A stretch of 42,479 nucleotides of DNA, taken from positions 1-42,479 of the IMG/VR virus record IMGVR_UViG_3300048576_000489. One strand, written 5' to 3'. Under the pieces are notes generated by a model. It was not told where the DNA came from, ran no database searches, and worked only from the letters and a program-made list of their open reading frames with translations. Below, one piece after another: positions 1-42,479 of this stretch. Source of the stretch: a virus (lineage: Duplodnaviria; Caudoviricetes). The position numbers were made by a program, and so were the translations under genes. Each line of letters opens with the position of its first letter. The stretch's first letter is position 1.

Positions 1-30
1 ACTCCATCCTTTACACGTTGCGCCTGCGCC

Positions 31-141
31 TGCTACCTCCCTCGCACCCGCGATCCACCCGGGGAGGGAGCAGCGGCTTCGGCCGTGGTCCGGTGTGTCA
101 GCACCAGGCCAGTGGGGCGGCTTCCTCCGCCTCGCCTGCTC
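31..141. other. Multi-stem structured non-coding element downstream of the tail fibre genes
   Basis: GAGCAG(68-73)/CTGCTC(136-141) closes three hairpins (75-84 with a cUUCGg loop, 86-111, 116-131). An alternative stem pairs 37-43 with 64-70. Confidence 0.5.
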
Positions 142-143
142 CT

Positions 144-671
144 CTATACAAACTGCTCCGATACGGCCTCCAGGGCCGTCCTGGCCTCCGCTTCGGTCAT
201 CGTGCCTGCGGCCACGGCGGCCAGGATGGCAAGCACCTCGGCATCCCTCGCCGCTTGCCATGCAAATACGGCCTGAATATGCGCACCTCCGAGAGTGGAG
301 ACTTCTACGTACTTGGGGGCGTCCATCGTCACCCACGCCCCCGCAGACGCTTTCCAGGGCGTCGTGAACGTGGGATCGGCAGAGAGCTTCAAGGCCAATT
401 CCGTATAGCTGATCCGGGCCGACTGATCGGAGTCGAACAGCACTCCATCAACCACGAACCCACCATCCCTGACCCAGCATTTCTCGGCCTGGATGGCCGC
501 CAATTTGGCTGCGGCCACAGTGTTCAGCGTCGGCCCCGGCGCGGGGAGGATCTCCGCCTCACCAGCCTCGACGGCGGCCAGGGCCTCATCATAGTGGCGG
601 TTTCCGGGATCTTTGGGGATACTCATACCGTCCAGAGTCAAGCAGTCCCCATCGTCGATATATTGGAGCAT
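144..671 (-). CDS. DUF4376-like tail fibre assembly/accessory protein
   Basis: N-terminal IPKDPGNRHY motif and GGFVVDGVLFDSDQSAR...WK pattern; lies directly after a fibre gene. Confidence 0.7.
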   Translation of the reverse strand: MLQYIDDGDCLTLDGMSIPKDPGNRHYDEALAAVEAGEAEILPAPGPTLNTVAAAKLAAIQAEKCWVRDGGFVVDGVLFDSDQSARISYTELALKLSADPTFTTPWKASAGAWVTMDAPKYVEVSTLGGAHIQAVFAWQAARDAEVLAILAAVAAGTMTEAEARTALEAVSEQFV

Positions 672-672
672 A

Positions 673-1842
673 TTACAGCCTCGCGTCGGCCACGTAATGG
701 GCCTGATAGACGTTGCTTAGTGCGTAGCTTCCGCCTGAAATACGATTGAATCCGTTGTCCGCTATATCCACAGCAGTCGCTGCAATCTCTGTCGACGGCG
801 CATACCTGGTTCCACATTTTGACAACGATCCCGTCTGCGGATGATACAAGGACACAGTAGGGGCCGCACGCATTTTGGAGGGGAATCCGGACTGCGCATA
901 GGCATAGCCGCCGTCCGACGTGTTGACGTCGAATTTGAGCGTCCCGCCCCATGTTGCCGCTGTCCCGGGCACTACGCCCGCCGGGTAGCTCGTTTGGAAA
1001 TAGCGGGCCACGCGCGCGGCTGCGGCCGCCGGATGTAGCGCACGAAATGGTGTAGCCTGCCCCCCGAATTCCAGTTTGACCTGGGCAAGATCGAACGATC
1101 CGGATTGCTGGCCTAGGTTTGCAGATCGCGCAGCATAGTTTGTTCCTGCGTCGAAATAGAAATAGATGTGCAGCGCGTCCGCCCCGGATGTGCCGATGGT
1201 TTTCCCGGCAATGCTCGGGACGTCGATGATCAGCGTCTTTTTTTGCCACGCTGTCGTGAGCGCAACGATCTGCGCGCTGATCCCGTTGACCTCTGCACTG
1301 CCGCCCGAGCCAAACGTCTGGACGGCTTCCACGGCGATATTTCGCGCCGCGTCGGCCTTGCCACGCAAGGACAGCGTCAGGCGACGCCCGGCGGTATGAT
1401 GGACGCCCTCGATTTTCTGGCCTTTGCAAACCAGGTTCGCGGCCCCGGCAGTAGATGTGACGACGGCGCGAGAAAAATATCGCGCGGGCGCGTCCCATGC
1501 GTCCGTGTCGCCCGGAGCAAACGCTTGGCGCGAGGCGACTTTTGACGATCCGGCGTGCGCGTTCAGCCACATCGTGTCGGCGCCGTAGCCGTTGGCAGTG
1601 GATGACACACCTTCGACCCAGAAGTCGAAATTGCCGTCCACAAGCAGATTTTCCCCCGGCTTGGCCGCCAGCCACGAGACGTCAAGGAGGCCGTCCGTGC
1701 CGCCGCAGGGTATTTTGTTCGCGGCGGCCGCGAGTGACCCGGGCAGCCGGGCTAGCGCCACCGGGCCGTTGACGGCCGCGTCAAACAACACGCGCGGAAA
1801 CGCGAGGGCGAATTCGCGGCGAAACCAGCTTCTAAAATCCAT
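673..1842 (-). CDS. Tail fibre / receptor-binding protein 2
   Basis: NLLVDGNFDFW...GYGADTMW and QVKLEFGGQATPF...RYFQ motifs typical of phage fibre domains; GGAGGT RBS before ATG 1842. Confidence 0.7.
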   Translation of the reverse strand: MDFRSWFRREFALAFPRVLFDAAVNGPVALARLPGSLAAAANKIPCGGTDGLLDVSWLAAKPGENLLVDGNFDFWVEGVSSTANGYGADTMWLNAHAGSSKVASRQAFAPGDTDAWDAPARYFSRAVVTSTAGAANLVCKGQKIEGVHHTAGRRLTLSLRGKADAARNIAVEAVQTFGSGGSAEVNGISAQIVALTTAWQKKTLIIDVPSIAGKTIGTSGADALHIYFYFDAGTNYAARSANLGQQSGSFDLAQVKLEFGGQATPFRALHPAAAAARVARYFQTSYPAGVVPGTAATWGGTLKFDVNTSDGGYAYAQSGFPSKMRAAPTVSLYHPQTGSLSKCGTRYAPSTEIAATAVDIADNGFNRISGGSYALSNVYQAHYVADARL

Positions 1843-1884
1843 TGCGCATGACCTCCCGACCGACATGCACCACGCCGTTGATAA

Positions 1885-2136
1885 TCATTCTTGCCACGTC
1901 CACCCCTCCGGCTGGCCGATGACCGCAAGGGACGAGGCCCGGACCGAATCTGCCAGCGCCTCGTCCCTGCACCGGATAGCCACGGCCACGGGCGACACGC
2001 TCAGCGGGTTGACCACGGCGAGCGCGTGCCGATGGCTGGCCGCCACGAGGCCGTCGTCGGCCGACGCAAGCCCGAACGGGGATAGCGCCGCAACGGCCTC
2101 GCCGATGTTGTCGGCCAGCAGATACACGTCAAACAT
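1885..2136 (-). CDS. Small hypothetical protein, possible fibre chaperone
   Basis: 83-aa ORF tightly packed between two fibre genes with a G-rich RBS. Confidence 0.55.
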   Translation of the reverse strand: MFDVYLLADNIGEAVAALSPFGLASADDGLVAASHRHALAVVNPLSVSPVAVAIRCRDEALADSVRASSLAVIGQPEGWTWQE

Positions 2137-2146
2137 ACCCCACCCC

Positions 2147-3556
2147 CTATTTTGTCAGCGTGACCACGTCCGCAGCAGTCAGGGCGCGCGGGAAATAGGT
2201 CATTTCGGCAATAGTTGAATTCCAGGGATGCCCGGAGGACAGCGCCCCCACGTGCAACGTTGTCAGGTTTTGCGGTACGGTGACGGCCCCGGTCGAAACC
2301 ACAGCCCCGCCGTTGACGCTCGCAAAACATCCGGACGCGGACCAGGACAGCGCGAGACGAAAATCAGTGTTGTCCTCGATGGTTGCGAGGTTTGCCAGCC
2401 CCGTATAGACGCCGCTGTTGTTTAGGTAGCAGGCCACGGTCCGCGACGCGCCACGAACGGCATAGAACCCTTGCGCCCCGCCGTTATGTATGTGAAACGG
2501 AATTTGATAGGCCCCGGTTGCCGGAGCACCGCGAGCCGTTCGCGCCCGCAGAAATATCGCCCCCTCGGCAGTGTTCCACTTGATGGCCGAAAGCGGCACC
2601 GTCGCCACGTCCGCCGCCCGGGCCACCTGTGACCCCTCGCCAATAATTGGCGATGTCGCCACGATCCCGGCCTCGACCTGGAAATCCCGGACGTCTCCCG
2701 AAAAACTGACGGTCAATGTCCCGGCCAGGGCCGTGAATGTGTGCGTGCTGCGCCCCTTTGGCGAGGACGGCAAAAGGGCCTGCGAGACGCCGCCGACAGC
2801 CGTTCCGCCGAGCGTCACGGTCCCGGCGCCGGTCCATGAAACGGTGTACGCCTGCGCGGACGTGTTGACGTTCTCAGGCGTCGAGGGCGCGGCCGCGTAC
2901 AGGTTTAGCCGTGTAGCCGCCGCCTCGATCAGTAGCCCGAGAGCCTGGCCCGACTCCTGGTCATGCGTGACCCGAACGACGTTGGTCGCCACCACGGCCC
3001 GGACGCCGAGCACGTCGAACATAGTTGCGCCAGAGGCCCGAGAAAACGCCATACCAGACGGGGCGAATCCAAGGACGTCAAACGGCAGGACCAGCGACGG
3101 GGCGACGTCCGGCAGGGCCGGGAGAGGCAGCAGCGCCTCCGGGACAAGTCCGGCCTCATCCAACGGGCACACGGTCGCAATGACCGCCTGCAATCCGGCC
3201 AGGGCGGCGTTGACCTGCGCCATGAATGCCGCCGCTCCGGCCGCCGTCTCGGCCACCGCCGCATCCCCCCTGGCGATCAACCCGTCAACCTGTGCAGAAT
3301 AACCCGCGAGGTCCGTGGCGCCCTGGGCCACCAGGGCGTCCAGATCTGATTTCAGGCTGTCGAGAAGCGGCAGCACGGCCTCGTTGATTCGTTCCAGGCC
3401 GTGGTTCTGGATCTGCGCCACGGCCGCAGCCCAATCCACGGACAGCGACTCCAGGGCATGGAGTCGCCGGACCAGCGCCCAGAACCGGGCGTTAAGCTCT
3501 GCAGCAGACAGCGCAGTTTTGCCGTCCGCAAACGTATATTTTTCGGTGTCGAGCAT
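2147..3556 (-). CDS. Tail fibre protein 1 (helical N-terminus, LamG/lectin-like C-terminus)
   Basis: FSRASGAT...GLLIEAAATRL...ATSPIIGEGSQVARAADV pattern of phage spike/fibre domains; follows the baseplate genes. Confidence 0.72.
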   Translation of the reverse strand: MLDTEKYTFADGKTALSAAELNARFWALVRRLHALESLSVDWAAAVAQIQNHGLERINEAVLPLLDSLKSDLDALVAQGATDLAGYSAQVDGLIARGDAAVAETAAGAAAFMAQVNAALAGLQAVIATVCPLDEAGLVPEALLPLPALPDVAPSLVLPFDVLGFAPSGMAFSRASGATMFDVLGVRAVVATNVVRVTHDQESGQALGLLIEAAATRLNLYAAAPSTPENVNTSAQAYTVSWTGAGTVTLGGTAVGGVSQALLPSSPKGRSTHTFTALAGTLTVSFSGDVRDFQVEAGIVATSPIIGEGSQVARAADVATVPLSAIKWNTAEGAIFLRARTARGAPATGAYQIPFHIHNGGAQGFYAVRGASRTVACYLNNSGVYTGLANLATIEDNTDFRLALSWSASGCFASVNGGAVVSTGAVTVPQNLTTLHVGALSSGHPWNSTIAEMTYFPRALTAADVVTLTK

Positions 3557-3561
3557 GGCGC

Positions 3562-5856
3562 CTACACCGCCACATCCATGCGTTGCGCGACGTGGTAGCA
3601 TTTAAGAGCCGTGGAGGTGGAGCCTTCGATGATGATCTGATATGTTGATATTCCGATCCCAGCATTCGGGGTGAAAGTCACCGTCCGACGGATCGTAGTG
3701 TCGTCCATGAGTTCGTCAGTAACCGTCCCGGTGTATATCGTCGCCCCGTTTTTCAGCTTGACGGTGCAATTGTGTTTCGTCCCGTCCCAATTCTCTAGAC
3801 GCAATATCACTTTGATGTCGTCGGATGCGCCGCCCAGCGCGCGCACAGTGCTGATGTGCTTAAACGACAGGCCGGGTCGTGTCGCGCGCAGCTTGCTGCC
3901 GCCCAATCCGAGGCACGGCATTACGTCCTGGGAACCATTAAAAACGGCGCGCAGGCGGCACATCGCGGGCAGCCCGAGCAGTGCGTCCGTGGTCCCCCCA
4001 TCAATAGCAAACCACTCTCCTGTCCCGGACGGTTGGTACTCCAACACAAGCGACGTCGCCTCCGGCTGGATGATCTCGGATAAAATAGAGAAAACCGCGA
4101 TGCCGTCCGCCAGAGACACCGGCGAGAGGTCGACGACCGTCCTGGGGTTCAGAAAATTCGCATAATACAGTGTCATCATAAGGTCTTTCGTGAAGTCGCC
4201 CTGGAAATACTCGCCATCAGTGCTGTAAAAAAGCGTACCCTGACTGTACTTTGTCCCCTCTACCAGCGCTACGCTATGCGCCCCTCCGGTCACGAGCACG
4301 AGAGCGTAGCGCCGCCCTGGCTGGAGATAGACGGGTTGCGTGAATTGAAAAACGGTTTCAGTCGGCATGATATTGATATTAGAAGCCGAAACAGTGGCCT
4401 TCCCGAGTGTGCGATCCTTGTTCGGCAGGCCGTTGATAGTGTCCATAACGAACAGGGTCACGTCGCCGCCTGCTGCCTTGGATGTAAATTGTAATCCTAT
4501 TTTTGTAAGCCAGCCATTCTGTGAATTAAGAAACGTTTGCGCGTTTACTGACCCGTTAACAGCGTTAGTTTCGCTGTCTATAACGGTGTATTTCTCTTGC
4601 CACGTGTGTATCCACACGTCACGGTACTTGTATATTTCATGCCCAGGCATGGAGGTGTCATGCGCCCACGTCTCACGATATCTGGAATCTCCGAGCGATA
4701 CCCCGGCCGGAACCACCCCCTCAAAGACATCCTCGACGACCTGGGCCTCGGTCACCTGCTGGTATGATCCGCCGTTGGTGCACCATGCCCATGTCGGCGA
4801 ATATTCAATGCGGCGTCTGGTTCGTGTGCACTCCCGGACAGTGAGCGTCTGATACTGATACTGCGACAACAAGAGCGCGCCCGCATATCCTGTGGTGGAA
4901 AGTCTGGCCACCTCCGTGTGCGCAGGCAAAATCAATCCACTGAAATTCGTTACATTTTCATCGTATGGGTTGAACAGCGCGAGCTGCTGTTCCGTCTCCC
5001 CGGCCCACGGGAAGCGCACACCCATTCTGACCAGAGCATGATATTCCGGGTCCGTGGACGCGGACTCATCGAGGACGAGGAAATTATCCGCCTCGTACTC
5101 CGTATAGACGGCTGGCAGCCCCACTTTGTCCCGCAGCAAGGCGACCTCGGCCGCGAGCTGCATGACCAAACCTTGCGACGAATTGGCGGCCTGTAGCGCT
5201 CTGACCAAAGCCGCCAGGCTGGCGAGGTCGGACAGGATCGAGGCCAACTTCGGTGCTGCGTCATTGATCCACCTCAAGTTGCTTAACGTCTGCTGCCAGA
5301 CGTCGAACAGCCTCATGAGCTGTTTGTTGTCGGCCACCTCGATCTCCATGATTCCGGACGTGCCGAGCAGCACATGCGCGACGGTCAAATAGCTGGTCGG
5401 CGCGTCCGGCTTTTGCGGAGTCGACGATTCGAGGCCCGCCGTGATCTGGATGGCCACGATGCGGGAGGTGGTCATGTAGACACTTTTCGGTTCGGTCTGG
5501 CCGGATGCCAAGTCGACCAGGAAATCCCTCGGCTCCTGGTCGGTGTCCGCCTCCTGGCCGATGACCGCGACGTTCAGGTACTTCTGGTCGGCAACGGGGA
5601 GAAACGAAAACAGGCTGATCGTCTCGGACTGGTCATGGGAAAAGATGCGGCCGGTCACGCCGTCCCACAGTCTGCCCGCTGCGACATCAATTTCCGTCGC
5701 CGAATGCTGCGTGACGCCAAGGCCGACAAACATACGTTCCTTCGTGACGGCGTCTGTGACGAGGTGGGCCATGGATTCGGCCGCATACGATCCGATGTTG
5801 TTCAGGTCGACGGCTTGAAGTTCCTGACGATCCCGAAAAATGGGCAATTTTTCCAC
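3562..5856 (-). CDS. Large baseplate/tail-associated structural protein
   Basis: 764-aa beta-rich ORF after the gpI homologue; AQTFLNSQNGWLTKIGLQF motif. Confidence 0.65.
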   Translation of the reverse strand: MEKLPIFRDRQELQAVDLNNIGSYAAESMAHLVTDAVTKERMFVGLGVTQHSATEIDVAAGRLWDGVTGRIFSHDQSETISLFSFLPVADQKYLNVAVIGQEADTDQEPRDFLVDLASGQTEPKSVYMTTSRIVAIQITAGLESSTPQKPDAPTSYLTVAHVLLGTSGIMEIEVADNKQLMRLFDVWQQTLSNLRWINDAAPKLASILSDLASLAALVRALQAANSSQGLVMQLAAEVALLRDKVGLPAVYTEYEADNFLVLDESASTDPEYHALVRMGVRFPWAGETEQQLALFNPYDENVTNFSGLILPAHTEVARLSTTGYAGALLLSQYQYQTLTVRECTRTRRRIEYSPTWAWCTNGGSYQQVTEAQVVEDVFEGVVPAGVSLGDSRYRETWAHDTSMPGHEIYKYRDVWIHTWQEKYTVIDSETNAVNGSVNAQTFLNSQNGWLTKIGLQFTSKAAGGDVTLFVMDTINGLPNKDRTLGKATVSASNINIMPTETVFQFTQPVYLQPGRRYALVLVTGGAHSVALVEGTKYSQGTLFYSTDGEYFQGDFTKDLMMTLYYANFLNPRTVVDLSPVSLADGIAVFSILSEIIQPEATSLVLEYQPSGTGEWFAIDGGTTDALLGLPAMCRLRAVFNGSQDVMPCLGLGGSKLRATRPGLSFKHISTVRALGGASDDIKVILRLENWDGTKHNCTVKLKNGATIYTGTVTDELMDDTTIRRTVTFTPNAGIGISTYQIIIEGSTSTALKCYHVAQRMDVAV

Positions 5857-5865
5857 GGGGTCCCC

Positions 5866-7146
5866 CTAATTGGTTGCCAGTTCGTACTCGCCGCAGACGG
5901 CGGCGCCGCAGGCCAGCGATTCGCTGGCCCGTATCTGTTGTCTGTTTGCCGTAGAGACAAGGACGCGGTCGGACAGGCGCACGGCCAGACGCCCGACCCG
6001 GCGCATACGGTCGATCCAGGACCCGGCGTCCAGATCGCAGGTGTGGTGCAGATAGATATGCCTGCCGACGAACTGCGCCCGGCCCGGGGCAGGGCGCAGC
6101 ATGTCTACGGCCGCCTCGGCGTAGTGCGGGCGGACAGCGCCAAGCCGGAACGCCCCCAAAAAGGTCGATGTCGCGCGACGCGAAAAGGTGACGCGCGACG
6201 GATCGAACAGCTTAGTCTGGCGATAAAGACGATCTTTGGCGGTGGATGGGGCGGCGAATGCGCCATTCAAAAAACAGGCGGCAGGCTCGGACCAGGCGTT
6301 GGGCCAACGGTGCCCGAGAAAGGCGTGCCAACCGCGCATCCCGGGGCTGGCGACCTGGTCGCAGCCGATCCGGATTGGCGTTAGAGACGGGCGCACGGAC
6401 AGGGCGTGGCGGCGCTCGATCTCGTCAGAGTATCCTACGGCCAGATCCAGCGTGTACAACCGCGACGCCGCTCCGGTGTCAGCGGCGTAACCCGGGACAA
6501 AACGTCCGCAGAACATGGCCCGGCCGACCGAGCCAGGCACGCGCACGACCACGCGCTGGCTGGCCAGTCTGGCCCGCACGTCGCGCTCCGTGACCAGGTT
6601 GTCGAGCTTGCTCTCGGCGCCGGTCATCGGGTCGTACAGGGCGACCTGGTCGCCGATGCGCAGGATGGCGTCCGAGACGCCGGGCCAGCAGGCCCCGGCG
6701 AAATCACCGACGCACGCCCCCTGCCTCGTGCCCGCGTGGCGATACGGATAAACACGCAGCTCTGGAAAATTGGCTTCCCAGGCCGCCCGCTCGGCGTCGG
6801 TCAGGCTGGCGCCGCAATAGGATTTCGTTGGCGGGGCGCAGGACAGCAGGTCCCGGGCCAGGAACGTGCGCAGGTACAGCGACAGACCGTATTTTGTCCC
6901 TTTGTACCGGTGAAACTCATAGAAGCGTTTGATCAGGTCGATCTTCTGGGCGCGAGTCGCGACATACTCCCAGCCATCCACATGATAGGCGTAGGCCAGG
7001 TGCTCCAGGACAGCATCCAGGCGCGACTCCACCGGGATCATGCGCAACACGTCCAGATCCAGGGCGTCAAAACGGTCGAGCAGGCCGCCTATCGCCTGGC
7101 TGGTGTCATCGTTTATTCCTGGCGGGATGATGCGCGGATCAGCCAT
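5866..7146 (-). CDS. P2 gpI-like baseplate/tail protein with long C-terminal extension
   Basis: LEHLAYAYHVDGW...FHRYKGTKYGL matches the Tail_P2_I pattern; start at MADPRII. Confidence 0.8.
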   Translation of the reverse strand: MADPRIIPPGINDDTSQAIGGLLDRFDALDLDVLRMIPVESRLDAVLEHLAYAYHVDGWEYVATRAQKIDLIKRFYEFHRYKGTKYGLSLYLRTFLARDLLSCAPPTKSYCGASLTDAERAAWEANFPELRVYPYRHAGTRQGACVGDFAGACWPGVSDAILRIGDQVALYDPMTGAESKLDNLVTERDVRARLASQRVVVRVPGSVGRAMFCGRFVPGYAADTGAASRLYTLDLAVGYSDEIERRHALSVRPSLTPIRIGCDQVASPGMRGWHAFLGHRWPNAWSEPAACFLNGAFAAPSTAKDRLYRQTKLFDPSRVTFSRRATSTFLGAFRLGAVRPHYAEAAVDMLRPAPGRAQFVGRHIYLHHTCDLDAGSWIDRMRRVGRLAVRLSDRVLVSTANRQQIRASESLACGAAVCGEYELATN

Positions 7147-8257
7147 CGGCCACCCCCGCCACATCGACGGTCACGCCGGTGCAATGCGCCCACTCCGCAG
7201 CCGCCAACACCATCAGCCCGGGGGAGAGGACTTCCACGTCATGCACGCCGGTCACGGCGGCGGCGGAAATGACCTGGGCAGGAACGATGTCCCGGCCCAG
7301 CCGGGCGGCCCGGCCCGACGCATAGGCCAACAGGGCCTTGTGCGCTGCGCCCGCAACCGTTGCCGCATCGTGTCCGCCCTGGACGGTTACGGCCACATGC
7401 ACGGCGTAGTCGCGGGAAACGGGCGGCAACACCTTGACCAGGTCGGTCAGGGGCCGGACCTTGTCGCCCAGAAGAAGCGCCGCCACCTGGGCGATCACCT
7501 CGCTGCCGGGCAGCCCGTCGGCCATGAGCGGATGCACATGCACCACCCCGGCCGAGGGCGATACCACGGCCACATCCACAATCCCCTGGTGGGCCGAAAG
7601 CGCCCAAAAACGGTAGGCATCCACAGGCCCGCACGTCGAAAACGCCTCCGTAGCGATCTGGGTCCGGGTCCGCAGCCGGTCGTCGTCCTCGGCGGCCAGC
7701 CCGCCGTAGCTGGTGGTGGTGTTGGCCACGGCGTCCACGTCCAGGCTGTCCACCAGATTGGCGATCTCGCCCGGCAGATAGCCGTTGGCCCCGGTCCCGG
7801 GCGTGGCGGCCACGGCCGGGACGGCGACGGACGCCTCCCCGGCGGGCAGCACCACCTGGACCGTGGTGGCGAACGCGATCTTGCCGTTCTTGGTCTGGAC
7901 CCGGGTTCCGGCCGGGATGGCCACGGCCGCCGGGCGCGGCGGGTCGACCGAAAATAGCAGAGTGGTGCGGGCGGCCGCAGCCGCCAGCCGGGTGACGTCG
8001 TAGAAGGCGGCCAGGTGGTCGAGATGCGTGTCTGTGGCGTACGCCAGCAGGTTTTGCTTGGCGGCGGCCTGGATGCCGATGCGCACGAGCATTTCCCGGT
8101 AGGCCACCACGTCGATCTCAACGCGCTCGGGCTGGGCCGGATAGAGCGTGCGTCCGGTCATGGCCTCGAACATGGCCACCATTTCGGAGGTCACGGCGGC
8201 CGCGTCGCGCTCGACGAACGAGGGCTCTGGCAGGCTAGTCAGGTCGAGTGAACACAT
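7139..8257 (-). CDS. Baseplate J/gp47 protein
   Basis: LLAYATDTHLDHLA, EDDDRLRTR, GPVDAYRFWALSA and KVRPLTD motifs; GGAGGTG RBS. Confidence 0.92.
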   Translation of the reverse strand: MCSLDLTSLPEPSFVERDAAAVTSEMVAMFEAMTGRTLYPAQPERVEIDVVAYREMLVRIGIQAAAKQNLLAYATDTHLDHLAAFYDVTRLAAAAARTTLLFSVDPPRPAAVAIPAGTRVQTKNGKIAFATTVQVVLPAGEASVAVPAVAATPGTGANGYLPGEIANLVDSLDVDAVANTTTSYGGLAAEDDDRLRTRTQIATEAFSTCGPVDAYRFWALSAHQGIVDVAVVSPSAGVVHVHPLMADGLPGSEVIAQVAALLLGDKVRPLTDLVKVLPPVSRDYAVHVAVTVQGGHDAATVAGAAHKALLAYASGRAARLGRDIVPAQVISAAAVTGVHDVEVLSPGLMVLAAAEWAHCTGVTVDVAGVADG

Positions 8258-8624
8258 ACCGCACCTCCGACGTCTGAACTTGCGACCCCAGGGCAGCCAC
8301 CCAGCGGATGACCAGATACACGTGCTCGGCATCGTAGCTGCTATCGATGCCGACGACCGTGGCCCTGGGCTCCCACCTGGCCAGGGCGTCGGTGCATTCG
8401 CGAATGATGTGGGGCAGGGCCTCGTTGGTCGGATGATCCAGGTAGCGCCAGGCGTCGCAGCCGAACTCCGGCCGGTGGACCACGGCCCCCTTGGGCGTGG
8501 CCAGCAGGATGCGCATGGCCTGGGCGATGTCGTCGAGCTGCTCGACCACCTCGCCGTAGCCGCCCACGGTGCGGGACCAGTCGGCGGAGCGTATTTCGTT
8601 GACGTCGACGACGGGGTTTGTCAT
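8235..8624 (-). CDS. Baseplate GPW/gp25 family protein
   Basis: IAQAMRILLATPKGAVVHRPEFGC and ALARWEPR. Confidence 0.92.
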   Translation of the reverse strand: MTNPVVDVNEIRSADWSRTVGGYGEVVEQLDDIAQAMRILLATPKGAVVHRPEFGCDAWRYLDHPTNEALPHIIRECTDALARWEPRATVVGIDSSYDAEHVYLVIRWVAALGSQVQTSEVRYVFTRPD

Positions 8625-8698
8625 GTCATCCTCTTCCGACGGCGGGATGGTGACGTTGTATATCTCTCCACGCGGGTTTCCTTCTGCATGGTGCAGAA

Positions 8699-9322
8699 CT
8701 ACTCTTCTCGGGATTGCTCACTATACACTTCATCTTCGATGAGATCAGGGACATATTTCCCCGTCACTGTGTTGTTGCACAGCATCACGATAGTCGGGGC
8801 GTTCAGGCAGATCATGCGCTCTGACTCGATCACGACATAACCATAGCCCTTGAGCTTTTTCCAATCATCGGCAGGCACGATCTCCGGCGGCTCTTTCGGC
8901 AGGCGCTTCTCCTTCACCAGCTTGATGAGCAGGTTCCCTTTGTTGATGCGATGGCGTTGCAGCTTTTTGAGCACGCTTGTTTCAACGCCGCCGCGAATGC
9001 TCGCCCGCATCTCGTGCGTCTTTCGGTCGTATTCGACTTCCGTCTTGTCCTCGAATTGCGTGTGGCGCTTGTCCTGGCTCGAAACCGGCGCGGGGTCGGC
9101 GGCCGAATAGATGGCCCCCAGGATGACCCCTTCATCATTGTGTGCATCGACCATACAGGCCACATGCTCGCCGGGCTGGGGCAGGTGGTAGTCGCGGTCG
9201 CCCGTGGTCTTGCGCTGGATCACGGCCAGCCACCAGGATTCGATGCCCTCGTTGTCCTGGTAGCGCACGCGGGCGCGGCAGTTCGCAGCGTCCACCCGGG
9301 TCACGACGCCGAATTTAAGCAT
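8699..9322 (-). CDS. Baseplate assembly protein V (spike), atypical C-terminus
   Basis: N-terminal OB-fold motifs: RARVRY, LPQPGEHVAC, GVILGAIYS, EYDRKTH. Confidence 0.88.
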   Translation of the reverse strand: MLKFGVVTRVDAANCRARVRYQDNEGIESWWLAVIQRKTTGDRDYHLPQPGEHVACMVDAHNDEGVILGAIYSAADPAPVSSQDKRHTQFEDKTEVEYDRKTHEMRASIRGGVETSVLKKLQRHRINKGNLLIKLVKEKRLPKEPPEIVPADDWKKLKGYGYVVIESERMICLNAPTIVMLCNNTVTGKYVPDLIEDEVYSEQSREE

Positions 9323-10325
9323 TTCCCGCCTCCTCGTAGCCCCGTTTAATCGTGATCTCCGTGGCGTAGCCCTTGCCCTGCTCGATGCTGTGGCGCGACG
9401 AGTCGATCAGGTACGTCCCGTCGAAACGGCCGAATCCGGCCAGGGCCACGGTGTTTCCGGCCACCAGCCGCGTGTTGCCCTCGCAGTTGATAGTCCCCTC
9501 GTATTTGCCGTCGTTTTGCCGCTCCAGTTCGGCCTCGGCCTGGAGCTTGGCCTGCTGGGCGTTTTCGCAGCGGCGGGTGATTTTGCAGGTGTCTCCGGAC
9601 GCGGCGCCGGAGGCCTGTGCCCGGTGCGTGTGACAGGTTTTCGTTTTTGGATCGTCGTAGGAGCACTCGCAGTCCTTGTAGGCCTTGAGCGACTGATCCC
9701 GCAGACTATAGGACGCCACGCCGCCCACCCGATTGAGCGTCAGGACCGGGGCGGCCTGGCGCAATTTTGCATACTGGCTGAACACCAATTGATCGCCCTT
9801 GACGGAAAACACGTGGCCGTAATCGCCCGCCAACCGCTTCACGAACGACAGATCGGTTTCCTGGTTCTGGGTGATCCGATTGAGGCGCACGTCCGGGATG
9901 TCGCCGAGCACCCGAAAGCCGTGGCGGCGAGCCACGGTGGTGGCGACCTCGCGTAGACTGGCCCCTTCGTAGGCTTGGGACCGTTTGGTGCGCTGGGCGG
10001 GGGTCACGCCGCTGGCCAGGGCCCGGATATGCATCACAGCCTCGGGGCCGGAGATCTCGATCTCCTCGATCTCAAACGACCCGCACGGCATAAGCTGCTC
10101 CCCGGCGTAGCCCATGGCCACCACGATGGCGTCGCCCTGGCTCGGGTACCAGGACGTGCGCCACACGCCGGTGGAATCCTCCAGGACCAAGTCCACCTCA
10201 TCGGACGATCCCGCCACGCTGTCGCTGTAGGTCACCGACTTCACGTAAGACATGATCGCGGACGTCACGTCTTTCCCCGCGATGCTTACCGTCCATTGCG
10301 GGGTGCGGACTTTCATCTTTTCCAT
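9315..10325 (-). CDS. Phage late control D family (tail hub) protein
   Basis: ITQNQETDLSFVKRLA and GFGRFDGTYLIDSSRH motifs. Confidence 0.92.
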   Translation of the reverse strand: MEKMKVRTPQWTVSIAGKDVTSAIMSYVKSVTYSDSVAGSSDEVDLVLEDSTGVWRTSWYPSQGDAIVVAMGYAGEQLMPCGSFEIEEIEISGPEAVMHIRALASGVTPAQRTKRSQAYEGASLREVATTVARRHGFRVLGDIPDVRLNRITQNQETDLSFVKRLAGDYGHVFSVKGDQLVFSQYAKLRQAAPVLTLNRVGGVASYSLRDQSLKAYKDCECSYDDPKTKTCHTHRAQASGAASGDTCKITRRCENAQQAKLQAEAELERQNDGKYEGTINCEGNTRLVAGNTVALAGFGRFDGTYLIDSSRHSIEQGKGYATEITIKRGYEEAGNA

Positions 10326-10531
10326 GGCGGCAGATCCTCGGCCAGGGTGTCGGGGGATTCTATGATGGGGATGAGCAGGCGGATGCCGCCGGTCAGGACC
10401 GTGTCGCGGGGCTGGCCGGGGTTGGCGGCCATGATGCGCTCGTAGCCCATGGGGTCGCGATAGTAGCGCCAGGCCAGGAGGTCCCAGCGCTCTCCCTCAG
10501 TGGTGACGTGCTCAAGATACGCCGCACTCAC
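10313..10531 (-). CDS. Tail protein X (LysM-like)
   Basis: TTEGERWDLLAWRYY...IMAANP...LPPWKR; GTG start overlaps the gpU stop. Confidence 0.88.
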   Translation of the reverse strand: MSAAYLEHVTTEGERWDLLAWRYYRDPMGYERIMAANPGQPRDTVLTGGIRLLIPIIESPDTLAEDLPPWKR

Positions 10532-10971
10532 CGCCACACGCTCCCGATCAGCGACTGGCCGGACTGAGCGACGGCCTCGCCCGCGCCCGAGGATTCGCCG
10601 CCCACCCACTCTTTGAGCTTGAGCGTGGCCGCCAGCTCCATGGCGCGTCCGGCAGGTCCGGTAAAAAGCGTGTCCTCGTTGATGGAGACGATCACGTAGC
10701 GCCCGAGATATGTCCCGGTCCCAAGCGACAGAGGCAGGGCCTGGTGCCCGGCGGCGGCGGTCCGGAGCGCCGTCATCACGGTGTCGGGGTCGCAAAAGGA
10801 ATGGTGCAGGCGGATGGTCCAGTTGCGGTCGCGCAAGGCATCGCCGGTCCATTGCAGCTTAGGCTTGCCCTCGATGACGGCGTGCTCGGCGTAGGTGTGG
10901 CCGATGGACAGGTCCGCCGACTCCGGCGCACGCAACAGCTCGAAGCGGATGTCGCCCAGGGTGGCCCACAT
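10528..10971 (-). CDS. P2 GpU-like tail protein
   Basis: MWATLGDIRF...YAEHAVIEGKPKLQWTG...GTYLGRYVI. Confidence 0.88.
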   Translation of the reverse strand: MWATLGDIRFELLRAPESADLSIGHTYAEHAVIEGKPKLQWTGDALRDRNWTIRLHHSFCDPDTVMTALRTAAAGHQALPLSLGTGTYLGRYVIVSINEDTLFTGPAGRAMELAATLKLKEWVGGESSGAGEAVAQSGQSLIGSVWR

Positions 10972-13437
10972 TTAGTACGCCCTCCGGGCGTTGCGGGCCA
11001 CGACCTGCTCGATCAGGCGCACAAGCTCATGCTCATGCTGCTTGAGGGCGACCATGATGCCGTCCTTGTCCGCCCCGCCTTTGGCGTTGACGGTATAATT
11101 GACGGTCACGTTTCCGCCGCCTGCCTGGCCCCGGCTTCCACGTCCGGACGCGGCAGTCCCGGCCGCCGGACGCGGCGCTGGCGCGGCTGGCGCGCCACCC
11201 ACGGGCACGGTGCGTCCGAGGTTCCGGGGCATGGCCCTTGCGGCGGGCGGGATCGAATCGGCCATGCCGCCATGCCTGCGCAGGATGGCTTGCAGACGGG
11301 GATCTTGCCACTTGGCGTCGCCCATAAGGCTTGAAGCCTTGGCGGCCATTCCGCCGTGCCTGCCCAGGATGGCTTGCAAACGCGGATCCTGCCACTTGGC
11401 GTCGCCCATGAGGCTTGTGGCCTTGGCGGCCACAGTGGCCTTGTTCACGGGAGCCATCCCGGCGCCCGCAGCCGCCGTCATGGCCTTGACCAGCGGCCCG
11501 GCGTCGACGCCCTCGGCGATGGTCTCGATGAGCCGGACGCGGTGCAGATCCCGCAGCGGCCCAGCCTTGGCGGGTGAGAATGGCCAGTAGGACCGCACCT
11601 TCTCGGCGATCCCCTTGACGCCATCCAGCAACTTGCCTGCGGCGGACATCATGCCCTGCCACAACTGCTCGATGATGCCCACGCCAGCCTGAAACATCCG
11701 GGCGGGCAGGCTCGTAAACACCGAGAGCAACCGGCCGCCCACCTGGACCACGGCGGAAACCGCGCGGGACACGCCGCTTTGTATGGCCGCCATCCCGCCG
11801 GTTATTGCGCTGGACAACGCTGTCCCAATCGAACCGGCCACGGTCTTCAGGTAGTCCCAAAAACGTTGGGTTGCGGCCTTGACCGTGTCCCAATGCCTGA
11901 CCAGCATGTAGATGCCCACGCCCAGGGCGATGACCGCCGCAATGATCCAGGTGATGGGATTGGCCAATAGCGCCGTAGTGAACGCCCACGCCCCCTTTGC
12001 CGCCGCGAGGAAGGCGGTCAGAAGCGTGCGGCCGAGGATGGGACCGAGCCAGACCAGCGCCCGGCCGAGCATGCCGACCCCGCCCGCCACGGCCGAAAAC
12101 ACACCGAGTAACGCGGACACGCCGCTGCCCACGGCTCCGGCCACGATGCCCACGCCGCCCAAAACCACCAGGAGTCCGCCCACGGCCAAGGCGCCCAGCC
12201 CCAGCCATTTGACCAGGTCCTTGTTACGGTCGATCCAGGCCATCATGGGGCCGCCGACAAATTCGTTGACCGCCTTCATGTACGGATACAGCGACGTGAC
12301 CATGGGGCCGCCGAAGGCCGCCCAGAAATTTTCGATGGTGCCGGTCAGGGCCTCCCAGATATTGCGCGCGGATTTGTTAGTCTCTTCAATGCGCTGCATG
12401 AGGTCGGCCTGTCGGGCCATGGTGGCCATGGCGTTGTGCAAGCCGCCCACTCCGGCATCCGAGAGCATGGAGGCCACGCGCCCGCCCTCCATGCCGAAAA
12501 TCTTATTCATGACATTGAGCTTGTCCTGCTCGGTGAGCACCTTGAGCTTTTCCAGTTCCGCCACCATCTTTTCAAGGCCGACGAATTTCCCGGAGGAATC
12601 GAAGAAATTCATTTTGATGCCGGCATGCGCCAAGTCCGAATTGATCTCCTGCATGATCTTGGAATTGCGACCGAGCTTTTGCTCCATCATGCCGATGTTG
12701 TTGAGCATGGAGGCGAAGTTCGTCCCGAAGACAGACCCTTCCATGCCCTTCTGGCGGGCGATGCCCTGCATGGCCAGGAACATTTTGGTGTTCTCGATAC
12801 CGGTCAGCTTGAGGTTGTTCAGCGTCGCCCCGGCATACTGCGCGGCGTATTTGACCTCTTCGGGATTGAGTCCAAACGCGAACTTGGCCCGCTGGGTCAG
12901 GTCCGCCATCTTGGTCAATTCGTTTTCAGCCAGCCCGAAGGCCTCCCGGAACTTGGCGACCATCTCCGCCGCCCCGGCCTGGGGTATTTTCAAGATGACG
13001 CCCAGGTACGCCGCCGCCTTGAGCCCGCCGTTCACCACGGTCTCAAGCGACGTGCCATTCTCAATGAGCGCCCGGGCGGAGTTGACGAAATCCGCCGTGG
13101 TTCCGGGCAGGATGTTGCCCAGTTCCACGGCTTGGCGGTTGATCTCCGCGAACTGCGGCGGAATGCGCCCCAGGTTGTCCATCATGGCCACGCGCAGGTT
13201 CGTCGAGGCCTCGTCCAGGTTGGCGAAGGCGGCGATGGGCGTTTGCAGGGCACTCACGATGCCGTGCCCCATCAGGCTGGCCTTGGTCCCCATCTCGGTC
13301 ATTTTGGCCGAGACCTGGGACACGCTCTGCTGCAAACGGGCGAAGCCCTGGGCCGCCTTGTCGGTCGCGCCGCCTATGACGCCGCTCATCTTGTCGATGG
13401 CAGTCAGCACGATGCCGAGTTGCAGCAGTCCGTTCAC
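10972..13437 (-). CDS. Tail tape measure protein
   Basis: 821-aa Ala/Gly-rich helical protein with LANPITWII and WPFSPAKAGPL motifs; follows the chaperone genes. Confidence 0.93.
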   Translation of the reverse strand: MNGLLQLGIVLTAIDKMSGVIGGATDKAAQGFARLQQSVSQVSAKMTEMGTKASLMGHGIVSALQTPIAAFANLDEASTNLRVAMMDNLGRIPPQFAEINRQAVELGNILPGTTADFVNSARALIENGTSLETVVNGGLKAAAYLGVILKIPQAGAAEMVAKFREAFGLAENELTKMADLTQRAKFAFGLNPEEVKYAAQYAGATLNNLKLTGIENTKMFLAMQGIARQKGMEGSVFGTNFASMLNNIGMMEQKLGRNSKIMQEINSDLAHAGIKMNFFDSSGKFVGLEKMVAELEKLKVLTEQDKLNVMNKIFGMEGGRVASMLSDAGVGGLHNAMATMARQADLMQRIEETNKSARNIWEALTGTIENFWAAFGGPMVTSLYPYMKAVNEFVGGPMMAWIDRNKDLVKWLGLGALAVGGLLVVLGGVGIVAGAVGSGVSALLGVFSAVAGGVGMLGRALVWLGPILGRTLLTAFLAAAKGAWAFTTALLANPITWIIAAVIALGVGIYMLVRHWDTVKAATQRFWDYLKTVAGSIGTALSSAITGGMAAIQSGVSRAVSAVVQVGGRLLSVFTSLPARMFQAGVGIIEQLWQGMMSAAGKLLDGVKGIAEKVRSYWPFSPAKAGPLRDLHRVRLIETIAEGVDAGPLVKAMTAAAGAGMAPVNKATVAAKATSLMGDAKWQDPRLQAILGRHGGMAAKASSLMGDAKWQDPRLQAILRRHGGMADSIPPAARAMPRNLGRTVPVGGAPAAPAPRPAAGTAASGRGSRGQAGGGNVTVNYTVNAKGGADKDGIMVALKQHEHELVRLIEQVVARNARRAY
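11260..11427 (-). repeat. Two-copy 84-bp tandem repeat inside the tape measure gene
   Basis: Both copies encode AKA(T/S)SLMGDAKWQDPRLQAIL(G/R)RHGGMA; units 11260-11343 and 11344-11427. Confidence 0.9.
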
Positions 13438-13477
13438 GAGATTCTCCAGGCGGCGGGGGCGGCCTTTCGCCGCCCCG

Positions 13478-13627
13478 TCATTCTGTCCTGTTCATGTCGT
13501 TGTGGTACTCCACGGCCTCCCGGCACCAGCGGGCCAGATCGGCCGCGTCCATGGCCATCAATTCGCCGTGGCTCCAGCCGGTCACGGCTGCGAGGTGCAG
13601 GACGGAGCGGGCGTCGACGGCAAAAAA
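13478..13627 (-). CDS. GpE'-like C-terminal extension reached by -1 frameshift
   Basis: The -1 frame reads FAVDARSVLHLAAVTGWSHGELMAMDAADLARW, the P2 GpE' pattern; it has no start codon of its own. Confidence 0.8.
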   Translation of the reverse strand, partial: FFAVDARSVLHLAAVTGWSHGELMAMDAADLARWCREAVEYHNDMNRTE

Positions 13628-14001
13628 TCGCCGCCGGTCAGCTCCCCGGTCTTGACGTTTAAAAGCATGACGTCGCCGAGCGGCATCTCCAGGATGTCCT
13701 CGAGCACACGCCGTTTGCCGTCGAACGTGCACAGACTGGCGATCAGGCCGTACATGACCAGATGCGTGTCGGTCCCGGCGGCGCGCTGGGCGGCCAGCAG
13801 GTCGCGGCCCTTGCCCGGGCGCATGACCACCCGCACGCCCGACGGCAGCAGGAAACCCTCGTCCTTTGGCGGCAAGGACGCGCAGGCGTCGTCGATCTCC
13901 TGGAGGTGTTCTTCCAGGCCCGTGGCCACGGCCTCGGCCAGGCTTTCGGCGACGGGTGGCTGGGGCGCGGCGGCCGGGTCGATGCTGTTCGGATCGCTCA
14001 T
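13582..14001 (-). CDS. Tail assembly chaperone (gpE/gp41-like)
   Basis: FLLPSGVRVVMRPGKGRDLLAAQR...EDILEMPLGD; lies between tube and tape measure; GGAG RBS. Confidence 0.85.
   Translation of the reverse strand: MSDPNSIDPAAAPQPPVAESLAEAVATGLEEHLQEIDDACASLPPKDEGFLLPSGVRVVMRPGKGRDLLAAQRAAGTDTHLVMYGLIASLCTFDGKRRVLEDILEMPLGDVMLLNVKTGELTGGDFLPSTPAPSCTSQP
13621..13627 (-). promoter_or_regulatory. Programmed -1 ribosomal frameshift slippery site TTTTTTG
   Basis: GAT TTT TTG near the 3' end of the chaperone gene, the same T6G motif as in P2 gene E. Confidence 0.8.
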
Positions 14002-14024
14002 GGATTTCTCCCGTGGGTTTGGGG

Positions 14025-14549
14025 TTATCCGCCGATGTTCTGGCGGTAGGTGGCCAGGAGGTCGACGCCATCCACCTTGAGGATGTTGGACAGGGCGTCG
14101 ATCTCGTAAAGCTCCCGGCCGTCCGAAACGCACTTCACGTAGCTGCAGGAAAACTTGGACGGAAATTCGGCCGGATTCTGGGGTTTGTAGTCGCCAAAGC
14201 TCACCTCTTTGAACTGGCCGCGCAGGTGCACCACCAGGGGCGCTTCGGCGATGAGTCCGGAATCGTCCCAGGTCTGGAGCGACCCGCGAACCTGCAGTGC
14301 CACAGCCTTGAAGGGGTTGGCGACCGTCGGCAGCACGTCCGGGTAAAAGCTGGCCCATTTGAAGTCCGCCTCCATCTTGTCGATGCCCGACGGCAGTTCG
14401 ACCTTGGCGATCATTCCCAGGGCCTTGTGTTCGCTCATGACGTTTTTGACCGCCGGGACCTTGGCCTCTTCGCACCGACCAAGCTGCGAATCGCCATTCA
14501 AGTAGACGTTGCAGTTCGTCAGGCGGTTGATCTGGATCGGGGTGGGCAT
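14025..14549 (-). CDS. Major tail tube protein (P2 FII-like)
   Basis: NCNVYLNG...EHKALGMIAKVELPSGIDKME...YEIDALSNILKVDGVD. Confidence 0.92.
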   Translation of the reverse strand: MPTPIQINRLTNCNVYLNGDSQLGRCEEAKVPAVKNVMSEHKALGMIAKVELPSGIDKMEADFKWASFYPDVLPTVANPFKAVALQVRGSLQTWDDSGLIAEAPLVVHLRGQFKEVSFGDYKPQNPAEFPSKFSCSYVKCVSDGRELYEIDALSNILKVDGVDLLATYRQNIGG

Positions 14550-14558
14550 GCGGTCTCC

Positions 14559-16286
14559 TTATGAGGACGTCGTGGCCACGGTGTTGGCCGAGGCGTTGAG
14601 CTGGGACAGGTAGTTGATGTTCACGCGGCTCTCGAATGTGATGCGTTCGGCCGGGGGCGGCGGCATGAAGTCGTAGCTGAACGTGATGTGCCCGGCGGCC
14701 AGCTCCGTGGCCTCGTTGAGGCTCTTGTCGTACCAGCAGCGGCCGTCCAGGATGGCCCCGCGCGCCACGAGGGTACGCATAAAGCTGTTCACGCTTTCTG
14801 TGACGGCGTCGATGAAGGCGTTGGTGATGGGCCGGTCCAGGAACTGGAGCATGCTGTATTCGATGGACTCGGCGATCACGTCGGCAACACGACGGACATT
14901 GATGAACTGCTTGGGTCCGGTGACCGAGGGCCAGGCGGCGGAGCGGTTGCCCCAGGTGCGCAGCCCCGTGGCGTAGGCGTTGAAGATGGTGGTGATGCCC
15001 ACCTCGTTTAAGAGGTTGCACTCGGAGTTGGCGTCGTTGATCCCGGCCGTGAGCCGTATCTCCATGCCGACGATGCCCTGTATCTCTGTGTTGGACGGAC
15101 TCCACCAATACCCCTTGTCCATGTCCTTGGCGGCCAGCACCCCGGCCAGACGCGCCGACAACGGTTGCAGCCGGGTGGTGTCGGTGGACGTATCGTAGAC
15201 CTTGCAGTGGGGGTAGCACAGCACGGCCCTGGGACTCGACGTGCCAAAGTTGATAGCGCCAAGGGGACCACGCCCGGCCAGCGCCTGCTGGAAGGTGACG
15301 CCCACGGGCGCGTCCACCATGGAGATGGCCCGCATAGCCTCGGCCAAAACGATCAATTCCGACGTCACGGACGTCAGCGGCGAATAGCCCGGCGCCACCA
15401 GGATCTTCGGCCAGAAGCCGTACAGGTTGAAGCAATCCTTGAACGCCTGCATGCCGAGCCGCTCTCCGGCCACGTCGGTCCAGCCGATGATTTCCGACGG
15501 CAACACCTTCGACGGATCGGCATAGGTGAAGCCCACCTTGACCGCCGCGCCCTTGGCGATGCTCCCGGCGGCCAGCCTGGTCACGACGCCCTCGACGGGC
15601 TCGACGGTGTAGTCCGTGCCGAGGACGTAGGTGGTTGCGCCATCGTGGGACTTGACCACCACGTCGGAGACGCCGGGAGCGCCCAAAAGCAGCGTGTCGT
15701 CGTCGGCGAACAGGGCGTCGCCCAGCGGCCACTGCGAGGTGTGGCTGTTGGTGTAGGCGTAACTGACGGACACCGTGGCCAGGGCCGGGATGGATCCCTC
15801 GGCCAGCCGGGTGATGACGCCCGTGGCCGGGTTGACTGAATAGTCCGTGCCGGAGATGAAGGTGTGCGTCCTGGCCTGGTTTTTGACGATGACCCCGGAG
15901 ATGTCCTCGCGGTCCAGGGTGATGGTCCCGGCCGCCCCGAAGGTCATTTCCTCGGCCGGGACATCGATGACCCGCTCGCCCCCCTCGGGGTCGAAGACGT
16001 TGATGACCACCACCGCGCCGTAGCCCGAGCCGTTGACCTGCTGGTCGCGGATGGCGTCCAGGGCCTGCGGGATGGTGTAGCCCTCCCGGGCCGTGCCAAA
16101 GTATTTGGCGGCGGACTGGTCGTTGAGGATCAGGATCGGCTCGCCTACGGTGCGATAGGCCGGGTCGACTTCAAATACCGGCGCGGTGCCGACAAGTCCG
16201 ATGACGGCCGTTTTCACCAGCCTGATGGGCACGGGCCCGTCGTCGATTTCGACGGTCTCGACGCCGTGAAGGAAGTTCGCGGGCAT
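14559..16286 (-). CDS. Tail sheath protein (FI-like) with two inserted beta-domains
   Basis: NFLHGVETVEI, GYWWSPSN, GLRTWGNRS and PPPPAERITF motifs. Confidence 0.95.
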   Translation of the reverse strand: MPANFLHGVETVEIDDGPVPIRLVKTAVIGLVGTAPVFEVDPAYRTVGEPILILNDQSAAKYFGTAREGYTIPQALDAIRDQQVNGSGYGAVVVINVFDPEGGERVIDVPAEEMTFGAAGTITLDREDISGVIVKNQARTHTFISGTDYSVNPATGVITRLAEGSIPALATVSVSYAYTNSHTSQWPLGDALFADDDTLLLGAPGVSDVVVKSHDGATTYVLGTDYTVEPVEGVVTRLAAGSIAKGAAVKVGFTYADPSKVLPSEIIGWTDVAGERLGMQAFKDCFNLYGFWPKILVAPGYSPLTSVTSELIVLAEAMRAISMVDAPVGVTFQQALAGRGPLGAINFGTSSPRAVLCYPHCKVYDTSTDTTRLQPLSARLAGVLAAKDMDKGYWWSPSNTEIQGIVGMEIRLTAGINDANSECNLLNEVGITTIFNAYATGLRTWGNRSAAWPSVTGPKQFINVRRVADVIAESIEYSMLQFLDRPITNAFIDAVTESVNSFMRTLVARGAILDGRCWYDKSLNEATELAAGHITFSYDFMPPPPAERITFESRVNINYLSQLNASANTVATTSS

Positions 16287-16289
16287 CTG

Positions 16290-16616
16290 TTATTCCCCCG
16301 TGGGTTTGGTGTTGGCGACGGAAGCGACTGTCGGGGAGGGCTGGGCGGCAGAGGCCGTCCCGGAGGGCGAAGACTCCGCTTTCACGACCGAGGCGGCGGG
16401 TGGCGTGACGGCCGGAATGATCGGCGCGGCCGGGGCCGCAGGGCTGGCCACAGGCGTCAGGTGGCCCCGGGCCACGAGCGCTTGGACGTAGGCGTTGTCC
16501 TCGGGCAGGGCGATGTCCCGGCCCGGAAAAAGCCGCACCTGACGGCCTTTGGGGAAAGCGTCGTCGGGCAGGGTCACAGCCGAAAGAGGGCCGCTGTAGC
16601 GGTAGGTCTTGTCCAT
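16290..16616 (-). CDS. Small hypothetical tail-region protein
   Basis: YRYSGPLSAVTL...YVQALVARGHL followed by a low-complexity tail; position before the sheath; GGAG RBS. Confidence 0.7.
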   Translation of the reverse strand: MDKTYRYSGPLSAVTLPDDAFPKGRQVRLFPGRDIALPEDNAYVQALVARGHLTPVASPAAPAAPIIPAVTPPAASVVKAESSPSGTASAAQPSPTVASVANTKPTGE

Positions 16617-16617
16617 G

Positions 16618-17112
16618 TCATTTCTCCACGATGATGGGGGCGGGGTCGATGCCGCCCGCAACCACGATTTTGGCGGCGGCCAGGGCGTAGGCCACGTCAT
16701 CCGGGAATTGCGCCTGGGAGACCCAGGGCACGTCCGCCGCGTACACGGCCAGGTAGGTCCACACGCCGCTTGACACATCCTCGAACTGTTCGCGGGCCGG
16801 ATAGAATCTGGCGCCACGGATGGCGTGACCAGCCAAGACGGTGCGGACAGCGTCCAACACGGCATAGGCCCCGGCGTGGTCGCGCAGGGAGCGCATCTTG
16901 ACCACCAGTTGAAACTCCAGGCGGCGTTTTTGCTCCGTTCCGGCCAGCACGAACGGCTCGGGGAGACGGCTGCCGGAATACCCCACCAGCACCACGCCGT
17001 GGGGATGCGTCAGCCGGTATGCCTCGGGCTTGTCCGGAAATGCCTCGACCCTGACGTCCGGAAGCGCCTCGGCCAGGACGGCCACCATGTCCCGCTCGAT
17101 CTCCGCGATCAT
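16618..17112 (-). CDS. Mu Gp37-like tail terminator protein
   Basis: VEAFPDKPEAYRLTHPHGVVLVGYSGS...GAYAVLDAVR. Confidence 0.82.
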   Translation of the reverse strand: MIAEIERDMVAVLAEALPDVRVEAFPDKPEAYRLTHPHGVVLVGYSGSRLPEPFVLAGTEQKRRLEFQLVVKMRSLRDHAGAYAVLDAVRTVLAGHAIRGARFYPAREQFEDVSSGVWTYLAVYAADVPWVSQAQFPDDVAYALAAAKIVVAGGIDPAPIIVEK

Positions 17113-17555
17113 CAGAACCGCTCCAGGATGTCGTCGCCGAATTCCCGGCGATGTCCGTTGACCCGCACCCCGGAGGCGTGCGGCGCGGGATCTGGCTGCC
17201 CGGCGGCCACCCCCAGGGTGACGTGCCCGGCCTGAATTTCGCGCAGGAGCCGAAGCGCCCGATCATGGGCCTTCTCCAGGTTTTTCGGAGGCTCGCCGTC
17301 GGCCTCGGGCCGCCGTCCCCACAGGTCATAGGCGACCAGGTCGGCCGCGATCTCGCGCACCAGGCCCGGGACGGGGTCGAGCGGCAGCTCGTAGCGGTCA
17401 CGCAGATACCCGTCCACGATCTCCCCGGCCGCTGCGATGGCGGCGTCCAGCACGGCGGCGTCCACGGCCTCGGGCGGCACGCGGTCGTCGGTCAGCTCGA
17501 CAAGCCGGTCATGGGTGAGCCGCCGCGTAAGGTCCGCCTGCGCGCAATAGGCCAT
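17112..17555 (-). CDS. Mu gp36-like head-tail connector (DUF1320)
   Basis: MAYCAQADL...IVDGYLRDRYELPL...LREIQAGHVTLG. Confidence 0.88.
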   Translation of the reverse strand: MAYCAQADLTRRLTHDRLVELTDDRVPPEAVDAAVLDAAIAAAGEIVDGYLRDRYELPLDPVPGLVREIAADLVAYDLWGRRPEADGEPPKNLEKAHDRALRLLREIQAGHVTLGVAAGQPDPAPHASGVRVNGHRREFGDDILERF

Positions 17556-17812
17556 TACTTCGCCACCTTGGCCTTGCCGGTTTCGGCGGCGGGCGCGGCC
17601 TCGGAAGCGGACGCGGCGTTGCCGACTTCGGGAGCCTCGGGCTCCGGCTCCTTGGGCGCGGCCGGGGCGGACGCAGCTTCGAGGCTGTAGACCCTGGCCG
17701 CACCGGAGGCGATCAGGGCCTGCTCGACGGCATCGGGCAGTCCACTGACGATCTCGTAGGCCGGGATCCGTGTGCCGTCGTGCAGCACGGTGTTCAGCAT
17801 CTGGATTGTCAT
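17555..17812 (-). CDS. Small hypothetical head-associated protein
   Basis: 85 aa directly after the capsid gene; AGGAGG RBS; stop overlaps the next start. Confidence 0.65.
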   Translation of the reverse strand: MTIQMLNTVLHDGTRIPAYEIVSGLPDAVEQALIASGAARVYSLEAASAPAAPKEPEPEAPEVGNAASASEAAPAAETGKAKVAK

Positions 17813-17821
17813 GACGCCTCC

Positions 17822-18754
17822 TTACGCGACCACGTTTTGCAGGAAGTAGCCGCAGTCCGGGCAGGTGATCAGCTCGCACACGGATTCACCGGCGCGCACC
17901 ATCTCGCCGCCGTACAGGCCGATGTTCTTGTCTTCCCACGCCCCGGCGATGGGCTGGCCGAAGGGCACGGTCATGCCGAAGGTCACGTCGCGCTGGGGCG
18001 CGGCCTGCTTGTTGCGGTAGGTGAGCGCGATGTGCTTGCCCCACGTCCTGGAAAGGTTCATCGGCTGTCCCTTCCTGGCCGTATTCACGAAGGACTCTCC
18101 GACCAGGATCTCTTCCAGCTCGAAGAGGTCGGCCACGTCCTGGCGGCGGGCGATGCCCGATTCGCCCGCATTGCGCAGGCAGGCGGACACGATCTTGGGA
18201 TGCCGGGCCAGCTTCGACCAGGCCGAGCGGCCGATGGTCATGGTGTTGGGGCGCACGATGCAGGAATCCAGGGCGTCGGAGATGACGCCGACGGGATCGG
18301 AGGCACTGTCCGAAAACTGGCTCGCTCCGGACAGGGTGACTTTGTTCCCGGCCGGATAGGTGGCCGGATTGAACACCAGGCTGGCCACGCGCACCTCGCG
18401 GTCCAGGGCCAGCAGGTTCATGATGTATTCCGTGGCCGTGGCCCTGGGATCGATGCCCGGAGGGGCGTTGGCGATGTCCTTGGCCGGGATCCCGTCCTCC
18501 AGGCCGTAATCCTGGGTGGAGCCGGTCTTCTCTTCGGCGGTGAACTCGATCTGGTTGACCTTGCTGCGACGTCCGACCTTGGTGTCGGGCACGGTGAAGC
18601 CCTGGGCCAGATTGTAGGCGAAGTAGATGAACTCCTCGGTGCTCACCGGTGTGACCCGGGGCAGCACCAGGTCCGCGATCATCGTCCGGTTGCGGTAGGC
18701 GATGGCGACGGCCATCAATTCCGGGATGATCGGAAAAGGCGCTTTGCGGCCCAT
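17822..18754 (-). CDS. Major capsid protein
   Basis: IAYRNRTMIADLVLPRV...ELITCPDCGYFLQNVVA; follows protease and decoration genes. Confidence 0.88.
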   Translation of the reverse strand: MGRKAPFPIIPELMAVAIAYRNRTMIADLVLPRVTPVSTEEFIYFAYNLAQGFTVPDTKVGRRSKVNQIEFTAEEKTGSTQDYGLEDGIPAKDIANAPPGIDPRATATEYIMNLLALDREVRVASLVFNPATYPAGNKVTLSGASQFSDSASDPVGVISDALDSCIVRPNTMTIGRSAWSKLARHPKIVSACLRNAGESGIARRQDVADLFELEEILVGESFVNTARKGQPMNLSRTWGKHIALTYRNKQAAPQRDVTFGMTVPFGQPIAGAWEDKNIGLYGGEMVRAGESVCELITCPDCGYFLQNVVA

Positions 18755-18763
18755 AAAACCTCC

Positions 18764-19135
18764 TTAGCCCTGAATCCGGTTCAGGGTGATGAGCATGTCG
18801 ATGATGTCGCCGGAAACGCCGCTCGACAGCGTCATGCCCGCGATCCGGGCGTTGACCCCGGCGGCCGGGGCGGCGGAGACCGCCACGCCCAGGGCGCCCG
18901 CCGTCAGGAAGTCGCCATAGGTCACGGCCCCGCCGAGCTTGATTTCGGCGATGCCGGTATGGATCACGTCCACGCGGTCGCCGTCCGCCGCATCCAGGCG
19001 TTCGGACACGCCGATGATGGCGTCGGTGGCGGCCGTGGCCACGGCCACAGTTCCCTCGGCCGATCCGGCCTTGACGATGGCCCGGGCCGGGATGTCCCCA
19101 TCCGCCACGTAGGTTTTGGTCAGTCCGGGATTCAT
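18764..19135 (-). CDS. Capsid decoration/cement protein (DUF2190-like)
   Basis: ATDAIIGVS...VDVIHTGIAEIKLGGAVTYGD; lies between protease and capsid. Confidence 0.8.
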   Translation of the reverse strand: MNPGLTKTYVADGDIPARAIVKAGSAEGTVAVATAATDAIIGVSERLDAADGDRVDVIHTGIAEIKLGGAVTYGDFLTAGALGVAVSAAPAAGVNARIAGMTLSSGVSGDIIDMLITLNRIQG

Positions 19136-19671
19136 TTCTTCGCGCCCTCCTGGTGTTCGCGCAGCACCTCGGCCTGCGCCTCGGCAAAGGACATGAAGCG
19201 TCCGGCCTTGTCGGCCTCGGCCACCTTGTCGCGGATCTTCACGGCTAGACTCCCGGCGTCGAGGTCGCCCGGCTTCCCGGCGGCGCGGCCATGGGTGGCC
19301 CGTTCGCCGAACTCGACCTGGACCGGCAGGCTTTCCAGGAAGGCTTTGAACGCTTCGGCCACCGGCTTTTGAACGGTCTTGCCGCCCTCCTCGAAGTCCA
19401 CGGTCCCGGCCGCGTCGAGCTTTTCCATGAAGTGCATGGCCAGCCCCTGCTGGTAGCTGGTGAGGCGGCCATCGAAGGCAAGGCGCTCGCAGAAGGCCGC
19501 GATCTCGGCCCGGCGGCCGGTGGCCACGGTGGCGTCCACGCGGCTGGCCAGGGCGGTGTTGGCCGCCTTGAGGTCCGCGATCTCCTTGTCCTTGGCGGTC
19601 TGCGCCTCGGAAAACTCGGCCACCTTGGCGGTCAGGGCCGCCACCTGGACGGCCAGATTGTCGCCCCCCAT
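19132..19671 (-). CDS. Nested in-frame scaffold protein (Mu gpZ-like)
   Basis: Internal AAGGAGG RBS just upstream of in-frame ATG 19671. Confidence 0.65.
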   Translation of the reverse strand: MGGDNLAVQVAALTAKVAEFSEAQTAKDKEIADLKAANTALASRVDATVATGRRAEIAAFCERLAFDGRLTSYQQGLAMHFMEKLDAAGTVDFEEGGKTVQKPVAEAFKAFLESLPVQVEFGERATHGRAAGKPGDLDAGSLAVKIRDKVAEADKAGRFMSFAEAQAEVLREHQEGAKK

Positions 19672-20202
19672 GGGTTCCTCCTTGTTGGCGGCCGGGGTGG
19701 CGGCCGGTTTGCCGGTTCGTCCCGGCCCGGCGAGTCCCAGGAAGGCCTCGGCGAAGCGGGTGAACAGGGATTTCTCGACGTCCGGAGCGGACTCTTCGCC
19801 GAACTCGAAGGTCCGCGCCTCGCCCTCGGCGAAAGCCACGTCCTTGAGGCCCTTGACGGCCGGGGGCGTCGCCCCCAGGAAGCCCACATGGCGCAAGGAA
19901 CCGTCGGGATAGAGGCTGATCGAACGCTTCTTGAAGCGCCCGACCTTGACCAGGTCGGCGAATTCCGGCGCGACGTCCTTGAAGTCGGCCAAAAGCGTGC
20001 CGCCCTCGCGGTAGACGCGCTCCACCCAGCCGTAGGCCGGGGCGTTGTCCTTGGGATGTCCGACGACCAGCGGGGCCTCATGCCGGGCCGGGTCGTAGGC
20101 GGCGATCCTGTCCAGATCGGCCTCGGCAAACGTGTGTTTCCGGCCGCTGCTGTCCACGTGGTCGCCCGCGCGGAACACCTCGACGCGCTTGAAAAGATCC
20201 AT
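19132..20202 (-). CDS. Prohead protease/scaffold (Mu gpI-like)
   Basis: APLVVGHP...PAYGWV...FKKRSISLY...LRHVGFLGATPPAVKGL, followed by a coiled-coil C-terminal half. Confidence 0.88.
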   Translation of the reverse strand: MDLFKRVEVFRAGDHVDSSGRKHTFAEADLDRIAAYDPARHEAPLVVGHPKDNAPAYGWVERVYREGGTLLADFKDVAPEFADLVKVGRFKKRSISLYPDGSLRHVGFLGATPPAVKGLKDVAFAEGEARTFEFGEESAPDVEKSLFTRFAEAFLGLAGPGRTGKPAATPAANKEEPMGGDNLAVQVAALTAKVAEFSEAQTAKDKEIADLKAANTALASRVDATVATGRRAEIAAFCERLAFDGRLTSYQQGLAMHFMEKLDAAGTVDFEEGGKTVQKPVAEAFKAFLESLPVQVEFGERATHGRAAGKPGDLDAGSLAVKIRDKVAEADKAGRFMSFAEAQAEVLREHQEGAKK

Positions 20203-20739
20203 CTAGTCGGCCTCCTTGCTGTAGGGGGCGAGCCGCCAGGGCGCGGGCAGACGCGCCCGCAGCCCGCCCGGGGAAATGACGTGGTCCTGGGGAGGGATGA
20301 CGCCGAATTTCGCCAGGACGTATGCCGCCGTCTGGGAGCAGACCGGGCGGCGCATGACGTTGCGGACCCTTCGCCAAGACAGGGCGAAAAGCGTCCTGTA
20401 GCCGTAGCGCATGCGCGAACCGCACATCTTGAGCGCCGTGGCCTTGATGCCGTCGGCCACGTCGGCGGCCACCGGGATGGGATGGATGAGGATGTCGCCG
20501 TCGTAGTCGTCGAAGCGATCAGAGGCCCGGTTAGGCTCCACCCCAAGCTCCATGGCTTCCACCAGCATGATGGAGCCGTAGAGGTTGAGACCAAGGCTGG
20601 TGTGTGAGCCGCCGGGCGCGAAACGCCGGATGGCCCGGGACAGAAGCGATGCCCCCACCCAGGTGACCACGAACACGTCCAGGCCGGGCCGCAAGCGCTC
20701 GTAGGGGATCACGCCCAGTTCGGCGGGGTACGTCGTCAC
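20203..20739 (-). CDS. Putative permuted papain-like (YiiX/YebB, NlpC/P60) hydrolase
   Basis: SRAIRRF...SH...VEAM...Y.Y...VCSQ...ISPG, with His before Cys as in permuted NlpC/P60 proteins. Confidence 0.62.
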   Translation of the reverse strand: MTTYPAELGVIPYERLRPGLDVFVVTWVGASLLSRAIRRFAPGGSHTSLGLNLYGSIMLVEAMELGVEPNRASDRFDDYDGDILIHPIPVAADVADGIKATALKMCGSRMRYGYRTLFALSWRRVRNVMRRPVCSQTAAYVLAKFGVIPPQDHVISPGGLRARLPAPWRLAPYSKEAD

Positions 20740-20894
20740 GGGGCGACCTTCGGCCAGCCGGGACGGACCGGAGAGCCGTCATCCAGGACAGCCTGGATGC
20801 CCTGCCCGCACAGCCACGGCCCAAGCAGCACCCCCAGCCCCACGCCGAAAAGCAGCGCCACCAGGAAGATGGCCACAAGCCAGGGCTTACGCAT
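20736..20894 (-). CDS. 52-aa single-TM membrane protein (not in the ORF track), possible lysis accessory
   Basis: MRKPWLVAIFLVALLFGVGLGVLLGPWLC...KVAP; overlaps the upstream gene end and has a GTGA overlap with the next gene. Confidence 0.6.
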   Translation of the reverse strand: MRKPWLVAIFLVALLFGVGLGVLLGPWLCGQGIQAVLDDGSPVRPGWPKVAP

Positions 20895-21291
20895 GGGGGC
20901 CTTCCTTTTTAGCGCTGTCCACCCCGGCCTGGGCCGCCACGTACACGGCCGCCAGGGCCGCCATCGCCACCTGCGCGGCCGGAGGCAGGGCCAGCCCCAG
21001 GGGCGTCTGGGCCAGCAACGAGCCCAACGTGCCCACCGTCACCCAGAGCTTGCGGCTCTTGATCCGGCTCCCGGCCTTGGCGAGGACCGGCGCGGCCAGC
21101 GGGGCGGCGATCCGGCCCAGGGCCGCGCCAATCTCGGAGGGCGTGGACGGAGCCGCCGGGGCGACGGCCACGGCGGGGGACGTGGGCGTCTTGCCGGACA
21201 GGGCCGCGCCCACGCCTTCGGCCACGGCGGCCAGAAATTCCGGGGTCATCGGGACGCCCGGCGTCGTCTGCCTGGTCTCGGAGTCGCTCAT
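20887..21291 (-). CDS. Putative holin
   Basis: RIKSRKLW followed by two hydrophobic helices; adjacent to the endolysin. Confidence 0.55.
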   Translation of the reverse strand: MSDSETRQTTPGVPMTPEFLAAVAEGVGAALSGKTPTSPAVAVAPAAPSTPSEIGAALGRIAAPLAAPVLAKAGSRIKSRKLWVTVGTLGSLLAQTPLGLALPPAAQVAMAALAAVYVAAQAGVDSAKKEGPHA

Positions 21292-21798
21292 CTAGGCCTC
21301 CTGTTCCGGCCATCCGCCGCCCGGAATGAGCGCCAGAATCTTGGCCGGGTAGTCGTTTACGACGTTGTGGGCGTTGCCAGGGCCGCCGTTGTAGGCCCGG
21401 CAGACCACCTGCCAGCCGCCGTCGGAAAGGTATCTGTCCGCCAACCGGCGCAGGTAGAGACAGCCCCACTCCAGACCGACCTCCGGCACGCACAATTCCG
21501 GGAACCAGCCGCGAAACCCCTGGCAGCGGGCCGTCTCGCCCATGATCTGCACCAGGCCCCAGCTTGTGGCCCGGCCGATCCGCTCGGTGTCCCAGGAGCA
21601 ATGCGACGGCCGGAAATTCGGCGTCTTGCCCTTGATGTAGCGGTCATAAAAGCCCGGCTCGTAGCGGACGGCATGCGTGACGCCCCCCACCGATTCGTGC
21701 CGAACCATGGCCAGGACGAGCTGCACGGGCAGCCTGTGCCGTCTGGCGGCGGCCTCGATCAGGACTTCCAGTTCCGGAGTGATGTGGTCTTCGGGCAT
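21292..21798 (-). CDS. Endolysin, lytic transglycosylase (SLT)
   Basis: AMVRHES catalytic Glu, SWGLVQIMG and AYNGG motifs. Confidence 0.92.
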   Translation of the reverse strand: MPEDHITPELEVLIEAAARRHRLPVQLVLAMVRHESVGGVTHAVRYEPGFYDRYIKGKTPNFRPSHCSWDTERIGRATSWGLVQIMGETARCQGFRGWFPELCVPEVGLEWGCLYLRRLADRYLSDGGWQVVCRAYNGGPGNAHNVVNDYPAKILALIPGGGWPEQEA

Positions 21799-21956
21799 CC
21801 GCGCCTCCTTGCAGCGCCGGATACCTCCGGCGCACGAGATGCGCGGAACATAGCGGGACGGGGCGGCGGTATCTTGTGCAGCGTGCAGCGGACAAAAAAG
21901 AAGCCCGCCTATAGAGCGGGCCTGGATAGAGAGAGACTTGCAACAGGGAGGGTCAT
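21799..21956. promoter_or_regulatory. Divergent late control region (lysis/head/tail versus packaging operon)
   Basis: Non-coding gap between divergent operons with inverted repeats GCGCCGGA-N4-TCCGGCGC and GCCCGC-N7-GCGGGC and tandem TGCAGCG. Confidence 0.55.
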
Positions 21957-22265
21957 GTGGCCGAAAGCGCGACGTTTCTCAAACTCATCGAGAGCATCGG
22001 GTTCCCGGCGCTCATCTTCGCGGTCTGGTACCTGTATCACCGCTCACAGGTCAAGGCCTGGGAATCGAGAGAAGCATCTCAAAGCACCGCCTGGGGGGAG
22101 CAGATGCGGGCCATGGCCGCGAGAGAGGAGCGGGTCTTCGGCTTGCTGACCGGCCAGCTTGAGGCCTTGCAGTGCCTCGTGGCCCAGGCCGCCCGCATGG
22201 AATCCAAAATCGACGGCAACCAGTGGTGCCCGCTGGTCAAGAAGGAGATGCGCCATGCGGGATGA
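21957..22265 (+). CDS. Hypothetical membrane-anchored protein
   Basis: GGAGG RBS; N-terminal TM segment then coiled coil; first gene of the packaging operon. Confidence 0.7.
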   Translation: MAESATFLKLIESIGFPALIFAVWYLYHRSQVKAWESREASQSTAWGEQMRAMAAREERVFGLLTGQLEALQCLVAQAARMESKIDGNQWCPLVKKEMRHAG

Positions 22266-22506
22266 GATCCTGCGCGCCAAGGGCCGCCTGGCCGAGGCCA
22301 GGCGCAGGCGCGGCGAGCTGTCGCTGGAAGGCAAGGGGCTGGTCTTTCTTTTGCGCGAATGCCTCGACCCCCACGAGCCCGACCTGGCGCGACTTCGCGT
22401 CCCCGAGGCCGGGGCCAACATGACGCGGCTCGTGGCCGTCCACGCCGAACTGCGCGACCTCGACGTCCGGATCGCCGAGCTGACGGAGGCTCTGGGCGAT
22501 GGCTAA
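22255..22506 (+). CDS. Hypothetical coiled-coil protein
   Basis: AAGGAG RBS before MRDEILRAK; overlaps both neighbours. Confidence 0.68.
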   Translation: MRDEILRAKGRLAEARRRRGELSLEGKGLVFLLRECLDPHEPDLARLRVPEAGANMTRLVAVHAELRDLDVRIAELTEALGDG

Positions 22507-22936
22507 GGGGCAGTTCCACGGTCTAGAGGCCGAGCGTCTCTACGTCATCGAACAATGCACCCTGGAGGAGATCGCCGGGCGGCTGGGCGTGTCCGTCCGC
22601 ACCATCCAGAACTGGAAGGGCAAGGGCGACTGGGACGTCAAGCGCCGGGCCTATCTGGCCAGCCGCCGTAGTTTTCACGAGGAGCTGTACGAGTTCGGCA
22701 AGGATCTTCTGACGAAGATCCGCGCCGACATGGCCGAAGGCAAGGACATCCCCACCGGCCAACTCTATGCCCTGCTGCGGCTGCTACCCAACCTGGTCAA
22801 GGTCAAGGACTACGAGGCGGTAGCCGGGGTCGTTGTCGAAGAAAGAAAGGCCACCCCGGAAGAAACCGCCAGGGACGTCAAGGATCTCCTCTCCACGGTC
22901 TATGGGATCGATTTCGATGGCGACGACCGGCCATAA
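22499..22936 (+). CDS. Terminase small subunit-like HTH protein (DUF1804-like)
   Basis: AERLYV...TLEEIAGRLGVSVRTIQNWK...WD; lies upstream of the large terminase. Confidence 0.78.
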   Translation: MAKGQFHGLEAERLYVIEQCTLEEIAGRLGVSVRTIQNWKGKGDWDVKRRAYLASRRSFHEELYEFGKDLLTKIRADMAEGKDIPTGQLYALLRLLPNLVKVKDYEAVAGVVVEERKATPEETARDVKDLLSTVYGIDFDGDDRP

Positions 22937-24407
22937 CTTTGAAAAGCTCTACGGGCAGGACCGTGACACCAGGGAACGCCTCAAGGCCACCCTGGGCATC
23001 ATGCTGCCGTACCAGCGCCGCTTCGTCGACGACAAGGCGGCGGGCATCGACTGGGAGGCCACGCGGCAGGGCGGCAAATCCTTCGCCCTGACCTTCAAGG
23101 CCGTCACGGAGACCGCGCTGTCGCCGCGACCCATCGAATCCGTATACGGATCGGCCAGCGCCCGGCAGGTCTTTCGATCCGGACGGGAGATGCGGCGGCA
23201 CATCAAGGCCATCTCGCTTCTGACCGAGGGCAGGCTGGTTCCGGACAAAAACAACGCCTGGCTGATCCAGTTCCCCGGCGACCGATTCCTGAACCTCGTG
23301 CCGTCCAACCCCGATACCATCCCCGGATTTTCCGGCAACGTCTACCTGGACGAGTTCGCCCTGCACAAGGACGATTGGGGCATTTGGCGCGCGGCCGTGC
23401 CCGCCATCACGCGCGGTTACGGGGTCCGCGTCGCTTCGACCCATCGCGGCAGGAAGACCAAGTTTTTCGAGCTGACCCGCAACAAGGCCTATTCGCACCA
23501 CCGGACCACCATCCACGAAGCCATCCGGGAGGGCCTGATCCTCAAAGACGAGGGCGGCCGCATCCGCACCGTGGACAGCCTGCGCGATCTGGTGGCCGAC
23601 CCCATGGTCTGGCTCGAAGAATACGAACTGGACCCCCAGGACGACGCCACTGCCTGGCTGACCTGGGAACTCCTCCGGGCCGCCGAGGACGAATACGTCG
23701 ACCCGTCTCCGGAATGGGCGTCCAGGCTGGTGCATCAGGCTGTCAAGGCCCGCAAGCATTACAAGCTCGCCAAGGCCGATCCGCCCTGGTGGCAGGCCAA
23801 GGCCCGGGAACTGACCGCACATCTGGCGGAGGGCGGCGACCCCCTCGACCTGGGCATGGACATCGGCCGCACCCGGGATCTGTCCGTGATCTGGCTGCTG
23901 CGACGCGGCGAACTGGCCCGCTTCACCGTGGCCGTCATCACCATGGCGCGCACGCCGTTTCGCGTGCAGCGCTACGTGCTGCATGCGCTTTTGCCCTACG
24001 TGCTGCGTTCCGGCGGCCGGGCCTGCATCGACCAGGGCGGCATCGGCCGCCAGTTGGCCGAAGACGCCCGCGACCTCTTCGGCTCGCGCGTCGAAGGAGT
24101 CGACTTCACCAACGCCCACAAGGAGGCCCTGGCCGTGGGCCTCAAAGACGTCCTGGAGGACCACGGCTTCCTGATCCCCATCGATCCGGAGGTGTCCCGG
24201 TCGCTGCACAGCGTGCAAAAGGTCAAGACCTCCACGGGCCTGCCCCGTTTCGACGCCGACCGCAGCGACGCCACCGGCCACGCAGACCATTTCTGGGCCG
24301 CCGCCCTGGCCGTGCATGCCGGGGAGTCCTTCGCCACGGGACTGTCCGAAGACAACATCGTCTCTCGCGGCCGCCGCGAGGCTGGCGACCTGCTCGACAA
24401 ATTCTAG
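22917..24407 (+). CDS. Terminase large subunit (Mu gp28-like)
   Basis: LPYQ, Walker A RQGGKS, Walker B VYLDEFA, nuclease motifs GMDIGRTRD and GHADHFWA. Confidence 0.93.
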   Translation: MATTGHNFEKLYGQDRDTRERLKATLGIMLPYQRRFVDDKAAGIDWEATRQGGKSFALTFKAVTETALSPRPIESVYGSASARQVFRSGREMRRHIKAISLLTEGRLVPDKNNAWLIQFPGDRFLNLVPSNPDTIPGFSGNVYLDEFALHKDDWGIWRAAVPAITRGYGVRVASTHRGRKTKFFELTRNKAYSHHRTTIHEAIREGLILKDEGGRIRTVDSLRDLVADPMVWLEEYELDPQDDATAWLTWELLRAAEDEYVDPSPEWASRLVHQAVKARKHYKLAKADPPWWQAKARELTAHLAEGGDPLDLGMDIGRTRDLSVIWLLRRGELARFTVAVITMARTPFRVQRYVLHALLPYVLRSGGRACIDQGGIGRQLAEDARDLFGSRVEGVDFTNAHKEALAVGLKDVLEDHGFLIPIDPEVSRSLHSVQKVKTSTGLPRFDADRSDATGHADHFWAAALAVHAGESFATGLSEDNIVSRGRREAGDLLDKF

Positions 24408-24520
24408 GCCGTTTGCGGCGCGGCAGGCCGCCCCGGCGATGCGTCGGCCACATCGCACGGCAGGACGAAAATTGAACGGCTTTTGAACGCCGCAAACCCC
24501 ATGCCCGGAGGTCACCCCCC

Positions 24521-26002
24521 ATGCGCCAGGTCGGCATCTGGACCAGCCCCTCGGAATTTCGCCCGCTAGACCGGGGCCCCGGCACGCTCTTCGAGGAACT
24601 GGCAACCCGTGACCGCTCCCCGGATTTCTTCTCCATCGCCATGTCCCTGCCCGATCCGGACCCGGTTCTGCGCAAGCTCGGCAAGGACATCCGGGTCTAC
24701 AAGGAGCTTTTGGCCGACTCCCGGGTGGGGCCGTGCGTGGAATCGCGCAAGGCGGCCGTGGTGTCCCTGGAGTGGGCCGTCAGCCGGGGAAACGCCCCTG
24801 CGGCCCAGGCCAAGTTCGTGGCCACATGCCTGTCCCGGCTCAAGGTCGGGGCCATCATCCGCGAGATCCTAAACGCGCCCCTTTTCGGCATGGCCCCCCT
24901 GGAAGTCGTCTGGCGGCGCGACGGCACAGCCACCGTACCGGACAAGGTGGTGGGCAAGCCGGTCGAGTGGTTCACGTTCGATCCTGAGAACACCCTGCGC
25001 CTGCGCACCAAGTCCAATCTGCTCCGGGGCGAGCTTCTCCCGGAGCGGAAGTTCCTCGTGCCGCGATACAACGCCACCTACGACAACCCCTACGGTGAGC
25101 GGGTGCTGTCGCGCTGTTTCTGGCCCGTGGCGTTCAAAAAGGGCGGCCTCAAGTTCTGGCTGCGGTTCATCGAGAAATTCGGGTCGCCGTGGATCATCGG
25201 CAAGCACCCCGCACAGGCCGACAAGGGCGCGATCCGCGACCTGGCCGACGCCCTGGAGCAGGCCGTCCAGGATGCCGTGATGGTGATCCCGGAAGGGACC
25301 AACGCCGAAATCGTCGAAGCGGCGGGCAAGGCCGGATCGTCATCACTCTACAAAGACCTCAAAACCACCTGCGACGAGGACATTGCCATCTGCATCCTGG
25401 GTCAGAACCTGACCACCAGCGTATCCGGCGGCTCCCGGGCGGCGGCCGAGGTCCACGAGCGGGTTCGCGGCGAGATCAAGGACGGCGACAAGAAGATCGT
25501 GGCCGAGACCATGGCCACGCTCATCGACTGGATCTGCGAGCTGAACTTCGGCCCAGGAGGCGGACGGCCGGTTTTCGAGATGTTTGAGGAAGAGGAGGTC
25601 GACCAGGCCCTGGCCACCCGGGACAAGACCCTCTCCGACACCGGCCAGGTGAAGTTCACCAAAAAATACCTCATGCGGGCCTACGACTTGGCCGAGGATG
25701 ATTTCGAGGTCGTGGAGGGAGACGAGGGCAAGGCGAAAGCTGCGGCGGCGGAGTTCCGGGAAGGCACGGCCGACGCGGACGGCGTTGATCTGCCGCCGGA
25801 GATGCTCCAGGGCATCGCCGGGAAGCTGCTCGCGCCGGTCATCGATCTGGTGGAGTCGGCCGGGTCGGTGGAGGCCATCGCCGAACGGCTGCACGGCGTC
25901 TATCCCGATATGGACGATGCGACCTTCGAGGATTTGCTCACCCGGGCCATCTTCATCTCCGCCGTCTGGGGGCGGCTGTCGGCCAAGGCCGACGCCAGAT
26001 AG
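24521..26002 (+). CDS. Portal protein (DUF935, Mu gp29-like)
   Basis: NPYGERVLSRCFWP...FIEKFGSP...ILGQNLTT...AEVHERVR. Confidence 0.93.
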   Translation: MRQVGIWTSPSEFRPLDRGPGTLFEELATRDRSPDFFSIAMSLPDPDPVLRKLGKDIRVYKELLADSRVGPCVESRKAAVVSLEWAVSRGNAPAAQAKFVATCLSRLKVGAIIREILNAPLFGMAPLEVVWRRDGTATVPDKVVGKPVEWFTFDPENTLRLRTKSNLLRGELLPERKFLVPRYNATYDNPYGERVLSRCFWPVAFKKGGLKFWLRFIEKFGSPWIIGKHPAQADKGAIRDLADALEQAVQDAVMVIPEGTNAEIVEAAGKAGSSSLYKDLKTTCDEDIAICILGQNLTTSVSGGSRAAAEVHERVRGEIKDGDKKIVAETMATLIDWICELNFGPGGGRPVFEMFEEEEVDQALATRDKTLSDTGQVKFTKKYLMRAYDLAEDDFEVVEGDEGKAKAAAAEFREGTADADGVDLPPEMLQGIAGKLLAPVIDLVESAGSVEAIAERLHGVYPDMDDATFEDLLTRAIFISAVWGRLSAKADAR

Positions 26003-26005
26003 GCC

Positions 26006-27319
26006 ATGCCTGACGCCCCCGACCTGTCCTTCGCCCTGGGCCTGCCGCCCGAACGGGCCATCAGCTACTTCAAGGCCAAGGGCTATGAGGTCGCCTTCGA
26101 CTGGCACGAGATGCTGGCCGACGCCCACGCCCGGGCCTTTACCGTGGCCAAGGCCACCCGACTGGACATCCTCGCGGATATCCGGGGCGCCGTGCAAAAG
26201 GCCCTCGATACCGGCACGACGCTGCGCCAGTTCCAGAAGGATCTGACGCCGCTGCTCCAATCCAAGGGCTGGTGGGGCAAAAAAGAGATCGTTGACCCAC
26301 GCACCGGCGAGGTGCGCCGGGCCCAGCTCGGCAGCCCGTGGCGGCTGAAGACCATCTACGAGACGAATCTGGCCACGGCGTATGCCGCAGGCCGCTACCG
26401 TGAACAGATCGAGAACGCCGAGGCCCAGCCGTACTGGATGTACGTGGCCGTGATGGACTCCCGGACCCGGCCCGGACATGCGGCCTTAAACGGCAAGACC
26501 CTGCGCCACGACGATCCGTTCTGGTCCTCGTTTTATCCGCCCAACGGCTGGAACTGCCGCTGCCGGGTGCGCGCCCTGACCCCCGAGCGCGTGCGCCGCA
26601 AGGGCACCAAGGTCGAGACCTCGGACGGGCTTGTCAGCCACGAGGACGTGGCCGTGGCCCGCGACGGCCGCACGGCCCGCATGGCGATCTACAGCAACCC
26701 CAAGACCGGCCTCCGCGTGCAGACGGACCCGGGCTGGGCGCACAACCCGGGCAAGTCCTGGCCCCTGACCGACCGCAACGGGAGGTTGCCGGATTGCACG
26801 GCCAGCTTCGCCGAAGGGGCGGAGAAATGCGTCAAGATGCTGATGGGGCAAAAGGACTGGAAGGCTTACGGCCGCCCGGACCTGCGCACCGTGCCGGAGG
26901 GGCAGCGTCAACCCGCGCCCGGGTTGTTGCCCGCAGGTAAGACCCGGCCGGAGGCCGAGGCGATCCTGGCCCGGGCGCTGGGGCTGGACAAGCGACCCTT
27001 GATCGAGGTGGCCACGCCCATCGAGCGCGTTTATCTCAAACGCGAGCTGCTGGCCCACTTGGTCGAAAAGCCCGAGAACGCCCGTGAGCGGTACGCCAAT
27101 TTCATCCTGCCCACGCTGCAACGCCCGTTCGAGATCTACCGAACCGAATACGAGGACGGCTTCCGGGACCGCTACGTCGGCTTGTTCACGGGAAAGTACA
27201 ATCTGTTGACCGTGGCCAGGATCAACAAGGACGGCAGTGTGCTCTGGAACGTCATGAACGTCGAGGACAAGCGGATGAACAAGCAGCGCGTGGGGGAATT
27301 GCTGTACCCGAAGAAATGA
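26006..27319 (+). CDS. MuF minor head protein with C-terminal PBECR-like nuclease extension
   Basis: RLKTIYETN, YVAVMDSRTRPGH, YPPNGWNCRC, then an extension with RERYANFILPTLQRPFEIY...KQRVGELLY. Confidence 0.9.
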   Translation: MPDAPDLSFALGLPPERAISYFKAKGYEVAFDWHEMLADAHARAFTVAKATRLDILADIRGAVQKALDTGTTLRQFQKDLTPLLQSKGWWGKKEIVDPRTGEVRRAQLGSPWRLKTIYETNLATAYAAGRYREQIENAEAQPYWMYVAVMDSRTRPGHAALNGKTLRHDDPFWSSFYPPNGWNCRCRVRALTPERVRRKGTKVETSDGLVSHEDVAVARDGRTARMAIYSNPKTGLRVQTDPGWAHNPGKSWPLTDRNGRLPDCTASFAEGAEKCVKMLMGQKDWKAYGRPDLRTVPEGQRQPAPGLLPAGKTRPEAEAILARALGLDKRPLIEVATPIERVYLKRELLAHLVEKPENARERYANFILPTLQRPFEIYRTEYEDGFRDRYVGLFTGKYNLLTVARINKDGSVLWNVMNVEDKRMNKQRVGELLYPKK

Positions 27320-27468
27320 AAAAACCGGCGGAGCGTCTCACCCTCGTGGAGTCACGGGCTGCACGACGGTCCTTCATCCCTTCCTCGCGCCCGAACGCTC
27401 TGGGAATCTCGACCCCGCCGGTCTTCGTAAGTCACCTATAATGATCCCGCCCCCCGGAGGCAAGCATC

Positions 27469-27921
27469 ATGTCCGACATGATCACGATCACCATCGACTC
27501 CGCACGGTTGACCGCCGCTCTCAAACGGCTGGCGGCCGCCGGACGCGACCTGTCCCCGGCCATGCGCATGGCGGCGGGTATCATGGCCGACAGCGTCGAG
27601 GAGAACTTCGAGGCGGAAGGCCGCCCCAAGTGGCAAAGCCTGGCCGCATCCACCCTGCGGCAACGGGCCAAGGAAGGCAGCACCGGGAAAATCCTGCAAC
27701 GGCGAGGCGACCTGGCCCGGTCCATCACCCGGCACTGCGACGCCACCAGCGCCACCGTCGGCACCAACTCGGTTTATGCCGCCATCCACCAGTTCGGCGG
27801 CCAGGCCGGACGCGGCCGCAAGGTGACGATCCCGGCCCGGCCGTTCCTCACCCTGGGCGACGACGACGAAGAGGATATCGTCCAGAGCTTCGCCCGATTC
27901 CTGGGGGAGGCGGTGGGGTAG
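27469..27921 (+). CDS. Virion morphogenesis protein (Mu gpG-like)
   Basis: ENFEAEGRPKW...VGTNSVYAAIHQFGG...IPARPFL. Confidence 0.92.
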   Translation: MSDMITITIDSARLTAALKRLAAAGRDLSPAMRMAAGIMADSVEENFEAEGRPKWQSLAASTLRQRAKEGSTGKILQRRGDLARSITRHCDATSATVGTNSVYAAIHQFGGQAGRGRKVTIPARPFLTLGDDDEEDIVQSFARFLGEAVG

Positions 27922-27926
27922 GACGC

Positions 27927-27957
27927 AAAACGGCCCGCCGGTTTCCCGGCGGGCCGC
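27927..27957 (-). terminator. Intrinsic terminator, copy 1 of a 30-bp direct repeat
   Basis: 11-bp stem with a GAAA loop and TTTT on the minus strand, between convergent genes. Confidence 0.8.
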
Positions 27958-27979
27958 GTCAGCCTTTGTCCTTAAACGG

Positions 27980-28210
27980 TCATCCCTTCGGGGGGCAAGG
28001 GTCCGACCCGTAGGTTCGTTCCTCGCGGAACTGACCGTTCGTCCCTTGGATACGAACCGACGTGTTGCCGTGGCTGATTCCACGGTCCCGGGCGGTGTCG
28101 ATGGCGTCCGCCTGGGTGCTGTGGATGCTCGAGACCCGCGACGCGCCTTCGCGCCGGACCGCCCACCCCTGGGGATGGTTCACGACGTACAGATTGTCTT
28201 TTTTCGACAT
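27980..28210 (-). CDS. DUF2188 family protein
   Basis: YVVNHPQGWAVRREGASRVSSIHSTQADAI...GQFREERTYGSDPCPPKG. Confidence 0.9.
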   Translation of the reverse strand: MSKKDNLYVVNHPQGWAVRREGASRVSSIHSTQADAIDTARDRGISHGNTSVRIQGTNGQFREERTYGSDPCPPKG

Positions 28211-28231
28211 GGTTTTGCTCGCTTGTCAGTC

Positions 28232-28269
28232 AAAAGGATAAAGAAATGGGGCGATCCGCAGATCGCCCC
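28232..28269 (-). terminator. Intrinsic terminator after the small peptide gene
   Basis: Perfect 9-bp stem GGGGCGATC/GATCGCCCC followed by ATTTCTTTATCCTTTT. Confidence 0.7.
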
Positions 28270-28283
28270 GCCCTCGCCAAAGG

Positions 28284-28364
28284 TTATCGCCGGACCTTGA
28301 CGGTCCGCACGATACGCACGATCCGAACGGTGCGCCGAAAACGCACAACACGAATTGTCGGCAT
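28284..28364 (-). CDS. Unannotated 26-aa Arg/Val-rich peptide MPTIRVVRFRRTVRIVRIVRTVKVRR
   Basis: AAGGAG RBS 8 nt before the ATG, TAA stop, terminator 14 nt downstream. Confidence 0.68.
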   Translation of the reverse strand: MPTIRVVRFRRTVRIVRIVRTVKVRR

Positions 28365-28393
28365 GTGACTCTCTCCTTTGGGGGGACAAATCC

Positions 28394-28421
28394 TTGACAG
28401 ACTAGCGGGGCAATGTATAAT
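28394..28421 (+). promoter_or_regulatory. Consensus sigma70 promoter TTGACA-N16-TATAAT, antisense to the cassette
   Basis: Perfect -35 and -10 hexamers read directly from the sequence. Confidence 0.72.
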
Positions 28422-28427
28422 GAGAGT

Positions 28428-28550
28428 TTGTGAAGGCTCTCACATTATCATCGCCGACCCGGCCAGCAAGGCCCCGTCCGGCCCCCCGTTCGTCGGGGAA
28501 ATTTGAAAGCCCCTTCAGCGTTCCAGCGCTGTGGGGGTTTTCATTTTTTT
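28428..28550 (+). ncRNA. Candidate ~120-nt small RNA
   Basis: Lies between the consensus promoter and a hairpin (28506-28540) with a T-run; no ORF. Confidence 0.42.
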
Positions 28551-29140
28551 ACCAATCCAATTATCCGTAAACGCTCACGTACAAACGCTGGGTTAACATT
28601 GAAAATACCCGCCAAAGTATAAATTGTTACCCCTTGTCCATAATAATGCTCCATGAGATGCTTCGGCATCAACATGGCTCCCCCCAATGTCCATGCCTGC
28701 CACTCCGGGTCAAGATAAGCAGGAATATCATGTCGTTTTGCACGATATAGCTGACTCCCGTCGGCAAGGATGGATTTGAAGAAGCTCAACACCGGGATAT
28801 GCAGAACGCAGTGTGCGCTCTCATGGGCAACTGTTGACCGGAACAATCTGTGGCCATTTTCAGTCTCATCATCTATAAGTTTTGAATGTACAACGCTTGT
28901 CATTGAAGAAGCATCTGTGTACCCATAGACACCACCTCCAAGGACACTTAAATCTCGATAGTCTGTAACAAGACTGTTTAGTCCGCTCATTTTTTTCAAA
29001 TCAAAATCAAAAATAGCTTCAATATTAACCGGACACTTGCCATTGAAACCATCTGGGTCGAAACGTCGAATAATTTGAGCCGCACGGGCTTCAATCTCAA
29101 CCTTTCGTAAAGGTGGAACAAGTGGTACTCTATTGGTCAT
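28541..29140 (-). CDS. ImmA/IrrE family zinc metallopeptidase
   Basis: RSTVAHESAH (HEXXH) and EWQAWTLGGAMLMP. Confidence 0.92.
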   Translation of the reverse strand: MTNRVPLVPPLRKVEIEARAAQIIRRFDPDGFNGKCPVNIEAIFDFDLKKMSGLNSLVTDYRDLSVLGGGVYGYTDASSMTSVVHSKLIDDETENGHRLFRSTVAHESAHCVLHIPVLSFFKSILADGSQLYRAKRHDIPAYLDPEWQAWTLGGAMLMPKHLMEHYYGQGVTIYTLAGIFNVNPAFVRERLRIIGLVKK

Positions 29141-29507
29141 TCACCTCCCCTCCTAACTCCTTGATAGCCTTTTGGATAGCCCGCGCCCAATCGTCCTCGC
29201 TTGCATGTTCCCCCGCACGATAAAGACCAAAAGCAAGATTCTGATGTTTTCCGAGTGCTTTTTCAAGAAACCCCGCGCCCCAAGCTGTCCTCTCGCGAGC
29301 AGCAAGATCGCGCAATTGCTGAGCATCAAGTCCTAAAACCCTCGCGAGCTTGTCCAAAATATCGGACTTTGCTGGAGGTTTGCGCCGACCGTGCTCGATC
29401 TCCGACAGCAAGCTTGGGGCAACGTCTAACATCTTTCCGAGGTCTCGAAGCGTAATCCTCCTGTCACTTCGCGCCTGGGCGATGATAGCGCCAAACCTGC
29501 CTTCCAT
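29130..29507 (-). CDS. XRE-family HTH regulator
   Basis: ITLRDLGKMLDVAPSLLSEIEHGRRKPP; overlaps the peptidase gene start. Confidence 0.92.
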   Translation of the reverse strand: MEGRFGAIIAQARSDRRITLRDLGKMLDVAPSLLSEIEHGRRKPPAKSDILDKLARVLGLDAQQLRDLAARERTAWGAGFLEKALGKHQNLAFGLYRAGEHASEDDWARAIQKAIKELGGEVNDQ

Positions 29508-29518
29508 GACAATCCCCC

Positions 29519-29594
29519 TGTTCGTGTTTTTTCATGAACAACAAGTAAAGCATAATTTCCAATCGTCAAGGACTGATTCGCATTTTATTGTGAA
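29519..29594. promoter_or_regulatory. Two palindromic operator-like boxes upstream of the XRE gene
   Basis: TTCGTG-TTTTTT-CATGAA (29521-29538) and TTCGCA-TTTTAT-TGTGAA (29577-29594), interleaved with minus-strand TTGACG and TTGACA. Confidence 0.55.
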
Positions 29595-29620
29595 CATGTC
29601 AAAGCCTCTGTCTTCAACAC

Positions 29621-29650
29621 AAACGGCCCGCCGGTTTCCCGACGGGCCGC
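29621..29650 (-). terminator. Intrinsic terminator, copy 2 of the 30-bp direct repeat
   Basis: 29/30 identical to 27928-27957. Confidence 0.78.
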
Positions 29651-29676
29651 CTACTCACAGACCGTTCAATCCGGCG

Positions 29677-30180
29677 TCAACGACCCGGCTTTTGAGCCTC
29701 GTAGGCTTCAATATTCGCCTTGGCCAACGCACAGGGGCTGGACATGGCCGCCTCCACCCGCCGGATCACGCCACCCTCGACCACGAACCGCAGGCCAACT
29801 CCCGAATTGGACGTACCGTCGGCATTCAGCACCGCCGGATAGCAGACAATGCCATGCGGCAAGTCCACAGGATTTTCCGTATCCAGCCGGGCCATCTCAT
29901 TGACGTAGAGCCAGCGCACCTTCTCGGCGATTTCCGCCCGTATGGCCGGATCATCCTGCGGCGCAGGTCCGATGGACCTGAAAACGGATACCCGGCTTCC
30001 CATTTCGGCGTAGTCCGGATGCTGGTAGCTGTAAAAATAGAGCGCCATACCCGTCTCCACGAGATCAAACGCATACGTCCCTTGCCCGTCGCGCACCACG
30101 AACGAGTCGATTTCCCGGGCCTGCGCATCGGAAAACGCCAGCCCGAACACCAGGGCCAACAACAAGGCCATCGTCCTCAT
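29677..30180 (-). CDS. Secreted/periplasmic hypothetical protein
   Basis: Signal peptide MRTMALLLALVFGLAFSDAQA; AAGGGGGG RBS. Confidence 0.7.
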   Translation of the reverse strand: MRTMALLLALVFGLAFSDAQAREIDSFVVRDGQGTYAFDLVETGMALYFYSYQHPDYAEMGSRVSVFRSIGPAPQDDPAIRAEIAEKVRWLYVNEMARLDTENPVDLPHGIVCYPAVLNADGTSNSGVGLRFVVEGGVIRRVEAAMSSPCALAKANIEAYEAQKPGR

Positions 30181-30190
30181 GGTTCCCCCC

Positions 30191-30421
30191 TTACGGATTG
30201 CACACCTTGCAGGGCCGGTATCCGGCTTTGATGGCCGCCTCCCGGCTCTCGAAGACCGCCGTGCAGGCATTGCAGTCGTAATACCGGCAGCCCGGCCCAT
30301 GAAAAATATGACTCTGCACGTTGCCGTGATACACCAGCCCCTGGGCCGCCATCGCCATCCCGCCAAGGATCACCGCCAGCAACACGGCAAAAGCCAGCCG
30401 TCGAACATGTCGCACGCACAT
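30191..30421 (-). CDS. Ada metal-binding-like small protein with signal peptide
   Basis: YHGNVQSHIFHGPGCRY...FESREAAIKAGYRPCKVCNP. Confidence 0.85.
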   Translation of the reverse strand: MCVRHVRRLAFAVLLAVILGGMAMAAQGLVYHGNVQSHIFHGPGCRYYDCNACTAVFESREAAIKAGYRPCKVCNP

Positions 30422-30438
30422 AGCCCACCTCGTACTGA

Positions 30439-30861
30439 TTACCAGGTTTTACTGCCGCCCTCATACGGGACGGCCAATCCGGCATCAAGCAACGACCGGC
30501 ACAAATCCTGCCCCTCCACCACAATGTCCGCCACCAGCCGACCGCCGTACTTGTCGCGGCCGACATCCGTCAGCGTCAGGCGCAAGCCCGGCGCGATCCG
30601 GGTCTTCACGAACTCCCGCGCCTCCCGAGCCTTGTCCGCGACCTCGGGCCGCTTGTCCCGCAGCTCCGGCGTGTCGCAGTGCCGCAGGCGGATGGACTGG
30701 TCCCGGAAAAAATCCGGCATCTCTCCCGAAAGCCGAACCTTGACGGTATCGCCGTCCACCACACGGACCACAACGGCCTCGAGATCGGGGCCGGGTTCCC
30801 GCGCCAGGACGGGTCCGACGCATAAGGCCAAGGCGATCAGGCTAAACGCAATATATCGCAT
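30439..30861 (-). CDS. Secreted thermonuclease (SNase family)
   Basis: Signal peptide; VVRVVDGDTV, IRLRHCDTPE and DKYGGRLVA motifs. Confidence 0.9.
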   Translation of the reverse strand: MRYIAFSLIALALCVGPVLAREPGPDLEAVVVRVVDGDTVKVRLSGEMPDFFRDQSIRLRHCDTPELRDKRPEVADKAREAREFVKTRIAPGLRLTLTDVGRDKYGGRLVADIVVEGQDLCRSLLDAGLAVPYEGGSKTW

Positions 30862-30882
30862 TGTAGATTCATACCAGTATTC

Positions 30883-31347
30883 TTATTTTGTGGCAAGGTC
30901 CGACACGCTTACCGGCTCCCGCCGCCCCACCAGAAACACCCGCCATGCGCCGTCCGACCCCTGGAACGGATCCGTCCGGGTAAACGTCACATCGCGCATC
31001 CGCACGCCGTCGGGCCTGACGTGGCCGTTCTCGATCCACACCCGCGACCCTTGGGGCAGATCCGAACGCGGGGAGTCCGACGGGGTTTCAGGCGCGCCAG
31101 ACTCCGGCGGCCCCTGATCCTGGGGGTTGGCGATGCGCCACAATGCGGCCAGCACGTCCGACCTGGTCAGGAAGGCGTACCGCTGGCCGTTCTGCCGCAG
31201 CCATGTGCGACCCACACGGACCCGGTACTTCCCCGCGTGGGCCTCGCCGCCCGGAAAGAGCGGGGCCGGAAACAGTTCCACAACCACCCGTCTGCCGGGG
31301 CCTGATTTTTTAACGGTGATCCGTATTTGCGGCTTTCGCTTGTCCAT
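30883..31347 (-). CDS. Hypothetical phage protein
   Basis: 154-aa ORF co-directional with its neighbours and filling the gap. Confidence 0.6.
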   Translation of the reverse strand: MDKRKPQIRITVKKSGPGRRVVVELFPAPLFPGGEAHAGKYRVRVGRTWLRQNGQRYAFLTRSDVLAALWRIANPQDQGPPESGAPETPSDSPRSDLPQGSRVWIENGHVRPDGVRMRDVTFTRTDPFQGSDGAWRVFLVGRREPVSVSDLATK

Positions 31348-31417
31348 TTTGCGCAGCTAGCGCGCAAGTCGCGCGCGAAATTTTGTGGGTTGGTTGCGCA
31401 GCTATGACGCATCCGGG

Positions 31418-31669
31418 TTAGGGCCGAGAAAGTCGAAATCCTTGTAGCTCAAAAAGACGTAGTGCTGATCGGCCCATAACCCCTTCCGCCAACCTAGCCC
31501 TGGCGTGTAGGCACCAGGCCGCCTCCATGACATACAGCCGGGCCAGGGCCTCAATGGCCGAGTGAAGGCTTTCCGCGCCGACGAGCCGCAGCAGCTTGTC
31601 GGGCTCTTCCACCGGATCGCACGTATTGACAAGCAATTCGAATCGGTTCATCAAATCTGTCATTTCCAT
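31418..31669 (-). CDS. Hypothetical protein
   Basis: 83 aa; GGAGG RBS at 31678-31682. Confidence 0.5.
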   Translation of the reverse strand: MEMTDLMNRFELLVNTCDPVEEPDKLLRLVGAESLHSAIEALARLYVMEAAWCLHARARLAEGVMGRSALRLFELQGFRLSRP

Positions 31670-31693
31670 GATAAAAACCTCCAGGAGCGATTT

Positions 31694-32422
31694 ATGTTCT
31701 TCATTGATATCCAGTGCCCATCATGCTTGCAGCATCGGGGCATCGTCGCTGCCTGTCTTGGCGAATTCGAAATCGTCCAAAAAGCTCCCCGGACTCGCCT
31801 ACACGTTGACAAAGACATCATCAAGGGAGGCGATATCTTATGTTCTTATGCGGCTGGGAAATGCACGCATTGCGGGAAACCTGTTCTTGTGCATCTCAAG
31901 ATGCCACGGGAGCACTTTTCCAAGGCTATGAACTGCATTGGCAAAGGTGATCTGGAACGTTATACGGGACCACAACCGGAAATCTTGGCTATTTTCCCAG
32001 AACCAAAAGCCGCCTACAGCCATCCCACTCTTCCCGAGGAAATCCGAAAACTCTTTGTGGATGTGCAAGAAACCATCGACCAGGGACGTGATCCGTCTTG
32101 GGTCGCGTCTGGGTGCCGGAAGGTCCTGGAAAACGCCGTGGCCAATCTTGGTGGCACGGGTGGCACGCTTTTCCAGAAGATCGAGGACTTGAAGGCAAGA
32201 AGTATCATTACTGGACTCCTCCTCGACTGGGCGCATCAAATTCGGATGGATGGCAACAATGCCACGCATGAAAACACATACACCCCCGCAGAAACAAAAG
32301 AACTGATCGAATTCGCGAAGATTTTCCTGCAATACACATTTGAGCTTCCCGCTCGTATCTTGGAAAAAAGGAAGTTGATGCCACCATCTCAACCTACACC
32401 AACCGGCATTGATCGTGTTTGA
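31694..32422 (+). CDS. Zn-ribbon + DUF4145 (HEPN-related) protein
   Basis: CPSC/CTHC pairs, CRKVLE, LFQKIEDL and IRMDGNNATH; AGGAG RBS; AT-richer than the flanking phage genes. Confidence 0.85.
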   Translation: MFFIDIQCPSCLQHRGIVAACLGEFEIVQKAPRTRLHVDKDIIKGGDILCSYAAGKCTHCGKPVLVHLKMPREHFSKAMNCIGKGDLERYTGPQPEILAIFPEPKAAYSHPTLPEEIRKLFVDVQETIDQGRDPSWVASGCRKVLENAVANLGGTGGTLFQKIEDLKARSIITGLLLDWAHQIRMDGNNATHENTYTPAETKELIEFAKIFLQYTFELPARILEKRKLMPPSQPTPTGIDRV

Positions 32423-32702
32423 CCGGCGCGGTCGCCAGTGCGTCGTACACAAACCTTTCCGTCATCCCCGTGGCCAGGACCAAGAGCTTGGCGTTGGTGC
32501 CGTCGTAGTGGTCGCGGATGTATCGGATGGCAGCCGCCTTGAGGGCGTATTTGGGCACCGAAATCTGCGTGCCGCCCATGCGCTGGACGAGCTGCACCGC
32601 CACGTCCACGCCGCACTGCTCGGCGACCAAGCCGATGTCCCCGCCCAGGTCCTCGGGGGTGACCGTGGCCACGAAGGCCTCCCTGCTGATGGCCTTGTCC
32701 AT
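32394..32702 (-). CDS. Mor/C family transcription activator
   Basis: LVQRMGGTQISVPK...IRDHYDGTNAKLL...TERFVY; follows gemA. Confidence 0.85.
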   Translation of the reverse strand: MDKAISREAFVATVTPEDLGGDIGLVAEQCGVDVAVQLVQRMGGTQISVPKYALKAAAIRYIRDHYDGTNAKLLVLATGMTERFVYDALATAPVKHDQCRLV

Positions 32703-32705
32703 GGA

Positions 32706-33152
32706 CTACTCCTTGACCGCCCCCATGGCTTCGAGGGCGGCAACCAATGTTGCAATATCCTGATGCCCGCACCAGGTCAGGCGCGGCTTGCCGGTCAGCC
32801 GCTTGGCCAGGGCGTCCAAGGCATTGGCCCGGTCCAGGTCCGTGGTCTGGCGGCTGACCTGCTTCCACAGCGCACGCACCAGCCGCACCTGGGCCTCGGA
32901 GGCCGCCCCGGGGCGACGCGTCTTCTGCGGCATGCTCCGGATCTCCCAGACGCCTGCCTGGGCGGCCTGGGCCTCCAGGTGGAGAAGGCACCGGGACATG
33001 GCCTTGGCGCTCAAATCCTTGGATGACGCCGCGCCGAATTGTTCCAGCATGGCGCGGTAGGTGTCGTCGTCCAGCCCGCACGCTCGCTTGAGGGCGTGGA
33101 GCTTCTTGATCTGGCCGGGGGTGACGGGAACGGTGTTATTTCGTGGCATCAT
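32706..33152 (-). CDS. gemA: GemA/gp16 family protein (DUF1018)
   Basis: QIKKLHALKRACGLDDDTYRAML...SSKDLS. Confidence 0.88.
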   Translation of the reverse strand: MMPRNNTVPVTPGQIKKLHALKRACGLDDDTYRAMLEQFGAASSKDLSAKAMSRCLLHLEAQAAQAGVWEIRSMPQKTRRPGAASEAQVRLVRALWKQVSRQTTDLDRANALDALAKRLTGKPRLTWCGHQDIATLVAALEAMGAVKE

Positions 33153-33403
33153 GCGGTCCTTTTCGTCTGGCCCCGCGTGAGAAACTCATCACCCTTGGCC
33201 AACCCCACCGAGACGGGAATCCGGCACACCCCATTGCATCCCGGGCAGATCAGACCGTTCGGGCCGATACATGCCCTGTGCAGGCCCGCGCGGCCGCAAA
33301 CCTTCACACCATCTTCGACTTTCAGGACAGGCAACGCGCCCTCGGTTCCAAGATGCACCAGCCAGTCCGGAGAATTAGCGGGCATGGGCTCCCCCCTTGG
33401 CAA
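33149..33403 (-). CDS. Small Cys-containing hypothetical protein
   Basis: Contains CPGC; ATGA overlap with gemA; the start may be the second Met. Confidence 0.55.
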   Translation of the reverse strand: MPRGEPMPANSPDWLVHLGTEGALPVLKVEDGVKVCGRAGLHRACIGPNGLICPGCNGVCRIPVSVGLAKGDEFLTRGQTKRTA

Positions 33404-33794
33404 GATGGTTCAGCAGTTCGCGATAGTCCGTGAACCAGCGTGACACCATGCGGCGCATGAGCCCGGCAGACTCGCCCTTGGCCCACAGCCCCAGGATCGG
33501 CACGCCGCAGGCATACGCCGCGCCGACCTCGGCCCAGGCGTCGGCGCCGGACGGCCCCAGGTAGATGACCACATCGGAGCGGCAGGCCCCGTCCAGGTCG
33601 TAGCGAAAGCGCCGCTCGCCCTCCGGCGACATGATCCACTCTTCTCTGTCGAGCGCCGCGACGACATTGTTTCCCTCGGTTCGCCGGGCCTCGGCGATAA
33701 AGGACACGACGTCGTGGCCGTCGCACGTAAGCCGCTCGGCCAGCATCTCGACGGCGTGCTGGTTCCGCCAGGATGATGCGATGTAGATGCGCAT
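33375..33794 (-). CDS. Nucleoside 2-deoxyribosyltransferase-like protein
   Basis: MRIYIASSW...DLDGACRSDVVI...AWAEVGAAYACGVPI; AGGAG RBS. Confidence 0.72.
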   Translation of the reverse strand: MRIYIASSWRNQHAVEMLAERLTCDGHDVVSFIAEARRTEGNNVVAALDREEWIMSPEGERRFRYDLDGACRSDVVIYLGPSGADAWAEVGAAYACGVPILGLWAKGESAGLMRRMVSRWFTDYRELLNHLAKGGAHAR

Positions 33795-33810
33795 GGTGCT
33801 CCTAATCTCT

Positions 33811-33870
33811 CGGCTGCTCATCAGGCCGGGACCGCCACGTCCCGGCGACCGCCCCGCAGGGCGGTTTCGC
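33811..33870 (-). ncRNA. Type II hammerhead ribozyme
   Basis: GC-GAAA-CCGCCC(UGCG)GGGCGG-UC^GCCGGGAC(GUGGCG)GUCCCGGC-CUGAUGA-GC-AGCC; all core nucleotides and stems I-III are present. Confidence 0.9.
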
Positions 33871-33871
33871 G

Positions 33872-34006
33872 TTAGGCCAATCCCTCAATGCGTTTCACCG
33901 CGTCCAGGGATTTCTGGGCGGATTCCTCGTCCCCGGAATGCTCGACGAATTCGTCCCAGTGGTTTTCGATCAGCATGGCCACCGCCGCAAAATCGATGTC
34001 TTCCAC
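33872..34006 (-). CDS. 44-aa acidic protein (not in the ORF track)
   Basis: AAGGGGGA RBS, GTG start, MEDIDFAAVAMLIENHWDEFVEHSGDEESAQKSLDAVKRIEGLA. Confidence 0.62.
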   Translation of the reverse strand: MEDIDFAAVAMLIENHWDEFVEHSGDEESAQKSLDAVKRIEGLA

Positions 34007-34032
34007 GTCAATCCCCCTTGCCTTGGTGCGAT

Positions 34033-34641
34033 TTACAGCGACGCCAAATCCAGCGAGATCGGCTCGTACTTGCCGTCCGCGCGCCGGGAATACAGCCGGA
34101 TGTAGGTCTTGCTCCCGGCCACTTGCAGGCTGTCGGACACGGCCTGCATGGCCCGCCGCCAGCGGTCGTCGTCGATGGCCAGCCGCCGCAGGGACAGCAC
34201 CCGGCCGGTATTGATGCGGCCCTCCTTGTCCACCTGGAAAGCATCGTTGATCAGGGCCTTGAGTTCATCGCGGCTGCCTTCGGTCCATTCGGTGATGCAT
34301 TCGTCGATGAGTTCCTTGGCCGCCTGGAGCCGCTCGTCAAACACCAGATACTCGGCCACAGACCGCTGCACCTTGTACTGGCCGTCATAGGTGGTGAGCG
34401 TCACATTGCCCTTGTCGCCCCCCACCTTGGCGCCGTACTGCTCGGCCGAAAGCTGGCAAAACGCCGCGACATCGCCCATGGCGTCGTCACGAAACTTCGC
34501 CATGGCCTTGCGCAACGCCAGTGCCTTGCCCGCGATCTCGCGCACCAGCGCATCCCGCGCCTTGTCCACGTCCTTGACCATGTCCACGGGCACCAGCCGC
34601 CCCTGGGCGTCCTGCATGTATCCTTCGGGCGCCGCGTTCAT
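34033..34641 (-). CDS. DUF3164 family protein
   Basis: GYMQDAQGRLVP...KGNVTLTTYDG...FDERLQAAKELIDEC...AFQVDKEG. Confidence 0.92.
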   Translation of the reverse strand: MNAAPEGYMQDAQGRLVPVDMVKDVDKARDALVREIAGKALALRKAMAKFRDDAMGDVAAFCQLSAEQYGAKVGGDKGNVTLTTYDGQYKVQRSVAEYLVFDERLQAAKELIDECITEWTEGSRDELKALINDAFQVDKEGRINTGRVLSLRRLAIDDDRWRRAMQAVSDSLQVAGSKTYIRLYSRRADGKYEPISLDLASL

Positions 34642-34823
34642 GCAGCCTCCTCCGCGCCACCGGGGACGTGGAACAGTGGCTGCGACTCGAACTCCACGGC
34701 CAGATCGGCCGCGTCGGCCAGCTCGCTCTGGCACACGGCAAGAAAACTCCTGACCTCCTCGGGCACCTTGTCGGCGACCACGCCCAGGCTGTTGGCGACG
34801 TTCTGAATCTTCTTGGACAGCAT
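34638..34823 (-). CDS. Small hypothetical early protein
   Basis: AAGGAGG RBS; ATGA overlap with the DUF3164 gene. Confidence 0.65.
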   Translation of the reverse strand: MLSKKIQNVANSLGVVADKVPEEVRSFLAVCQSELADAADLAVEFESQPLFHVPGGAEEAA

Positions 34824-34826
34824 GTG

Positions 34827-35156
34827 TCAGCCTCCTTGTTTTGCGCCCCGCACAGGGCAGTTTGAACAGGTTTTGAACAGGCGCAGGGTCTCCGGGCTGC
34901 CTGCCCGCAGGCCGATGCGTCTGGCGCGTGACTGATTGTCGGCGCAGGCCGCCGCGTCGATCTCGCCGAGCACCGGGCAGGCGACCGTTTGGCCGCCGTA
35001 CACGGCCAAAACCCGGGCCTGGATGCGATCCGTCGAGGCCGGGTACTTGCCGTTGGCCACCATGGAGATGGTGGACTTGGCCGTACCCAGGGCCTTGGCC
35101 ACGGCAGGCAGCCCCAGGGCCGCCACGCGGTCGCGCAGGATGTCCAGCCAGTCCAT
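34827..35156 (-). CDS. HTH + Cys-cluster early protein
   Basis: VAKALGTAKSTISMVANGKY...CPVLGEI...C...CSNC. Confidence 0.75.
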   Translation of the reverse strand: MDWLDILRDRVAALGLPAVAKALGTAKSTISMVANGKYPASTDRIQARVLAVYGGQTVACPVLGEIDAAACADNQSRARRIGLRAGSPETLRLFKTCSNCPVRGAKQGG

Positions 35157-35704
35157 CAGGCGCCTCCCTGGGCCACATGGTCTGCGGTTTCCGGCCGCCT
35201 CGCCCCGGCGTCACGGGCGAGCACCCAGATCTTCTCCAGGCCGTCCTTTCCGGACTGACGCACATAGCCGTGCGCGAGCAGGCACAGCAGGTACTCCCGG
35301 CACGTGTCCGACCCGCAGCCGGTCAGTCGCGCCAGATGGGAGATCGTTGCCTGACGCACGGCGCGCAGGGTGCTCCACAGCTTGTCCCGGCAAGTGAAGC
35401 GGCTTTTGGCCTGGTGCGCCCGATGCAGGCGGATATCCCGCACCACGTCGTAGGTGGGATTGCGGCGCTTCGGCCCGTAGACCTCGCCCATTTGGTCGGC
35501 CTGGACGCGCTCATCTGTCGCCAGGGCCAAAAAACCCTCCCGGACCAGCCGGTCCAACACGCGCATGACCGGCCGTCTGGGGCAGTCCGAGACCTCGACC
35601 ACCTCGGCAAGAGCCACGCGGCAGGGCCGGAATCTCCCGTCCACGACGGTCCGTGAGGCGAGAAATACCCGCACCACGGCCAGGATTTTTGTTGCGGCGG
35701 CCAT
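35156..35704 (-). CDS. Winged-helix-like early protein
   Basis: LWSTLRAVRQATISHLARLTG...YLLCLLAHGYV; follows MuB. Confidence 0.68.
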   Translation of the reverse strand: MAAATKILAVVRVFLASRTVVDGRFRPCRVALAEVVEVSDCPRRPVMRVLDRLVREGFLALATDERVQADQMGEVYGPKRRNPTYDVVRDIRLHRAHQAKSRFTCRDKLWSTLRAVRQATISHLARLTGCGSDTCREYLLCLLAHGYVRQSGKDGLEKIWVLARDAGARRPETADHVAQGGA

Positions 35705-35706
35705 GA

Positions 35707-36402
35707 TCAGGCCGCCCGCGCCTTGAGATGCTCGGCCGTGACCACATCCGTCTTTTTAGCCCGGGCCACGGCCTCGCAGGCCTGGGCCCAGCGGTAGAGG
35801 CTGGCCGTGGTGGTGGTCTTGGCCGAGGCGGTGATGGCCGCCACGGCCGAATCGTCCACCGTCGCCTCGCAGATCTGGTCCATCACCAGCCGCACATCGG
35901 CCTCGGCCAGCCCGTGGTAGGGCACGATCTGCGAGATACGCCGCCACAGCGCCGGGAACCGCTTGAGCTTCTCCGGGGCCCAGGGCATGCCCACAAGGAT
36001 GATCGGCGTCCCGGCCATGTCGCCGATGTCCCGGATGGTCTCCACCAGGGTCCGCTTGTCGGCCACGTAGTCGATCTCGTCGAAGATGAGCGCCCGATTC
36101 GTGCCGATCAGCTCGCCGACCACCTGATGGAAAAGGTCGCTGGTGCGCTTTTCGGGCACGAGCCCAAGCTCCACCACGATTTCCTCAAGCAACCACCGCA
36201 CTCCCATGGCCTTCTTGATGCGGATGAATGCGCTCTGGGGCGACATGGTGTTCTTCCACCATAGGTTGGTCTCGGTCTTGCCCAGGCCCACCTCGCCATG
36301 GACCAGCATGAACTTGTCGATGCCCGGAGGGCTGGCCAGCATCCTGTTGACCGCGACAAGGTACCGCTGCACGTTTTGCGTCTCGGCAAACTGCTTTTTC
36401 AC
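35707..36402 (-). CDS. MuB-like AAA+ transposition ATPase
   Basis: Walker A GEVGLGKT, Walker B LIFDE, IRDIGD...IILVGM; GTG start. Confidence 0.9.
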   Translation of the reverse strand: MKKQFAETQNVQRYLVAVNRMLASPPGIDKFMLVHGEVGLGKTETNLWWKNTMSPQSAFIRIKKAMGVRWLLEEIVVELGLVPEKRTSDLFHQVVGELIGTNRALIFDEIDYVADKRTLVETIRDIGDMAGTPIILVGMPWAPEKLKRFPALWRRISQIVPYHGLAEADVRLVMDQICEATVDDSAVAAITASAKTTTTASLYRWAQACEAVARAKKTDVVTAEHLKARAA

Positions 36403-36406
36403 CGCG

Positions 36407-38488
36407 TTATCTCCCTGTTTTTGCGCGCTGTTGCTGGTAGGCCAGCTCCGCGCCGAGTTCCTCGGTCGAGAAATAGTCCAGATTGGTGGGGTCGATGAGC
36501 GGCCCGGGGCCGGTCGGAACCGGCGGAGTGGGCTCGGAAAAATCGGGAATGTCAGGTTCGTCCGGCGTGTGGGCGGCCTCGATGGCCTCAAGAGACTCGG
36601 GCAGGCGCGGGCTGCCGGTCTCGGCCAGCTCCGCCACGGGCAGGATGTCCCGCGCCTCGGCGATGAGTCCGGCCTTGGCCAGCTTGCGGACGGTCTTCTT
36701 GGTGCTTTTCTTGAGGCTCTCGTGCGTCGCCAGGGTCGCCTTGAAGTCGGAATAACCCTCGGCGTCCTTGCCCCCGATCAACTTGAACATGGGATGCACG
36801 GCCCCCTGGCGCTTGGCCATGCACAGATAGGAACCGTCCAGGCGGTAGACGAAGACCTGCCGCAGATCGTGCCAGTCGTAGCGGATGAGCACCTTGTCCC
36901 GCAGGCCGTACAGGGCCTCGTCAAAATATTCGCCGCCGAACCGTTTGATGCCGTTGTTGTGCAGGTTCGCCACCTCCTCGTGCATCATGAGGTAGCGGAT
37001 GCTGGCGTGGTCCAGACCCTGGCCGCGCCCGGCCGCAAACACCTCGCCCGGGCATTTACCGCCCAGCCCGGAATGGGGCTTGATGCGATAAAAGCTGTTC
37101 AACCAGGATTCAAAAAGCCCGGAGGCCTCGTCCATGGAAAGCAGCGCCTCGGGCTCGATCTCCTGCATGAATTTTTCGTTGCGCCGCATCCTGGCCGGTT
37201 TGGCCGCGATGGAGCCGCCGCAGTAACTGGACACGGCCTTTTCAAAAGAGAGCCCGGCGGTTTTGAAGAACGATTCAATGGGCTTTGAACGGGCGCTGTA
37301 GGCCTTGGGGAAGTGGCACATGATGCCCAGGCGGCCGTACAGCCCGGCCATGCCGGAGGTGGTCAGGTCGATCTTGCTCTCGACGAATACCTTGTTTTTG
37401 AAGGCCTTGCCGTTGTCCGGCATGACCACCCGGGGTAGTTTCCCCAGGCGGATGATCGAGCGGTACAGGGCCAGATGCACGGCGCACAGGTCTTCCTCCA
37501 GCATGATCGAGAACCCGGCGATGTCGCGCGAGGCCCAATCCTCGAAGGCCACCAACGTCGCTCGGCAGGGGCGGCCGTGCAGGGGATGCCTGACGCGAAA
37601 ATTGAGTCTGTGCCCGTCCGCGATGAGTACGTCGCCGACCGTGAGCAACCCGGCGTCGCGTCGCAGAAAGGGCGCGATCTTGTCGGTCAGGGCCTTCTCG
37701 CCCTCCCGGGCCAGGGTCCAGACGTCGGCGTGTTCGCGGCGGAAGGCCTCGACCCAGTTGCGTAGCGTCGAGGGGGATGACGGCGAGGAGATGCCCTGGC
37801 GCTCCAGGTCCATCTTCATGAGGGTGATGGCCGTGCCGATCTTGAACTGGCTCTGCGACAGAAGCAGCGCCAAAAGCCGTTCCTCCTCGGCAGCGGTGAC
37901 CTTGCACGCCCCCTTCCGATGCAGGCCGTAGCGCGGGGCGATGGCCGCGCAATCGTAGTCCGCGCGCCGCAACCCCACGGCCCAGCGCTCCAGGCTTTGC
38001 CAGCTCGTCGGGCCGAGCTGCTCGCGGATGGTCGGGCAGATTTGGCCGCTGTTGTAGCCGAGGGCGAACGCCTCGCGGCACTTGGCCAGCGGCTTGCCGT
38101 GCTTGCGGCCCCAGGCCTTGGCGTCGAGGTAGGCCCGGACCAGGTCCGCCTTAAGCGCCGCCTTGCCAAGCGCCGCCGGAGGGAGGGCGGGATCCGGCGG
38201 CGCGACGGCAAGGGGTGAGGGCGAAACAGGGGCGGACACGGTGGAGGGCGCTTTGCCGCCCTGGATGATCCCCAGGGCGGGGCGGGAAATCTGTCTGGCC
38301 AAGGCGATGCGCACCGGTTCCGGCAGGGATGCGACGTGGTAGGCCTTGCCGCCTCCCCGCCCCGGCCGCCTTTCGTGCGGCCACTGCTCCCGTTCGGCGC
38401 GGCGTTGTATTGAGCGCTCCGTGACGCCCAACGCCTCCGCGATCTGTTTTACCGTTGCAGTGTCTTTCATGCTGGGCAACGGCATCAC
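36407..38488 (-). CDS. MuA-like DDE transposase
   Basis: N-terminal HTH; DDE motifs IADGH, PDNGKAF and SKPIESFF; Mu C-terminal IRYDWHDL. Confidence 0.93.
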   Translation of the reverse strand: MMPLPSMKDTATVKQIAEALGVTERSIQRRAEREQWPHERRPGRGGGKAYHVASLPEPVRIALARQISRPALGIIQGGKAPSTVSAPVSPSPLAVAPPDPALPPAALGKAALKADLVRAYLDAKAWGRKHGKPLAKCREAFALGYNSGQICPTIREQLGPTSWQSLERWAVGLRRADYDCAAIAPRYGLHRKGACKVTAAEEERLLALLLSQSQFKIGTAITLMKMDLERQGISSPSSPSTLRNWVEAFRREHADVWTLAREGEKALTDKIAPFLRRDAGLLTVGDVLIADGHRLNFRVRHPLHGRPCRATLVAFEDWASRDIAGFSIMLEEDLCAVHLALYRSIIRLGKLPRVVMPDNGKAFKNKVFVESKIDLTTSGMAGLYGRLGIMCHFPKAYSARSKPIESFFKTAGLSFEKAVSSYCGGSIAAKPARMRRNEKFMQEIEPEALLSMDEASGLFESWLNSFYRIKPHSGLGGKCPGEVFAAGRGQGLDHASIRYLMMHEEVANLHNNGIKRFGGEYFDEALYGLRDKVLIRYDWHDLRQVFVYRLDGSYLCMAKRQGAVHPMFKLIGGKDAEGYSDFKATLATHESLKKSTKKTVRKLAKAGLIAEARDILPVAELAETGSPRLPESLEAIEAAHTPDEPDIPDFSEPTPPVPTGPGPLIDPTNLDYFSTEELGAELAYQQQRAKTGR

Positions 38489-38709
38489 GCCGCCTCCTTC
38501 CCCCGCATGTCTTCCGGCAACGCCAAAAGCCGCCTGGGCACACCAAGGGTGACCAGCGCCCGTAACACCTTCCGGTTATTGGCTCCGCCGCTGATAGTGC
38601 GGCTGGCCAGCGGCCGGGACACCCCGGCTAGGGCCGCCACGTCCGCGATGGACCGCCCACGCCGGAGCAAGTCCACTCTGATCTCCAGTCCGTTTCGTTT
38701 CGCGTCCAT
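38485..38709 (-). CDS. Ner/Cro-like DNA-binding protein
   Basis: IRVDLLRRGRSIADVAALAGVSRPLASRTISG; immediately upstream of the transposase. Confidence 0.75.
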   Translation of the reverse strand: MDAKRNGLEIRVDLLRRGRSIADVAALAGVSRPLASRTISGGANNRKVLRALVTLGVPRRLLALPEDMRGKEAA

Positions 38710-39123
38710 CTATAGCTCCTGCTCCAGCCGCCGCTTTTGGCGCTTCAAATTCTGGATCTCGCGATCCAGTTTGGCGGCCTGGAGGATCTTCAGATCATCG
38801 CCGCCAACCAGTTCAAACCCCTGGATGCCTGCCGCAACCCGGATCGGTTCCGGGTCGCCCGTGGCCGCGACAAACGCCTGCACGGCGTTGAGGCCGGGGA
38901 CGTAGTCCCGTTCCAGCGGATTCAGCCATTTTTCAAAGACGTCCACACTCAAGGTCCGGGCATTCCGGTTCAGGCGATATCCCCCCAGGGCCGCGATCTC
39001 GTTCATCCGGTCCACGATCTTCTCCCGGGACATGCCGCATCGCTTGGCGACCCTGTGCATGGCCGCCTTGATGAGGGGTTCCGTGTCCGGAACCTGACCT
39101 TCGAAGAGAGATATCTGCCGCAT
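38710..39123 (-). CDS. CII-like phage regulatory protein
   Basis: MRQISLF...GMSREKIVDRMN...EKWLNP; first gene of the early operon. Confidence 0.65.
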   Translation of the reverse strand: MRQISLFEGQVPDTEPLIKAAMHRVAKRCGMSREKIVDRMNEIAALGGYRLNRNARTLSVDVFEKWLNPLERDYVPGLNAVQAFVAATGDPEPIRVAAGIQGFELVGGDDLKILQAAKLDREIQNLKRQKRRLEQEL

Positions 39124-39223
39124 CCGGTTTTTCTGGCTCTTCGGACATTGACCCCGGGCCATGCCTCGGGGTAATTTCCGGCGTAAGTTGACGTTCGTAA
39201 CTGCTTTAAGCGGTAGATAATGC

Positions 39224-39253
39224 CTAAAAAGGGTTAAAGTCAACCCTTTTTAG
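39224..39253. promoter_or_regulatory. Operator-like perfect inverted repeat in the immunity region
   Basis: CTAAAAAGGGTT-N6-AACCCTTTTTAG overlapping a minus-strand TTGACT. Confidence 0.7.
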
Positions 39254-39373
39254 CTGTCGATGTTTGTCGTGATGCATAAAAATGCATCCTCCTGTAATAT
39301 AAAGATATCCCCCCTTGGCCGCTGTCGGAGTTCTTTGTCGGAGTTAACCCCCGAACGGCGACACCCGGAAAAC

Positions 39374-40072
39374 ATGAACATCGGCGAAAGAATACGCACC
39401 CTTCGGGGCGACAAGACCCAGTCTGATTTCGCAGAACTGACAAAAATCCCAAAGAACACATTGGGGCGTTACGAACGTGGCGAGATAGTCCCAGGCGGCG
39501 AAGCCATAACCTTATTGTGCAAAAACCTTGATGTTGACCCCAATTGGCTACTTTTTGGCGATGGCCCCATACGGCGTAGCGGCGCCGCTGAGAAGATCAG
39601 CCCCGTCCCGGCCGATGAACCGTCATGGATGAGTCCTGAGACCGCGCCAGCCATGGGATACACCCTCATTCCCAAGGTGAAGGCACGGCTCTGTGCCGGA
39701 ACAGGAAGCCTGGAAACGTCTGGTGATGTGGTCGGTCTCTATGCGTTCAAGACAGAATTCCTGAAACGAAAAGGGCGGGCCAGAAAGATGGTCTTGATGG
39801 ACGTAACTGGCGACAGCATGGAGCCTGATGTCTGGAGCGGTGATACGGTATTGATTGATGAGAGCCAGCGGGAGATTATCCCTGGTGGGCTGTTTGCTAT
39901 CGGACTAGAGAGCGAGGTTTTTGTAAAGTACCTGGATCGCATTCCTGGCAAGCTGGTCCTACGGAGTAAAAATTCTGCTTATCCTCCAATCGAGGTTGAT
40001 ATAAACGGCCATGTCGAGGCAGTCCGGATCATCGGGAGGGTGGTTTGGAGCTGTCGGGAATACGTGCGGTAA
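39374..40072 (+). CDS. cI-like repressor (XRE HTH + S24 peptidase)
   Basis: N-terminal HTH; CAGTG cleavage region; VTGDSMEP (Ser) and VFVKYL (Lys). Confidence 0.93.
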   Translation: MNIGERIRTLRGDKTQSDFAELTKIPKNTLGRYERGEIVPGGEAITLLCKNLDVDPNWLLFGDGPIRRSGAAEKISPVPADEPSWMSPETAPAMGYTLIPKVKARLCAGTGSLETSGDVVGLYAFKTEFLKRKGRARKMVLMDVTGDSMEPDVWSGDTVLIDESQREIIPGGLFAIGLESEVFVKYLDRIPGKLVLRSKNSAYPPIEVDINGHVEAVRIIGRVVWSCREYVR

Positions 40073-40074
40073 GA

Positions 40075-40230
40075 TTCTCATCATATCCTGAAGAAACCCG
40101 GCAAAACAGGCAAAAATTCTCAAATCTTTCGCACGCCTAATGCGCCCCCAAAATGCACGTCCCGCGCGGCTTCCCGGGCGTTGCCTCGCCATTGCCCCTT
40201 CTCATTCTTTCCTGAAAAAATTATCCGTCA
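40075..40230. repeat. Candidate transposase-binding repeats and left end of the prophage
   Basis: TTCTCATCATATCCTGAAGAAA (40075-40096) and TTCTCATTCTTTCCTGAAAAAA (40199-40220) match 18/22; partial copy at 40117; CA at 40229-40230. Confidence 0.6.
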
Positions 40231-40688
40231 GCATCCCTCCGCAACCGCCGGGCGACGACGTAGCAAACCAGCCCAAAGCCCCTCAAAGACCCTTCGCACG
40301 TCGGTTCCGCACGCACATATCCCGCTCGCCCCCTCGGCGCCGGGGCGGTGCATGGAGTCCGCCCAAGCAGAAGGCCCTCCAAGAAGGTCAGCACGCTCAT
40401 GCGCATAGCTGCATTTTCGCTTCCGCCGTCTCCAGCGCAGGCCTTCATCCCCCTGCCAGCCTTGACGCTTTCCACAAATAGATGCTATACTTACCACCAA
40501 GAACGAAAAACAAAGCTCTCAGCCGTTCTAAAGCGGCGTTTCCGTTGACATCCCCAGATCAGGGCAGGCTAATCGTGAGAACATGCCTTTGTCACAAAAG
40601 AGTATGTATCTATTTCAATATGTTCAATTGACCTATTCGTCCGAACAAACCTCTGCGCTATAACAACCAGAAACGACGCGAGGCCGCC

Positions 40689-42479
40689 ATGAAACGAATT
40701 ATCTTCATTGCAACTGCTACGATAATAGCCTTGGCTGCGCCATTACTATTTGTTCACGCTGAACAACTTCCGCAAGGGTCAATCTTCCCGTTCTCAATCC
40801 CTACGGTCATGCACGAGTATGGCCTTCTGCAAAATAAGACCAACTCCGAAGAGGCGACCAATCTATACGCGCCATTCATTGTCCCTGGAACGAATCAAAA
40901 TACGTGCTACGACAATACTTCAGCTCTTGCATCATGCCCCAACGCATCGGATGACTTTTTTGGTCAAGACGCCACCTACGACAAGTCACCGATATTTTTC
41001 ATGACCACCACGTACCAGGGAGCTGCCGCAATCATGGATAGTCTGATCCGGGTTTGGAGCCTCCCGGATACGCAACGGACATGGAGCGACGCCAACTCGT
41101 ATTGCAGCGCCAAGGATCCATCATACAATACATGGCGCCTGCCAACCCTGCTGGAGCTCTCCCAAATCGTGGACGCCGCGAAAAGCGCCCCTGCCGTGGA
41201 CACCACATTTTTCACCGATATGCAGTCAGCCAGCTATTGGACCTCCGACGCCGCTGGCGCAGGAACCGCCTGGACGGTCAACTTCGCCGACGGATCAACC
41301 ACCCCCCTGTCCCAGGCCGCTGTCGCCCACACCATCTGCACCCAATCGTACGGCATATATTCCGGGACGTACCTGGACTACGGGGATGGCGCCATCGCCG
41401 ACACCCGCACCAACACCATGTGGCAGAAAAGCGATTTTCCGGCCGCCTCCTGGGAAAGCGCCCTGGCCCAGTGCGAACAAAGCCAGGTCGGAGGGTACAC
41501 GGACTGGCGCCTGCCGACAAAAAACGACCTGCAAACCGTCATCGATCCTGCGTCCGCCTCCTTATGGCCCACGGTCTTTTCCTCCCACGCCGGATCATAC
41601 TGGTCGAGCACCACGCGAAACGACGCCCCCGCCTCGGCCTGGGTCGTCCTCTCGGATAAGCAGACCGCCGCCGCCGCCAAAACCGCCTCGAATTATTTCC
41701 GCTGCGCCAGACGCATGGCCCAACTCCCGGTCGGCTCGGTACAGACGCTGATGAGCGGCTCCTGGACCGCCACGGTGAACGGCGCTGCGGTCACCGCAAA
41801 AATCGTCAATGTGCCCTTCTATAGCAAGGGCGTCATGGGGAGCCTGATTCTTGGCGGCATGTCCGGCGAGGTGACCGTCGCTGCGAGTCCGTCCTATTCC
41901 TATCACCCCACCGGAAATTCCTCGAGTTCGACGACGGGGGCCAATGTCGCGTTCACGCATGGCAGCAATGAAAACGGCCTCATGGTTTTCCTGGGCGCCT
42001 CCGCCGGGCAAAGCCTGACCGGTGAGATCCGCAATTACCTTCAGGAGGTGCAGGCCAGCGTCTCAGCCGCCAGGACCGCCAAGAGCGCCACCCAGCAGGA
42101 CTACGCCATCAGCGGCTTGTGGACGGGCGACGTCATGGGCGAGACCGTCGCCGCCGACCTTCGGGCGGCGACCTACACGTCGGGCGGCCAGACCGTGGCC
42201 TATTTCAACGGTTATCTGTCAGTGCCGTATGACGACGAGATATCCGGGTATCCCTTCACCGGATTCATGGAAAGCGATGGTTCGGTCTTTATGGTCCGCA
42301 ACGCCATCAACAACGTCTACATCTTCGAAGGCGCCCGCAGCGGCGACACCATCACCGGCGCCCTGCGCAACTATGACCAGATCCTGGCGTCAAACCTCAC
42401 GTTCACCAGGGTCGCCGGTTCCGATCTCATCGTAAGCGCCGTCTCCTCCTTCGTTCCGCTTCTCCTGTTCGATGAGTAG
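40689..42479 (+). CDS. Host secreted protein with two DUF1566 (Lcl C-terminal) domains
   Basis: Signal peptide; two repeats of W..A..C...WRLPT..(E/D)L...YW(T/S)S; hydrophobic C-terminal tail. Confidence 0.85.
   Translation: MKRIIFIATATIIALAAPLLFVHAEQLPQGSIFPFSIPTVMHEYGLLQNKTNSEEATNLYAPFIVPGTNQNTCYDNTSALASCPNASDDFFGQDATYDKSPIFFMTTTYQGAAAIMDSLIRVWSLPDTQRTWSDANSYCSAKDPSYNTWRLPTLLELSQIVDAAKSAPAVDTTFFTDMQSASYWTSDAAGAGTAWTVNFADGSTTPLSQAAVAHTICTQSYGIYSGTYLDYGDGAIADTRTNTMWQKSDFPAASWESALAQCEQSQVGGYTDWRLPTKNDLQTVIDPASASLWPTVFSSHAGSYWSSTTRNDAPASAWVVLSDKQTAAAAKTASNYFRCARRMAQLPVGSVQTLMSGSWTATVNGAAVTAKIVNVPFYSKGVMGSLILGGMSGEVTVAASPSYSYHPTGNSSSSTTGANVAFTHGSNENGLMVFLGASAGQSLTGEIRNYLQEVQASVSAARTAKSATQQDYAISGLWTGDVMGETVAADLRAATYTSGGQTVAYFNGYLSVPYDDEISGYPFTGFMESDGSVFMVRNAINNVYIFEGARSGDTITGALRNYDQILASNLTFTRVAGSDLIVSAVSSFVPLLLFDE

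Follow-up and report, generated by a model that had tools for sequence, protein, structure and literature searches.

A 26-codon open reading frame behind an XRE-ImmA pair of a Mu-like phage, in a predicted antisense-gated slot for small basic peptides

The XRE-ImmA gene pair of a Mu-like phage is followed on the same strand by an unannotated 26-codon open reading frame (ORF), whose product is an orphan peptide in a conserved slot that is predicted to be antisense-gated and is apparently undescribed. The DNA analysed is a stretch of 42,479 nt (IMG/VR record IMGVR_UViG_3300048576_000489), hereafter the window. Judged from sequence, modelling and analogy, there is about an even chance that the ORF is a normally silenced payload of a type I toxin-antitoxin-like unit, which is double-locked by XRE/ImmA and by an antisense RNA.

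Pfam matches to portal, Mu F, Mu G, Mor and GemA genes identify the record as a Mu-like phage. Because the closest named relatives of its DUF2188 protein (72–78%) come from Fundidesulfovibrio, the host presumably belongs to the Desulfovibrionaceae. The cassette lies entirely on the minus strand in the order XRE, ImmA-type M78 peptidase, 176-nt leader, 26-aa peptide, hairpin and DUF2188, with a low GC content across the XRE-ImmA part. The XRE-family HTH repressor (125 aa; 29130..29507) is matched by Pfam HTH_31/HTH_19/HTH_3 and by PADLOC capH (E 1.4e-8). The ImmA/IrrE-type M78 metallopeptidase (199 aa; 28541..29140), which overlaps the XRE stop codon, carries its HExxH motif at residues 106–110, invariant across the alignments, and is matched by Pfam Peptidase_M78 (E 6e-4, under the curated cut-off), phrog_87 and, weakly, PADLOC capP (E 6.7e-4). 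The second payload gene encodes the DUF2188 protein (76 aa; 27980..28210), a member of the PADLOC candidate defence family PDC-S16. Two 30-nt hairpins in direct repeat, 97% identical and 1693 nt apart, enclose this cassette of ~1.7 kb, with the left copy (27928..27957) between a Mu gene G-like ORF and DUF2188 and the right copy at 29621..29650. These flanks suggest that a terminator was the site of recombination, or was duplicated, when the Mu-like genome acquired the cassette. A search of the window region against Rfam gave no match at the gathering score. Elsewhere in the window, a Mu F-like head protein bears a fused C-terminal PBECR2 nuclease domain (26006–27319), and the accessory genes at 30191–30861 and 31562–32422 code for an Ada-type Zn-binding protein beside a staphylococcal-nuclease homolog and, in a low-GC gene on the opposite strand, for a DUF4145 protein.

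The minus strand from 28364 to 28284 translates to MPTIRVVRFRRTVRIVRIVRTVKVRR followed by a stop codon, a peptide with nine Arg, one Lys and neither Asp nor Glu, and also devoid of Gly, Ala and Tyr. The Shine-Dalgarno (SD) sequence AAGGAG (28373..28378, minus strand) is separated from the ATG by an 8-nt spacer, and a 9-bp hairpin with seven G-C pairs (28248..28269, minus strand) begins 14 nt past the stop, all of which agrees with the original prediction. The hairpin ends in an imperfect U tail, AUUUCUUUAU. Its folding is strong relative to shuffles (z = -2.97; 1 of 200 as stable), and in a 60-nt folding window it does not lie below all 30 shuffles; it could be a partial terminator, or a processing or stabilising hairpin. 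The DUF2188 start codon lies 73 nt past the peptide stop, and the earlier remark that this gene has no strong ribosome-binding site (RBS) or promoter is borne out, with no SD-like match and no minus-strand promoter predicted there.

Among the 372 ATG-initiated ORFs of 20–60 aa in the whole window, only the 26-codon ORF has an SD match of at least 6 nt. When the 330-nt spacer between ImmA and DUF2188 was dinucleotide-shuffled 3000 times, an SD-led ORF arose in 21 cases and one with the composition of the 26-mer in none, with composition cut-offs that were chosen after the peptide was seen. These chance tests and the positional conservation of the slot support the hidden small gene that had been proposed, and on sequence grounds it is very probably a real translated gene. 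No contig of the sequencing runs examined spans 28291–28452; a 175-nt contig that is exact at 28458–28632 derives from a run guessed to be RNA and says nothing on expression.

The 26-mer is rich in Arg, Val, Ile and Thr. Its best 19-residue Kyte-Doolittle mean is 0.48, which excludes a membrane-spanning toxin, one of the activities first suggested; it contains no transmembrane helix and has no Pfam match. The amphipathy has a period of three residues, with a moment of 0.99 at 120 degrees that was equalled in 3 of 10,000 shuffles, and the two-faced amphipathy of a β-strand was rejected (moment 0.01 at 180 degrees).

To place the ORF among related cassettes, loci were collected with ImmA and DUF2188 queries. 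There were 94 loci with an ImmA-profile match, 88 of them with enough downstream DNA, which reduced to 48 non-redundant loci in addition to the window. An unnamed family of basic peptides of ~40 aa is encoded on the same strand directly downstream of ImmA in 35 of the 48 (27 of 40 once the eight loci used to build the HMM are removed), and these canonical slot peptides start about 100–240 nt past the ImmA stop. The other 13 loci hold weak family members (L138, L159), an apparently frameshifted member (L279), a second basic family (L151, L161), Cys-containing peptides (L052, L102) or DUF2188 itself in the slot (L006, L036, L037), have divergent layouts (L002, L017) or are empty (L103). L151 reproduces the exact window order of XRE, ImmA, leader, peptide, hairpin and DUF2188, and the closest DUF2188 homologs (82%; L026–L028) occupy the slot directly, without an upstream peptide. 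The phages that bear the slot families span very different GC contents. A search of two phyla with the ImmA profile at E 1e-15 returned 1 of 251 and 0 of 251 genomes, a threshold too strict to be informative.

The window ORF is positioned as a family member, 177 nt from the ImmA stop and with the -35 box of an antisense promoter 30 nt away, and its net charge of +10 falls within the canonical range of +2 to +11. It lacks the nearly invariant T, G, A, G motif by which the canonical family is recognised in sequence (alignment A6), and comparison with that family by hhalign gave probabilities of 0.25% and 0.08%, that is, no detectable similarity. The canonical family itself has at least 77 matches among 50%-identity representatives with a single query, a few of them long false hits. 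Its peptide is modelled as a β-hairpin, a short helix and a strand (pLDDT 84.5). The family has no meaningful match in Pfam, NCBIfam or the PDB, where sequence matches are weak; Foldseek and VIA searches with the model found no PDB match and otherwise only uncharacterised phage proteins, and the ESM Atlas returned only unnamed clusters at 0.88 or below. A likeness of the family to the DUF2188 C-terminus is not significant (probability 1.5%), and the best structural match of the DUF2188 model, AcrIF5 (Z 5.2, rmsd 3.2, 60 aligned), is not meaningful.

Genes for a TIR protein, for a Prok-E2_E protein and for the PADLOC defence candidates PDC-S16, PDC-S38 and PDC-S15 are among those that lie 3′ of the slot. 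Slot peptides head arrays with the TIR protein in L273 (2465–3885) and with an FRG/PDC-S15 protein in L104 (4233–5488), and in L279 (2240–3265) the apparently frameshifted canonical peptide is followed by PDC-S38 and Prok-E2_E domain proteins, a link to bacterial ubiquitin-like systems. In four loci (L133, L149, L163, L164) a second unnamed family of basic 39-aa peptides, with its own RBS, begins about 50–80 nt past the slot peptide; its motif resembles the slot peptides of L151 and L161, and it has no Pfam match. DUF2188 comes first in operons divergent from XRE-peptidase pairs, a CapH/CapP-type layout, in L002, L004, L005 and L014, where the same components thus have an alternative arrangement.

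The leader of the window carries an antisense σ70 promoter, TTGACA-16-TATAAT, which matches the consensus at 12 of 12 positions (28394..28421, plus strand). From this promoter a cis-antisense RNA of ~122 nt is predicted (28428..28550, plus strand; z -5.81), which is complementary to the 5′ portion of the peptide leader, without reaching the SD. Its predicted intrinsic terminator, a hairpin with a U7 tract (28504..28550, plus strand), overlaps the ImmA stop codon and weakly matches Rfam ctRNA_pGA1 (E 0.25, under the gathering score). Neither the promoter nor the RNA figured in the original prediction.

Antisense promoters were scored in 43 leaders, omitting those with no slot start assigned (L002, L017, L036, L103, L142, L279). 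A promoter of at least 9/12 occurs on the antisense strand in 27 of the 43 and on the sense strand in 2, where shuffles predict 4.5; in 24 of the 27 the -35 box lies 23–47 nt from the start codon. At a relaxed score of at least 8, 36 leaders were kept (L006, L037, L131, L133, L138, L153 and L273 were omitted), of which 29 have a U-tailed hairpin on the antisense strand and 6 on the sense strand, compared with 9.7 in shuffles. The predicted antisense RNAs span 57–125 nt and end roughly 50–90 nt before the start codon, never over the SD; any control must therefore be indirect. Of the 36 loci, 21 have a comparable hairpin 3′ of the slot ORF, which bears a U tail in 15. Of seven held-out loci, six carry an antisense promoter at the relaxed score (at least 8/12), including that of phage LLS. 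No Rfam family matched at the gathering score over the leaders of 20 loci; the isrK and C4 matches in L161 (6648–6841) lie elsewhere in that prophage locus and are unrelated to the slot. Taken with the folding models, these features make it likely that the antisense gate is real.

An indirect route is suggested by the predicted folds of the leader. In the minimum-free-energy structures of the window, the element CUCUCA (28426–28421) pairs with UGAGAG (28442–28437) when the leader is free and with the SD region once the upstream part is occupied, so that the predicted switch spans 28421..28442 on the minus strand. The cost of opening the SD is 1.0–2.4 kcal/mol in the free state and 6.2–7.7 kcal/mol in the blocked state, a difference no stronger in the window than in shuffled sequences (4/8 and 2/8 as extreme; in a larger set 2–12/30 and 5–20/30). 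Across the 36 loci, when the antisense target is forced to be single-stranded, the RBS becomes costlier to open in 31 and cheaper in none, and the mean cost goes from 9.8 to 14.5 kcal/mol. With eight shuffles for each comparison, the RBS is more open with the native target than with shuffled targets in 29 loci versus 4, and more occluded by the native spacer than by shuffled spacers in 31 loci versus 1, contrasts that in the models are the signature of anti-SD and anti-anti-SD elements. The counts overstate independence, and the P-values are too favourable, because the 36 loci were chosen for a promoter score of at least 8, start codons were assigned by eye and several loci of Firmicutes type are related to one another. 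In 4 of the 6 held-out loci with an antisense promoter, the cost increases by over 1 kcal/mol (the start of L284 was mis-set by 4 nt). Antisense-dependent closure of the RBS is thus a prediction well supported across the family and qualitative alone in this window.

Relatives of the 26-mer itself were sought by several routes. Pfam, PHROGs and PADLOC hold no homolog, and tblastn against 50,697 phage and 72,556 plasmid records found none, with the low-complexity filter on, which makes this a weak negative. Degenerate DNA patterns had no match in the collected loci; in IMG/VR they gave 96 matches with 35 short ORFs, none of them similar, and a further search gave three matches, each within an unrelated long frame. 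Conservation, by which the small gene was to be judged, therefore holds for the position of the slot and not for the sequence of its occupant, for which the sets searched contain no homolog; true orthologs are most likely to be found in Desulfobacterota genomes outside these sets. A contig from sequencing run X1 matches 28147–28270 with 9 differences in 124 positions, beyond which the two sequences part. Hand translation of the 30 unmatched letters shows an ORF end just before the same hairpin with a C-terminus like that of the canonical family, a motif type found in 5 of 101 canonical members and before 0 of 13,209 background stops, although the motif was defined after it had been seen. These 30 letters of one contig suggest that a close relative has exchanged the content of its slot.

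The RNA-plus-peptide unit can also exist by itself: four loci (L275, L276, L278, L284) have a leader, a predicted antisense RNA and a canonical peptide without an adjoining XRE-ImmA pair. Three of the four units carry a sense promoter of their own, ~198 nt upstream, the geometry of a type I toxin-antitoxin locus. Using the peptide as query, we also found the module in LLS, a phage of E. coli K-12 (L283, PQ299149; 981–2135), with XRE (LLS_28), ImmA (LLS_27), an antisense promoter that scores 11/12 and, in the slot, a canonical peptide of 46 aa that has no annotation. The ORF of this peptide begins 124 nt past the LLS_27 stop, and the antisense RNA predicted for LLS measures ~63 nt. The complete module can therefore be tested directly in this phage, which is a ready test system.

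We propose the following mechanism, by analogy with ImmR/ImmA, DdrO/IrrE and CapH/CapP. XRE would repress the operon, and cleavage of XRE by ImmA after DNA damage would send a surge of transcription through the leader. The predicted constitutive antisense RNA of ~122 nt would pair with the upstream leader and, as the folding models predict, refold it so that the first payload RBS is closed. The antisense RNA would thereby set a threshold, passed when sense transcription surges or when the RNA decays; a second trigger may be its decay once an infecting phage shuts off host transcription. Only then would the peptide be produced, and it would probably inhibit growth or act against phages. A polyanion (RNA, DNA or the ribosome) is the simplest target to propose for an Arg-rich peptide, because the slot occupants are unrelated yet strongly basic. 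The toxin reading is favoured because of the antisense-RNA architecture, and the double lock, the stand-alone type I geometry and the defence-candidate neighbours point to a toxic or defensive payload, a proposal that from sequence stands overall at roughly evens. A wider generalisation is more tentative and somewhat doubtful: that modules of a widespread and as yet undescribed class, on phages and mobile elements, use XRE-ImmA and a cis-antisense switch to double-lock exchangeable, small, soluble basic peptides, which would act on nucleic acids or ribosomes as anti-phage effectors or as type I toxins of a new kind; the 26-mer would be a newborn member selected for charge and periodicity rather than by descent.

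The tight linkage of the slot to XRE-ImmA would also suit a peptide that acts back on the pair, as an antirepressor of XRE or a cofactor or ligand of ImmA, restrained by the antisense RNA in a feedback loop and not through toxicity. A small gene under cis-antisense control could also encode a non-toxic regulator, for instance an antirepressor, and small, sequence-divergent antirepressors beside repressors exist, such as the 29-aa AimX described in the available part of 10.1101/2025.11.23.689978. According to the same part of that source AimX proteins are mostly predicted to be helical, whereas the canonical slot family is modelled as a β-hairpin sheet. A ligand of ImmA, one of the roles originally suggested, or of XRE is disfavoured because at least four non-homologous protein types occupy the slot and because peptide-plus-antisense units exist without XRE-ImmA, and we regard a regulatory peptide as unlikely. 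Alternatively, the antisense switch may be real and the 26-mer a newly arrived or decayed occupant of the slot, arising for example from 9-nt duplications, whose translation serves no selected function, with DUF2188 as the functional payload. The absence of a 26-mer homolog from the viral contig, phage and plasmid collections searched, the different peptide that a close relative appears to hold before the same hairpin, and the low complexity and period of three all fit this reading; yet the 26-mer has the strongest SD of the short ORFs in the window, a charge at the top of the family range and synonymous variation of Val and Arg codons among its repeat units (at few sites, and weak), and a functionless occupant seems quite unlikely.

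The lack of an SD or predicted promoter at DUF2188, 73 nt past the stop, and the imperfect U tail of the hairpin would accord with an Arg-rich leader peptide whose translation or stalling governs read-through into DUF2188, as was proposed at the outset. The obligate link to one downstream gene that is expected of an attenuator was not found: DUF2188 homologs occupy the slot without a peptide (L026–L028, L006, L037, L038), slot peptides occur without DUF2188, and hairpins trail slot ORFs regardless of the downstream gene. The Arg codons of the 26-mer are mixed and dispersed, and, unlike typical attenuator peptides, the canonical slot peptides share a fold that is conserved and modelled with confidence. 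A leader peptide is disfavoured because the 82% DUF2188 homologs have no peptide and most slot peptides precede other genes or none, and we consider it very improbable. That the frame is a chance product of the intergenic region and is never translated is scarcely credible: the failure to find a homolog in the sets searched is in keeping with it, but the SD and shuffle tests speak against it, as does its position, which matches the family slot in the distances to the ImmA stop (177 nt) and to the antisense -35 box (30 nt).

XRE-ImmA/IrrE pairs are very common in prophages, and we know of no target for most of them. The predicted, unannotated antisense RNA and the small basic peptides described here point to a hidden third component of such pairs. 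A literature search of titles and the starts of abstracts found no description of the module, although the supplements of small-protein and structured-RNA surveys, or bioRxiv preprints, could already list the peptides or the RNA. The available part of PMC12315714 does not mention ImmA, XRE or a metallopeptidase, and Burroughs and Aravind 2020 may describe part of the module. If the slot peptides are toxic, they would broaden type I toxin-antitoxin systems beyond membrane peptides and add a putative defence family that annotation has missed because of its small size.

Cationic antimicrobial peptides rich in Val, Ile and Arg include the bactenecin derivatives and IDR-1018. The 26-mer resembles them in composition and in its short, basic amphipathic pattern, a compositional likeness alone, and differs in its period-3 amphipathy, the lack of a two-faced β-strand and the lack of an export signal. 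At the RNA level, the antisense RNA sar of phage P22 restrains ant, and plasmid ctRNAs such as that of pSK41 are translational attenuators. The slot shares with both a counter-transcribed RNA that arises within the leader and is predicted to shut the downstream RBS, here by refolding; unlike in those systems, the target is neither Rep nor a known antirepressor, and no Rfam family matches at the gathering score. AimX, as presented in the available part of 10.1101/2025.11.23.689978, is likewise a hidden ORF of fewer than 50 aa with poorly conserved sequence that keeps its position beside a phage HTH regulator, but it is convergent with the repressor, mostly helical, controlled by AimR and binds AimC.

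At the protein level, the cassette shares with CapH/CapP, ImmR/ImmA and DdrO/IrrE an XRE protein and an HExxH M78 peptidase, with DUF2188 or other defence candidates nearby, as far as the available part of 10.1101/2022.04.27.489752 describes these systems. The same part of that work reports that CapH/CapP operons are divergent from the operon they regulate, and credits Burroughs and Aravind 2020 with tying DUF2188 and DUF3892 to HTH-metallopeptidase operons. A third component under the control of the Xre-COG2856 pair is proposed in the available part of PMC2701414. Unlike in CapH/CapP, the window payload is co-directional and downstream, with all four genes on the minus strand, and lies behind an antisense RNA and unannotated peptides.

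In the type I toxin-antitoxin systems hok/sok and ldr/rdl, a cis-antisense RNA is directed against the 5′ leader of the toxin. The slot units share with them an ORF of fewer than 60 aa, an opposite-strand promoter within the leader, a predicted short terminated RNA complementary to the region upstream of the SD and not over it, and the occurrence of some copies alone with their own promoter; at the sequence level, they have the small ORF with a cis-antisense promoter-terminator unit that is expected of type I. They depart from hok/sok and ldr/rdl in that no Rfam or Pfam family matches them, that the slot is exchangeable and that most copies lie 3′ in an XRE-ImmA operon. According to the available part of PMC6563280, the toxins of classical type I systems are hydrophobic peptides of the membrane. 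Unlike the transmembrane helices of the Hok, Ldr, Fst and TxpA class, the slot peptides are predicted to be soluble, basic and of β-type.
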